Source: Trichodelitschia bisporula
Taxonomy: Eukaryota
Assembly (NCBI GenBank): GCA_010356995.1
Contig: ML996687.1
Location: 1,489,803 to 1,553,802 of the forward strand
Length of the DNA: 64,000 bases
Direction: 5' to 3'
Position 1 is the first letter of the stretch, and each line of letters opens with the position of its first letter. Below, piece after piece: positions 1 through 64,000 of this stretch. The position numbers and the translations under genes were made by a program. The notes under the pieces are model-generated. The model made no database searches and was not told the DNA's origin. It worked only from the letters and a program-made list of their open reading frames with translations.

Positions 1-55
1 CTATAATAACCCTACACCCCACCCAGCTCCCTGCACTCCTTCTCACATCCCGGCA

Positions 56-589
56 ATGCCTCCGTCGGTGAACATACCCATCGAGGCGCTGACCTCGCGC
101 TTCAACCTGTCGGGCCGCTTCGAGAATGTGCGGTCAACATCCCTGGCGACGCGCTTCGCCAACCTGCGTCCGATCAGCGAGTTCTTCGACTTCAAGCGGT
201 TGTCGAAGCCGCAGAACTTTGGCGAGGCTCAGTCACGCGTCAACTACAACCTCGGATACTTCTCCAGCAACTATGCGGCTGTGTTCGTGATGCTCAGCAT
301 CTACAGCTTGCTGACGAACCTGACGCTGCTGTTTGTCATCTTCCTCGTGGTCGGCGGCATGTGGGGCATCGGAAAACTCGGCGGTCAGGACCTCGACATC
401 ATGGGGTTCCGTGCCACAACCTCGCAGCTCTACACGGGTCTGCTATGCGTCGCCATTCCGCTCACCTTCATCTCCTCACCCTTCACAACCCTGCTGTGGC
501 TCATTGGCGCGAGCGGCGTGACCATCATCGGCCACGCATCCTTCATGGACAAGCCCATCGAGTCAGCTTTTTCCGAGGAGGCGGTCTAG
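56..589 (+). CDS. YIP3: PRA1-family prenylated Rab acceptor (Yip3), intronless, 177 aa
   Basis: Motifs LRPISEFFDFKRLSKP, SRVNYNLGYFSSNY, two long hydrophobic hairpins and C-terminal GHASFMDKPIESAFSEEAV are typical of fungal Yip3/PRA1. TATAAT lies at 2-7. Confidence 0.93.
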   Translation: MPPSVNIPIEALTSRFNLSGRFENVRSTSLATRFANLRPISEFFDFKRLSKPQNFGEAQSRVNYNLGYFSSNYAAVFVMLSIYSLLTNLTLLFVIFLVVGGMWGIGKLGGQDLDIMGFRATTSQLYTGLLCVAIPLTFISSPFTTLLWLIGASGVTIIGHASFMDKPIESAFSEEAV

Positions 590-615
590 GTGGTCGGCCG
601 CGAACTCCACAATAT

Positions 616-1818
616 ATGCCCCAATGGGGAAGACCACCGGGGCGCGCGGGGGGGAGGAGTCGAGAGGAGCGAGAGCGATGGGCTGCGCAGCAGGCCCGGT
701 GGGACGGCGCGCGCTTCGAGGAGGTGACGAGCGAAGACGAAGAGGTGGACCAGGAGGAGATTATGGGGGCGAACGGCGTTCTTTCATTGACTTCCAAGCC
801 GCATTATGTTTCAGACGAGTTATTTTTCAACGACGGCGACTCCAGATACCCGCGCCGTCGCCGCGACCCTCCTCCCGCCGAGGCACAACTCGCCTACGGC
901 GAGTACTACAGTTCGGACGAACACGACGACGACGACCCGCGCAGGAGCAGCGCCGGCCGCCGGAATGACGACCACGCGGCCTTTCTCCGCGCCCGCGCCC
1001 TGCACCGCATCGACCGCGCCAAAGCTCAGGGAAAAGGCATGGTCACACTCACCCACGACGAGCTCGAGGCCCTCCGCGGCGGCGCACCCTCGGCACCTTC
1101 CGCACCCCCAGCACTACCATCCCAGGCCCCAGCACCACCGAGCCCGGCCCGCGCCTCCAGCAGCCGCTCCCGCGAGCGCTCTCGCGAGCCTGTACGCGTC
1201 AAGGGCGCACGACGGCCGAGCCTCCTGGCGCCAGCTAAGACGCGCAGTAGCAAGACCGCACCGACGAGCAAGCGCAAGGACTCGGGCGAGAGCGCGCACT
1301 CGGCGTCGGCGCCTTCGAGAGCGCTGACCCCCGTGCAGCCGGCGTATTCTGCGCGGCGGCCTATTGGGTCGGCAGACTCGTCGCCGCGGGCGAGTCGGAT
1401 CCCGTCGGACGCGAGTGCTCGTGCACCTGTGTACCCGTCCCCGCCTGATGTCCGCCCGACATCGAGCAGCTCACGCGCGTCGTCCCGGCCGATTGATTCA
1501 GATTCGGATCATGTTATGCGTGGGAGTCCGGGGGCGTGGCCGGAGCGAGAGTATGCGTATGGCGTGCGGCAGGGGGATGTGGTGTATTCGAGTGTGTACC
1601 GGAGGCCGCCGCCTGCGAACCGCGCGCCGCATTCGGATCCTATCATCGGTGGGAGTGGGCTGGCGAATGAGTATGAGGTTAGTAGCTTTGGGTCGGAGGA
1701 TGGGTCGGATAAGCAAGGGCGTGTGCGGGAGGACAAGACGTCTGGTGGTGATAAAAGCAAGAGACGCGAGCGGGAACGGGAGCGCGACGTGCCCAAAGCA
1801 AGACGACGGCGGCATTGA
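616..1818 (+). CDS. Disordered Arg/Ser/Pro-rich protein (~400 aa) starting 26 nt after the YIP3 stop
   Basis: Long ORF with ATG at 616 (another in-frame ATG at 445). Short helical core AAFLRARALHRIDRAKAQGKGMVTLTHDELEAL and basic NLS-like C-terminus. Possible in-frame intron 724-798 (GTGACG...TTGAC...AAG). Confidence 0.75.
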   Translation: MPQWGRPPGRAGGRSREERERWAAQQARWDGARFEEVTSEDEEVDQEEIMGANGVLSLTSKPHYVSDELFFNDGDSRYPRRRRDPPPAEAQLAYGEYYSSDEHDDDDPRRSSAGRRNDDHAAFLRARALHRIDRAKAQGKGMVTLTHDELEALRGGAPSAPSAPPALPSQAPAPPSPARASSSRSRERSREPVRVKGARRPSLLAPAKTRSSKTAPTSKRKDSGESAHSASAPSRALTPVQPAYSARRPIGSADSSPRASRIPSDASARAPVYPSPPDVRPTSSSSRASSRPIDSDSDHVMRGSPGAWPEREYAYGVRQGDVVYSSVYRRPPPANRAPHSDPIIGGSGLANEYEVSSFGSEDGSDKQGRVREDKTSGGDKSKRRERERERDVPKARRRRH

Positions 1819-2818
1819 CAAGACAATGGGATCTGGAATTGCAGGGTTTGGTGTAGTCCTTTTTACTCTCTACTGTGCCTGGGAATAGACTTGTGTGCTT
1901 CTTCTTCTCCCTTTTCTGGTGGATAGGAGCAATGCATCCGCTAGTATTTCTTTATTCTTCTTTGTTCTAGTGTATAAAAAGCGTGGTGTTGTACGGGATC
2001 CTGTGCGTTTCCTGTGCGTCTCCCACTCTGCATGCTCGTCTCATCTTGTGTCTGTTGGCGTAAGGGGGTTCTAGCGTGCTGCCGGCTCCCCAGCCACCGG
2101 ATATATTGACTACACTCTTCGCCTTGTACAGCCTTTCAGATGCTGCAAGGCGCATGGCATGCTCTTCTGCAGTGAGAACAAGAATGCAGAGTCTGCGAAT
2201 CTTATGAGCTGGCTACTGTACCTGTACCTACACAAGCAGTCTGTTCAGTTAATGTGTACATCCGTAGTTGCAAGCAAAGTGGTGATGTTTGTGCCGCGCG
2301 GGTGCCGCAGCGCCCGATACCAGCCTCTGTGGCTTGATGGTGCGGTGTCTTTCCCTCGTGGCTCGTGTTGCGCTTCCTCCCTACTACGCACACTCCTCTT
2401 CCTCTCTACTCTCTCCACTCCACTCCCCTCCACCTCCACTCCACCTCCGCTGTCTCGTCCTCCCACCACCCACAACACCAACGACCAACATCACGCAGCT
2501 CCCCATTCACCCCACTCTGCATTCATCACATTCTCTCTCCATCACCACGCTCTCTCTCTTGCAGCTTTGTACCTCCTTCCCTCTTTAACCCCTCCAAACA
2601 CACCCCGCGTACATACCAAGACACAAACCCGGCGACCCGCCATCCCGCAGGACCAGCTGCACCGCCCATCTCCGCACCGCAACCCCGCACCATCACCATC
2701 GCGCCCCCATTCACAATCTCGCCCACCCCAAAAACCTTCCTTCGCCCATCATTCTCCACCGGCGCATTGTGCCAACCATAGCGTCTACCCCCAACCTCCC
2801 CCCCCAACCCGTCGCGCA

Positions 2819-3996
2819 ATGCCCTCTATAGATCGTGAGTCCCTAGCTCCCTCCCGGAGGATATGCCCTGTCCCACCAAGAAGCACCCGCTAAACTACCC
2901 CTCAAACAGTCCCCCCCGAGGTGTCAGCCTCCTATGCCGCCATCATAGACGGCATCCTCGCGCGCAGCGACCTGAACACCATCTCCGCAAAAGCGATCCG
3001 CAAGGGTCTGCAGGCCGAAGTGAACTATGACATCTCACACCAGAAGGCATGCGCCCGCCTGCCCCTCATTATCTCTTCCCTCTCTCCCCACACTAACACC
3101 CCCAAAAGGAAGCCGTCACCGCCCTCATAATGGCGCGCTTCGACAAATTCACCGAAGAAAACCCTCCCTCGCCCGCCGACGTCAAACCCGACCCCGAGCC
3201 CCACACCAACGGCACCGCTAGCACAAGCAGCAAGGACAAGAAGCGCAGCGCCAGCCCCTCGGCCTCGAGCCTGACGAGCCTGGATGCCGCCGCGCCGCCG
3301 CCGGCCAAGCGGGTTAAGAACAACGCCGGGGAGGCCAAGACGGCGGGCAAGGGTGCGGGTAAGGGTGCTGGCAAGGGCACGGGCAAGGCTTCGAAGGCTA
3401 CGTCGCTGGAGGATGCGGACGCGGCGTATGCGGCCCGGCTTCAGGCCGAGGAGAACTCGCGTGCGAATGGCCGGGCGACGCGCGCGGGGCGCAAGGGGGC
3501 GCAGAGCGGGAAGCCGGTGAAGAAGGAGAAGCGGAAGGCGAAGAAGAGTAAGACGAGGGTGGATAGTGGGGATGAGAGTGGGAGTGGGGCGGAGGGGGGG
3601 GAGAAGAAGAAGGAGGTTAAGCGGACGGGCGGGTTTCATGTGAGTTGCTCTTTTTTTTTGGGTATGCTGTGTGGGATGGACGGGGGCTGATGAGAGCAGA
3701 AACCGATGAATCTCTCGCCGCAGCTGTCGGCGCTGTTGGGTGGGGAGACACAGCTGTCGCGGCCGCAGACGGTCAAGAAGATCTGGGAGTACATTCGCGC
3801 GAACGACCTCCAGGATCCGGCAGATAAGCGGCAGATTCGGTGCGACGACGCGATGCGGACTGTGTTTCGCTCCGATCGCGTGCACATGTTTACGATGAAT
3901 AAGATTCTGAACAAGAATCTGTTTGCCCCGGAAGAGATTGCGGGTGGGGAGGTGCAGCCTAAGGTGGAGGCGAAGGTGGAGGAGGAGGATGATTAG
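2819..3996 (+). CDS. DEK-C plus SWIB/MDM2 domain protein (Uaf30/Tri1-like)
   Basis: Exons 2819-2834, 2910-3046, 3109-3639, 3700-3996 join in frame; intron 2 is GC-AG. N-terminal IIDGILARSDLNTISAKAIRKGLQ (DEK-C) and C-terminal LSRPQTVKKIWEYIRANDLQDPADKRQIRCD (SWIB). Confidence 0.9.
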
Positions 3997-4732
3997 GGAA
4001 GCGGGGAGTTGAGAATGCGTCTTTTTGCGTGCATGGCGGGTGTATTATGGTTTTCTTTGTATGTGTGTGCGCGTGGCCCTATGTGTATTTGCGGGCGGGT
4101 TCATGGGCGGCGTTTTTTGTCTTAGGGATGGCATAGGAGGGGATGATTCAGATGAAGTGGATACTCGTGTGGGGGACGAGGCGAGGCGTTGGATGCGCGA
4201 GGATGCGCGGCGGATGCTGTGGATGTGTGTATGCTGGACTACTAGATGAGGCATAATGGCGATGGGGTGATCTTCATTTTTTGACTTATGCTTGACTGCT
4301 GTGAAGCGGAGGTGGATGTGGAAAGGGACCGCAGAGCTGATAGGGAGTGGTGTTGAGCAGTCCATTGCCAGCAACCCACGTTTCCTACTCTCTGCCTCCT
4401 CCTCCGGCGCATATACACCGATCCTGAACATGGCCATTGCCAAAGACACGAGATGCAGCACTCTCAGCCTTTTATGGGTCATGTTGTCAGATCTCCGCCA
4501 GCGGAGCGGAGCGCGACATCACCCCCGGGGGCTTGGCAAGCGTACCCCGGCCGAAAAAAAGTTCGAGATCCTCGACCTCCACCATTCCTACCATCATCGC
4601 CATACCTTTCTCTCTGAACCACCACCGCAAACGCCACAAAGCACACTTCTCCTCTCCCATTCGCCTCTCCATCTGATACTACAGCCGCCCATCACTCCCA
4701 CCCCAACATCCCATTAAACCAAAAAGACGACC

Positions 4733-5489
4733 ATGCCCCGCCCCCCCCGCAAACCAGCCCGCAACCCCGCCAAATCCTCGCGTCCAACACCCCGCACCCC
4801 GGCGCCCGCACTCATCGAATTCGACGGCAGTGCGAGGGAGGACTTTCTCACGGGTTTCCATAAGCGGAAGGTGGCGAGGGCGAAGGCGGCGCGCGCGGCG
4901 GCGGAGGTTAGGGCTAAGGAGGAGCATAGGGAGGAGAGGAAGGCGGTGAGTGATGAGTGATTGGGGGGGGGGGTTTGGGTTGGGTGGAGGCTAACTGGTG
5001 GGGGGATAGATGAGGGAAAGGCGCGCGGCGGAACTGAAGAAGCAGATGGAGGCGTTTGAGAAGAGGATGAGGGAGGATGCGGAGGATGTTGAGGCGGAGA
5101 GGGGGGAGAAGGGGGAAGAGGAAGAGAGTGAGGGGGGTGAGGAAGGGGATGAGGATGTGGAAGAGACTCCTGCGCCCGCCCTGCCGCTCGAAGAGGAGCA
5201 CGAGTACATTGACGACGACCGGGACGTATGCGTCACGGTCGAGGAAGTGGGGATCGGCAAAGGGGGGTTTATCCGCGCTAGGGAAGAGGAGACGTCTGAC
5301 GCGGCGGAGGACGAGGCAGCGAAGCCGAAGACAGGTGGCGGTGAAGGGAGGGCAAAGACAGAGGCCAAGGCGAAAGTGACTAAGAAGCGCAAAGCCAAGT
5401 TCCGGTACGAAGGCAAAGCAGAGCGAAAGGTTACCCGGTTCAAGGAGCGGAGTAAGGGCCGGGCGGCGAAGGCGGCGCGGAAGGCGTAG
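4733..5489 (+). CDS. RRP17: Nucleolar protein 12 / Rrp17 family rRNA-processing protein
   Basis: IEFDGSAREDFLTGFHKRK signature and KKRKAKFRYEGKAERK C-terminal motif. Intron 4946-5009 (GTGAGT...CTAAC...TAG). Confidence 0.88.
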
Positions 5490-5627
5490 GGTGCTTTGCG
5501 GCGTTGATAGGGTGGGTCTCATATCCCGAACGAGCAATCAAAGATCTGATGATTACACTGCAGGCGAACATCGCCCAGGTATATAGTATATATGCTACAG
5601 TAAACGCCCGCTAGGCAACAAGCCCAT

Positions 5628-8157
5628 CTACATCACCAAACCCAGCCCAACCATCCGCACAGCCAGGGCTACATATCCCCACCCCCCACCAGCCCGCAAC
5701 CTCACCCCGGCATTCTTCGCCTTGCCCGCGTTCGCGTTCGCGCCGCTCACACTTGTCCCAGGGCCGGATCCGGATCGGGCGCCGGAGTCAGAGTCGGGCC
5801 CGAACCAAGGTAGCATGCCGGCCGGGTCGTAGGAGGGCCTGCCCTGCGGGTCCGGCTCCTTGCCCACGCGGCTCGATGCGCTGGGGCGCGCGCTGCTGGA
5901 TGGACTGCCCGGTTTGCCATTCGGGCTTCCGTCGGCACTTCCGCTTCCTGAACCTGAACCCGGACCAGAGCCCGAATCGGAACCACCAGAGCCCGAACCA
6001 GAGGTCGAACCAGAGCCCGAACCAGGACCAGAACCCGAGCCCGAACCCGCCACAGCGCCACCATCTTCCCCCCACGCATCACTAGGCGGCGCATACCCCC
6101 CCAGCGCGCCCACCCACGCGGCGCCTCCACCACCATTCCCATCAAAGATCCGCGCCGCCAGTCCCCCTTCTCCAGCCGCAACGAGCATATCCCGCGTAAC
6201 CCGGACCTGGCCCCCCGCGCCCGCGCCCGCACCCGCGCCCGCCTTCAAACCCAGCGCCGCGTACGGAACCACGGCCTCCAGCCCGCCTACCAGCACGGCG
6301 ATCCCGTCGGCCTTCGCGCTGAGCAGCACGCCGTTGCGGGCGATGCTTTCGCCGGGGGGCAGGACGAGGGTGTCGGCGGACGGAGGGACGTTTGCGGCGT
6401 TGTCGGCAGCGTTGCCCGCGGCTCCGCTGCCGGCTGCGCTGCCCGAGTTTAGGAGAGGGCTGGGTGGGTTGGCTGCCGGCGCTGCTGGCGCTCCCGTCGC
6501 CGCTGTCAGGCCGGTAGCCACTGACCCGGGTCTTGCAGCCGCCGCCGGCGGACCGGCCTCTGGTCCCCCGCGCTCGCCCCGGCCTGCAGCAACACCTGGA
6601 ACCACCGTCGGCGCGGGCAAACTGCTCACCCCGGTCGCCGCCGTATACACAATCGGCGGATCAAGAAGCCTGAACCTCGGATCCCACTGACACCCCTTCC
6701 ACTCCTCATTCACATCCCCAAAATCCAGCCCCGGGATCGCAAGCGCAAACTGATAATAATCCGCATACAACGCACTCTGCATAACCTCATCATTGACACT
6801 ATTCGCGTGCGGACCGTAGTGCACAAACTGCATATTGCGCACGGAGTATATAAACCCCCAGACCGCGTCGTCGGGTGCCCGTGGCCCGGCGTTGTCACCG
6901 TCGTCCCACGCGGCATTGAGTGCGCTGAAGGGAATGGGTGCGGACAGGTCGGCGTAGTTGAGCGCGGCGGTGGCGCCGCCGAAACGGAAGGTGCTGATGG
7001 CGGAAGAGGGGAGCGTGAGCAGGATGGAATCGCTCCAGCCGAGATCCTTGCTGGAACCGGGCCCGTACCAACTCTCGGCTTCCAGACGCGTGAGGAAGAC
7101 GTAAGCCTTATCGGCGTAGAGCGTTGTGCCGTTCCCCACGACGGTGGATCCGACGAGAGATGATGTGGCGGGCGCGGGGGTTATCTGGGCGCCGGAAGGC
7201 TGGGTAGGAGTGGGAGTTGGGTCCGCGGCGCACATGTCCCGGGACACGCCTGGTGCGCCGAAGTGCCATAGATTCGCCTGCCACCCGCTGACGTAGCACC
7301 CGCCCTTGGTGCGTTGCTCATACACCTCGCACCAGGACGGCTCGGCGCCCGCGCGGGCGCTGTAATACTGCTCCCACTCGGAGGCGGAAGCGCGGACGTC
7401 GGCTGCGGCGGAGGGGATGACGCAGTCCTTCTTGGGCTGACGGGACACGCGCAGGATGCTGGTCACTTCGGCCGGGATATGCGTGGTGGCGGAAGAGCGC
7501 AGGTGTCCGGTGAAGTAGGTGACGGACCCGCAGGCGACGGAGGTGCTGAATGGGGAGGGGATCCACATTGTTGTTGTGTAGTAGCAGTTGGTCGTGGGTT
7601 TGAGGTACTGCAAAGGGGAGGTTGTGCCTTCGCAGGGCGGGTATGGGGGCGCGTGCGGGCCCATGGTTGTGTGTGGGATGGGATATATGTCGGCGTAGCA
7701 GGAGGTGGAGGCTATTGCTGGGTCCGGGAGCGGGCCTGGCGTGTAGTAGAGCTTGCCGGCGGGGTCGGTCGCGGCGGGCCACTGCGCGCAGGTTAGCGAG
7801 GAGCCGTCGGTGTTGTAGTAGCAGCAGTTTGCAGAGGTGGAGAATTGGATGGACCGTGGGATGGTGTGTAGGTCGCCTGGGTCGTCGTCTGGGGGTGTTA
7901 GTGGGTTTGAAGGGAGAACAGCTGGAGAACGTGCCGGAGAAGGGATCCACGGGATCTATCGGGATGGAGGAGTTTGTGGCATGGCTGATGTCTGTATGGT
8001 TATGTACGAGGACGATCCGCTGCACTTGGCGGCGGAGGTGGTGAGCCCAACGTTGTGCGGGATGAACGGCGGGGCGTCCGTCACTCATCGACAGTGACGG
8101 CCCTGCGTACGTAGCAGCCAGCCACCAGAATGCGACGAAAACGCGCGGTGGAGACAT
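5628..8157 (-). CDS. Secreted, probably GPI-anchored cell-surface protein of unknown function (~827 aa)
   Basis: Signal peptide MSPPRVFVAFWWLAATYA. A GC-AG intron at 7889-7934 joins exon 1 in frame to ORF 5628-7664. Cys-rich N-terminal region, LNYADL..P.P and W.GC...DPP motifs, Gly/Ser linker, hydrophobic C-terminus. Confidence 0.72.
5935..6050 (-). repeat. Coding Gly-Ser (GSGSGPGSGSGS) low-complexity repeat
   Basis: Degenerate 6-nt units (gaaccc/gagccc/gaacca on +) inside the GPI protein. Confidence 0.7.
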
Positions 8158-9302
8158 CGTGGGCGTGTTCGTGGCCGAGTTGGTGTTGAAGCTCGAGCAT
8201 CGCCGACGACGTTATCAGTGCAAACCAGGCACAGGGGAAAAGCCCACGCCGCAGCGTGGTGTACTTTATCCCACATCCATGTGTAGGGGATCGAATCCTT
8301 CCCATTGCGCGTTGGCCCCATCGTATATTATATTGCCCTCATCGCCGTTCCCGGTGGGCGAGAGCTAGGGCTGGTACGCTGCGGATCCATGCGCACATCG
8401 ACTTTGGCTACTGGCATTGGAGGAGTGGCGAGAGGACCGAACTATTGGCATAAATAGGCCTCCATGGGGAAATTGTATTAATAGTGAGCGTTATTATGCT
8501 CGTACGTCTAGGGATGTGAGGGCTCGCCATTTATAGGCATTTCCTATGTCAACAAGTGATATTGGTGGTATTGACATCGACTGAAGAATGACGTCGAGAT
8601 CGTAGGATTTCTGCACATTCGCCCTTCGCAGTCAGAAAGGAGAGTCGACGAAGTGAGTATGATTTGGAGCAATATGATACCCGGGTTATACTGGGGATGT
8701 TGAGAGTATGTAGTCGCGATGTCGTGACGTGACGTCTCGCTCGCGGGCTTGGCTGCCCAACCTCGTGGCAGGATGTGAGGCGATAAGATCTCTTGGGGGT
8801 CACATGTCTATGGTGATACAACGCCATACTCGCCCTGACACGGATTACTTGCAGCTTTTTCATCCCACTGCGCTCTTTCATCAAATTCGCTCTCGGCTAG
8901 GGACTAATACACAAAGAGGCCGAGGGAACTGTGGGAGGGAAGCAACTGGCTCGATTCTCCAGTTCTAATGGGAAATGAAGCGAAGGAGATGGCTAAGCTG
9001 CAGCATGGATGGTACCCGGCGCTGGCCTCTGACCACAAATTTCTTCTTCTTCATACTGACTGTGATTTGGAAGCTGAAGCTTGCAGCCTGTTCCACCTTC
9101 AATGCCGCCGAGTTTTCAGAACAAAAAGATCGTGAACGCAAACAATAGACTGGGCCATGAACCCCAACGCCGTACAGCAGCATATCCACGAAGCCAGAAA
9201 AGTGCGACCAAGTCCCCAACACCAAGATACCATAGAGACACGAGCCAAAAGTCATGAACATAGAAAGAAGACAATCCCATCACGCCATGTCACCGTCTTC
9301 TA

Positions 9303-12300
9303 TTATATAAATTCAAATACCCGTCCGTTGCTTCTCCCGAGGACCCATTCCTTGTCTTCTCTTGTGTCCGACGGAACGGAGGAATAAAAGAAACAAACAT
9401 GCCCGTTGGGCACCCGCTCCTGGTGCTCCTGGCACCAGGCTCCGCCAAAATTCAGAACCAGCGAGTGCGTTCTGCTCGGGGTGCACCAGATGTACACGTC
9501 TCTGTCGGGCGTGGTTCTAGGCGTCGTGCGGATGACCCACAGCCCCCTGGTGAGCGACGACTCGGCTCTGATGACGCCGTGCGGTGTGCGGAGGTGCCAG
9601 TACCGAGGGGGCAGAGTGTGAGCAGGCGTGAAGGGATTTACGTGGATCAAATCCTGGTCTGGATATTGAGGATTGGCCTCGATGACAGGGCGGGTATATA
9701 TTATGCTCATGCGATTTTGTTGGAGAACTATGCGATCGTCATTGTGTTCACGGACTATAATGGCATCGCTATCTTGTCCATTGGCCATGGGAATGCCATC
9801 TTGTACGCGGATGTCAGTCTGCAGCAGCCCCCGAGCGGCTATATCGGTTATCGCACGGTCTAACACCTGGAGATCTGTCTGACGTGGAGCAGGCGTGCGA
9901 AGTCTTTCACGGTCCACGGCCCGTTGCCGACGGCGTTCCTGATTACGAATCTCATCCAGTTGCCGGTCTAACTGAGTCTGGTTCTCAACCAGTTGCTGGC
10001 GTATCCAAAATAGCGACTGAGCCACTTGCCAGTCTATCTGAGCAGGGTTCTCAGCCAGTTGCCGAAAGACTGTCTGATATGGCTGCTCAGCCAGTTGATC
10101 GAGTAACTGCTGACGGTTCTCAACCAGTTGCCGTGCATGGTGCATAGCCAGTTGCACCGTGTATATCTCACGAAGGGTATACCCGTTAGGCCCCCGTCTG
10201 TCCACTGGAATCCCTTGGCTCTCACGGCCAGAGGATCTCCCAAGCGGGAGACCGGTAGAGGTGCTCCCAGCTGGTTCCATCTGACTGTCGAGCTGGCTTT
10301 GATGCGAACGGAACATCTGATTATGGTACCCAGACAGGCGATTTGCATGATCCTCAATCCTCTGTCTTCTACGGTCTACTTGTTCTTGCCAACGGGGTAT
10401 CCGCTGATAAAGACTGAGCCCGTGACGCACCAATTTGTCCAGAGACTGGCCAGACGATGCAGGAGGCGGGAGATTGGTAGAGGTGCTCTCTACAGGGCTC
10501 TCACGTAACTCTTGAAGGAGTGCCTGATTATTATTCGCCGCTAGTCGCCGTTCTAGTATCTGAAGAGAGGTCTCCCAGCTAGGCCCCCTCCTACCCTCGA
10601 ACTGGCCTTCAGGGATTTCTTGCTGCTCAGGGCCAGACCATGCACCAGGCGGCAGATCGGTAGATGTGATCTCAGCAAGTTCCCGCTGGCTGTTGGATTG
10701 GCCTTGACGGTTTCGAGCCAGTTCTCTTTCATGGTTCGCATGCAATTCCCGAAGGAGTCTCGCATGAGGGGTCACAGCCAGTCGCCGACGGAAAATCTGT
10801 CGAACGATCTCCCACCTATCCGCACCGCCGACTTCGGACTGGCCTTCCGAAATTCCTTGGTACACATGGCTAGACGATGCGCCAGGCGGGAAATCGGCAG
10901 AGATGCTCCCAGTAGGTTCCTGCCGGCTATCGGACTGGCTTTCACGGTTCTGAGCTAGCTCTCTTTCATAGTCCGCAAACAGTGCTCGAAGGACTCTCCC
11001 ATGAGGGCACTCAACCAGTCGCCGACGGAATGTCTGTTGAAGGGCCTCCCGCCTACCTTCCCGCCTGCCTTCGGACTGGCCTTCCGGGATTCCTTGCCGC
11101 TGTTGGTCAGACGATGCACCAGGCGGGAGATTGGTAAAATTGAGCTCAGCAGGTTCCAGCCGGCTGTTGGACTGGCTTTCACGGTTCAAAGGCAGTAGTT
11201 GAACGCGTGTCTGACTATGGAGCCAAGCCAGTACCCGGTTTAGCTGGTAATGGTTCTGGGCCAGTTGCTGAATGAGTATGTCATTCGAGTCCTCAGTCGG
11301 TTCCGAGGGTAGCAAGTAACAGTTCAAAGCCAGTTGATTGAATATCTGCTGACGGTTCTCAGCCAGTGGCCTTGTCCGTTCCACGATCCCTTGGTAAAGG
11401 CGTACTTGAGCAAGGGTGAGCTCGCTACGCCCACTACCCTCAGGCTGGCCTTCCGGAAGTTCTTGATGCTCATGACCAGACGATGCAACAGACGGGAGAT
11501 TGGCAGAGTTATTCCCGGTAGGTTCCAGCTGGCTGCCGGTCTGGTTTTCACGGTTCTCAGCCGGTTGCCAAAGAAGTATCTGATTAGGCTCACGTGGTCT
11601 CCAAAGGATCACCCGATTACTGTGCTCAGCCAGCAGCCTTGCCTGGCCCTCAAGCCGTTGCCTTAGTCCGTTCAGAACTTGTTCCTCACGGTGTATCTGC
11701 TGTTCAATGCTGAGCCCGCCGCTCGCCTGACTGAACGCAGGAAAGTCTTCCAGAACAACTCGCTGCTCATGGCCAGACGATGTGCCAGGCGATATAGTGG
11801 TAGAGGTGCTCTCTACGCGGGTTTCAGGCGGTTCCTGAAGGTATGCCTGAATATGGTTTGCAACTAGTTGCCGGTGGGTTATCTGAAGAGCGTTCCCCCC
11901 GCTATCACCCCCGCTGCTCTCGGACTGGCCTTTCGGAATTCCTTGCTGCCCATGGTCGGACGATGTACCGGGCCGGAGATCAGTAGAGGTGTGCTCTGTA
12001 GGTTCCCACAGGTGGTCGTGCTGGGCTTCCAGGATTCTGTTCTGAATTGTCAGGGCTCTTCTTTGGGCTTGCAGAAAATCGCGTTCGGCTTCCAGAAAAA
12101 TGCGCTCGGCTTCCAGGAATCTCTGACGCGCACGGCCGGACGGTGCTCTAGACGGGAGATTGGTAGATGTGCTCTCTACGGGCGTCCGTTGGCTCTCGGA
12201 TTGGCCTGCTGGGGTTCTCTGTTGCTCGAGCAGTGCAACTTCAGGGTCCTGCTCGGGGTGCACCGATTCCAGAGGCGGAACATCCGTGGAAGAGCTTTCT

Positions 12301-12713
12301 GACGACAGTGGCTGCTGTTCGGAGGGACCCTCCACGACATCATTCCCTTGCGGCGGCATGCCGTGCTCAGCACTCGGAAGTCCTTGTCGAGCACCAACTT
12401 CAGCGCGCTCTCCCTGTTGGGACGCGCTTTCGACCTGGCCGCTGGGAGTCTCATCCAGCCGTCGTCGTTTGGAGACTTGCTCTTGGTCGGTATTCGTCCC
12501 GTTATCGTTTGCCGGACGCTTTGCTGGCGGCCGCTCTGTCCCGTCCACTGAAGCTCGAATCCCCCGCTCTCCTTCCACGATCCTCGGGCCGGAGTGAAAG
12601 CGTTGGACAGAGAGGTCGCTAATGCCTGAAATGGACTCGAATAGAACGTCTGGAACTTCGTATCGGCGCCGTAAAGCGAGAGGAAGGTCGCAGATGGAAG
12701 GCCAAATCAACAT
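9303..12713 (-). CDS. Large orphan protein (>=1136 aa) with about 9 degenerate internal repeats; 5' exon(s) uncertain (possibly from ~13222)
   Basis: 3.4-kb uninterrupted ORF whose frame stays open upstream to ~12875. Repeat consensus STSTNLPPGASSG.EQQGIPEGQSE. Non-repetitive C-terminal domain of ~200 aa. Confidence 0.7.
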   Translation of the reverse strand: MLIWPSICDLPLALRRRYEVPDVLFESISGISDLSVQRFHSGPRIVEGERGIRASVDGTERPPAKRPANDNGTNTDQEQVSKRRRLDETPSGQVESASQQGERAEVGARQGLPSAEHGMPPQGNDVVEGPSEQQPLSSESSSTDVPPLESVHPEQDPEVALLEQQRTPAGQSESQRTPVESTSTNLPSRAPSGRARQRFLEAERIFLEAERDFLQAQRRALTIQNRILEAQHDHLWEPTEHTSTDLRPGTSSDHGQQGIPKGQSESSGGDSGGNALQITHRQLVANHIQAYLQEPPETRVESTSTTISPGTSSGHEQRVVLEDFPAFSQASGGLSIEQQIHREEQVLNGLRQRLEGQARLLAEHSNRVILWRPREPNQILLWQPAENRENQTGSQLEPTGNNSANLPSVASSGHEHQELPEGQPEGSGRSELTLAQVRLYQGIVERTRPLAENRQQIFNQLALNCYLLPSEPTEDSNDILIQQLAQNHYQLNRVLAWLHSQTRVQLLPLNRESQSNSRLEPAELNFTNLPPGASSDQQRQGIPEGQSEGRREGRREALQQTFRRRLVECPHGRVLRALFADYERELAQNRESQSDSRQEPTGSISADFPPGASSSHVYQGISEGQSEVGGADRWEIVRQIFRRRLAVTPHARLLRELHANHERELARNRQGQSNSQRELAEITSTDLPPGAWSGPEQQEIPEGQFEGRRGPSWETSLQILERRLAANNNQALLQELRESPVESTSTNLPPPASSGQSLDKLVRHGLSLYQRIPRWQEQVDRRRQRIEDHANRLSGYHNQMFRSHQSQLDSQMEPAGSTSTGLPLGRSSGRESQGIPVDRRGPNGYTLREIYTVQLAMHHARQLVENRQQLLDQLAEQPYQTVFRQLAENPAQIDWQVAQSLFWIRQQLVENQTQLDRQLDEIRNQERRRQRAVDRERLRTPAPRQTDLQVLDRAITDIAARGLLQTDIRVQDGIPMANGQDSDAIIVREHNDDRIVLQQNRMSIIYTRPVIEANPQYPDQDLIHVNPFTPAHTLPPRYWHLRTPHGVIRAESSLTRGLWVIRTTPRTTPDRDVYIWCTPSRTHSLVLNFGGAWCQEHQERVPNGHVCFFYSSVPSDTREDKEWVLGRSNGRVFEFI

Positions 12714-13423
12714 GATTGAAATGACAATATTGCTTAAGGATAGCGATGTAACTGTTGGCAGATGCGCAATTGGAGGCGCGAACGATGGAGCTAATGGCGA
12801 AAATTTACCGTTATGATGTCGTCTACGGAAGAGCTGAAATGTGGCAGATGAATTGGCATGCAGAGTTGAGAAGTATCAGGTCCATCTTAGCCCATGGAGC
12901 TTGCCGGTAAACAGATAGCCATCGCGGCTTCTTCTTCTGACAAGACGGAATCAGTGAACTTGTCCTAACATCTTGGGATCCCGGAAAGGAGCATCCGCGG
13001 CCAACTCATGCACGGTACTTTCCAGTGGGCATCATGGTTTCTTGATCCATCCCGATGATGAACATCACAGTTCTTGACGATCTGCTCGGTCGAACATGGG
13101 GAATGCGTGCTGAGAAACTGGTTCGCCCTTTCCTCCACCCGGTCGGCCATTGCTTCCATTCCAGCCTGTTGATGCGGCAGCAGCTGAGTGTACACACGAT
13201 CTTTATACCGCGCTGTTGACATCCCGACATCAATTACACCACACAAGCCAAACCCGGATCTTCAATCTATATGGATAGCAACAGCACCAGCATCCGAGCA
13301 CTCATTGTATGATCATTCGCTGAGTACTCATCGCATCATTATTTACCACCAACCAATTACTCCCAACTCTCATTCAGCGATCATCACACTACTACCACCC
13401 AGCAAATCTATACGCTCAGTTTC

Positions 13424-15406
13424 ATGCTTCCCGTTCACCCCCGCCCCATCAGCAGGGGCCCTGCCGACCTCAAGAACCCCATCGCATCAGGACGCCCAGC
13501 CACTCCCACGGAGACCACTCCTGTCCCCGTCCCCAACCCCGCTCCTTCAACGTGGACGCCCATTCACTCGAACCCCATTCTCATCCCGAAGAAATTGACC
13601 GAGGAGAGAGGACGTGCGGAGAGAGAAGGATCCGGGGACAGCTTATATGATGAGCCCACTGTTCCAAAGCGCCAACCCTCTCCCACGAGAACCGCTCCCC
13701 TTCCCGCCAAGAAACCCGCTCTAACGTGGGCGCCCATTCACTCGAACCCCATTCCCATCCGTCGCGTTCGTTGGAAGGGAGACCCGGAGGACTTGCCCGA
13801 GGAGAGAAGACGTGCGGAGAGAGAAGGATCCGGGGACATCTCAAAGGATGAGCCCCCTGTTCCAAAGCGCAAACCCACTCTCACGAAACCCCCTCTCCAT
13901 CCCGCCAGCAGACCCGCTCCGTTGAGTCCATTCTTGTCCAGGACAAACATTGCCATCGGCCGCTCAAAAGCCACTGCTCCTGCCCTGGACACTGGACCCC
14001 CATATCGCACATCAAAATTTCCCCGGCCCCCACCAGAGCCGGACAACCCTCTTCAGGAGTCTTGTGCCATAGAGTCAGAGTCAGAGGTCGAGTGGGTGGA
14101 CGATTCAGAGTCAGACAATTCGGAGCACGGCTCGTCGGAGGATGCCCCGTCGGAGGCTATCACGTCGGGGACTCTCTCGCTGGGGTATCTCGAGCGGAGG
14201 CCTGTCAAGCAGGGGCCTGTCTTGCGGACTCCTTTGCCGCGGACTCCCGTCTTGCGGAGGCGTTTTCCGCGGTCTCCTTTCCCGCGGTCCCCTTTCACGC
14301 GGTCTCCTGTCTTGCGGAGGCCTGTCTCACGGAAGCCTGCCCTGCCGCATCCTTTTCAGCGGCAGCCTGTCCAGTCGCGGCCTATCCCTCTAGCGGTCGG
14401 GCCGGGGTCAGCCTCGCCGGAGGGTTTCCCGCCGGACCTTGTCGCACCGGGTGTTCCGCTTTTTCCTGGTGCTCAACAACCAGCAATTCTCCGATACGCC
14501 CCACTTGACTCTTATATGATTACCACTGCTCAGCGTGGTCTAGATCCTCTAGTGGGCACTCATCGGGTCAGTCAATGGGTTCCCGATCCGGTTAGGGACT
14601 CCCCAGATGAGCGCCGGATCAGTCATTGGTTTTCCACTCAGGATAGAGACTCCCAAGACGAGCGCTCTCGCCAGGCCCGCCGGGACTCTGTCCCATCGGA
14701 GCGTGCCCCATCAGAGCGTGCCCCATCAGAACGTGCCCCATCAGAGCGTGCCCCATCGGAGCGTGTCCCATCGGAGCATGTCCCATCGGAGCGTGGCCCA
14801 TCGGAGCGTGGCCCATCATCGGAGCGTCTCCCATCGGAGCGTGCCACATCGGAACATCCCCCATCGGAGCGTCCCCTACTGGAGCGTCCCCCATCGGAGC
14901 GTGCGCCATCGGAGCGTGCGCTATCGGAGCGTATCCCGTCGGTGCCTGCCCAGCCAGTGCCTGCCAAGCCGGTACCTGCCTCGCCGGTGCCTACCCAGCC
15001 GGTACCTACCCAGCCGGTGCCTACCTCGCCGGTACCTGCTCCGCCGGTGGCTGTCCCCGCTCCGCCGGTGGCTGTTCCGCCGGTGCCTACCCAGCCGGTG
15101 CCTACCCAGCCGGTGCCTACCCAGCCGGTACCTACCGAGCCGGTGTCTGCCTCGCCGGTCCCTGCCCAGCCAGTGCCAGTCCCGCCGCCTTCGAGGGCCG
15201 ATCGCACGAAGGGCGTGCTTCGAGCGATGCGGAAAGGCGTTTTATGTATCATAGATCCGTGCGGATGCTGCTTACGCAGTACTGCAACTGACGAGGAGAG
15301 AATACTCGTGGATGATTCAAACGAGGGTAGTCAAGGGGCGGAGGGTGGAGGCGGTCGCAGCCCCGAGCCGCACACAGGTACCACCACCTCCTTCGACCAA
15401 ACGTAG
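13424..15406 (+). CDS. Pro-rich orphan protein (660 aa) with tandem pentapeptide repeats
   Basis: 2-kb ORF. Duplicated N-terminal block (TW.PIHSNPI...EERxRAEREGSGD), PSERA and PVPTQ arrays, Cys cluster LCIIDPCGCCLR near the C-terminus. Confidence 0.65.
   Translation: MLPVHPRPISRGPADLKNPIASGRPATPTETTPVPVPNPAPSTWTPIHSNPILIPKKLTEERGRAEREGSGDSLYDEPTVPKRQPSPTRTAPLPAKKPALTWAPIHSNPIPIRRVRWKGDPEDLPEERRRAEREGSGDISKDEPPVPKRKPTLTKPPLHPASRPAPLSPFLSRTNIAIGRSKATAPALDTGPPYRTSKFPRPPPEPDNPLQESCAIESESEVEWVDDSESDNSEHGSSEDAPSEAITSGTLSLGYLERRPVKQGPVLRTPLPRTPVLRRRFPRSPFPRSPFTRSPVLRRPVSRKPALPHPFQRQPVQSRPIPLAVGPGSASPEGFPPDLVAPGVPLFPGAQQPAILRYAPLDSYMITTAQRGLDPLVGTHRVSQWVPDPVRDSPDERRISHWFSTQDRDSQDERSRQARRDSVPSERAPSERAPSERAPSERAPSERVPSEHVPSERGPSERGPSSERLPSERATSEHPPSERPLLERPPSERAPSERALSERIPSVPAQPVPAKPVPASPVPTQPVPTQPVPTSPVPAPPVAVPAPPVAVPPVPTQPVPTQPVPTQPVPTEPVSASPVPAQPVPVPPPSRADRTKGVLRAMRKGVLCIIDPCGCCLRSTATDEERILVDDSNEGSQGAEGGGGRSPEPHTGTTTSFDQT
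14692..15185 (+). repeat. Two adjacent 15-nt minisatellites (ccatcggagcgtgcc-type, then ccggtgcctacccag-type)
   Basis: Directly visible tandem 15-mers encoding PSERA (to ~14940) and PVPTQ/PVPAS (~14940-15185). Confidence 0.9.
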
Positions 15407-16564
15407 GCGTTCCTTGCGGAGCACTTACAATGGGGAACGAGTGGTCCATGGTGGTGACCGAGGGATGGAGGCGCGTGAGAAAATGGAGGCTATCGAGACG
15501 AGTGCCATCTCGTGGTTGACAACGACGTGCGAGCGCAATGCTGTTATCTGCTGAGCGCCAAACTCACATAAGTAGAAGATGGAGAGTTTCTTTGCAAGCA
15601 AGAGAAGCTAACGATAACAGATGGCTGTATTTGCGGGATATCTTGGAGTACGAGGTGCATGGGAAGGGGTGATACGGCATGAGGGAATACGATGCGCACG
15701 CCCGTTTAAATTGCATTCGTTTTCAGGTTTACCAACACCCCATCATCTGTCGCTTGGTCGGTTAGATGGCCATTGAGAGCCGTTTTATTTGGCCTTGGCG
15801 CATACTCAGCGTGATTAAATTCAGAGGCAGACGAGGCTCAAACCCCACTTGTACTGATATATTCCATTAAAGTGATGAACCACATCGACCGGCCATGACA
15901 AGACTGCGGATGCTAACATGCGTTCATTCGCTTTGAATAGTGGTGCGGTGGCAAAGATCATGGTGATAGATGGTCGGAGAAAGGGAAAGCGCCATCAAGA
16001 GGGAGGTGAAGTTAAGCTTGACGTCAGAATGCGGCGCCAAGGCCGCAAGGCTGCAGTTTCGCCTTGATGCCTTGAGATGCCTCTTAGGTCGTCGTTGGGC
16101 AAGGGGGTCCAAGGGCTACCCGAAAAGGTCATTTCCCCCTCTCTCCAAAATTTGGCAGAGGTCATGTCGGCGGTGTGGACATGACTTTTTTTATGAGCCC
16201 TTGGCCCAGTCGGCCACGAGGGCGAACTTATGGAAGTCACAAGGGGTGGTGGGGAAAAGATGGACGGCTTTCAGCAGGTGAGCTCTAGGTCAACTGGAAG
16301 GAACTTGTCAGAAGTTGTTTACTCCGACCCGCAAGAGGGGGAGTCACCGTCAGTCTCCCGCGAGTATATGGAGCCGGCATTCCCTCCTCCAGTTCAGATT
16401 TTCAATCCCAAGTCTTTCTGTTGTCACATTGCATCCACACTCACAGAAATATTCTGTCGTTATCAATAAAGCTTGTTATTCTGATATAAACCGCAGCTCT
16501 TGCCAGCTTCCGTGCCGGACCTCCATCAACCCTAGCCTCGTCACCAAACGAACGCGCATCCACT

Positions 16565-17356
16565 ATGGCTGGTTGCATCACTCCTCACCCGCCCAACGAA
16601 CAGGGCCTCTCCCCAGCTCTCACGGCCCCTCTCGCACTGCAGGACATCCAAAACCACTACTGGCCCAATGCCACGCCCGTCGACAGGGCGCGATACTTGC
16701 TGAACTCGACAGCTAGCGACCCCGACCGACTCGCCTTCATCATGCTCTTCTGGAACGCCAATCCGCGTTGGAAAACTCACAAAGCCCTCTTTGCTAAGAC
16801 GAAAGTCAACATCCTCCCGGGCTACCTCCCGCCGTACCAGTTCGAAGACGCGGATACGCAGACCTCACTCCCCGCCATCAAGCCCATTCCCTCCGTCGTG
16901 CACGTCCCAGCAGGCCCGCAACGCCCCATCGCTGTGTACGAGAGAGTCAGCAGGCGCGGTCCCTTTGCATTCGCGGGCTGGCATACGGTGGAACGCGTCG
17001 AGTTCCTGCGACCGCGGTCCAAGGCGCTGTTGCGCATGCTGGAACAGAAATGGGCGTTGGAGGACCGGAAGGAGGACCGGAAGGTTGAGCGTGGTTCGAA
17101 AGTGTGGAACCGAAGTGTTGGTGTGGAGTGGGCGGTTGTCCAGCTTGCGGTGTGCCGGGATGCGGGTCCGCCGCCGACGATTCCGCACCGCGAGCCGGAG
17201 GATAGGGAGGGCCCGAGGGTAACACTGCCTGGGCTTTGGTCTGTGAAGGTCCCAGGGTTGTCCGTGGCTGCGCTTAGGTCTGGGGAGCGCGTGAGCGTGT
17301 CGTTGGCTGCGCTCAGAGCCAGGTCTGCTAATGCTGGTGCGGTGCGTGAGGCGTGA
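16565..17356 (+). CDS. Conserved-looking fungal hypothetical protein, 263 aa
   Basis: Globular-looking motifs LNSTA..P..LAFIMLFWNANPRW, PIAVYE, FAGWH.VERVEFL.PRS..LLRMLEQKW and WAVVQL resemble an uncharacterised Pezizomycotina family (from recall, not searched). Confidence 0.7.
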   Translation: MAGCITPHPPNEQGLSPALTAPLALQDIQNHYWPNATPVDRARYLLNSTASDPDRLAFIMLFWNANPRWKTHKALFAKTKVNILPGYLPPYQFEDADTQTSLPAIKPIPSVVHVPAGPQRPIAVYERVSRRGPFAFAGWHTVERVEFLRPRSKALLRMLEQKWALEDRKEDRKVERGSKVWNRSVGVEWAVVQLAVCRDAGPPPTIPHREPEDREGPRVTLPGLWSVKVPGLSVAALRSGERVSVSLAALRARSANAGAVREA

Positions 17357-18236
17357 AGTTTATGCGGCTGTGCTACTGTGCTAATTGTGATGCTGCTAGA
17401 CTGACGAGTGAAGGTGGATTCGTGATGGTCGACCGCGAGGGTAGAACGTAAAGGGCACATCGTGGTGGTGTCACCCAAGGCGCCCGCGTAAAAGTAGATG
17501 CAAGCGGTGCAACGCACGCACAGTTTGGCAAGTCTCTCTTGCTGCGAACGCATTTGCTAATATTATGCAGCGTACACGGTTCATTGGATAAGTTCTCCGG
17601 TAGGGTGCATTACATATCAAGCAGGGCGTCTGGGCAAACGGCGAATAGCGAACACGACCACAAATTTAGCATATTTTCGACCGTAGCAATCGCTTCTATT
17701 TTCTAGATCTTCCAGATCTCGGGTCATGATCCCAAAAACCAGTGCTACAGCCTTTCCCCAGCCTTACCTGTCCTTCACTCCTCACACGCTACGTGGAGCC
17801 ACTGCCAACCTCCGGCACCCATATCCCAAACAGGCAGTCCGCCGCGCCACACACTGCCCGGTAGATGCCGCAAGCCATCCGTAACGGGCCTGCCGCATAG
17901 CCGTCCATATTGGCACTCTACATGCCAGCTCCGTGCCCTGCAGTTAATGCCCCGCGCCGGGCCGATCCCTGCATGTTCCGAGCATCGGGCCAAACAGCGG
18001 TCCGAGCCCCATGCTCCCGACGACTCATTGTCGGCGATAGCACGCGTAGTGTGGTACAAGCCTCCGGGTACGATCGCGAACCAGTGTCGGATCCACGCAC
18101 TAATCTAGCCTTGAGTGCGGCGTCCGCCAATCGCTAATATCCCTTCCAGCATGGTAAACCTATACGCCGCCTCCCGCCCCACTGGCCGCACGACAGCAAC
18201 ACTCACTGGGTGCACGACAGGAACATACACCCCGTC

Positions 18237-20430
18237 ATGCCGCACCTCACCCTCGGGCTGCTCGCCCTCGCGGCGTCCGCCGTTGCCCGCTTGTCCACCT
18301 CCGAGTCCGCAACGCACATGCACATCACCTCCCCGCGCCTCGTCGTCGCAATCAACAAGTCCTACGGCGTAGTCGACACGCTAGTGCTCGACGGCATCGA
18401 CCTGCTAGGCCCAACAACCTTCACCGCCCCAACGCCCGGCGAATCCTCAACCCCCGGCTTCACCGTCAACGGCACCGACCCCGCCACGGCCATCAGTGGC
18501 GTAGGGCCCTACCTCGACTGCCACTGCATCCCCGACGGCAGCGGCGCCTGGACGCCCGGCACCGGCGGCGCGGAGTACGAAGCCTTCGCAGGGAGCGATG
18601 CGCGCGGCACGGCGTTCGTGGGCGTGCGCATGCAGGAGCGCTGGCCGTATTCCGGGCAGGTCCTGAGCCAGACGTGGGTGCTGAGGAATGGGGAGACGGG
18701 CGTGCACACGTGGACGGGTGTTGAGTATCCGGTTGATAACCTAGGCCCGACGCGGGATGTGCTCCAGGAATTGCGCGTGCTGTTTCGCCCGTCTACGCGG
18801 CTGTGGACGCATATGCTCCCGGCGGAGGGGTGGGTGGTTCCGCTGCCGCGGCCGGAGAGCGTGGCGGGGGGGAAGAGGGTGCAGGATGCGAGCTTCGATC
18901 TCAGTGGCTTTCCGGACGATCCGTATGTGCGGGCTAATGGGCCGTACTTCAGCAAGTACATCTTCGCCACGCCAGCCTCGGCGCAATCCATCTACGGGCT
19001 GTACACGCCCGGCAGCCCAGGCGCTCCCACCGCTCCTGCCACAACAAACTCCACCGCCTCACCCAACGACGCCTTCGCCGCCCTCCTCCTCCGCGCCAGC
19101 TCAACCTCCTACGGCGGCCCCCACCGCACAGACCTCACCACCGACGGAATCCTCTACGACTACCTGGTCAGCAACCACTTCGGCGCGCATCCGCCCGCGC
19201 TCACGCCCGGCTATTCGCGCGTCTTCGGGCCGGCGTACTGGCACTTCTCCCACGCGCCCGCCGGCACCGTGCCCGATGTTTTCTACGCAGAGGCGCGGCG
19301 GGCTGCCCGTGCGGCCCGCGAGCAGGGCATGTATGATGCTGTTGCGAAGAGGAAGCTTGTGCCTGGGTACGTGGCGCCGGGGTCGACGGGGACGTTTCGG
19401 GGGAGGGTGAAGGTGCCGCGGCATGGGGGGGATGTGATGTTGATTCTTAGTGCGCCTGGGCTGGATGTGCAGAGGAATGCGGATGCGCCGGGGGCGTTCC
19501 AGTACTGGAGCCCGGTGGGGACGGATGGGAGTGTGAGGATTAAGGATGTGGTGCCGGCGAAGTATCGCGTTACGGTGCAGGCGAGGGGTGTGTGGGGTGA
19601 GTTTGTGGATGATGCGGTGGAGGTTAAGGCTGGGAACGGGACGGGGGTGTGGACCGGAGAATGGGTGGAGGAGCAGGCGGGGGAGGAGGTCTGGCGGGTT
19701 GGGACGCCGGATGGGTCGGCGGGGGAGTTTCGGCACGGGGACGTACCCGTCGGCCATCCCGCCGCCGCTGCTGCCGGGCCGAATCTAGCCGGGTGGAACG
19801 CATCAGCCCCGACCCTCGGCATGGCCGAGTACCGCAACTTCTGGGCCAGCTACAATTTCCCCACCGACTTCCCCTTCGGCGTGCGCTTCCTGATCGGGAA
19901 AAGCACCGAGCGGCGGGACTGGAACTACGTGCACTGGGCGAGTTGGCCCGGAGCTAGCGACGAAGGGGGGCAGGTCAGCGTGTGGTCGGTATTGTGGGAC
20001 GGGAAGGAGGGTGCGGCGGATAAGATGGCCAGGAGGGCGACGCTTACGATCCAGCTGGCGGGTGCGAAGACGGCGAATGGAAATTTGCATTCGGATACCG
20101 GGCGGAAGTGGGGGGATGTGCCGCTTGCGGTCGGAGTTAATGGGAAGGAGGTGGGCGTTTGGGTTATTCCGTGAGTTGAGTTGCTGAGGGGAGGGAGGGT
20201 GGAAGGCTGACCTGACCGGCAGACATGATACCTCGTCTTCGTGCGCCATCCGCTCGGGAATTAGTTGCTACACGATTCGGCACCAAATTCGATTCCCGGC
20301 TGCGCTGCTCCGTCCGGGTCGGAATGAGTTGACGCTCAAGTTGCCCGCGGCGGCGGCGGCGAATGAGACGGCGGATTTGCCTGGGCAGGTGTATGTACAG
20401 TATGATGCGCTCAGGCTGGAGATTGGGTAG
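18237..20430 (+). CDS. Secreted rhamnogalacturonan lyase, polysaccharide lyase family 4
   Basis: Signal peptide MPHLTLGLLALAASAVA. Motifs GPYLDCHC, LQELRVLFRP, VQDASFDL, YFSKY, DGILYDYLVSNHFGA, DWNYVHW. After intron 20171-20222 comes SSCAIRSGISCY...YVQYDALRLEI. Confidence 0.92.
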
Positions 20431-22343
20431 ACTGGTGTATATATACTGCGTATGCATAGTAGCTGTAGGAACTGAGAAATGTTAGAGGATTACAGCATCC
20501 GGGGCGGGACGGGTTCTACAAACCGCCTCGTAAGAACCGGCCCGGCTCAGAGTTGACCCTACCCTCCGATCCCGAGCCGAGCCGCACACAGACCAGGCCA
20601 GCAGCCAACGTCCAGACCCCCTCCCAGCGGCCACACATTCCCACAGCCCCGCTCCGGGCCAAAACCCAGCCTGCCACGCAACTCAACCGTTGCCACGGGC
20701 ACACATCCGGCACAGCCTCTCTTCCCTCGACGAGCCCAACACGAGAGACTGCAACACCCGCGCATCCGCGTACCCCGCCCATCACACCAGCCTCCCATAG
20801 CAGTGTGCCACAAACCATCTCCATACTCACCCTTGCCCAGTCCCTGCCCTCGCCTTATTACCCCCTTGGACACCCAGCCCACTTACCGCAGCCAGCTGTA
20901 TTGTGTAACAACCCCGCAATGCGCTGTCCGCGCCTGATCAGCCTGGGGTGCCAGCACCCACGTGCCAACCGTAGGCCAGCCAGCCAGGTAGCAACAGCGG
21001 CAGGGTTTGCCACCAATTCAACTACTGGCCTGCCAACCCACTCAATTGACGAGCAAGGACACGGCAGTCCTGCTGGTCGTGCCGAAGAGGGCAAAAAAGC
21101 TCGGAAACATCGGGTCTCGGGGCGAGAGGAGTGGAGGGAGTTATGTATACTGTGCCTCCATCTTGAACTGTACCAGTACCCTACGGAAGTTGGATGGGCT
21201 GGGATGTACAAAGTAAAAATATGCGTCTGCATTACCGGGGCTGCCGTAACGACGGGAACGCACGTCTAGAGCCCCGCTGCGGTCTGGAACCTCCAGGCGC
21301 GGGCGGTACTGAAGGTGTACCATAGTACGTCGTGCAAAGAGTATGGCCACTTACGCCCCCATCTACAGCGGGCCGATCTGCAATCGGCGCCGTTGGCAAC
21401 GCGGATCCGCGTCGCCCAGGCCACGCAGCACTACGCCTGCTCAAGAGTAAGGCTGGAAAGCCAGCGGAGGGGATGATCGGCGGATCAGCGTCGGGATGAG
21501 GCTAGGTGTGCTCCTCAGTCATATTCTGACCATCACAGTGCGTACCGGGCACGACTTCGAGGTTAGAAGCGAAATGAAATTCACACTGGGATGCGTGCGA
21601 GGCCACCGGCAGACCTACCAGCGTGCGCACATGCATTCGTGTGCGGTACACGCGATGACTGTACCTAGCTTCCACCCAACCCGCGTCCGCAGGCGCCTCG
21701 TCCACCACGCCGGGCCAAGCATATCTGTGCCGAGACCCACGGGCCTCGGGTCTCGGGACAAAGCCTACTGCCAGCGATGGGGCTGGGGCAAGATGAGGCG
21801 GTGATGTGCCAGTAACGTGGCAGTCCAGCGTGGCGGGCTGTTGGCGGTTTTTAGTTTTTTTCAGCCTCATGGACAGCGTGCTGGGAGGGGAAGAGAAGGG
21901 CAGGGGATGAGGGTAGGGATGTGCGGGACGGAAAGCATGGGAAGGGGGGAAGGCTGAGCTTGGAGGCCGGCAATGTCGGGATATGGAAGAGTTGGGTTAG
22001 AGGATGCAGGTCATCGGCGAGTTGGGCATGGATAGGGCCAGGGCTACCGTCCGAGACTCTGTTGGCATAGGGGATTGGATGTGGGGCGTTCGGCTCTCAT
22101 CATGAAGCACCTTAAATGCAGAGAAGAATCGGTACACAGGACGATAGGATGCTAGTGGATGGACGAGATGTCGGAGTTTTGGGGTCGAGAAAAGACGAGA
22201 AAGAAACGAGAAAAGCTCGGAGCCGATGGTTGGACAGAAGACGCTGAGCGGAGAGTGAATAGGCTTGAGTGGAGCGACGAAAATGGAGATGACATTGACA
22301 AAGAAGAGATGGGAGCGGCAGGAGCTCGAGTGGCTATTGGTAG

Positions 22344-22370
22344 TGTTGACTGTTGACTGTTGACTGTTGG
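22344..22370. repeat. (TGTTGAC)n short tandem repeat, about 4 units
   Basis: tgttgac tgttgac tgttgac tgttgg. Confidence 0.8.
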
Positions 22371-24452
22371 TTGTTTCGTTGGTGTTGACTTTGCTGTCGA
22401 CCTCACCACGCCCACCAGAGAGTGGAGGTGCGAGGTGGATGCGCCGCAATGACGGAGGAGGACGTCGACGTGGCAGTGTGTGAGGGGAAGGGCCCCCCCC
22501 CAGCAACTAACGTGACCGTAGCCTGATATGGACTAGCGTACGCCGCTTCCCAGCAGACAAAGTGACGACAACTGGTGATTTGTGCGAGAATGAGAGTGCG
22601 TCGTGTGTGCGTACATTAAAAAAAGAGAGAAGAGGCAGAAGCGAGAGGTCTACCAGCCATGAGACTATTACAGTAAGCTGTACGAGTTGTGCTTTGTATG
22701 TACGAAGTGAGGCAAGCGTCACCCGTAACCTTCTGTCGTATCAATTTGCCATTTCTTCTCTGTGTAGCGAGCCCGTACCCGTACCGCAAAGTGTCCGTGC
22801 CAGCGCTGCCCGTCACTTCATCGCGATACGTATCTATGGCTTCACACACATGCGCAAGCTGCATGTCCTAGCATATCAAAATCTTCCGTTTGCAATACAC
22901 CAAGCAAGCGAACACTATATATTAGCCCACACTGCAATTTGCTTCTCCTCCTCGGCTTTTCCTCTCCTCTCTTCCCTCCCAACCTTCCCCTCTCACCTTC
23001 CAGTTGCACACAGCTTCGACGTCGTGCTCCCCTCCACCCCTCCCCACACGCACACAACCAACCGGCCCGTCTCGTTTGCTGCAACCCCCACACTGCGTTC
23101 GAAAAGCTGCGAAGGCCCGCGAAAGGAGATAGCTCACAGGTTGATCACTGCACGATCACCCGCGTTCTTCTCTTATTTTTGCGACTGCCCACCTCATGTC
23201 CCAGTACGCGCAGCACCAATACCAACAGACCCGTCGTCATCGCCTCGTGCTCACTCTGGGACGAAGATATAAGAAGCCCTTGCGCTGGAAAGGTTGAAAC
23301 ACTCTCCGCCCACCCCTTGCGTCAAAGAGCATATCAGGCGGACCAGGACTCATCTAGTCTCTCGTCAGCAAAATTCTCTTTTCTTCTTTATTTCTCCGTG
23401 CGAAATACGTACGGTACTCGATAGAGAGAAAGACCAAATCATCGCTTCCCGATCGAAGCAACGCACAGCCAAGCAGCTTGCATCGCTGACCGGTGGGCAA
23501 CATCGCATCCGAAACTCACCTTCGAGTGGACGTTGCAACGACACAATTCCCGCGTCGAGCCGGCTTGCCAGTTCCAATTCCTCCTAATTGCATTTTCATC
23601 TGCGCCGAGACCACACATTTTATATCATCACTGCCTGTGCTCAGTTCTGCGCCGCGCATCCCACCAACAGCCCTGCCCGCCGAAAGTGCCCCACGGCGCT
23701 AGAAGCTTTCCGAAGGGCGCGAATCGTAAGAGATCGGCTTTGCTCGTTTCATCGGCAACGGCACCAAAGGCCTCGCTCCGAGTCCACGAGAAGAAGTGTG
23801 AGTTCCATTTAACGCTTTCCGTTCTTTCCGTTCGCACCCGAAGGGTTGTCTGTCCATTGTCACTGCAAAACCAGCTTGCATAGGGGCTGCAGCAGTGAGC
23901 AGTGAGCAGTTGAAGGGTGCTTCGTCACTCCTCTTCCCCCGTTCTTCAGGCTTGGGCATTTTGATTAGCGGGGAGAACTAGGGTGTTGGAGGGCAGGGCA
24001 GGGCAGAAGAGAAACGGCTGGCGGGGTGAGGAGGACAGGGCAAGTCAGGGAACTGGACCATTTCCATGGGAAACCCTTTCACGGCCCTCTCTTCTCTCTC
24101 TCGGGTCATTTCTCTTTGGCATGGCAGAGACCCTCGCAGGGTCACAGCAGCCCAACCTAGGCCAACCGCATATCTTCTTCCCTCTCTCTTGCTGGCCTGA
24201 CAACAGCAAAGCAGGCCCGGTTTTCCCTTCAGCCTGCCGGTTTTTTTTTTCTTTTGTCCTTCCTTCGCTGTACCCTGACGCAGCTCGGGAGGGCCCGCCC
24301 AAGGCCAGCCCACCATCACCCACCCCACCCCTCATTTTGATGCTCGATTTAGGGTGTCGCTTTTTACCGTTTTTGCGTCTCGTCGTTTGCTGTCTGGCCA
24401 TCGCATCTGTTTTTATTTCACTGTCTTTTGCTCCCATCTTTCATCTCATCTT

Positions 24453-24459
<7 letters not shown>

Positions 24460-24489
<30 letters not shown>
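24460..24489. repeat. (CT)n microsatellite
   Basis: Pure CT run in the long non-coding region upstream of the 25763 gene. Confidence 0.9.
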
Positions 24490-24492
<3 letters not shown>

Positions 24493-25223
24493 TCGAGGGA
24501 TCGAAACAGGTTATTGATTGCTTTCCTCTCTCCTCTCTGCAGATCGACTGCCGTCAACCAACACACGCTTTTCCCCGCTAGCACCATCACGTTTCGCGCT
24601 TCTGCCGTACATATCGGGCAGCACCGACCCCTCACAGCACACACTCTTACCCCCTCCCCCTCCTCGCATCCCGCTTACCACTCGTCACTCGTCAGTTTGC
24701 GACGCAGTCCTCTTTTCTCTCTCGTGTTGATCGTCCACCGCCAAAAAGACACCCCCCACCCCCCTGCCGCTTTCTCTGCTCAGCTGTTGTCACGGCTCAC
24801 CATTCAACCACTCACGATTCGACAACTCGATCCCGCCCCTCTTCTCTCATCTCATCCCCTTTTCGCCTTGATCACCACCCCTCACTACAGTACGTCTCTA
24901 CCCAACAACCAGGACTGCAACAATTCTTCCTCGCGTGGTATTAATTGGCACTAGTTTGCCCGCAGATTAATTGCTGCTGCAGTCGCGCTTTCCCCTTTCT
25001 GCCTCACGTCGGCCTTCTGGAACCTGCCTTGCGCCAGCTCAACCCACCCTCTCTCTGGCAGTCGCGACCGTACGAACCGACAGGGTTACCCCCCCCCCCT
25101 CCCCCCCAGCATCAGCAACCTTCAAGCCCAAAAGCAGAAGGGACTACCCTCCCCTCCCACCTATTTGTGGTCCAAGCGCCCAACCCTTCCTTCCCTTCCC
25201 CCTCAATCTCTCGTCTCGTCTTC

Positions 25224-25249
25224 CTCTCTCTCTCTCTCTCTCTCTCTCT
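25224..25249. repeat. (CT)n microsatellite
   Basis: Pure CT run. Confidence 0.9.
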
Positions 25250-25762
25250 GACTCTTTCCCCTCCCTCCCCTCCACAACCCCTTCCGTCTCTTTTCTATTG
25301 CGACAATCCACCTCAAACACAAAGCGGCACTCTCAATTCTCTCCACCCTCTTCCACTTCTGGCAACTTGAATTTGCCAGAACAGAAAGGGTGTTGTAGAG
25401 TCGTCTTGTTTTGTTGATCCTTGGGTGTCAACAAGAGCAACAACAACAACCACCACCATCGCCAACCGCCTCACCGCTCCGAACGCGGAAGCGGCTACCC
25501 TTCACCTTGCGCTGATCACCGTACAGCGGCTCAAATAATAAAGCGACAAACTGCGACCAGAGGGAGCCTTCGCGCATCTCCATCGCGGCGCAAAAAATCA
25601 CAACTTCAAAAGTGGGAACCGAGCGGATACCAGAGCAGAAGACGCTCGCCTCCAGAACGCAGTTGACATTGAGTCGTTTGCAGGATATATATCACGCTTG
25701 CCCAGCTCCGTTCAGCGAGCGGGTAGAGCGAGATAGTATTCCCTGCCGAAGACACTGCTTCC

Positions 25763-28554
25763 ATGACGTGGGTCTACTTCCACCCCATGGCTTCTTACCT
25801 TTATTCCCAATCGCCCATTCACTTCCCTTCTCACCACTCGCCGTCGCCTCTTCCTCCTTTCACCCCGCTCACACAGTCTCCCTCCCAAACTCCTCCTCCG
25901 CTTCCGCTTCCGCTTCCCCCTCTCCTCCCTGCGCTTCCACCACCGCCCCCCCCTCCTGCTTCCCATCCTCACCCACTTCCGTTGCTTTTACCTCCGCAAG
26001 CGTCGTATTGCACCTGCTCCGAATGCGCTGACCGTGCCAATCTTGACAGACCGAAACCCCTCACCCTAAACCATTCGACAGGCTCCGGCGAGAATTCAGA
26101 CTCAGACGACGCCTCAAGCTACGTAGGGCATACACATCACAGAGCTTCCAGGGTGCCCCGAACCCGCCATCAGCCAGAATATTCCGACGAGGACTCCGAC
26201 GGTTTTTCCAGCGAAGAGGAGGAGGAGGACGAAGAAGTTGACGAGGACGAGGCCAACGAGGGCTCGAGTGACAGCTGGGACCACCTAAACGACCTCTCCC
26301 GTGGAAGCGACATTGAGCCTTCCGAGTCGGCTTCCCGCTCCCGCAACCCGGCCGGACGTCCATCCAGTTTCCGCCCTGCGCGCGCTCCTGCCGCTCCCCG
26401 GCACTCAAAGGCGCCTCCTTCGCGCAAAATCGCAGCCGTGCCTGACATACCCCAAGGGTCGCCGCCGCGGCGCCGCGCACATCATTACGAGCGCCAGCCG
26501 CGGCAGCATCACGCCGTCGACAACGTGGAGGACGACGACTATCCGTACGGCGGCCGCTCCGGTCAATTGCCGTACCATCCGGCGCCGCAATGGTCGAATG
26601 TCGGCCTCTACCCGGGCCATGCGCCGACGGCCATGTCAAGTTATGACCAAAACCCGTTCGGTTCCAATGCTCTACAGGCTTACCCGCGCGCACCGAGTCA
26701 TGACTACAACCCGCTGTCCCCCCACGCCCAGCAGGCAAATCCCTTCACCCTCCCTCCGGACGACTACTTTGGCACTAACGGCCGTATGGGTGGCGGTATG
26801 CACGGCGGCATGGACCCAATGGCTGGTGGCGGGCATCACCGGCGCCAAAACCGCAATTCCATGCCACCCCCGCGATCACACGGCCAGGAACTCATGCCCT
26901 ACGGCGCTGGCCCGCCGCAGCCGTATCCGCCTTACCCTCCCTATGGCTACCCCGGATACCCGCCCTACCCGCCACCGTACCCGCCGTACTCGCCACCACA
27001 CCACACTCCCTCCCCGCACGCTTCCAAGAAGTCCACCCCTGCGCCTGGCGGTATGACGCCTGGCGCAACAACCCCCAACCCACCCTCCATGACCCCTGCT
27101 CCTCCTCCGCCCCCGCCGCCATTAGCCCCCCCTGCCGTTGAGGAGCCGCCAAAGGAAGATCCGAAGCTCAAGGCCATTGAGGAGCTGCTGATGGCGCAAA
27201 AGAAGGCTGCCGAAGATCGTCTCGCGCTGAAGCAAAAGGCTATTGAGGATGCGAAACGCGCCGCCGAGATTGCCAAGCTAAAAGCTGAAGAGGACAAGCT
27301 CGAGGCTTTACAGAAATTGATTCTCGATCACAACCGCCAGCAACTGGAGCGTGAGAAGAAGCAGGAAGCGGAGCGGAAAGCAGAGGCTGAGGCGCGCGCC
27401 GAGGCTGAGCGCAAAACGGCTGAATTGAAGAAGGCGCAAGAAGAGAAGGCGAAGGAGCTAGCTGCTGCGGCGGAAAAGGCGAAGGCCGAAGCTGAAAAGG
27501 CGGCTGAGACCAAAGCAGCAGCAGAGAAGGCAAAGGCTGAAAAGGCCGCTGCTGAAGCCAAGGCAAAGCACGAAGCTGAGATGGAGGAGGCGCGGAAGAA
27601 GGCCGAAGAGGATAAGGCTGCTGTAGAAAAGACGATCGCGGAGTCCAAGGCCGCGCACGAAAAGGCTATTGAGGACGCAAAGAAGAAGGCGGCCGACCTG
27701 GAGGCCAAGCGCAAGGCCGCGGAAGAAGAAGCGGCGAAGCTGCGGCCGCCAGATGACATGACACGGGCGCCGATCAAGTTTAAAGATGCCGTGGGAAGAA
27801 AGTTTAGCTTCCCGTGGCATCTGTGCAAGTCGTGGAAGGTCAGTTTTACCTCTTACATCCCTGCTCCGCTAACCCTCTTCAGGGAATGGAGACGCTTATC
27901 AACCAAGCCTTCCTCCACGTCGATGGCATCGGCAAACACGTTCACGAGGGCCATTACGACCTCGTCGGGCCCGACGGCGAAATCATCCTACCACAAGTGT
28001 GGGAGACCATGGTGAAACCCGACTGGGCTATCACTATGCACATGTGGCCCATGCCCGAACCTCCAAAGAAGGAGGCGCCGCCGCCGCCTCCCCCCCCACC
28101 GCCAGGCGGTATGGCTGGGCTCCCCCCTCCGCCGCCCGGTGGCTTCCCCCCACCCCCTCCTATGGGCATTCCAGGTATGTCGCAGGATCCATCCAGGGAG
28201 AAGAAGAAGAAGTCGAAGGGCTCCAAATCTGCTGCTGTCATGGGCTTACCTCCTCCGCCACCTCAAGGCATGCCTGGTATGCCACCTCCTCAAGGAATGC
28301 CTGGTATGCCACCTCCGCCGCCGATGCCCGGAATGCCTCCCATGGGCCTCCCTGGCCCGCCGCCTCCGCCAATGGGTATGCCCGGTCCGCCGTTTCCCGG
28401 CCCTCCCCCCCCGCCTGGCGCGCCGGGCGTCGTCGAAGTCATGCCTGCGCACGCGCCAGAGAAGAAGAAAAAGAAGAAGCCCCAGCCGGCGCCGTTCCTA
28501 CTGTGGACGGCCGGCGGTGCACGAGGCGGGAAAAAGCCCACGCGGAGAACGTAG
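25763..28554 (+). CDS. Pro-rich / long EAK coiled-coil / fungal ubiquitin-like domain / polyproline protein
   Basis: Likely introns 25768-26049 and 27839-27882. Domain PIKFKDAVGRKFSFPWHLCKSWKGMETLINQAFLHVDGIGKHVHEGHYDLVGPDGEIILPQVWETMVKPDWAITMHMWP is a conserved Pezizomycotina ubiquitin-like domain. Polyproline tail and FLLWTAGG motif follow. Confidence 0.85.
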
Positions 28555-29622
28555 CGATTTGTTTTTGTTTTTGTCAAGGGTGTTTGGGGGAGGCCGGTGT
28601 CTGGGATTGGAAGACACGGACGTGGAGTTGGTCAGGACTGTTTGGGTTTTGACGGAGACGGAGTCGTTTGGTGACGGTGGGGCTCTCTCGGGATGAGACA
28701 TGAAGAGTACGAGGATAAGATGGTACGCACCAGGTGGTTTTTGTTTGCTTTTCTTGTGGTGCAGCGGGTGGTGCATTGGGCTTTGGGCTTTTGCATGTTC
28801 GCTGTGCGGGGGCTTGTGATCTTTCGGAAGGGTTGGCATTTGGGAAGGGAAAGAGTTGGAAAGTATATTGGGTCCTTTGGTTCTTTATGCGCGGTTTTGC
28901 GGGTCGTTGCCGTTGAAGATTCCCCATTTGCCGCCTTTCGGGTTTTTGCGCGTTGTAGTCGGCTAGCATTTATATACCTCTCATCTTGGGTTCGTGTTTT
29001 GGCTGTCATTCATAGTTCCATTATCGATCGTTGCCTGAGCGCGCATTCTACTTGTTGTCCTTGTGCGAGATTCAAAATCCTGTGTGGTGATTGGGGTTCT
29101 CGTGGCGCAGAGCAATGGGGTTGGCGTCCACGTGGACGCCGGTGTCGGGGTTGGTGCTATGCTGCATTTCTCTCTAGCGTTTCTCGTCCGCCTTCGAACA
29201 TAGAGGTACCGTGACCTCGCTCGTCGAGGGTTGTAGCTATCTTAATTCACTCTTTCATACATCGGCCTGTGCCATGCGGCGACTTCAGTGTTAGCAAAGA
29301 CTTGGAGGGGGACTATGGGGTAAGTGGTCCAGCTGTGAGGATGACGATTGCTGATGCTGATTCTCAAAGGGGGTTAAAGCATCATGGTATCGATACATCC
29401 AAGAGCGACACGGGGTAATAATAGCACGCAAGCCAATCACAATGGAAAGCATCAAGCAGTGAAGGTAAAAAGCATTGGGGTATCTCTCGCTAACTACAGG
29501 CGCCCACACGACCCTCAAACTCCGTAAAGTTCCGGTCCTAACGCCTGCCTGATACCCTGAGCTCCATAACCGTTGCGCCGAACTCCGAGCAGTTCATAGC
29601 CTCAATGTGCCGAACGATCCAC

Positions 29623-30568
29623 CTACTGTCCCAAAGTAAGAGGATCCCAGAACCGACGGAGCCAGACCCCCGCTCCACCCTGTAAAGGGAAAGCCTGCTG
29701 GTGCCCGAGGAACGGCGGAGCAGGTATCGCACGCGCCGCCTGCATGTACGCCGGCTTCGAAATGCTCGGCCGGAATGACTCCTCTATGATATGCGCATAG
29801 GGAACCGGCTCTTGCACGAAGAAGGACGGGGAAAGCGACTCCTGCTTGATGTATGGCGACGAGGGTGGCTCCGGCTTGATGTAGGGCGACGGAGAGCGCG
29901 GTTCCTCCTTGGTGTAGGACGAGGCAGGCGACTCTTGCTTGGCGCGCTTTGCCGGACGCTGACCTCCCGATCCAGGCGCCTTGCGCTTGACGCGCGATAA
30001 CTTCGGCGGACCTGATCGACCGTACTGGTGAGGAGCACGGCCACGACCCCCACGGCCCTGAGGCGGGATGGCAGACGTCTGCGAGGGACTAGGCCCGGCC
30101 TGCTGCTGAGGGAAGTACGTGCCCTGGAAGTACGCGCCCTGGATCTGGTCGATCTGCGCTTGCGTCTGTTGCTGGCGCGCGCGGAGCTCGGCGTCTGGAA
30201 TCCCGTCGCCGATGGGCGTGGGCGGGCCATTGAAGCGGACGACACCAGGGGGCGGCGGCGGACGCTCGGTGGCCACAGTGTCGGACTCGAACAGGTACGC
30301 GATGGCCTGCATCCCGTCCCTGAACCGTTAGCTTTTTATGTCTTTACTGAAAGGGCGGGCGGACTTACAGCTTGCCGTGGATGAGGGGCGTCTGCTCGTT
30401 TTCGTAGAGGTGGATGCAGACCGTCCGCTGCAGGGTTTGGATGTAGGTCACCGTTGAGGTGAAGATGCGCCCTGGCCAGATGGAGCGGCAGCAGAGGCCG
30501 CCGAACTGTGTGCAGTTGTCTTCGGAGGCGCAGGCCGCAGTGGCTGCGAGGGGAGATTGGTGGAGCAT
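29623..30568 (-). CDS. Hypothetical, probably nuclear protein with SP-Y-(I/T)KxE repeats
   Basis: Exon 30568-30369, intron 30320-30368 (GTAAGT...CTAAC...CAG), exon 30319-29623, in frame. Basic NLS-like KRK...RPAKRAK. TATAAATA about 190 nt upstream. Confidence 0.65.
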
Positions 30569-32981
30569 GGTGGGGCCCTGGGCGGTGGGGTCCGGTTGGT
30601 GGTTGTGGTTAAGGAGAGACAGTTGGTGGGATCAACTGGAGGCTGTGGATGATGCTGTGGATGATGCTGTGGAGGCGGTGGAGGATGCTGTTGAGGCGAT
30701 GGAGGATTCTGTGGATGCGGTGGTGGAGTATGAAAGGTTTTGGTGAATAACCAGGTATTTATAGGCGATGGCATCGTTGAGCACAGGCCCCTATCGTGGA
30801 GCACGGCGTCGGTATAACGGCGGAGGGATTTTTCCATGATGGAGAGGGGGAGGGGGAGGGCGGTGTGGACAGAGTGAGGGTTAGTGAAGGGGAGGTTCTG
30901 GACTTGAAGAGGGGGCGGAATGACTGGTGGCCAAGGAGGGAGGTGGCCGTTTGGAGAAAGTCTTGGAAAGGGAGGTTTGCGGGGAGGTCTGGGAAGGTGG
31001 TGAGTGTTTGTGGGGAAATTTTTGGAAGGGGGGGGTTGCTTTGGGGGGTTGGGATGGGATAGGGGTTGTGATTTCGGTATGGAGGTGGGAGGATGTTGGG
31101 TTCGGGTATCGATTGGCATGGGGTGGGAGGCTGAGGCTCGGCCTTGCGGCCGAGGGCGGCATCAGGGGCTTTCTGGGAGTCTGTGGAGGAACTTCCATAG
31201 CAGGTAACGGTATGTCACGGTGAAGTCAGCGGATTATGGATAGGTCAAGCTCTTCGTCCCATGGATTAAGGGTGAGCACGATATGCCTGCGCACAAGTAC
31301 TGGAAGCAAACCAACGGCCTTCTGCTGGCTCTCCATGACGCGTCGATGAGATGACCAAGGGCCCATAATGTCGACCTCAACAGCTCAAAGCCACGCATGA
31401 GCAACACTACCAACCGGCTAGGCGTTTTCATACTTTTTCGATTCGCCTCCCTTAGAGTCTATCCCGCTTCAAGATATCTCACCTCCCCGTAGCGAGCCTA
31501 GCCCCTTGAGTTATTCTGCCTTTGCACTTCGCGTTCAATGGAATGCTTCTCAGGAAGGCTGGAGCTCGGCTTTGGGCCGATCATATTGGATTCTCAATAA
31601 GGAATGGGTTCACGAGGTTTACCGTACTCAGGTCATTCCGCTCGGCTAATAAGCGAGCCACTTAGGCCTCCTAGGGCGAACTTCCTTCTATCGAGGACGA
31701 TGTCAACACGATATAATGAGTGGGAACGTGGCATGCCCGCAACCCGATACATTGAATAACTCTTTATGAGAAGATGTAGAGCTCCGAATAGGACCCGATC
31801 AAAGGCTGGAAAGAAAACATGCTTGTTCTAGCCATCTACATACAGTCCCTCCATACATTTTTTACCCGAATGACTCTTGTCCTGGGCTCAGGAATGCAAG
31901 CAAATGATTGCGTCCGGAAAAAGGTTAAGGCTCAGCCTTGCGCAAACGGGGAAGGGTCCGGGTGCGGCTGGCTGGGCGGTTGATGCTGCATGCAGCCTTG
32001 GCTCTTACTGCAGGGGCTCACCGGCCTCAAGACGTACGACGGATGGCTGCGAGTTCCAACATCGAGGGTGCATATGACGTACTCAGTTTGGCAGTCATGC
32101 GGGATATAAATTTTGGGACAGTCGCAAAGCTGATAAACTGTCCATACCTTCAACGAGGTGGCAGAACTATGAGCTGCTGTCAATGAAGCTTAAAATTCAA
32201 GGAGAGCTACTGTAGATGACATGTGTGAGGCAATACCATATAGTCAAGGAATGGTTCAGTCATGTGCTGGGCTTTCGTTGCCCATCCACAGAGATATTTT
32301 GAACCCTCGCACGAGTCCTTTGCCTTCATGAGACACGGCCCATTTCCACTCCAATCTTAGACAGTGAGGGCTGTAGGAATGTTCGTTGGACTTCCTACGG
32401 ACACGTAGGCAGTGGCCTGTACCCATAGTCCATCAGGCTCCGATGTCCTTAAATCTGTTATCGAAATTTACGTGTGAACACATTAGCATGTGACCGATGA
32501 CTATAAACTGTCTCAGTCGGTGAGTTAGAGAAGGAAGAAGAAGGCGAGGAAGCAAGCTCAAATGAGAAGTATGAGGAGCACCTTTTGGCGCATTCCGTAC
32601 TTTGCCCAAGACCAAGCCAAGTCAGTCGCGGGGCTGGCGAGAGAAGTCGCATTGAACCGCAGCGAACACGAAAGCACCAACCAATGCAGATAACGGCAGC
32701 GTAAATCAGTGTAAGCAGTGAAACAGAGGTTAAACCATTGCAGACTATAACAGGAGAAGCAGCCTAGCAGACCGCCCGACCCGTACTCGCTTCGCTGAAC
32801 CTCAAGAGCCACAACCTTTCGACTTGCATAGGGTACTGATAGGTCTAAAGGACAAAACACCCCTCACAGACAAAGAAGCTGACTGCAAACAATCCACTTC
32901 AAGTCGCCTCCCAGCTCCTGCCGCGTGCTCGTGGAGTCTGAAAGGCAAATGTCCGACACAACGTCGGTTCTGAGACTCAGC

Positions 32982-33634
32982 TCAGATGTTGCCAATCTCA
33001 GCCACAAAGTCATCCAGCTCCTTCTTCGTCTGGTTGTACTTGGTGGCCATCTCCTCGTACTTCTTTTCCCACTGCTCGTTGGACTGCTCGAGAGCCTGGA
33101 CCTTGCGCTCGAAGTGGCCAGCACGAACATCGGTCTGGCGGAGCCTGACAGTAAGTTAGCTCTGCACGATAGCAAACACTGCAGACGGACTTGTCCATGA
33201 CATCCCGCATTTGCTTGTCGGCGGTCTCGGCCTCCTCCTCCAGGATCTGTATGCGTCTTGACAAGGTTTCATTTTGGGAGCCGGTTTGCTCGTGTTCTTC
33301 TGTAGTAGTCTTTAATTTCGAGACTTCGGTGGACAGTTTTTCGGTTTCTTCTTCTAACACCTGATTCTTGTGCACGAGAGAGGTGATCTCCTGCTCCTTG
33401 GCGAGGTTCTCTTGCTCGAGAGTTTTGACCTTCGTCTTGAGCTCTTCGACCTGGGCAGAAGCGGTGTCTGCCTCGATCCGCAGAGCTTCCATGCGCTGCA
33501 GTAGGTTAGCAAGGCTCTGGAAGAGTGTAGTCACGCTTAGGACGGCCGAATAAGCGCTGTACCGTCCACAGCTGGAGCAGTTTGGCCCTGATGGAGGGGC
33601 AGCAGGAGCTACTTACACTCTTGATCCGATCCAT
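32982..33634 (-). CDS. TPM1: Tropomyosin
   Basis: Exons 33634-33617, 33495-33191, 33144-32982 give MDRIKSRMEALRIEAD...LEQENLAKEQEITSL...KLRQTDVRAGHFERKVQALE...WEKKYEEM. Confidence 0.95.
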
Positions 33635-34054
33635 GATGCTGTTTGGTGTAATCTCACAAGAGTGAAAAGATTTTGGTGGAATAGAACAACAAAGAAGAGG
33701 GCTTTGCTTCAGCGAGGTAGGAAGTGGGTAAACAAAGATGCGTTGGACAGGCAGATGCACTTTTAGGAGGGGGGTAAGACCTGTGATGTCTGGGGGGCTT
33801 GTCACGGGCAGCAACGGAGACGGCGCCGCCAAGCTGCCGAACCGTGCCAAGCGGGGAAAACCGCGCCTTGTCCCAATTGGGACTTCATGGGGAGTTCCTG
33901 CCTGCAGGCAATCAAAGCCGTTCCGTTGCCTTGGGGACCACTCAAATTGTTTACATCCCACACCATCGCGTCAACTTCACGCTACTGCTTCCAACATCGT
34001 CCATCTCGCTCATATATCGCACCCGAATGTGATCAGCGAATCAAAACCAGCACC

Positions 34055-35424
34055 ATGCTCGCAGCTCGCGTAGACCAAGAAAATCTCGCTCACGCGCGTC
34101 AGGCGGCGGGCGCCGCGAAATCAGCAAGCCAGGGTGGGAAAGCGAAGAGTCCCACCAAAGCACCGCCAAAGACACCCTTCAAGGTTCCTCTCAACGATGA
34201 GAACACGTCGGTTGCAGCGGGCAAAACGTTTCTGAAGACGAATGGCAAAGGTCTTGCGACACTGGGCAAGAAGCTGGCAGAGGGTGAACGGAGTGCTTTT
34301 GTGACTCCAGCCGGTTAGTAAAGGTGACATGTTCTAGGAGGTCCCGCTAATGGTTTAAGGCCCTCGTAATCGCGCTCCTCTCGGTGCTAAAACGACCAAT
34401 GCGAAGGTCAACGCTTTCAAGACGCCTGGCCAGGCGAACGAGCCAGGTACCGGCAAAACTCAGAAGACCCAAAACCCCCGCCTGCGTCGGGCAGAGCTCA
34501 AGGTTCATCAAGGCGATGTTAAAAAGGAAGAACCCCTAGAGGGGCGGGAGATTGAGTACATGCCGCCCCGGGGTGACGGTACGTGTATGTTATCACGGAT
34601 GCTGAGCCGAGCTAACAGCCACAGCTTTACCCGACTACCCCTCCGACGATGAATGGGGCCCGAACAAGACATTTCCCCAACTTGCCCCAGAGAACTTGAT
34701 GCGCGGCTGGCAGGAAGTCTACTTCAACCCCGTCGATGAAGATGAACTTTCTTTACTGGAGAAGCGCAAAGCTGAAGCGGAGGCTAAGGAGCGTCTTCGC
34801 GACAAAGAGATGTTGCGCATGGCTGCCGAACAAAGCCTCGCCGGTCTTGAAGAAGCTTGCGTGAGGGATGCTGGAATACTTCCACCGAAGAAGACGGCCA
34901 CCAATACCAATGCTCGGCCTGCGCTCGGTGCCCCGAAATCCCGGGTCAAGTCTACACAACCAGCAACCCTCATAGCGAAGTCGGCGGCTGCGGCTCTGGC
35001 ACGTCCTAAGTCTGGAACCCCGACGTTTTCGGCCCCGACGGCTGTTACAAAGGGTCGTGCGCGTCTGGTCACAACGACTCTAGCTAAAGATCCGCTTACA
35101 GCCCCGGCTCATAACACTTCCAGGCACGCTGTCGCTGCTGCAGCATCTCACAGCACTCTTGGGTACGCACGGGGTCGCATCATTAGTCAGAATCTGCGCA
35201 AGCCGGGCGGTGTGATATCCTCGTCGGTCAAAGGGCCAAAGCCTGCCGGGCGTGGTGCATCCTCGTCTGGGCGCAAGGCCAGTCCCGGGCCTACGACCAT
35301 GGACATCATGCGTCTACAGGATCTCGATCTGGGTCATAGCGACTCTGAGGATCCTTTCAGCAGCGGCGGTGCGATCCAGCCTTGGGAAGACGAGGACTTA
35401 GACGGCTTCCAACTTACTCTTTGA
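34055..35424 (+). CDS. Securin-like protein (separase inhibitor, Pezizomycotina type)
   Basis: Introns 34314-34359 and 34579-34624. DQEN and TPFKVPLNDEN N-terminus, D-box RAPLGAKTTN, and EIEYMPP pseudo-substrate motif. Confidence 0.78.
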
Positions 35425-36165
35425 TTGATCTTTTGTGATGAGATTAATCGTGTATTCAGTAGTCAACTAGCGTTCAACCTCCCGGAGTGCGGTCACCATG
35501 GTATGGCGTTAGGCGCGTTGGTCGCGCACACGGAATGTGCTCTCTCGGTCGTTACTGTTGATTCTTAAACCTTCAGCTTTACTTCGCGCGTCGCACTGGC
35601 CAGAAAAATGAGTATCTAAGCATTGACGAGACCCAAGTTGTAGTGAAATAAGCCTTTACTAGTGATGCAATGTACTCAGCATCGGGTCCGTTGGCCAAGC
35701 TGACGGCATTATGCAGATGATATAGCGCTAACGGAGATGGGCCAATGCGCTCCCGCATCTACAGGAATCTGAAGACTGGCGTTCGTCATCAGTGAATCCC
35801 GCAGCCACACCATGTTCATATACTCTATGCCCAGACTGTTTCAAGATGTTTACGCAGCAGCGCTCAAAAAGCCGACACGCCGATTTGTTTATGCTCTCTA
35901 CCACTTACAGCAGCCGCAGGCTGATTTTCCAGACATAATCTGCGCTGGTGTCCGAGTTGTCGCATAGGTACGTCGTATACAGTGCCCATGTTTAGTCTCA
36001 ACTCACCTTCCAGGCGTGCCATCCAGATCGAATATTAATCTTGGCTTATCATGCTTCCACGCTCAGGACATCTGGAGATGGGCACGGTTCACAGGCCTTT
36101 GTATTCATTGTCTGGACCCGCTGTCGAACGTTGCCGGCACAATCACTCACAACTTCCACTCAACC

Positions 36166-37419
36166 ATGATGAAATCTTCTTGGCTTTATCTTTCCATCTT
36201 TTCGCCTCTTGGCCACGCCATGGGCCCAGGCAGTTTCGGGGGCGGCGGGTATGATCCCAGCGAAGACGGGAGACCGTCATTTGGGAAAGGCACTGGCTCA
36301 CACAATAGCAGTGGCGCCGGGTTCGGAGGAGCCCCATTTGCAGGCGGGGGATCTTGGGGAGGCCGAGCTCCCACAGGCGACGGCGGAGCTCCCTATATGG
36401 GCGGAGGCCCTCCATTTGCGGGTGGGAATGGGGGGTATCCAGGCGGTGGTCCGCCAGGTGGATTTCAAATCCCAAGTGGCGCTTCTGGAGCATGGCCACC
36501 GACGCCCACGACCGGATGGTCTCCGAACAGTGGTGTTCCTGGTCCCAATCCAAACGACGGCAGTTGGTCTGCCCCTCCGGCGAACGACGGCCCTACTCCC
36601 TACGCAGGCGTCCCTCCGAATACGCCTTCGGCACCTGCTCCCAATGGCCCAGTTCCGCCTGCTCCCAATGGCCCAGGTGCGCCTGCTCCCGGTGCTGGTC
36701 CTACGCCTAATGGCCCGCCTGCTGTCTCGACCACAGGCTGGGCATCGGACACCGACTTCCAAAAGTCCTGCCTGGATGCCGGGAACGTTTTCCGTCAAAA
36801 GTTTGATGCTCCTCCTTACGTTTGGAATGCCACTCTCGCGAACGTTGCGCAAAAGGCGACGTCGAGCTGTGCACCGAAGCCTGCTGTGAGTACTAAGCCA
36901 GGACGACTGTCTGCTCGTGTGCTAACCGGCCAGGACCTCCTCTTCAATGGTAAATTTGCTTGGTGCAATGCTTCATACGCGTCATCTCTCCTCTCAAGTT
37001 GGAATGGAATAGGTCTCAACGGTGCTGGACTTCAAGGAATGGGTGCCTTTTCAGGTCTGCCGGGTTATCCTTCTAGTGGGCAAGGTGCTTGGGACTTGCA
37101 AACTCCCCAGTGGACTCAAATTTTCGGAAAGACCGTCTCACAAGTGGGTTGTGGGCGAACCCAATGTGACAAGGGTTGGGTCGTCGTCTGCAAGTTTTCG
37201 GCATCTGGGAATGGAAATGGCCAAGCGAACGGAGCTGGAAAGGGAACAGCAAGTGGGCTGCAAAATACAGCCCCTTATGCAGATGGTCCAGCATCGGCGA
37301 AGAGCAGCGATTTCAAGCAAGGACTGGTTCAAGCCAACGATGGAGGCAACAGATTGGCAAGGTTCCGAGTGAGGAGTTTGTTGATCGGGATGGCGGTCGT
37401 TTCTGCAGTAGTCTTCTAA
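36166..37419 (+). CDS. Secreted Gly/Pro-rich CAP (SCP/PR-1) domain protein with GPI-like tail
   Basis: Signal peptide. N.FRQKFDAPPYVWNATLA and WTQIFGKTVSQVGCG...GWVVVCKFSASGN CAP motifs. In-frame intron 36886-36933. Hydrophobic C-terminus. Confidence 0.8.
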   Translation: MMKSSWLYLSIFSPLGHAMGPGSFGGGGYDPSEDGRPSFGKGTGSHNSSGAGFGGAPFAGGGSWGGRAPTGDGGAPYMGGGPPFAGGNGGYPGGGPPGGFQIPSGASGAWPPTPTTGWSPNSGVPGPNPNDGSWSAPPANDGPTPYAGVPPNTPSAPAPNGPVPPAPNGPGAPAPGAGPTPNGPPAVSTTGWASDTDFQKSCLDAGNVFRQKFDAPPYVWNATLANVAQKATSSCAPKPAVSTKPGRLSARVLTGQDLLFNGKFAWCNASYASSLLSSWNGIGLNGAGLQGMGAFSGLPGYPSSGQGAWDLQTPQWTQIFGKTVSQVGCGRTQCDKGWVVVCKFSASGNGNGQANGAGKGTASGLQNTAPYADGPASAKSSDFKQGLVQANDGGNRLARFRVRSLLIGMAVVSAVVF

Positions 37420-37779
37420 GTTGTGCTGGTCACGATGATGTCCGTTTTCCTTGGAATATTCCAATCACATGCCATGGGCAATAATGGATCTTATGCCAGT
37501 GTCTGCTAGATTGCTTCACGTAAAGGTGTAGAAAGGTTGGAACACTCGTGATACATTCTCTCCGAGTCGTAATGGTCATGTCACTTCGGAACGGAAAAAC
37601 TGCCCCCGAAAGCTGACCTTGTAAATTTTCCTGAAAGGGAAAGGTGCAAGAGCACAGAACATCTCCGGAGTAAACACCCACCAACAGGTGTCATACGGAG
37701 GACATCGCGAGTTGTGCGCTGCATTTGCTTTCCACGTCCTGCGCACTGCCTCCTCATTAAGCTCACTTCTTCTCTTCTT

Positions 37780-39916
37780 ATGATGTCGGATAGCGCAATG
37801 CTTTCTCCGGCGACTCGCAAACGCTCCAGATCAGTTACCCAAGATGATCCAAAAACGACTACATCGGCTGTTGACAAAGGTTCTCTCAACCGAACTGGCG
37901 CGTCCCCATTGCTAACTCACGACGTTAGATGCCTCGTCCTCAGATGATGACTTTGGCCCTTCCCTGCCCTCTGCCGCCCCCAAAAAGAAACGCCGAAGAC
38001 TTCAATACTCCAAGCTCTATGTTGCCGCGTTGCCTTCCTCGCCCCGGTATTCGAAGTCGCTCATGCACCGAGAGCAGTTGTCCTTCGTAACCTTCACTCC
38101 CATTACAGACTTTCTCATCACCTCCTCGATCGATGGCGTGGTGAAGTTCTGGAAGAAGCTCGCAGGTGGCTTGGACTTCGTGAAAGAGTTTAGGGCACAT
38201 GATGGAGAGATTCGAAGTGTCAGTGTTAGCGCCGACGGCAGAAGCTATGCGACTGCTGGCTTGGATAATACTATCAAGATTTTTGATGTGATCACCTTTG
38301 GTGAGTTCAACCTGCTGTCTTCAGGCCAGCACTAATGGGAGGTCAGATCTACTCGCGAAATTAGAGCTCCCAGGCACTCCGAAATGCATCTGCTGGATTC
38401 AGAAACGCGGCGCTTCTCTGCCGTTGTTGGCAGTTTCAACGGAAGATGGCCCGCAAATCCGGATTTACGATGGACGGGGCGAACGACAGGAACCCATGCA
38501 TGTCATCAAGGGCCTACATCGAAGTCCAGTGTCAGTCATGGCGTTCAATAACGAGTACGATTGTGTGATATCCGCAGATGACAGCGGCATGCTTGAATAC
38601 TGGAGCCCCACCTCCAACTACGAAAAGCCAGATAACGTTTGGTCATTGAAGAGCTCGACAAATCTGTTTGAATTCAAAAAGGCCAAATCGGTTCCCACTT
38701 CGATCACTATTTCCCCAACGGGTTCCCAGTTCGCGACATTCTCGTTTCCAGATCGCAAGGTTCGCGTTTTCGACTTTCCAACTGGCAGGCTCTATCGTAC
38801 CTATGACGAATCCATTGCAACCATTACTGAAATGCAGCAGGCCGGAACGGCACTGGCAAAGCTCGAAGACGTCGAGTTTGGGCGACGGCTCGCTCTCGAA
38901 CGGGAACTTGAGCACCCAGCAATTTGCGGCAAAGCTAACGTGATATTTGACGAGACGGGTAACTTCATACTGTACGGATCCATTCTTGGAGTAAAGGCCA
39001 TCAATACCCTAGAAAACAGGGTTGCCAAAGTCTACGGGAAAGACGAGTCATTCCGAGCACTGAATCTCACGCTCTACCAAGGGCAACCCGAAAAGAAAGG
39101 AGTTGTGACGGTGGCCATGGCAGCTAGTGACAATCCGCTTTTGCAAGAAGCCGAAGCCCGAGATGCCATGTTGGCTACCACAGGAAGTGGCAAAGTTCGG
39201 TTCTACATGTTCACAAATGATGCAGAGTAAGCCACTGACCTGATCGGAGAGAGAAGCGCTGACCAGACTTCAGCATTAATAAATCTGATCGCGATGTGCA
39301 GAACGAAAAGCCACGGAACGTCAACACCAGAAAGCAGCAAGAAGCGAAGCGGACCGAGACAGGCACAGCTGCCATCCTCCACACAACCTACGGCGATATC
39401 CATATCAGGTTGTTCCCAGAGGCTGCGCCGAAGGCCGTAGAGAACTTTGTGACCCATTCAAAGAATGGTTACTACAATGGGGTGATATTTCACCGAGTAA
39501 TACGCAAGTTCATGATACAGGTAGGGTAGCAACTCTTTGTACGGCGGTTTTGCTGATAAATTTAAGACTGGAGATCCCCTGGGAGACGGCACAGGTGGTG
39601 AGAGCATATGGGGGAAAGAGTTCGAGGATGAATTCTCCTCTCTGAAGCACGATAAGGCATACACGGTCAGTATGGCGAATGCCGGGCCAAACACCAATGG
39701 CTCCCAATTTTTCATCACCACGGAGAAGACGGTACCTCAATTCCTCGTTCTTTAATGACGCGTTACTGATGCATATAGCCATGGCTCGACGGAAAGCACA
39801 CAATCTTTGGGCGCGCAGTGCAAGGCCTCGACGTTGTTCACCGCATCGAGAATGCGAAAGTGTACAAGGAGAAACCGGAGGAGGATATCATGATCATCAG
39901 TGTGTCGGTGGTATGA
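37780..39916 (+). CDS. cyp15: WD40-repeat plus cyclophilin peptidyl-prolyl isomerase (PPWD1/Cyp15)
   Basis: [13 protein letters not shown]40 repeats, then [12 protein letters not shown]...[24 protein letters not shown]...[17 protein letters not shown]...[11 protein letters not shown]. Introns ~37880-37928, 38301-38347, 39228-39272, 39521-39566, 39732-39778. Confidence 0.95.
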
Positions 39917-40048
39917 GGCGGCTGAGAACTAAATTTACAATTGCATAGCGATGGCGGATCACTTCAGAATTTTTTTCCAGGCGCGGCCGAGGTGTCAAAT
40001 TCAGCGACGTTTCGTTCTACCCGCATATCTGTCCCATCTGTTCACCGT

Positions 40049-40705
40049 TCAAATTCTCTGACCTGATTTGCGCGGAGGCCGGATCATGACTGTGTTAGCG
40101 TCCGTTCCCGAACCGCCATACTTTTCAAGATCGAACTCCTTTCTAAAGACAGACTCGAAGCCATACCGCGCGTACAAATTCCTCCCTGCTTCAGAGGCCT
40201 CGAGGTAGGCCTCTAAGCCAAGTCTATCAGCATCTTCAAGCGCACGCTGCAACAGCAGAGCGCCGGCGCCCCGCCGATGATGAGTGGGGTGTGTGACCAG
40301 GATGTGGAGAAGTACGGCGGGTCGGGTTCCGAGAATATCTCTTCTGCTCTCGCTAAGGTACCCGAAGAAGTCGTTCCAGGCCGCAGCGTTGGCCTGTGGT
40401 GGAAGCGGAGCCATGCGCTGAATCTCCTCTTGCTGCTCCTGCGTCCTCTCGTGCTCGTAGACATGCCAGTGAGCAGTGGCGATCATGGTTCCGTTTTCGT
40501 CGACAACTTTGGCAAAACGAACGTCAGGGTTCTCGCGCATAGCTTTTCTGGTCTGAGCGGCAGAAGATGCGATATCATCAGGGCTGATATCCGCGGTAGG
40601 CTGAATGAAGTGTCCTAAGGCGGGGTTGGACCGGAACGCGGCATGTCGAATGCGGATGTATTCTTCGACATCCGCATCTTGTAGGGTTTCAACACGCAAC
40701 GCCAT
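40049..40705 (-). CDS. GNAT-family N-acetyltransferase
   Basis: Motif A LVTHPTHHRRGAGALLL and motif B AYLEASEAGRNLYARYGF. Confidence 0.9.
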   Translation of the reverse strand: MALRVETLQDADVEEYIRIRHAAFRSNPALGHFIQPTADISPDDIASSAAQTRKAMRENPDVRFAKVVDENGTMIATAHWHVYEHERTQEQQEEIQRMAPLPPQANAAAWNDFFGYLSESRRDILGTRPAVLLHILVTHPTHHRRGAGALLLQRALEDADRLGLEAYLEASEAGRNLYARYGFESVFRKEFDLEKYGGSGTDANTVMIRPPRKSGQRI

Positions 40706-41522
40706 GTTCAGCGAGATGGGGGTTTGAATCTTTTGGGAAGAGAGAGATTCTGGTTAATGTGAAATGAGGGGTAGGTGGGGTGGGATACGGAGTTTTCGGA
40801 TGCGCCAGGGGAAGCTACCGTATAATGGAACTATCATGTGACCCTGGGGACCTCGTTTGCGTAATGGGAGAAAGTGAAAGGTGAGGAACAAAGATCCCCA
40901 AAAAGAAGGATCTACCACAGTACTGTAGGCATCCCAAGTACATGCTTTGTCCTTTTGAAGTTGATGCATACGAGACGGGCGTCAAAGACAAGGCTAAAAT
41001 AGCATGTGAGGCTTCAGTTTGCCACCTGATTCCCATCGGGTAGGTTTGAAGATGATGGGCACTTCACCGAGAGTTCAAAGACAGGGCGGAGCAAGGCAGA
41101 TCTGTCGCGCTGGGAGTAAGGCTGCACCAGTATGGTGGTGAGTCGTCGGGAAGTCTATTGGGCCATGGGCGGGGAAGGCAGCAGATTCGACGATGACGCT
41201 TGTCCGAAACCAACGCTTTCCTAGTGGCGCCAGGACCGTTCCCCGGGGCGTGCCCGGAGGCCTCTAAGTTCTTGGCATCGCCTCCACTACCCGTTCACCG
41301 TGGTCTCTCCCCCTAGCCTCCACACTTCACCATAACCTAACCAACGCCAACGCCACACCTCCCCCCCCCCCAAGTCATCCTCATGACTTTGATGCCTTGC
41401 TATCCCCAGTCTTGATTCTCTATTTAGACGGCAACCCCTTCCACTCCCTCCCATTTACGGTCTTCTTCCCGTTTCTTGCATCTCCGCTCCCCTCCACTCG
41501 ACTTGCCGTCGTCCTCTTCAAC

Positions 41523-44463
41523 ATGTCGAAGGCGTCGGCCAAGCGTCCTCATGAGGTAGAATGCATCGACTTGACTAGCGATGATCCACCTAGCTCGCGT
41601 CCGACCAAGACACCTAGAGTTCACTCTGACAACAGCTTCGACATCGACCAAACCAGCCAGCAGCAATTCCCAGCTTCGTCCAGCCAGCAGCCTTTCTCGA
41701 CTCCGTTCCGCCAGGCTGCGGACTACCGGAATTCTTACTACCAGCATCAGATTGGGCTGACCCCCGGGAACCCGTTTGAAATCGATGATGATGATGACTA
41801 CGACGTGACTGCGACCGGTCAGAACCTGGACCGTAGTTCTTATGGTATGTTGGCCGAACTGCTCGAGGATGACGACAAGTTAACCCCAGTTTTAGGGGAG
41901 CTTGACACTCTCATCGTGGGATGTCGCTACTACCCTGCCCAAGTGCAGACCGGCGAGAGACTACAGGCGATTCGCGAGCCCTCCAACCAGCATGATCGTA
42001 ATTCCATACGCGTGGATAACTTCGCTGGGCAAATCGTGGGACACCTGGACCGTAGGACTACGGGAATCCTCGCTCCCTACCTGGACTCCAAGGGCATCGC
42101 CCTTGAGATCACCGCACGGGGCGTGAAGAGAGTCTTCGACTGTCCCATCACCATATTCGTCAAGGGGCCGTACGATATGTCAACATACTCTGAGTTCTGC
42201 AAGGATGCAGCACGCATTGGAACGGCCAAGTTCCGGCACGCTGCGCAGCCGCCTCAGCCTGTGCAACCGCCTATGTATCGTCAAAGCGAGTGGTACGATG
42301 CGAATGGTGGCCCTGGCGCATCAACCTTTCCCGGCCTATCAACAATGATGGATTTGACCCACTCGCCGCAGCCAGTGCCGCACAGCCTAGAAGACATCAT
42401 GAGGGAGAGCGAGAGATTCAACCCGCGGAGCGTTGTTCTGGTCACTGAAGAGCTCGCTATCAAGGAGGAAGAGCTTGCTAAGATGCCCAAGGCACAGCAA
42501 CCGAAGGCGCTAAAGCTCACGCTTTTGCCTTATCAACTCCAAGGCCTTCAGTGGCTGCTTGACAAGGAAAATCCCGTCCTCTCTCCCCGTGGATCCAGTC
42601 AATCAGTTCAACTCTGGCACCGACTGCGCAAGAATTCCTCGCTGTTTGAACATAAAGCCACCTTTGAAACGTCCCCGAATCCGTATCTTGCCTCTGGCGG
42701 GATTCTGGCTGACGATATGGGGCTTGGCAAAACGGTTCAGATCATAGCTCTCCTCGTGGCAGACAAGACGGTTCTCTCCTCGGAGCTTAGCGGGGCTACC
42801 CTCATCATGGCACCCCTGAGCGTCATGAGCAACTGGAGTGGACAGATCAAGCAACATCTCAAGTCGGGGTCTGCTCTCAAAGTGCTGACGTGGCATGGTG
42901 CCAACAAAATCAAGCTGACGCCCTCTGTCGTTGCTGAGTATGACGTTGTTATCACTACTTATGAGTCGATGTCAGCCGAGTACTGGAGCGTTAGGGTCAA
43001 TGACCAACCTGCTCCCGTCCCTCGCCCGTCTGGACTCTTCTCCATCAAGTGGCGGCGCCTCGTTCTTGATGAAGGCCATAACATTCGCAATCCTGGTGCG
43101 AAAAAGTCGATCGCCGCGTGTCATCTCATTGCCTTGTCGCGTTGGGTCCTGACTGGTACGCCTATCATCAACAGTCTGAAGGATCTGTACTCGATCACTA
43201 AATTCCTCGGCCTCTCCGGTGGTTTGAACGTATTCGAGTTGTTCAACAACACCCTCATTCGTCCTGTACACGCTGGCCACACTAAGGCGTATCGCCTGCT
43301 TCAAGACTTGATGCAGTCGATATGCCTCCGTCGCAAGAAAGATATGTCATTCATTGATCTGCGCCTTCCGGAATGCAAGGAGTATGTTCATCACATCGAT
43401 TTTAAGAAGTCTGAGCGGGAGAAGTATGATGCTTTGAGTGCACAGGCAAAAACTACTCTTGAGCTCTTCAAGAATGCGACCGGCACCGAAGCACAAAAGC
43501 AGTACCGTTGTCTGCTTGAGATTCTCTTGCGCATGCGACAGATGTGCAATCATCACCTTCTTCTTGGTGAGGAGCGCCTGAAAAATCTCGAAGAGTTTAT
43601 GGTTGGGGGGACGGTTAATCTCACGCCGGAAAACGTGGGAACGCTGCAAACGATGCTGCAGCTGTCCATCGATAGCCGAGATGACTGTCCCATCTGCATG
43701 GACACCTACAAGGACCCCATCATCACGAAGTGCACTCACGTTTTCTGCTACGGCTGCATCGAGAAGGCCATCGACCCTTCGCACAAGTGCCCGTTGTGTC
43801 GCGCGGAACTGGTCGGGGCGCAGGACTTCGTGCGTCCTGCTGAAGAAGAGGAAGATAAGGAAGAGGAGATCGATACCGACGAGCACAGTAGCAAGACCAA
43901 GGCACTCATGACAATCTTGGATGCATCACGCCATCTGGAAAATACGAAGACTGTTGTCTTCAGTCAGTGGACAAGCTTTCTGGATATCGCACAAGGCCAC
44001 ATTCACCGCGCCGGCTTCGAGTTTACACGCATCGATGGCAAGATGAACCCCGCTCAGCGGGATGCTGCGATGGAGCGTCTTGCAAACGATCCGGACTGCA
44101 CCATCTTGCTGGCGAGTCTCAGCGTCTGCAGCGTTGGCTTGAACCTCGTGGCGGCGAATCAGGTCATACTAGTGGATAGCTGGTGGTAAGTTGAAGAATC
44201 GCTTGATATCATGAGTGAAGCTAATCAGTGTCAGGGCACCTGCCATTGAGGACCAGGCCATTGACCGCGTTCACCGTCTCGGCCAGACCCGCGAGACTAC
44301 CGTGTTCCGCCTCGTCATCGAAAACACCGTTGAGGATCATGTCCTGGAGATTCAGGAACAGAAGCGAAAGCTGATGGCGCTCGCATTTGCCGAGAAGGAG
44401 GCCAAGCGCGGCCAGACTCGGACTGCACGCCTTGCGGACATCGAACGTCTGCTGCGTACGTAG
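41523..44463 (+). CDS. HIRAN-SNF2 helicase-RING protein (Rad5/HLTF-like)
   Basis: HIRAN (IVGCRYY...REPSNQHDRNSIRV), GGILADDMGLGKT, LVLDEGH, RING CPICMD...CTHVFCYGCI...CPLC, helicase C. Introns 41845-41889 and 44186-44234. Confidence 0.92.
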
Positions 44464-45116
44464 TCCTCTTATATGTGTGGCTGAGGTTCTCTGCTCTGTT
44501 ATCGTCTTTTCGGGTTTGAATGGGGTAACATTCTTTTCATTAGATATGGCGGTCTTTGTGATTTCTAGTTTATACCCGTAATCGGTCGCTGTATGTCTTT
44601 ACTGGGCGGTGTCTTGTCTTTACTGGGCGGCGTCATGGTTTTTGTGAGCGGTTAAGGGGTCTGCTAATTCGGCGTAGAGACTAGAACTAGATCTAGAGAT
44701 TTGAATTCGGACAGGCAACCTGGCGGCGTTGAACACGGCGAAGCACTACGACTAGTCGAGCAAGCACTAGACGAACAAGAGTACATGGAACTTTTCCTTC
44801 AAGTGTGGTACAGGGACGAAAAGGTCCCTGACCTGGAGGAGTTCGTAGACGAGGAGCATCACACGGAAGTATGCACTTCTTCACACGGATCTGAGATAAA
44901 CGATACACCCGGGTAACGCCGTGCAGGGCTGGTAGATGCATGGCGTAGACGTCAGGGATTCACTGATAATGGTAATGCGATTCCTCATACCCCAAGCTAC
45001 GATGCCTGTATCGCTCTCCCGAGTTCTGCCCTGTTTTTCTCCGCCCCAAAACGCCGCAGCCGGTCCAAGCCCGTCCGTACCAATGCAAGCGCTTGACTTA
45101 ACAATAACAGATGCTT

Positions 45117-46300
45117 TCAGACCTTGGTACGCGAGTTCTCTATTTTGGTAACCAGGATATCCTCGGCACCCGCCTTCTCCAGCTCGTCCATGACGTCGGC
45201 AACCTGCTTGCTCTCCACCATGACGCTGACGGCCACCCAGCCCTCCTCCTCCACGGAGTTGACGGTCGGCGCGCGCTTGCCAGGTGTGATTTTGCGAGCG
45301 GCCGAGAGAGAGTCGCGCTTGATGTTGTAAGTGCATAGAACGTACTTTTGGGCCGCTAGAAGTGGTTAGCAGAATATGGGACGAAGCTGGAATGGACGAA
45401 CTGATAACGCCGCGTATACGCCCAGCAATCAGATCCACGAGCTCGGGGTTCGTGGGGTGCTTGGACTTGATGAGCACGGCAGTGCTCTCCACCACAGTTG
45501 ATATCGCCTTGAGACCAGCTGCGCGCATTGTCTCGCCCGATTCTGGCCGAGGTTAGAACGAGCTTCCATATGTCTGTCGGATACACACCGACAAGGTCGA
45601 CAATGCCATCCGCCACACCAAGCGCACAAGCTGCTTCGACGCTCCCGCCCACATACTTAATGCGGGTCTTCAACTTGGCTGGGCCGTCGCCATTGGCTTC
45701 GTTAGGATCGGCCGCCTGCACCTTCTCCAGATCCCCAAAGTACTTCTCCGTCAAGTTGACAAAGCTGGTCACGACATTCTTGCCGATCAGCTGTTCCGGG
45801 GTCTGAATGACACCCTTTTCCGGTACTTGCACTTGCAGCTTGCACCGCCCGAAGCCTAGATCTAGGATCTCCTCTACACCTGTCGTCTTGGTGGGTGGCA
45901 CAGCAACTTCATGCTCACGGACTTGGTCCCGACCCGTGATGCCTAAGTCGACGCGCCCTTCACCCACAAAAGTAGGAATATCTGCGGCGGGAAGGAAGAC
46001 CAGCGCGATGAGGTGATTCTTGACGAGGGCGATGTCAAGGCGCGAGTGCCGGTGGAATTGCAGGTCTGAGCCGGAGAGCAGGTCAAGGCATACCTGATGC
46101 AGGCGGCCCTCTATGCGGGGCGTAAGCTACCCTGTCCCGAGGCCGGTAAGGGGAAGAACGGGACGACATACTCTTGGGCACTGCGAACAGGAGGCGGTCG
46201 CTGAGGCTGCCGAGAATGTCAACGGTGAACGGGTAACTGCGCGACGGGCGGCGGTCCATAGCTCAAGGGCTCAGAGAGCTTACTGATTCACCAGGTCCAT
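45117..46300 (-). CDS. HIS1: ATP phosphoribosyltransferase
   Basis: MDLVNHLSDRLLFAVPKKGRL, DIPTFVGEGRVDLGITG, GGSVEAACALGVADGIVDLVESGETMRAAGL, ITPGKRAPTV. Four introns. Confidence 0.96.
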
Positions 46301-46505
46301 GCTGGAGCGTGGGGCGCGGATGTGCTTGAGGGTTTATATGCGGTCCAATGCAGCTCGAAATGGTGGCTTGCGTGACGAAGGAAGATGCTCACGCGGAGGG
46401 ATGGGTGGCACCGGAACGCGTCACAACAGCGTATTTGCGCGTGGTGTGTAAAGAATTGGACCAGTCAAAGCGAGTGGTTTGTACTCGTTGCCGTATATAC
46501 CTCCA

Positions 46506-46514
46506 ATGAGTCAA
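46506..46514. promoter_or_regulatory. Gcn4/CpcA response element upstream of HIS1
   Basis: ATGAGTCAA (perfect TGASTCA core) about 205 nt upstream of the HIS1 ATG. HIS genes are canonical cross-pathway control targets. Confidence 0.6.
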
Positions 46515-46986
46515 TACGCGCTGTATATGGTGACGGGAGAGGGGGACGAGCCGAACTTCGGAGATGGTGGGGCGGGAGCGAGGCGCTTCCTACCGTAGTA
46601 GAGAGGCTCAAGAAGTGGTATCTGCGGGAGATGATCCGAGCTAGAACTAGACAATGAGAGCAGATCGATTGGTCTTACAGCTTCAGCAAACAATTCCTAT
46701 ACAGTCTTGTACGAATTTGAAGCATGACACTCGGCGGGGCAGTGGCCTTGAAAAAATTCTTCCTAAGGCATCGAGCGCACAAGAAATCTGGCGGGGCAGT
46801 GACGCTAGACCCGATTGGGCACGCCGGAGTCGCTTGAATTTCGGGGTCCGACCCACCAACATTTTTCCGTCCATCATCACAGTCTAGCCAAGTGAGCCGC
46901 CCACGCACCTCCAACAAACACCTCGACAGCGACCCTCCCAATCTCCGTCCGTTTCTTCAAATCGAATCCCTCACAGATTCTTCACC

Positions 46987-47316
46987 ATGGACGCTGCTAA
47001 GCAACCCATCAAGCTCGTCAAGGTCACCCGTACGTCCTTCCATCTCCGCCCTACACGCGTATTCTTCCATCTGCGAACACGGCTAACCTGTTGCTAGGTG
47101 TCCTTGGCCGGACTGGCTCCCGCGGCGGTGTTACTCAGGTACGCGTTGAGTTCATGGATGATACCACCCGCGTAGGTTTCCTAATACCCTTCGAGTGCAG
47201 GAAGCAAAGCTAATCTTGCGGCCCAGTCCATCATTCGCAACGTGAAGGGTCCCGTCCGCGAGAACGACATCCTCTGCTTGCTCGAGTCTGAACGCGAGGC
47301 CCGCCGGCTGAGATAA
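46987..47316 (+). CDS. RPS28: 40S ribosomal protein eS28
   Basis: [68 protein letters not shown] after removing two introns (~47030-47097, ~47172-47226). Absent from the ORF track. Confidence 0.97.
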
Positions 47317-47881
47317 GGGGTGCGCAGATGGCAGACTAGGGGTGGCGCAGAGGTTTACTGGAGGGCGTGCATGTCCGGAGAGGCTTGTGATAGAGGCATT
47401 CGGGCTATCATGGATTTCTCTTTACGGAACCGGCGTGGGCGTGTACTCCGGCTCTAGCTAGCGGCCTGAGCTTTGTTACTTAAACCATATTCCAAATCCC
47501 CTGGTGCGCCATGCTTGTTCCCTCACTATCGGAAGTGAAGCGATTGCGACGTCAATCATAGGATATCGGGTCCGGTCAACAGATGTCGGTTCTGATCGAT
47601 TTGTGCCCGTTAAACCCTACAAATCGGCTACTGCTGGAGGTACTATCACAAAGACATGAGCTACGGCATCACGGTATTGTCAATCCACGGCACTTGGAAT
47701 AATGCGGCTATCACCTTCAGCCACCTAAATTCTCCATATCGCACAGGTACTAAAGGGAAATCTTTTGCGTCTCTATAGCACAAACCGGAATCACTCCATC
47801 TTGGCCGATCTGCAGAAATGCTTCTATACAACAAGTGGAGTGGCCTGGTCCCTTGACGCGTACACCGCCACGTAAATGCCT

Positions 47882-49129
47882 CTATTGCCGCGTGTTGGCC
47901 TTGAGTTCTGACAAGCGAGTGGCAATGTCCTTCTGGGCAATGGCAGGCGGGTTGTAGAAAAGCTTCCGCGTTTTGATCGGGGTCCACTTGTACCTGATGG
48001 CACTCGCAGTTAGCAAGTGAGAAAGTACAGAAGTGGAAAACAAACCTCTTGACCCAGACGCTGAGTGCGAACAGAACACCAGTCGCAGCTAGTACCTTCC
48101 AGCCCATCTTCTTGCGCTCATCAGCCTCAGGCTCGGCGGCCCAGTTCAGGAACTCTACGATATCCTTGGCCATCTGCGAGGTGGTAGCCGGAGTCTCGTC
48201 CTCGTACTCGACAAGGCCGTCGTAGAGAACACGAGCCATGGCGATGCCGGTACCGGGGAAGTACGGGTTGAAGTTGAGACCTTCCTGAACGTTGGCGCCA
48301 GCAGGGGGCTCCTCGGGGTAGCCAGTCAGCAGGCTGAAAATGTAGTCACAGCCACCGTGGCGGGCCTTGACAATCAAACTCAGGTCAGGCGGCAGGGCAC
48401 CGTTGTTGGCAGCGCGAGCAGCTTCGTCGTTCTTGTACGGCGACGGGAGGTAGTCGGAAAGCTTTCCGGGACGCTGCTCGATGTCCCCCTGATCATTAGG
48501 CTCGGTATCGTACTCGTTTTCTTCAGCAAGAGCCTTAGCTTCGTCCACAGTCATCAGAGTGCCGACGAGAGTCCGGTAGGGAATGCGGGACAGCGAGTGG
48601 CAAGAGGCGCACACCTCCCGGTAGACCTGGAAACCACGGCGAAGGCTGCTCCGTTAGCCATTGAGGCACCACATTAAGATATGGCAAACATACGCGGCAG
48701 CATCGTAGGTCTTGTAGAACTTGACATGTTCCCACGGGTACTTGGTAGGGTGCAGACTAGAGCCATTTAGCGACCATAATATCCGTTTTGGCGTATATTT
48801 CAACGCACCCTTCCTCAGCAGGCGTCATGGCATGGACGCTGTGGCCAAACATGTGGTAGTACCACGCGATTGAGCCTACGGCCAGCACCGTCGCGGCGCC
48901 TCCGGTCATGGCGTTTCTCCATACCGAGGAAGCCTCGGCCGTGCCGCTTGAGTTCGTGAAGGCGCGCTGCAAAGACAGGTAAGTCAGTTGTGCGATTCGA
49001 CGCAATGGCTGTTCAGGCCAAAGGGGTGGTGTAGCCGAAGCTTCGACATACCGTCGCTGGGCGGTTCAAGGACTGACGGGCAACGGCGCCGACCGACGAC
49101 GCCTGTCGCACGCACGATCTGGCAAGCAT
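47882..49129 (-). CDS. CYT1: Cytochrome c1, mitochondrial
   Basis: Bipartite presequence, [18 protein letters not shown], heme motif [20 protein letters not shown]-terminal TM. Four introns. Confidence 0.97.
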
Positions 49130-49531
49130 TGTGATCCAGACGAGATTCACAAGCTCACTAACCCACTGGGGGGATCTGAGAGGTCAATTGCTGGTGGTAG
49201 AGGTGGGGAGTCGTGTGGTGGTGAAGCGGATTGCAGATGAGGTTGTCGACCTGGATTGGCTTGGCTCAATTGAACCGCCGTTGATTGGCTCGGCAGGTCT
49301 CGCGAAGAAAAAGTTTCGGCTTTCCGCAGCTCTACCTACTCTCGCCCGGCAACGCTGTCACCCTTTTTCCGTAGCGTCAGTAGCTGGCAGCGTCCAGAAA
49401 GCAGCACTTCCCGTTATCAATCAATCAAAAGCACCCCAATTCCAATCTCTGAATTCAAGTTCAAATTGCTTCTCCTGCGCTCCGTACTCTGTTCCTCAAT
49501 TATGTTACATCTCAACCACAACATGCCGTTC

Positions 49532-50630
49532 TCAATCTTCTGCACATTCTTTCAGCAACTGTGTGTGTGCTTCCGTTGCCCATTTCGCAAACTCATCAAG
49601 CTCATACTGCCTTCCCTTTCCGTCTGCGCCGGCATCGAACACCTCGTACGAGAACCATGAGCGAAAGCCTGTTCTCAGCACTGCTTTGGTAACTTCGATA
49701 ACCGGCAGATAACCGTCGTGAAACGGCAACGGCCTAAAATCGTGACTCCAGCGACCACGCGGCCTCAAGCCGCTGTCGTCGGTCTCTTTGCTCAAGGGCT
49801 GCTTCGGTTTGTATGCATCTGAGATCTGAAGCAAATATATTCTGTCCTTTGGCACCGTTTTGCTCAGGTCCTCCAAGCTCGTTTGGAACCGCTGGTTTAA
49901 CTCGACCTCGGACAGCGAATCTATCAATCCTGATTCAGTTGTGGGGTCGGCCCATTCAGACCCCGCTGTTTGGAAGGTGTCGAGGCAGAGGCCAAAGTTA
50001 GGTCGGTCGACTTGGCGCATAATATCCCAAGCATCCCTCCACTTCGGTGCATGCGTGGACCAGCACCAGTTCTCGTAGGCTAGGCGAAAGGTGTGCTCAA
50101 GGAGCATATCGGCTAACTGCTGTAAATCGGTGACCATTCGCTGACGATCGGTGCCAATTTGATCCTCCGGACTATCTGACGAGCCAACCTGTCACAATGT
50201 GAGGCAAGTATGTTCGAAACGTGCAGTTGCCTACCTGAAGCATGTCTGTGCCGGCAGCCTCCATGATTCTAATCCATCCCCTTGCTCTATCAAAGGCATC
50301 TTTCCTCTCATCTGAACCGTGCTGCCAGCCTTCGAAGTTGGAGAATGGCTGAAGCATCAGTATTTCAAGCCCTTGTGTATCGCATATGCCTCGAATCACC
50401 CGGGCGGCCTCGACCAAAGAATCATAGTGATCTGATGCTACCGGCTGGTGGAAGTATGTTGAGGCAAAGGAGACGATGTCCGGCATTGACAGCTCTATGG
50501 CGGAGAAGCCGGCTGCGGATATGGCCTGGAGCTTCTTTGGCAGTGTGTGGTCATCTCTGCAACCGATTGAGCAAGATGCGAAGGCAGTGGGAATCTTAGA
50601 CAACGAAGAGGACTTTAGTGCCATTGTCAT
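49532..50630 (-). CDS. AP-endonuclease-2/xylose-isomerase-like TIM barrel, 3-dehydroshikimate dehydratase-like
   Basis: Intron 50189-50234. Motifs AGFSAIEL, LQPFSNFEGW, LAYENWCW, VDRPNFGLCLDTFQ, LLQISDA, WFSYEVF match the QutC/Qa-4-like fold family. Substrate is inferred. Confidence 0.75.
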
Positions 50631-51528
50631 ATGGTCTAAGATGAACTGCAGCCGGCTCCGAACTTTCTTGTCTTTAAGAAAGACACTGTCATACTACTGT
50701 GACGTCGATGGAACGTAACTCAGCGGTGATCTTCGCTTTAGGAATGAAGCGCTTCTTATTCGTCGAACCTCGGTCTCAGCGACAGGGACACGAGGGTTTA
50801 GCGACCACGGCGACCAACGGCCCAGGGCTATGCGAAATTATCCTGTCACCCCTCTGAGAAAGTCGTGACCGTCTCTTGCCGACATCTTTGATGAGTAAAA
50901 GGCAGAGACTATCCGGGAAGTGACACCAATTTTCTTTTTTCATAGCCCCAGGGCCCTGTTGAGCTCGTCTCTTCAAGCCGCGCCTGTCCGATTTCGTGAC
51001 TGGAAGCAAGCAGCCTCGGCTCGATGCCATTGAATGCTTTGTTAGAGTTACATCACCGAGGGCGCCAAATGGTGCGACTCGTGCTGCGGGCGGCGCTTCT
51101 TCAGTTTGAGAGGGATGCAGTATCGCAGTAGTTACAAGCAGCTTTTCTTCGGTTTTACACAGTACCGCCTGCATGCATAGGCGCGTGGGGGAATATCAAT
51201 GAACCGGGGAGAGCTTATCAATCTTCGGGCAAAGTAAACGGCAAGGCCTGCGCTGGTGCTCGACCCGCCAGGCTTCCGAATACTTGGGGAGGCCCGTTGA
51301 AGGGCGAATGGACAGCGATCTCTTAGTATGATGGAGGCTTATAGGATGGATATGCCGAATGTCCACAAGAGATCCGAAGCATTTTTCTCTCGTTCCGAAA
51401 TCGGTAGGGCACAGCAGAGTTTTGCCCTCACCGCTTGTCGCCGAGTGGCTGTGGTGCATGTCATCTATCAATCCGCCAAACAAAAAAAATAAACCCGAAG
51501 ATGGGAGAGAGCCTCGACCTGGCCACTA

Positions 51529-51535
51529 GAGTCAT
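51529..51535. promoter_or_regulatory. Possible Gcn4/CpcA site upstream of the DAHP synthase
   Basis: GAGTCAT (reverse complement ATGACTC) about 275 nt upstream of the ATG. Confidence 0.4.
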
Positions 51536-51798
51536 CGCCAGCTAACCCGTGCCATGATGCCACCCTCCGTTAGCTTCCACTGTCAACAATTATCTCTGTC
51601 CCTCATGGGAGTCCCCTTCATGTGACTTTGAAGTGCCAAAATGTTGCTATAAACACCTGTTCCCTCGGACCTCCGACCTCGCTGTGACGCAAGACTTTCG
51701 ACCATCGCTATTTCCTCCCCCTCCCGCACAAACTCCCCCCTTCCTCCTTCCAATAAACGAAGTCTTGTTCACCATAACTTCTCTCAACCGCAACATAA

Positions 51799-52991
<1,193 letters not shown>

Positions 52992-53858
52992 GCCGAGTGC
53001 TTGCCTGATACCACGCCCAAGGGTGGTGCTAATCATCTTGGAGCATCTCCCTGGCATTTTCGGCAAAGTGAGCGACAGCCAACTTCTGTACCAGTCCCTG
53101 GCTTTTGGTAGTGAGTATTGTGGAATTTTCAACTCATGCTCGCTTGAAATAGCCCGGTCGCCGGATTTTGGGCGGTGGTAGATGTCCTCTGCGTCATTCG
53201 GCTGTTCCGCAATTCGGGTACATCAGGCACTACCTCAAAATCAGCATTATTTCGGCGTTCATGTTACAGTCTCCTGGATGGTCATGACAAGGTCTCTAAA
53301 AGCTCTGGAGGTGGGGATGTATATTCACTCAACGAAAAGTTTGTCGTTTCTCTACCTAAAGTAATGAGATACCCGAGCACCCCATTGTTGACTCACATCC
53401 TCCAATGTCTGCTTTGTTTGAGGAAAGCAAGATTGCGTATTTGATGAGACGGAAGTCCTGACCAGAGCCATCCAACGTGTTTTTCTGTCATCCATCAGAT
53501 CGTAATTGGTCATAGTCTGATAGGCCAAAGGACCGAAAAGCATCTTCAGGACGTGAACGACTAATCGACACCAAACAGCATCTGAAGCTGCCCACGGCAT
53601 ACATTTTGCTCTAATGTAAACGTTGTTCGATAAGGTATTGAAAATGTAGCTTGTGGCTCGGCTCCTCGGCTTCCGGAACCGAACGAGTGTTCGTGCCCGA
53701 ACGAGGCGCCTTCAAGTACACTCTCGTCCACGCCGGCCATCTTCGGCTCCAATATATGTCTGTCCTAACAGATCACTACATACCGAGCTAAATCACAGCG
53801 TTGCTAGCGACCAGGAAGTCAACACCTTTCTAAGCCCAAGCAGGATCCGGTTGCATCA

Positions 53859-54219
53859 ATGGCAAGGCTATCAGGCTTGCAGCGCGAAGTCCTTGGCCTT
53901 TACCGGAGAGCTCTGAGAGCGGCGAGGAGAAAGCCTGAGGTTAGTAGATAGATAGCATGCACCAGATATGCACTCGTGCAGTTATATAATGCTGAAATGG
54001 AAGCAGGAAACACGCGAACACTTCAAGACCTTTGCGAGGTGCATGCCGTATTGCTCGCTTCACATCACGTCACTCTGACCGCACGATAGGCGCGAATTCC
54101 GGCAACACGCCTCCATGGACAAGAAAGACTTTTCAGCGGTTGAATTCCTACTCCGGAAGGGGCATCGCCAACTCGAGATTTACGAGTCGCCCGGTGTTCG
54201 CGACGTGAATATCACGTGA
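53859..54219 (+). CDS. SDH6: LYR-motif succinate dehydrogenase assembly factor 1
   Basis: Three exons give MARLSGLQREVLGLYRRALRAARRKPEETREHFKTFARREFRQHASMDKKDFSAVEFLLRKGHRQLEIYESPGVRDVNIT. Introns ~53940-54006 and ~54039-54089. Absent from the ORF track. Confidence 0.9.
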
Positions 54220-54235
54220 TCACAATATCTGGCAT

Positions 54236-54250
54236 GTTCTCGAAATTTCT
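54236..54250. promoter_or_regulatory. Heat-shock element upstream of the small HSP
   Basis: gTTCtcGAAatTTCt is three perfect alternating nGAAn units. Further TTCnnGAA pairs at ~54351 and ~54489. Confidence 0.75.
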
Positions 54251-54683
54251 ACTTTGGGCCTTGAGTGGTGTGAGCTGAGAGGAAGCGCCGGAACGGGTCT
54301 CCAATTGTCTAGATGCTTCGCGATCGTCAATAACGGACGACTGTCCACGTTTCTGGAAACTGCTACGTTGTTAATCTCAGAGTGGGCAATTTCTCGATCA
54401 TTCGAGTTGTACGCATATGCATTTCGTCAGTTGTCACCTTCCGTGGTTCCATGATGAGAATGGGAAGCTGCCTCCAACCTCCAGCAGCTTCCAGAATGCC
54501 TGCCTCACGCCTATATTAGCCTCTTCTTCGACTCCCAAAGTTCGCTCATCAGAACACAAGCAAAACAGTCATTGTATCCAAGCTCTACGATCAAGCGCAC
54601 TACGATCAGCAACTCGACTTCCAACACGATTTTACCGCATCTCCAAACCTAAACATAATTCACTCTCCACTCACACTCCAAAA

Positions 54684-55268
54684 ATGTCGTTCTTCCCGCG
54701 CTTTCACCAAGAGCTCTCCCCTCTCTTCCGCCTTATGGAGGACTACGATCGCACCACTCGCGAGGGTGGTCAACACACCGCGGGCTCTATCCGCAGCTTC
54801 CAGCCCAAGTTCGACATCAAGGAGCTGAAGGACCGCTACGAACTCCAAGGCGAGCTTCCTGGTATCGAGCAAAAGGACATCAACATCGAATGGATGGACG
54901 GCAACAGCCTGACCATCAGCGGGCACGTCGAGTCCCACTACGAGAAGCGCAGCCAGCCCAAGGGCTTCATCGAGGGCGAGCAGCATAATGGCAAGGACTA
55001 CCACCAGCCAACGGTAGAGGACGAGTCCACCGCCAAGAAGGAGGAAACCGCCGTGACGAAGACGGGTAGCAAGGAGGTTCAGAAGCCTCAGCAGGAGGAG
55101 GGCAAGTGGTGGCTTGTCGAGCGCCACGTTGGCGAATTCCATCGCACCTTCAGCTTCCCGACGCGTGTTGAGCATGATGCCGTCAAGGCTAGCCTGAAGA
55201 ACGGCATCCTCTCCATCATCGTGCCTAAGGCTAAGGCTCCTCAGTCACGCAAGGTCGCCATCGAGTAG
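54684..55268 (+). CDS. Small heat-shock protein (HSP20/alpha-crystallin, fungal Hsp30-type)
   Basis: FQPKFDIKE, ELPGIEQKDINIE, ERHVGEFHRTFSFP, ASLKNGILSIIVPK, C-terminal VxI. Confidence 0.93.
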   Translation: MSFFPRFHQELSPLFRLMEDYDRTTREGGQHTAGSIRSFQPKFDIKELKDRYELQGELPGIEQKDINIEWMDGNSLTISGHVESHYEKRSQPKGFIEGEQHNGKDYHQPTVEDESTAKKEETAVTKTGSKEVQKPQQEEGKWWLVERHVGEFHRTFSFPTRVEHDAVKASLKNGILSIIVPKAKAPQSRKVAIE

Positions 55269-55608
55269 ACGAACCTCCGCAAAGACACCGAGTTTCGCCT
55301 TCATGGGTGCTCTTCTGACTTCAGTCATTCTTTCTCTGCATGATGTCGACCACAGCAGCATTAGTATGGAGTTTTCGACTTGGGATTGGCGCAGGTATTG
55401 GAGGACAGGAAGGGGCAGTTTGATGTACTTAGCTCGTTAGCTCGCTCCCAATTGTAATCACTGCCTTTTTGAATTCTTCACATGGTTGATTCTCATTCAA
55501 CTTATCATACACCAACATGAATGTCAAAACAATTAATACCCTCTTACTGTGACCCGAAAACGCCAGAACATTTGATATTCCTGTGGACACCATGTGACGC
55601 GTGGAACT

Positions 55609-56279
55609 TCACATGTTCTCTCGGCCAGTGTTGGCAATCTTCTTCAACTCCCACTCCTTGGTAAACTCGCGGCTGAGGATGTCTAAATCATGCACAATAT
55701 CGCGGCATGCTGTGAGAACCGCTTCTTTAGGTGCAATGCTCCCGTCCGTGCTCACCCGCAGAATGAACTGGGGGATGAGGGGGTGGGGGACATGGTATGC
55801 GCAGAAAGTGATGAAGGGATACTTGAGGAGCCGGCTCGAAATGAGATTGCCGAGTGTGTGGTCCTCCTTATTAAATGTGAACAGGGCCGTGTTCGGGACA
55901 CCTTGTACGAAATCAGTTCCCTGAATGGTGCTGGACATGACGAGACTTACGCGTATCCAACTCCCATGTCACCTTCTTCTCACCGTCGCTCAGGAGGAAG
56001 AGTTCGAATCTGGAAATCGCGCAACTGTCAACATATGCGGGAAACTGCTGAATGCAGTAATCAAACGCAGAGTTCGAAAAGCAGCATACGCCTCCACTTT
56101 CAACAACCCCAACCTCGCATTCCCGAAGTAGTCCATTTTAAGCACTTTTGTGTAGAACAGCCAGATAAGAAGGCTAACAAGAAAAGTTCAAAGAGGAGTG
56201 GCAAGGGCATCCGTTAACCTTGCGGTATGAAACTACTACATCAGTAAAAGAAATGGACGAACCTGTCGGGGGCATTCAT
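55609..56279 (-). CDS. RPB11: RNA polymerase II subunit Rpb11
   Basis: Exons 56279-56263, 56009-55951, 55901-55609 give MNAPDRFELFLL...FNKEDHTLGNL...YHVPHPL. Confidence 0.95.
56025..56240 (-). ncRNA. Candidate intronic H/ACA-like RNA in RPB11 intron 1
   Basis: Two hairpins (AAGGUUAAC/GUUAGCCUU; GAAUGCG/UGCAUUC) separated by an ANANNA box and followed by AUA/ACA. No rRNA target identified. Confidence 0.35.
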
Positions 56280-56754
56280 GGTTTAAATCACTTTGGGTGC
56301 CGGTGCCTCTCGGCTTCCTCAAAAATTGTAATGGCGGGTAAGGGCGAGCAGTCGACCGACTAGGAACAAGTTACGGGCAGTAGGGCTGTTAGGTATGGTT
56401 GCTCCCCTTATTGAAAACGACGTGGCGGAGATAGCGGGAAAGATCAAAACGGAAGACAGGAAGGAGAGAGCGGTGATGGTACGCAGTTGAACATACGGCA
56501 GGCGACGATGTCGTTGAGAGGATTGGAGGTCCGGATCCGCAGTGGCGGTGGCTGCAACCGTTAGCCAGCCACCCCCGCCACCCTAGAGCTACCCGTGCTA
56601 CCGTACCGCACATATTGACGTACTTTGTCCTTTATACCCCCCCGCTGAGCACCCGGCATGGATCTTTTGACGTAAGCATATATAGCCGACGTGTTCAATA
56701 CCGTCAGCAAAACAGTCACACCTTAACCTCAAATCTCTTCATCCTGAGTTGCAT

Positions 56755-57889
56755 ATGGGTAGTCGCAAGCAAGCAATGGCCACAAACCTCCTCGAAGATT
56801 ACCCATGGGTACAGACGCCTCTCATCGTCGGCGCGCCGATGCGCCTCATATCCTTGGCTTCTCTTGCAGTTGAGATATCTAAAGCCGGTGCGATTTCTTA
56901 GCAGTCAAGTGAGCCTCGTCGGTACTGATTGGGATACCGTTCTAGGTGGACTAGGCTTTTTGGCGTCCGCTGAAGACCAACGTAACCTCCAAGCGCACCT
57001 CGAAGAAGCACTGAAGCTCCTCCAAGGCACGTCTCTTTCTACTGCCAACAACACGCTTCCCATAGGCATCGGCTTCCTCAACTGGGGAGCAGACCTCTCT
57101 ATCGCCTTGCCTTTGATCCAGCGCTATCGTCCCGCGGCTATCTGGCTCTTCGGCCCGAGGACAGTAGAGGACTTGACACAATGGACGCGAAAGGCAAGAG
57201 AGGCGACTGGACGAGCCACGAAGGTTTGGGTCCAGATTGGTAGTGTTGTGGAGGCCCTGAAAGTTTGCAAAGCGTGCGAACCGGATGTGCTAGTGGTGCA
57301 GGGTGCCGATGCCGGTGGGCACGGACTAGCCCAATCAGCCAGCATTGTGCCCGGTGTTCCAGAAGTCGACGATGCGCTTTCTGCTGCGCGGAATGAGGGA
57401 TCTTTGGCTGCTGTACCACTTATCATTGCGGCGGGTGGAATCGCCGACGGACGTGGCGTTGCGGCCGCGATGGCTCTGGGGGCTCAAGGTGCAGTCCTCG
57501 GAACAAGATATCTCGCAGCGGAGGAAGCTGTTATTGCCAAAGGCTATCGACAGGAGGTCATACGAGTGAGCGACGGCGGACAAACGACTTTAAGGACATC
57601 TCTGTACGATCGTCTTCGTGGCACCACCTCATGGCCACCGCAATACAACGCTCGTGGCATTCTCAACATGAGCTATTGGGACGGCGTAGGCGGTATGGCG
57701 TTCGAGGAGAATGAAAGGCTGTATCGCGAAGCCATGAACGCTGGTGATGACGGGTGGGGCCCAGAAGGTAGGATGACGACTTATGTCGGAGCGAATGTGG
57801 GCCTAGTGACTAAGGTCCAGTCTGCGAAAGAAATAACGGAGGAGGTAAGGCAGCAAGCGAAAGACGTAATTCGGCGTCTTTATGCCTGA
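56755..57889 (+). CDS. Nitronate monooxygenase (2-nitropropane dioxygenase) family flavoprotein
   Basis: PLIVGAPM, intron 56888-56945, GGLGFL, VVQGADAGGHG, IAAGGIADGRG, LGAQGAVLGTRYLA. Confidence 0.9.
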
Positions 57890-58397
57890 AGATGTGGCGG
57901 TTAAATGTTCGTTCGTTGCGGTCTGGATAGAATTCAATCTCTCCGCTCTGTTGCTGAAACTCTTCGCTCCACTTTTCGGCGCCTGATGAAGTCCTATTAC
58001 GATATGTGATGGAGGGGAATCTGAACTTGAGTGAAAGCTTTTACAGCTCATGAGTTGCCCTTAAGCGAACCTTTTCATATTCTCGGTCTTTGAATGAGTG
58101 ATTGAAGTCAAAGTGTATCACTACAGGAGCGCTACCGATGCCGGATCGGGTTTGACCATGAGGTGTGCAGCATGTGCAGCATACACGTGAAAGCGGCAGG
58201 GGTTCGGGAGCGGTAGTGCAAGAGCCCCACCATCAACGTCATGCCCCGTCAATGCGTTCGCCCTGTCCCGCTTATCCAAGCACTTAACTTCTTCCCACCC
58301 TGCAGTTTTAACAGCAAGCACTCCGCCAAGTTCCATTCCATCACGAAGGAATGCGCCCCAATCTTCATACCAACCATTGGTAACGAACCACTTTTCA

Positions 58398-59946
58398 ATG
58401 TCGACAACCTGGGAACCCCTTCATCCGGGCGCACCGGATGCACTCTCGCGTCTGCCCAAGTCGTACGCAGACGCTGTCGAAGATGGCCTGGAGGACTCGG
58501 AAGATAGGCCAAATGGCTTGCATCCCGGAGAAGGGAGAGGCACTGCGGCGACAACTCCAGGGGAATACACAGGTTCGGGTGAAGGATTATACGAAGCTCC
58601 ACGGAGCCCAGTTCGGCATGGACACAAAAAGCCCGGTTCCCGAGGCGGTGGTAAGCCCAATGGTGAGCCAAAAGCACAACCTACGGGCATCAATGGCTCT
58701 TCGGTGTATGAAAAGTATGATGATGGAAACGGAACACGCCTCGCGAGCGTACAACCTCCCGAGGATCTCCAGGCGAACTTAAGGGGCGACGAAAAGAAGG
58801 GGAAGCCCGACACATCCGCAAAGGGAGAGATGGAGCTTGTAAGCGGGCGGCGTGCTGCCGCTGGCTGGGAGCGCAGCGGGTAAGGTTCCATGATGCAGCT
58901 TCTATCTCGTCCGCTTACCTCTGATGAACAGCATTCGCTGGGCGCCTCTCAACGTCCCTCTCAAGCGTCGTCTCCAGACTTTGATGGTTCTTCTCCACAC
59001 TTTATCCGTCGCTCTCACCGTAACATCTTTCTTTTTCCTCTGCGCTATCCCGTTACTCTGGCCCCTCCTCCTTCCGTACCTCGTCTATATCCTCCTTTCA
59101 AACGCCGGTTCCTCCGGCGAACTCTCCCATCGTTCAGATCGCTTTCGGGGACACAAGATCTGGTCCCTCTTCGCCTCATACTTTCCAGTACGTCTGCATC
59201 GCACGACAACCCTTACTTCGACAAGGAAATACATATTCGGATATCACCCACACGGAATCATAAGCCATGGCGCCTTTGCCGCCTTCGCAACCGAAGCCCT
59301 CGGCTTCTCACAGCTCTTTCCCGGTATCCAGAACACGCTTCTTACTCTGGATTCGAACTTCCGGGTGCCCTTATACAGAGACTACATACTGCGCATGGGC
59401 CTTGCCAGCGTTTCTCGCGAGTCTTGCGAAAATCTCCTGTCCAAAGGTGGCATCAACGGCGAGGGGATGGGTCGCGCAATCACTATCGTTGTAGGCGGGG
59501 CGCGCGAGTCGCTCGAAACACAGCCTGGAACGATGAAGCTAATCATCAACTGCCGCAAAGGATTTGTCAAGTTGGCGATCCGCACGGGTGCCGATTTGGT
59601 TCCTGTCTTGGGGTTCGGTGAAAATGACATCTACGAGCAAATATCCCCCGCGGAGCACCCCCGCCTCCATCGATTCCAGCTATTCATCAAGCGAGTTATG
59701 GGATTTACGGTTCCAATGTTTCACGCCAGAGGCGTGTTCAATTACGACGTGGGCATCATGCCATATCGGCGGCCCATGAATGTGGTTGTTGGACGGCCAG
59801 TTAAGGTGAAAATGCAGGACAAGCCGGACGACAAGTATCTGGATGAAATCCACAGCCAATACGTAAAGGAGTTGCGATTTATTTGGGATACATGGAAGGA
59901 CGAGTTTGCGAAGGAGAGGATCGGGGAACTGGAAATCGTGGAGTGA
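58398..59946 (+). CDS. DGA1: Diacylglycerol O-acyltransferase (DGAT2 family)
   Basis: Intron 58880-58931. WAPLNVPLKRRLQT, YFP, FGYHPHG, GGARE, RKGFVKLA, FGEND. Confidence 0.95.
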
Positions 59947-60225
59947 GATTTGGCTCAGTGGAACATTCGTGTTTGGATTTCATGTACGATTGAAGTTTGG
60001 TAGTGGATGGGTGCTCTGCTAAATACCAGCTGGCGGCAGTGGCTTTTGGTATTTCAACTGACAATGAACCGTATGCAATGATCACCGAACATCAAGAAGC
60101 AAAATGTAAGTATTGTGCACAGGCAAATGTGCCCTCCTTTTGGAAGCTATAATCTACATAGTCATCACCAGACAAAAATGGTTATCCCAGGAACCCTAAC
60201 CCCCCAACACCCTCAATGTCTACGC

Positions 60226-61316
60226 TTAGAAATGGCGCGGGTGAGACCTCTTCAGCTTAGGCGTAGCGGCAGGAACCCAGAGAGTCGTAGTGGTAGTCGC
60301 GACGACCTCGGTGACTGTAACAACCTCAGTGACCATCACCACAGGGGCTTCCTCAGCAGCCGGGGCGGCCGGAGCAACGGACGGAGCCGGAGCGGTATCA
60401 GCCTCAGCGAACGCAGCAGCGGCAGGGGCAGAGTAGGCAGCACTGGCGGCTGGAGCAGCGGAGGCAGCGGGGGAGTAGTCGGCAACGGCAGAAGCCTGGG
60501 CGTTGCTGACGGGGGAAACGGCATTGCCTTGGATCATGACGTCGAAGCAAGTGCTCCACTGCGGCGCGCTGGAGTTGGGGTACTCCCACACCCAGACCAT
60601 CATGTGGCGGCCAGGCGCCATGTCCTTGGGCAGGTTCAGCTCCATCCAGTTGCCCTTGTCGACGAGCCCCTGGGTCGGCGACGTGATGGACTTATCGGCG
60701 GGGTAGGCGAAGGAGTTGTCGGAGAAGCCAGCCGACTGCAGCTTGTTGACGGCGGTGAACTCGGAGATGTCGGTGATTTCAGCCTCCGGCTTGCCCTTCC
60801 AGTAGACGGAGACGGTACCCGGCGTACCACCGGGAACATTGGAACCGCGAGCGTGGCCGTTGCCGCCGAAGCGGAGGCGGATCATGCTGCCCGGCGCAGC
60901 TGATGCCATGGGCGCATTGTCCTGGTACGTGGGGGAGCGTTGGGCGGGAGGGCAGGCGTGGGTGTCGGCGGGGTGGAAGGAGCCGCCGTCCCATGAGTTG
61001 GCTCCGATGTTCCAAACGTAGTTGGTCGAGTCGTCAATCCAGTTGCCGGGGTTCTTCTTGTTGCGCGGCCATCCCTTGCAAAGATAGGCATACTCAGGCA
61101 TTCTGATATTCGGTTAGCGATACCGCTCTGGGGCATATATGAAAGATGGGAATAGGATACTCACGTGGGATCGACGATGACGGGCGGGCTCTTGGTCGAG
61201 TTGCCTTGCATCCATTTGAGAATCTCAGTGTTATCATGGTCCGCACATTCGAGCCATGAGTGAGCCGAGACGGTCGAAATGGCCGCCAACGAGGCAACGA
61301 GCAGTTGTGTGAACAT
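60226..61316 (-). CDS. Secreted His1 (histidine-brace) LPMO-like protein with Ala/Pro/Thr-rich tail
   Basis: Signal peptide MFTQLLVASLAAISTVSA then mature HSWLEC. Intron 61103-61164. Second His in RFGGNGH, then LPKDMAPGRHMMVWVW and STCFDV as in LPMO-fold proteins. Confidence 0.78.
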
Positions 61317-63509
61317 GTTGAAGGAATGAATGTCCTGGAATCGAATTTGTACAGGTATCAAGTGGTATCAAAGAGCACTTTGCGGTCAAGTTTCAGTAAC
61401 AAGCCAACCAGTGGTGGTTTTAAAGGATAGTCGTGAGTATGGACAAGGAGTGACGTGGTGAATGAATGACAGAACCGGCCTGACGAAAAAGAGTGATGCG
61501 CAAAAGAGGGAAAGATGTAGGACAGAGGGAGATTCTCAAACTTAACTGCTCGCTCGGATGGCAAAGAGACTCCTTTAGAGCATGGTGAGAAAACGGGTAC
61601 CGGCCCACGACTACCCAAGGCTAGTCGCCGACTCGCCTCCACTTCTCCACTCATTCCAGCCTTGCCCGTTTATTCGTGCTAAGTGGCGGACAGGAGGAAA
61701 CACGCGAGCAGATTGCAGGGAATCCAGGAACGAAGGTTGGATAGGCTTGCTGCAAAGGGGACTGAGAGAGCGAATCAGGAGCATCGTGAGAGGCCAAGAT
61801 AGGGAAATTACAGGCAGATCTGGTGTCGCAGGACCTGGCGCCGATCTAGACGTTGGTTCCTGGATTACGCCTACGCTATTTTTCGCCGTGCACTTTCCCG
61901 TTTTTCCTTGGTTGCCCCGAGGCCGGATATCAGCTACGGTTGGGGGTTATTCGGTCTTCTGCCTTTCGCGCCCGGCCGGAGGCGAATGGGTGACGTAGAA
62001 GAATGATAGGAAGGTTTGTTTCTGTGTTCCCTCTCAGGGGCAAAAAAGGGCGTCTAAAGGGACTGTCCCTTCAAGGGTACGAGGCCTGTAAGTGGCAGGC
62101 TCTCGCGCCGGTGAAACACCGAACAACCCCTCATGTCCCACGTCTCCCGTGCTCCCCTAGCCAACCCACCAACCCCACCCCCGAAAAACATCCTCTTGGC
62201 CGACCCTGTTCCCGGCGTGCCCGGTTCTGAGAGGCCCATCTCGAAAGGGAAACTCTCCAGGAAAACACCAGGAGAGACGTCAGGAGAAACAAAAGACCTT
62301 GGGCCATGCACTCTGTTCGTGTGATCCCCCCCCTTGTTTTCAGCTGTTTCCAGTCTTGCTCGCCCTCTCTCCTGCATGCTCGCCCTCTCTCGGGCTTGCC
62401 ATTAACATGAGCAGGGCCTCCTTCGGCCCGGTGAACGCACCGTTCGTACTACGTATTTCGTACTTCGTACGTCGTCAGCACCGCCCCCATTTCCACGCGC
62501 TTGTCTCCACTTCATCCCCGAAATATCACGGACATTAAGGCCGCGCGGGAGATCTGCACCTTAATTTTGCGAGTTACGACGGCCCGCTCGTGCAGTAGGC
62601 ACGTACCAGATAATACCACGGGCGGAATTTCGTCACAAAAGCAACTCCAGCAAAAGTCACCTCATTCTGTCCCGCATGGGGGTGGGGACTTCGGGAATGC
62701 TTGCGCAATGCGTGTTCTGAAAACATACCGGCAACCTGACTCCCTGGTTGAAACACCATCCGCCGCCTCGCCGCAGCCGCTGGCATGCAGCGGTACTACG
62801 GTACTACCTACTACCGCAGTTTAGCCCATGAGCCTTCTGGACAAGCTTTCGCTCGTGAATAATCAGTCGGGTCTTCGGAGCAATCTCTCGGGCCAGTTTG
62901 CCTTACGCGGGTGCGGAGCCCAGTCGGAACAGGGAAGCCTCGTCAGCGGAGGAAGAACCGGCCACGCTTAAAATGGGATTTTATGTCCTGATTCCCGAAG
63001 GATAAAGCTGAGAAAACATCCTGAATGTTTTGGCTTGTCATTCAGATCTGCTTTGCAGCTACAAACAACCTGCGTAGATTCCTTCGTCGGAATGCTTAAA
63101 CGCGCATCCTAAAACATCGGTCCGGACGGATGTAGTCATGGTCCGTCCAAGAGGTGTCTGCCAGTTCATTCAGTGCAGTTTGCTATGTGTGTCGTAACAT
63201 AGAAAAGCGACCTGTTTTTATGAAGGTGATAGGTATGCGCTATCCGATATGTAGTCGCTATCAGTTGGACTTGTAAATACGTCTGAGATGGCCGTTTCAT
63301 GCCATGCCAAAGTTCTTCGTTTTGTGCTCTGAGCGTTGTGTGTGAAACAATGCCAAGACAATGTGCTCGTCATTGAGAGCTCTGGCGACGTTGCATGGCG
63401 TTGTGGCCGTGCTTCAGGCAGCCTTGGACTTGAGCCTCAACTGCTCCAGACGACCGCAAGACGCATTCAAGGCTATCTTATTATTGCACATTTCGCACCA
63501 CGGTTCAGC

Positions 63510-64000
63510 ATGATCCACGAGTTCCTGCAGGTATTGATTCTAGTGTCCTGCTGAAGGTCGCGAAGCTAATACGGATACCGTGCAGCGGCTTGCCTTCCTC
63601 CTGGACCGACCACTGTTCCCATGGAAGAAACTGGTCATCGCCTTCTCTCTGGGCCAGTTTACCCTTGAGAATTGGCTGCTGTCGAGGCAGTATGGTGTGT
63701 ATCAGCGCACAGTCAGGCCCAAGGCGTTGGAGAAGGAAGTTGATCAGGCAACCTTCGACAAAAGCCAGGTATGTCTACACGCACCTTGTTGCAGATTCAA
63801 TCTGACCTTCGTAGGCATATGGGCGCGCAAAAGCCAAGTTTCAGTTCGTTTCCTCCGTCATCAACGAAATCACAAAGCTCGCCATCATCCACTTCGATGT
63901 ATGGCCAAAGGTCTGGGCATTTGTCGGGCTCGGTGTGGCTCAGTATTCCCCGACGCGCTTCTCGGGTGAAATCACACAGTCTCTCCTCTACTTCTTCGTC
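63510..64000 (+). CDS. STE24: CaaX prenyl protease Ste24 (5' part, truncated by window end)
   Basis: LDRPLFPWKKLVIAFSLGQF.LE.WL..RQY...FDKSQAYGRAKAKF. Introns 63531-63585 and 63769-63814. Confidence 0.92.

Follow-up and report, generated by a model that had tools for sequence, protein, structure and literature searches.

A YIP3 orthologue of Trichodelitschia bisporula with a probable programmed −1 frameshift to a long form

Recoding at YIP3 and related systems

It has been reported by Malagnac et al. (2013, PLoS One 8:e73772; PMC3777964) that the gene PaYIP3 (Pa_1_8470) of Podospora anserina is expressed with a programmed −1 frameshift. In the PaYIP3 mRNA, a 5′ ORF resembling yeast YIP3 is followed by a longer 3′ ORF that is restricted to Pezizomycotina; the shift takes place at U_UUU_UCC, at codon 170, and gives a short YIP3 and a long fused form (PMC3777964), and a 2016 recoding review also summarises the case with its heptamer (PMC5009743). 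After the slip, tRNA-Ser(IGA) pairs with UUC via a G-U pair, and P-site slippage is the mechanism favoured by the authors. Beginning 2 nt after the site is a stem-loop or pseudoknot whose stem 1 has a 3-nt bulge that is conserved, and compensatory changes in this structure were reported (PMC3777964). One mRNA extends over both ORFs and is neither spliced nor edited at the junction, 12 cDNAs being equal to the gene sequence except for an intron in the 5′ UTR. In vivo, the GFP-tagged long form of 88 kDa was detected in P. anserina by western blot and microscopy, and the efficiency in a yeast reporter was about 1%, compared to 0.3% for an out-of-frame control. Deletion of PaYIP3 caused mild growth and fruiting phenotypes that were complemented by the short form and not by the long form alone, and the authors suggested that the long form regulates or destabilises YIP3. 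According to the same paper, the arrangement is kept in Pezizomycotina except in Ascosphaera and Arthrobotrys, a +1-frame variant is found in Capnodiales and Ophiostomatales, and PaYIP3 bears no retroelement signature (PMC3777964).

The YIP3 frameshift is among the very few −1 programmed frameshifts of eukaryotic cellular genes that are not retroelement-derived. It has in common with PEG10/Edr, Ma3 and the IBV pseudoknot a slippery heptamer followed by a downstream pseudoknot and a C-terminal extension as the outcome. However, PEG10/Edr, Ma3 and IBV have a canonical X_XXY_YYZ heptamer and a spacer of 5–9 nt, and PEG10/Edr and Ma3 are derived from retroelements, whereas the YIP3 heptamer is non-canonical, A-site re-pairing requiring a G-U pair, and the spacer measures 2 nt. 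Another group, the fungal termination–reinitiation systems IGG1/IGG6 of Glarea lozoyensis and the UAAUG of hypovirus CHV1, shares with the locus described here a short distance from stop codon to AUG on one mRNA. In these systems the downstream AUG is essential, whereas it appears to be dispensable across the YIP3 family, and in the YIP3 species studied the two products are joined via frameshifting.

A literature search for a dicistronic YIP3 found no report, and a wider search of the bicistronic, polycistronic and reinitiation literature found no YIP3 case; YIP3 and PRA1 are also unmentioned in the accessible text of the IGG6 paper (PMC10352335). An earlier note on the DNA analyzed here mentioned a report, in filamentous ascomycetes, of a dicistronic unit linked to YIP3. 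Most likely, the paper meant is PMC3777964, but the mechanism described in its text is frameshifting and not dicistronic translation. The gene described below is an orthologue of this known recoding gene; its arrangement was published in 2013 and does not represent a new dicistronic unit.

The YIP3 locus of Trichodelitschia bisporula and the 3′ ORF family

The window is a stretch of 64,000 nt from Trichodelitschia bisporula (assembly GCA_010356995.1, contig ML996687.1, positions 1,489,803 to 1,553,802), and all positions below refer to it and to its forward strand. The YIP3/PRA1 coding sequence of the short form lies at 56–589 (177 aa) and is intronless; in a Pfam scan it matches PF03208 (PRA1) over residues 33–173 with an E value of 5.6e-43 and 146 bits (cut-off 30.1 bits), which confirms the identity that had been assigned to it from sequence. 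In the ORF listing, the YIP3 stop codon is the TAG at 587–589, and the ATG at 616–618, located 26 nt further on, opens an ORF of 400 aa that ends at 1818 and lies in frame −1 relative to YIP3. The coordinates of this stop, gap and 400-codon ORF had been given correctly in the earlier note. Its reading of the −1 frame was likewise reproduced in the window: this frame is without stop from nt 10 to 1818 and contains a further in-frame ATG at 445. No Pfam family was matched by the 400-aa product of the 3′ ORF.

An open −1 frame over the whole of YIP3 was considered as a signal in itself and rejected. The GC3 of YIP3 is 0.84, and in 1339 of 20000 synonymous-codon shuffles (6.7%) the −1 frame was also without stop. 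The same frame within YIP3 holds four stops in L001 and also stops in L002, two metagenome loci treated below, the last of them about 33–35 codons upstream of the ATG in both. Because GC3 is high and 6.7% of shuffles are stop-free, the fully open frame across YIP3 in the window is attributed to chance; the earlier note had stated that high GC3 favours such a frame.

Two sequencing runs (X1 and X2) contain the stretch. Their contigs are deduced to be RNA-derived because three introns of the next gene are absent from them, with joints at 2834/2910 and 3639/3700 (both GT..AG) and at 3043/3106. Collinear RNA contigs cover 1–1998 on the + strand, and this transcribed stretch runs past the 5′ end of the window. 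The X2 contigs span 1–637 (depth 893) and 608–1998 (depth 765), with a 30-nt overlap at 608–637, and X2 cover is absent in bins 2011–2412. The overlap adjoins a low-depth contig with one variant letter and looks like an assembly break. Over 1–1998 the RNA contigs are free of joints and of indels, contigs being known to drop rare variants. This cover fits one unspliced and unedited transcript, although contigs cannot prove single molecules.

A word-indexed search with the 3′ ORF returned 5 relatives of 416–439 aa, which aligned over their full length and all begin with MPxWGRP or MPxGGRP. An exhaustive profile search returned 253 representatives at E ≤ 1e-3, 122 of them at ≤ 1e-10 and 29 at ≤ 1e-30. 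Pfam scanning of 17 long or N-terminally extended models revealed PRA1 ahead of the 3′ ORF match in 11, and nothing in the other 6; the 11 models carrying PRA1 are gene models in which annotators joined both ORFs. Source organisms were looked up for ten representatives, and all ten are Pezizomycotina: fusion models come from Acarospora, Vezdaea, Pyrenula, Cirrosporium, Recurvomyces, Cladosporium and Chaetomium globosum, and stand-alone models of the 3′ ORF from Aulographum, Eremomyces and Pycnora. In direct BLASTP against the window ORF, the fusion model of Chaetomium globosum, which belongs to the Sordariales as does Podospora, gave an E value of 9e-05, and the Cirrosporium fusion model aligned to the window through the −1-frame peptide with an E value of 8e-12. 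Linkage of the 3′ ORF to YIP3 across Pezizomycotina, as considered in the earlier note, is supported by PRA1 in 11 of 17 scanned models. These comparisons argue that the 3′ ORF encodes a real and widespread protein linked to YIP3, and its tail appears to be a basic, Ser/Pro/Arg-rich, Pezizomycotina-specific extension that is predicted to be disordered.

The extended models also carry a trace of the junction itself. The peptide FFRGGGLGGRPRTP, read in the −1 frame, is present in 8 relatives, and ahead of the 3′ ORF the extended models show (E/Y/C)(C/S)FFRGGGLGGRPRTP, which is the −1-frame reading of the YIP3 end, the stop codon and the spacer. In the window, the −1-frame reading into the 3′ ORF is VSFFRGGGLGGRPRTPQY-MPQWGRPP. 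The models of Recurvomyces and Cladosporium, which are of the Capnodiales type, have a +1-frame peptide ahead of the tail. The window locus shares the same two ORFs and their linkage with this +1-frame variant, known from Capnodiales and Ophiostomatales; however, its 3′ ORF occupies the −1 frame and UUUUU is retained, as in the majority −1 type.

Conserved block, shift site and downstream structure

Metagenome contigs were scanned once with an alignment of the 3′ ORF; 55 stretches matched, and 2 loci were confirmed. In L001, the YIP3 ORF lies at 45–578 and the ATG of the 3′ ORF at 605, while in L002 the YIP3 stop ends at 5729 and the ATG is at 5756. The stop-to-ATG spacing of 26 nt is thus identical in both metagenome loci and the window, which is beyond chance. 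Judged by eye, the YIP3 of L002 apparently has two introns, and this locus is therefore probably from another lineage.

Around the junction, nucleotide conservation among the three sequences rises sharply: 86 of 97 columns are invariant in the block at 544–640, which takes in the shift site, the stop codon, the spacer and the initial codons of the 3′ ORF, whereas the figures are 71 of 144 on its upstream side and 39 of 120 on its downstream side. The same is seen at third codon positions of YIP3, of which 13 of 15 are invariant in 544–586 and 11 of 48 in 400–543. This pattern points to an RNA-level element at the YIP3/3′ ORF junction that is strongly constrained. Within a 75-nt block, the only variable columns in a consecutive run are the three bases preceding the ATG, which read ATA, CAC and CTC in the three loci in otherwise almost invariant surroundings, with T, A and T as the −3 base; the initiation context of the downstream ATG is not conserved across the three loci. 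Downstream of the shift site, the −1 frame is open in the window, L001 and L002.

The candidate shift site U_UUU_UCC occupies 568–574 in the YIP3 frame (Phe172 UUU at 569–571, Ser173 UCC at 572–574), within the sequence gct ttt tcc at 566–574, whose T5 run is 568–572, and it is identical in all three sequences. Slippage by −1 at this gct ttt tcc, proposed in the earlier note, corresponds to the mechanism published in PMC3777964, and the exact published site is present here in the right frame. The site is followed by a GA spacer at 575–576 and by a predicted stem 1 at 577–608, in which, in the minimum-free-energy fold, 577–586 pairs with 596–601 and 605–608, leaving a 3-nt bulge (GAA, 602–604) and starting 2 nt past the shift site. 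The loop of this stem, 587–595, contains the YIP3 stop codon. A candidate pseudoknot stem 2 is formed by a 7-nt perfect inverted repeat in the window between 589–595 (GGUGGUC) and 632–638 (GACCACC), within 589–638; its assignment was made in the present analysis. The arm at 632–638 coincides with the codons for the invariant G-R-P of the 3′ ORF.

L001 and L002 have the same shift site, spacer and stem 1 as the window, and all 10 pairs of stem 1 are standard in the three sequences with no varying pair, while stem 2 of L001 has lost one pair and has G-U in place of another. The geometry of stem 1, with its 2-nt spacer and 3-nt bulge, fits the description in the text of PMC3777964. In a thermodynamic test of 540–660, stability was not above that of shuffles (z 0.26; 113 of 200 fold at least as well). 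A covariation test, made with only 3 near-identical sequences, covered 17 pairs with 98% of cells paired and 0 two-sided changes, and the observed values were matched by 500 of 500 shuffles. Because there is no covariation in these sequences, support for the structure here consists of its conservation and of the compensatory changes reported in PMC3777964.

Expression of the 3′ ORF

Taken together, the locus is very probably one gene, the orthologue of PaYIP3, with a programmed −1 frameshift to a long form. One unspliced mRNA would contain the YIP3/PRA1 ORF at 56–589 and the overlapping ORF in the −1 frame. The majority of ribosomes would terminate at UAG 587–589 and yield the 177-aa YIP3 membrane protein, while a minority would slip back one base at U_UUU_UCC (568–574) and then translate the −1 frame as far as 1818; the open frame after the slip, at 574–1818, holds 414 codons and a stop. 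The bulged stem 2 nt downstream would aid the slip, and so, probably, would the pseudoknot with 632–638. The predicted long form has about 587 aa, made up of 173 zero-frame residues and 414 −1-frame codons (574–1815), and the predicted junction is ...ESAFS-RGGGLGG... in the case of tandem slippage or ...ESAFF-RGGGLGG... if P-site tRNA-Phe alone slips. By comparison with the published case, we infer that slippage would take place at U_UUU_UCC in T. bisporula.

The features common to the window gene and PaYIP3 are a PRA1/YIP3 5′ ORF with U_UUU_UCC near its end and a stop soon after, a structure that begins 2 nt after the site and has a bulge of 3 nt in its stem 1, a 3′ ORF in the −1 frame that is long, poorly conserved and domain-less, and, as far as the RNA contigs show for the window, a junction without splicing. 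There are also differences: the shift codons are 172–173 in the window and 170 in P. anserina, the predicted long form is about 587 aa in the window compared to 61.6 kDa in P. anserina, and the coding part of the window YIP3 is intronless. In addition, the window lineage has an AUG 26 nt past the stop, whereas the model of Chaetomium (Sordariales) has Ala there, and frameshifting was measured for PaYIP3, whereas the window gene is known from its sequence and RNA contigs.

The role of the AUG at 616 was considered with the relatives of the 3′ ORF. The site corresponding to window Met616 was readable in 67 of 154 relatives examined, the other 87 having a later start, being fragments or being fused across it. 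Met stands at this position in 53 relatives; at least 14 have V, L, T, S or A instead, namely 5 models starting with V and 9 in which the residue is internal (L, V, S, T, A), these 9 running from the −1-frame peptide straight into the 3′ ORF without a Met. With 14 of 67 readable relatives lacking Met, the downstream start codon is not conserved, and the share with Met is overestimated, as models that have no ATG here tend to be given a later Met as their start. Judged by these relatives, the AUG that opens the 3′ ORF is common but dispensable in the family, and Met616 is most simply taken as an internal Met of the predicted long form. The −1 frame, in contrast, stays open from the T run on, and this combination indicates fusion during translation. 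The AUG 26 nt past the YIP3 stop is retained in many lineages.

The earlier note had put a dicistronic reading first. On such a reading, ribosomes would terminate at UAG 587–589 and reinitiate at AUG 616 to make a free 400-aa protein, instead of or alongside the fusion, and the conserved block would be a reinitiation element. This reading, in its favour, agrees with an AUG exactly 26 nt past the stop in all three loci and with Met starts at the 616 position in 53 of 154 relatives, and reinitiation over a short intergenic sequence is possible in fungi, as shown by IGG6 (PMC10352335); moreover, AUG, ATG, methionine and initiation are never mentioned in the main text of PMC3777964, which has therefore nowhere discussed this AUG. 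Against it, 14 or more relatives have V, L, T, S or A in place of Met, and gene callers, which need an ATG to start a model, inflate the number of Met starts. The bases before the ATG also vary inside the otherwise conserved block, including the −3 base (T, A, T). Reinitiation following an ORF of 177 codons, the length of the upstream ORF here, is normally inefficient. Leaky scanning to AUG 616 was rejected, as there are seven other AUGs after the YIP3 start and before 616. Reinitiation as the source of a free protein is thus unlikely, and the dicistronic headline is unnecessary and weakly contradicted by the Met-less relatives and the unconserved ATG context. A combined use, in which AUG-bearing lineages, represented by the window, L001, L002 and at least 53 relatives, make the tail both as a −1 fusion and as a free 400-aa protein from the same mRNA, is proposed with little confidence, and it is similarly doubtful that one RNA structure serves recoding and reinitiation, with the UAG inside the pseudoknot loop. 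If true, frameshifting together with reinitiation would give AUG-bearing lineages a second, free-standing tail product.

Two further readings place the event before translation. Two overlapping transcripts, with the promoter and TSS of the 3′ ORF inside the YIP3 CDS and a YIP3 mRNA ending inside the 3′ ORF, would agree with an X1 contig that ends at 605 and with varying depth sums, although contigs cannot show transcript ends. However, the 30-nt overlap of the X2 contigs resembles an assembly break, their depths are similar (893 and 765), one mRNA covers both ORFs in P. anserina (PMC3777964), and Met-less relatives would be left without a start codon, so that this reading is highly improbable. 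Fusion through a splice joining 584 to 798, or through slippage of RNA polymerase on the T5 run, finds some footing in the T run at 568–572 and in the arithmetic, as a 584–798 splice would be in frame, as the earlier note had stated. The splice itself, which that note had also proposed, did not hold: no joint is present in the RNA contigs over 1–1998, and it would remove residues 1–61 of the 3′ ORF, including the invariant M1–R10 and E18–W22. Within 1–2000 neither joints nor indels occur, whereas the same runs contain the next gene with three introns removed. A T5 run is short for transcriptional slippage. The 12 cDNAs of P. anserina, too, match the gene except for the 5′ UTR intron (PMC3777964), and the 584–798 splice was rejected on the missing RNA joint, the deletion of invariant tail residues and these unspliced cDNAs; either form of this pre-translational fusion has hardly any likelihood. 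The programmed −1 frameshift is the reading retained here.

The window adds one more YIP3 orthologue to the published case and changes nothing in principle. In public databases, models split the YIP3 gene, with hypothetical proteins starting MPxWGRP, shorten the tail or add introns in order to fuse the ORFs, and knowledge of the recoding site would help annotators to call the long form of YIP3 correctly.

The G-R-P motif and the repeated junction

As shown by alignment A1, the G-R-P motif at the start of the 3' ORF, the -1-frame ORF that follows YIP3, exhibits no variation. Its codons (window 632-638, + strand) lie within the stretch encoding MPQWGRPP at the head of this ORF, and the same bases are complementary to the loop at 589-595 of the predicted stem 1, forming a candidate pairing. 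Because the G-R-P codons are able to pair with this loop, conservation of the motif may have an RNA-level cause, the residues possibly being kept for RNA reasons rather than protein reasons. Meanwhile, in the protein relative P0148 (a 656-aa representative), the junction peptide, the -1-frame peptide ahead of the tail, occurs three times in tandem (AFFQGGGIAGRPR..., PAFFRGGGLLGVAGRPR..., and PAFFRGGGLAGRPR...) within one gene model, and this repetition suggests that the frameshift cassette is tandemly triplicated in that genome.

Transcript extent and public annotation

The RNA contig from run X2 that spans window 1-637 is 2768 nt long and extends about 2.1 kb past the 5' end of the window; this overhang represents either a very long YIP3 leader or a merger with an adjacent transcript. 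It has been reported (PMC3777964) that YIP3 of P. anserina has a long, intron-bearing 5' UTR.

The gene comprising YIP3 and the tail is annotated inconsistently between genomes. Across the nine public models compared (P0002, P0010, P0014, P0021, P0059, P0060, P0090, P0093, and P0113), the tail is a separate hypothetical protein, is cut back to a later Met, or is joined to YIP3; the fusion models rely on invented introns that differ from one model to another, and none of the nine represents the frameshift.

Neighbouring genes and synteny

The next gene 3' of the YIP3 unit (window 2499-4000, + strand) is expressed and spliced according to RNA contigs, which lack three + strand introns: two with GT..AG borders, at 2835-2909 and 3640-3699, and one at 3044-3105, whose borders carry an ambiguity of 4 nt; its translated exons are rich in Lys, Ala, and Ser. 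In the related metagenome locus L002, a 524-aa protein, WD-repeat-like by eye, is located 3' of the YIP3 locus on the opposite strand (L002 7777-9351, - strand). The window neighbour, on the + strand, differs from that of L002, and therefore synteny between the two is not kept outside the YIP3 unit. Further along the window, the - strand contains a stop-free frame of 775 codons (5628-7955) with long low-complexity runs rich in Gly, Ser, and Ala.

What the first reader, a model, noticed from the sequence alone, without database searches (positions are those of the whole stretch)
60226..61316. LPMO-like His-brace protein with Trp at the apparent axial Tyr/Phe position
Seen: predicted cleavage after VSA exposes His1 (HSWLEC), with a second His in GGNGH and final strands GRHMMVWVW and PQWSTCFDV. 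Established: AA9/AA10/AA11 LPMOs use His1 plus a second His, with an axial aromatic (Tyr in AA9/AA11, e.g. QxYxxC and ExYxxCAD) shortly before a C-terminal Cys. Here the residue three before Cys is Trp, and the sequence fits no AA family I recognise. It resembles uncharacterised fungal HSW...NGH...TC.D proteins. A low-complexity tail ends in KRSHPRHF, like His/Arg tails on some fungal LPMOs. Inference: an unclassified copper enzyme or copper-binding protein with an altered active site.
Basis: partly seen in the sequence, partly recalled or inferred. Interest (0 to 1): 0.75.

Follow-up and report, generated by a model that had tools for sequence, protein, structure and literature searches.

The report
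Fungal LPMO-like protein with axial tryptophan
A real, spliced fungal gene encodes a secreted protein with the fold and copper-binding histidines of the polysaccharide-cleaving enzymes called LPMOs, but its untested subfamily mostly has tryptophan where LPMOs have tyrosine or phenylalanine, and lacks their helper glutamate at its usual place.

Summary
Observation confirmed and extended. The gene has two exons and encodes 342 aa. Its 62-nt intron is spliced out in public contigs. It belongs to Pfam DUF7492, for which I found no paper. A model of an 80%-identical relative matches LPMO or LPMO-like structures in the top 22 rows. Trp215 falls on the axial Tyr/Phe by profile alignment to AA11 and by structural register in 5 of 6 checkable structures.

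In a 35-row clade the catalytic Glu/Gln two residues before the axial residue is almost gone (1 of 35, against 53 of 64 outside). A W-x-x-E-S helix appears instead (32 of 35, against 0 of 64) and overlays the substrate-binding L2 motif of AA10/AA11. Trp is common but not obligatory: Phe and Tyr also occur. The same genome holds a conventional Glu/Tyr paralogue.

Best reading (0.45): a His-brace copper peroxygenase acting on an insoluble glycan, with a rebuilt second sphere. Rivals are a copper carrier or an H2O2-making oxidase. Copper binding, brace geometry and activity are untested. New variant of a known kind; interest 0.62.

The parts
61165..61316 (-). Exon 1: signal peptide, His1 and first strand (50 codons + 2 nt)
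61263..61316 (-). Predicted 18-residue signal peptide ending VSA
   Evidence: hydropathy 1.4-2.7 over the first ten 9-residue windows; homologues; no predictor run
61260..61262 (-). His1 of the mature protein (presumed brace residue)
   Evidence: model residue 1 aligns with residue 1 of AA15, AA11, AA13 and AA9 chains
61103..61164 (-). 62-nt GT-AG intron
   Evidence: predicted; skipped in contigs of runs X1 and X2
60226..61102 (-). Exon 2: rest of the DUF7492 LPMO-fold domain, tail and stop codon
61027..61041 (-). Clade-specific W-x-x-E/D-S helix (Trp54, Asp57, Ser58 here) in the L2 region; candidate substrate-binding face and candidate second-sphere acid
   Evidence: 32 of 35 in clade, 0 of 64 outside; overlays CBP21 Tyr54 / CbpD Tyr40 region within about 2 residues
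60853..60861 (-). N-G-H: Asn114 (where AA11 has Ala) and His116 (second brace His)
   Evidence: His at this column in 99 of 99 rows; Asn in 34 of 35 clade rows; coordinates
60562..60564 (-). Pro213, at the position of the catalytic Glu/Gln of AA9, AA11 and cellulose-type AA10
   Evidence: profile alignment to AA11 E-M-Y; counts
60556..60558 (-). Trp215, at the axial Tyr/Phe position
   Evidence: TGG codon
60547..60549 (-). Cys218; probable disulfide to Cys83 (60954-60952), with Cys6-Cys41 a probable second pair (pairings inferred)
   Evidence: four Cys in the protein; conserved
60229..60525 (-). 99-residue Ala/Val/Pro/Thr/Ser-rich tail ending KRSHPRHF; basic end, not a GPI-type hydrophobic end
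   Evidence: composition and hydropathy; similar H-x-R-x-F/L end in 24 of 41 homologue tails over 30 aa

Best explanation
A secreted DUF7492 protein with the LPMO beta-sandwich fold that works like an LPMO but has a rebuilt copper surround. Shown by tools: gene, splicing, fold of a close relative, and residue register. Inferred steps: (1) signal cleavage frees His1, which with His116 binds one copper as a histidine brace; (2) Trp215 lies under the copper as a non-coordinating aromatic buttress, like Phe in AA10, and can also drain oxidising holes towards the conserved W-x-W strand; (3) the L2 helix presents Trp54 on the binding face to dock an insoluble glycan, most likely chitin or beta-glucan of fungal walls; (4) the acid of that helix (Asp57 here, Glu in most relatives) replaces the lost Glu/Gln in positioning H2O2, in the way CBP21 supplies Glu60 from L2; (5) reduced copper plus H2O2 oxidises a glycosidic carbon. 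The tail is an optional disordered extension.
For: Fold: top 22 of 50 listed VIA rows are LPMO or LPMO-like, Z 9.1-7.1, rmsd 3.1-5.8; Foldseek E to 3e-6. The family profile finds AA11 sequences at E 1e-8 to 3e-6 and aligns E-x-Y-x-x-C in register. His116 is present in 99 of 99 rows without being selected for. Loss of -2 Glu/Gln (1 of 35 against 53 of 64) coincides with gain of W-x-x-E/D/Q (32 of 35 against 0 of 64) on one branch, SH-aLRT 99 in a quick tree; a further 38 sequences give 1 of 38. The helix overlays CBP21 residue 54, CbpD 40 and AfAA11A 24, the substrate-binding Tyr positions (PMC9344471, PMC8668981, passages). Relocation of the Glu between L2 and the last strand is documented in AA10 (PMC9344471, PMC12186267, passages). 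4 of 87 family rows carry carbohydrate-binding modules, all outside this clade.
Against: No coordinates were available, so no distance to the metal site was measured. By C-alpha register, residue 57 falls on CBP21 Glu55 (described as a substrate-binding position), not on Glu60; the residue on Glu60 would be Val62. The helix is the least confident part of both models (pLDDT 75 and 61). This protein has Asp, and 3 clade rows have Leu or Ala there. The two changes happened on one branch, so they are one event and not repeated co-variation. Asn114 sits where AA11 has Ala69 and could crowd the reactive face. No carbohydrate-binding module was found on any clade row scanned. AfAA11B (9exj, 9hdg) did not fit the end-of-range register. 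I found no activity data for any DUF7492 protein.
Confidence: 0.45

Rival explanations
1. A non-catalytic copper carrier or buffer, like X325/Bim1 or YcnI. The brace binds copper, Trp215 cushions it by cation-pi contact, and losing the Glu/Gln switches off the chemistry.
For: The Glu/Gln described as crucial for LPMO activity (PMC10472438 Introduction; PMC9344471 passage) is missing from its usual place. A Trp in cation-pi contact with brace-type copper is known in YcnI (Trp137, 3.4 A) and CusF (PMC8424229, passages). LaX325 is among the fold matches, Z 7.7.
Against: No GPI-type end. No fourth ligand like the X325 Asp was identified. A conserved surface Trp on the substrate face is easier to explain by glycan binding. 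The one copper-response-like site upstream is at chance level (14 found, 10 expected) and absent from 3 of 3 related upstream regions checked.
Confidence: 0.25
2. A copper oxidase that makes H2O2 or oxidises small phenolics, feeding other LPMOs or peroxidases, as reported for some AA16 proteins.
For: Axial and second-sphere residues set redox potential and oxidase rate (PMC10472438, PMC12186267, passages). An AA16 protein inactive on polysaccharides but producing H2O2 is described (PMC13353379, passage). The genome has many AA9 partners (30 exon-level matches).
Against: A Glu-Phe type site is said to go with low oxidase activity (PMC10472438, passage). The conserved L2 surface Trp suggests a polymer partner. 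There is no direct evidence.
Confidence: 0.2
3. A degenerate LPMO-fold protein that binds glycan or a partner without needing copper.
For: The axial residue drifts among W, F, Y and L in the clade. A broken copy occurs in L006-L008.
Against: His116 is kept in 35 of 35 clade rows, and HSW follows the leader in full-length homologues. The gene is intact and spliced.
Confidence: 0.1

Closest known systems
Pfam DUF7492 (PF24320), including the paralogue at G000:C2 (L002:1453-2610)
   Same: HSW start, NGH, W-x-W strand, x-x-C-x-D end; 79 of 87 aligned family rows hit it; best Atlas feature hits 0.91.
   Different: The paralogue scores 285 bits and has E-T-Y before the Cys. This protein scores 48.7 bits, has P-Q-W, carries the extra W-x-x-E-S helix, and has D-K-G-N-W where 58 of 64 outside rows have a Cys.
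AA11 LPMOs (AoAA11 4MAH/4MAI, AfAA11A 7P3U, AfAA11B 9EXJ)
   Same: Closest solved sequences to the family profile (E 1e-8 to 3e-6); same fold (Z 8.4-8.6); same last-two-strand motif.
   Different: AA11 has Tyr-Glu and Ala two before the second His. Here it is Trp, Pro and Asn, with a much longer L2 region; identity 17-22% over the structural alignment.
AA10 LPMOs (CBP21 2BEM, ScAA10C 4OY7, CbpD 7SQX)
   Same: Non-coordinating axial aromatic; L2 surface motif at the same place; precedent for supplying the Glu from L2.
   Different: AA10 uses Phe and keeps a Glu near the copper. Here it is Trp, and no Glu sits at either AA10 position by register.
AA15 (5MSZ), AA9, AA13, AA14, AA16
   Same: Fold and N-terminal His (best row AA15, Z 9.1, rmsd 3.7, 153 aligned).
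   Different: Pfam AA9 only below cut-off for a relative (20.9 against 27.8 bits) and not listed for this protein; no Trp axial residue in the passages read.
X325/Bim1 (DUF6595) and YcnI (DUF1775)
   Same: His-brace copper proteins without shown LPMO activity; YcnI has a conserved Trp beside the copper (PMC8424229).
   Different: X325 has an Asp ligand and a GPI anchor (PMC10952591, PMC8615602). YcnI has one His and a cupredoxin fold. Neither feature was found here.

Membership tests
DUF7492 (PF24320) | Score above the Pfam gathering cut-off | tested here: met
   48.7 bits against 27, E 7.8e-13, for exon 2 alone; divergent compared with 285 bits for the paralogue
LPMO superfamily | Immunoglobulin-like beta-sandwich LPMO fold | tested here: met
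   Model of the relative P0001, pLDDT 92.5; top 22 rows LPMO or LPMO-like, Z up to 9.1; window-derived partial model agrees
LPMO superfamily | His at position 1 after signal cleavage | tested here: inconclusive
   Hydropathy and homologue pattern fit; no predictor, no protein data
LPMO superfamily | Second His forming the brace geometry | tested here: inconclusive
   His116 in 99 of 99 rows; geometry not measurable because no coordinates were returned
LPMO superfamily | Axial Tyr or Phe | tested here: not met
   Trp215 occupies the position
LPMO superfamily | Second-sphere Glu/Gln near the copper | tested here: inconclusive
   Absent at the -2 position (Pro213); Asp57 on the L2 helix is a candidate, distance unknown
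LPMO superfamily | Copper binding and oxidative cleavage of a polysaccharide | not testable with these tools
   Needs recombinant protein
AA11 | Tyr-Glu active site with Ala two before the second His | tested here: not met
   Trp, Pro and Asn at those positions (AA11 residues from PMC8668981, PMC12186267)
AA9 | Pfam AA9 above cut-off; Q-x-Y-x-x-C | tested here: not met
   Not listed for this protein at E<=1; motif is P-Q-W-S-T-C
AA10 | Pfam LPMO_10 match; axial Phe with Glu | tested here: not met
   Not listed; 1 of 87 family rows at E 5e-4
X325/Bim1 | GPI anchor | tested here: not met
   C-terminus is basic and hydrophilic; no GPI predictor run
X325/Bim1 | Asp as fourth copper ligand | not testable with these tools
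   No coordinates

The most novel reading that the evidence does not exclude
The founding member of a new His-brace enzyme class in which a Trp directly under the copper acts as a redox partner (Cu plus Trp radical), and the acid that steers H2O2 comes from a third site, the L2 helix. That would give chemistry or substrates unlike known LPMOs, in a subfamily spread over Dothideomycetes, some Sordariomycetes, Pezizomycetes and chytrids. The Phe-bearing members argue against an obligatory Trp radical.
Probability: 0.15. Interest if true: 0.85.

Novelty: new variant of a known kind. Interest (0 to 1): 0.62.

Why it matters
Reviews describe the residue under the LPMO copper as Tyr or Phe and a nearby Glu/Gln as needed for activity (PMC13353379, PMC10472438, PMC9344471; passages). 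What the axial residue does is still debated (PMC13431639, passage). This subfamily varies the axial residue naturally among Trp, Phe and Tyr on a background lacking the usual Glu, and this genome holds a conventional Glu/Tyr paralogue as a built-in control. That makes a direct test of what turns a His-brace protein into an enzyme or a carrier. It would also be the first functional handle I could find on DUF7492, a wide family seen here in ascomycetes, chytrids, Mortierellomycota and an oomycete, with relatives in several crop-associated fungi. Caveat: databases already give automatic LPMO-like names to some members, so the fold assignment alone is not new.

Tried and rejected
Single-sequence search of the PDB: 0 hits at E<=10.

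Paper searches for DUF7492, and for PF24320, a recalled InterPro number, three locus tags and 'axial tryptophan': 0 papers. The locus tags were searched with underscores removed, so papers printing them differently could be missed. Topic searches listed no paper on this family by title or abstract start. The library lacks most subscription papers, and no supplements were searched, so the family could be listed in a secretome or effector table.

PxLPMO1 (His52; PMC8035642), TrsA (Egh16; PMC12377627) and the A. nidulans His1-methylated proteins (bioRxiv 2022.10.03.510680) were read in passages; none looks like this family, but sequences were not compared.

A copper-response-like 8-mer (motif recalled) at 61497-61504 is at chance level. 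No functional gene cluster: neighbours are a DGAT, a nitronate monooxygenase and an Hsp20. Earlier-findings look-ups by sequence and by the long word list were empty. No holder is on record as RNA, and contig depth was not used to rank expression.

The careful tree did not finish, so the quick tree is quoted. Its leaf labels were mis-indexed for 11 rows with short C-termini, so all counts come from alignment columns. Five near-duplicate rows were dropped (104 to 99). A strict 'Trp is essential' reading was rejected because Phe, Tyr and Leu occur in the clade. The Atlas structure search had no model for P0001. No complex prediction was run, since no binding partner is claimed.

Full report
1. 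Observation. The window is fungal. The finding covers a minus-strand gene, 61316-60226. Enumerating introns gave one solution: a 62-nt GT-AG intron at 61164-61103 joining an 18-residue leader and HSWLEC to a 291-codon second exon, 342 aa in all. Contigs from 2 of 3 public runs laid on the region (one sample; their RNA status is a guess) skip exactly these 62 bases and show no other joint. In mature numbering the residues are His1, His116, Pro213, Gln214, Trp215 and Cys218. Signal cleavage is inferred from hydropathy and from 26 of 62 homologues that have HSW after a signal-length leader.

2. Family. Exon 2 matches Pfam DUF7492 above its cut-off. The genome holds one other match, a far more typical member on another contig (286 bits) ending E-T-Y-T-T-C-M-D. 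Homologue searches gave 62 close hits, 368 representatives at E<=0.001 of which 150 were listed, and 163 hits of which 120 were listed. Named close relatives are Dothideomycetes (Venturia, Microthyrium, Massariosphaeria, Didymella, Epicoccum, Parastagonospora, Pyrenophora) and some Sordariomycetes (Diaporthe, Lasiosphaeria). A sister group lies in Pezizomycetes (Ascobolus, Rhizina, Tuber, Wilcoxina) and chytrids (Rhizophlyctis, Phlyctochytrium). More distant members include Mortierellomycota and Pythium.

3. Fold. I modelled the mature domain of P0001, about 80% identical to exon 2, as a stand-in for the spliced protein (pLDDT 92.5, pTM 0.89). Foldseek returned AA10, AA9 and AA11 structures. 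In the search against 48,161 chains the first 22 rows were all LPMO or LPMO-like: AA15 Z 9.1, AA10 8.8, AA11 8.6, AA13 8.3, AA9 8.2, X325 7.7, AA16 7.1. Such Z values are moderate on their own; the uniform ranking is the evidence. No one family stands out.

4. The tryptophan. Two lines place it in the axial slot. A profile of 87 family members finds AA11 sequences (E 1.2e-8, 3.6e-8, 2.6e-6) and aligns the family's E-x-Y-x-x-C with AA11 E-M-Y-M-N-C. In the structural alignments the Trp is ten residues before the model's end. Counting back ten from the aligned end gives AfAA11A 133 (Tyr133, PMC8668981), LsAA9A 164 (Tyr164, PMC13431639), ScAA10C 219 (Phe185 in mature numbering, PMC12186267), NcAA9C 166 (Tyr166, PMC10472438) and CbpD 176 (two after Glu174, PMC9344471). 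AfAA11B did not fit (end 176, Tyr141). So 5 of 6 checkable structures agree; ranges give end points only and assume no gap. Among the 62 close hits, 55 reach the motif: 48 Trp, 7 Phe. Among 55 further sequences, 38 reach it: 21 Trp, 9 Tyr, 7 Phe, 1 Leu. Outside the clade it is Tyr in 62 and Phe in 2 of 64 rows (the domain-cutting rule required an N-terminal His motif and preferred an aromatic match when several existed). Trp is therefore the commonest clade state but not a requirement.

5. A quick tree of 99 full-length domains has a long branch (SH-aLRT 99) bounding 35 rows. Inside it, Glu/Gln two residues before the axial residue occurs in 1 of 35 rows against 53 of 64 outside, and a W-x-x-E/D/Q motif occurs in 32 of 35 against 0 of 64. 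A Cys kept in 58 of 64 outside rows is replaced by D-K-G-N-W or a similar motif. To locate the new helix I folded the window's own sequence from Gly52 onward and read where alignments start. Model residue 5 (mature 56) pairs with CBP21 54 and CbpD 40, and residue 4 with AfAA11A 24. These are at or next to the surface tyrosines that bind substrate and open the L2 motif (PMC9344471, PMC8668981). The helix is thus on the binding face. The register is loose: Trp54 lies two residues before the paired position, local pLDDT is 61-75, and residue 57 falls on CBP21 Glu55 rather than the catalytic Glu60. This protein has Asp57. Two residues before His116 the family has Asn where AfAA11A has Ala69.

6. 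Mechanism. I commit to an LPMO-like peroxygenase with a rebuilt second sphere (0.45): a His1/His116 copper site, Trp215 as a non-coordinating buttress and hole drain, Trp54 docking an insoluble glycan, and Asp/Glu57 positioning H2O2. Relocation of the Glu to L2 has a precedent in SmAA10A (PMC12186267, PMC9344471). The substrate guess (chitin or beta-glucan of fungal walls) is inference from the AA11 kinship and the L2 overlay; nothing here tests it. Rivals are a copper carrier (0.25; Trp-Cu cation-pi contact in YcnI and CusF, PMC8424229), an H2O2-making oxidase (0.2; AA16 precedent, PMC13353379) and a copper-free binder (0.1). Carbohydrate-binding modules occur on 4 of 87 family rows, none inside the clade.

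7. Tail and context. The 99-residue low-complexity tail ends in a basic His/Arg motif shared by 24 of 41 homologue tails, but several close relatives have no tail. Disordered LPMO tails are common (PMC8615602, passages), and one binds copper through terminal His residues (bioRxiv 2025.11.04.686606, abstract only). Neighbouring genes are housekeeping types, and an upstream copper-response-like site is at chance level.

8. Novelty. Membership of DUF7492 is met; membership of AA9, AA10, AA11 or X325 is not. Ten paper searches were run; the name and accession searches found nothing, and topic searches listed no study of the family or of a natural axial Trp. The library omits most subscription journals and I searched no supplements. 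Automatic database names already call some members LPMO or chitin-binding proteins. What looks undescribed is the active-site combination. What I saw of each paper: PMC10472438, Introduction and passages; PMC13431639, PMC13353379, PMC8668981, PMC9344471, PMC12186267, PMC8424229, PMC10952591, PMC8615602, PMC8035642, PMC12377627 and bioRxiv 2022.10.03.510680, passages; bioRxiv 2025.11.04.686606, abstract.

9. Verdict. A real gene and a correct observation: a new variant of the His-brace LPMO-fold kind, with two linked departures at the copper site and a conventional paralogue as control. Function is untested and geometry unmeasured. Interest 0.62.

Noticed in passing
L002:1453-2610 (G000:C2): Conventional DUF7492 paralogue, 385 aa, with HSW, NGH and E-T-Y-T-T-C; 26% identical to the clade relative P0001. 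A natural control.
   Followed up: partly
P0068, P0070, P0071, P0072, P0078, P0080, P0083 (C-terminal parts): The Pezizomycete/chytrid sister group carries a Cys-rich C-terminal module of about 50 residues; no Pfam match for it in the five of these scanned. It may be a new binding module.
   Followed up: partly
L006:4735-5700 (L007 and L008 give the same match): A degenerate clade member: Y-G-H in place of N-G-H, and the frame shifts inside the domain; probably a pseudogene or an assembly error.
   Followed up: partly
P0107, P0115, P0155, P0175: Glu/Tyr-type DUF7492 relatives fused to CBM96, Carb_bind, CBM2 and CBM1, good first targets for finding the family's substrate.
   Followed up: no
Atlas search with P0030: With DUF7492 clusters excluded, the best feature hit (0.88, lead only) is an unnamed cluster mostly from giant viruses.
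   Followed up: no
window 54417-59946 and 63580-64000: Neighbours: Hsp20 (54417-55268 +), nitronate monooxygenase (56615-57889 +) and DGAT (58924-59946 +) by Pfam; by recall, an RNA polymerase subunit-like ORF (55609-55938 -) and a CAAX protease-like gene from 63580 (+).
   Followed up: partly
window 61497-61504 (-): One TTTGCGCA site about 180 nt upstream of the start codon, resembling a recalled copper-response element; at chance frequency.
   Followed up: yes
P0100, P0104, P0124, P0129, P0133, P0135, P0140, P0169 and P0155-type rows: Other DUF7492 subgroups have Asp or Lys two residues before the second His (8 and 9 of 64 outside rows), so further active-site variants exist in the family.
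   Followed up: no
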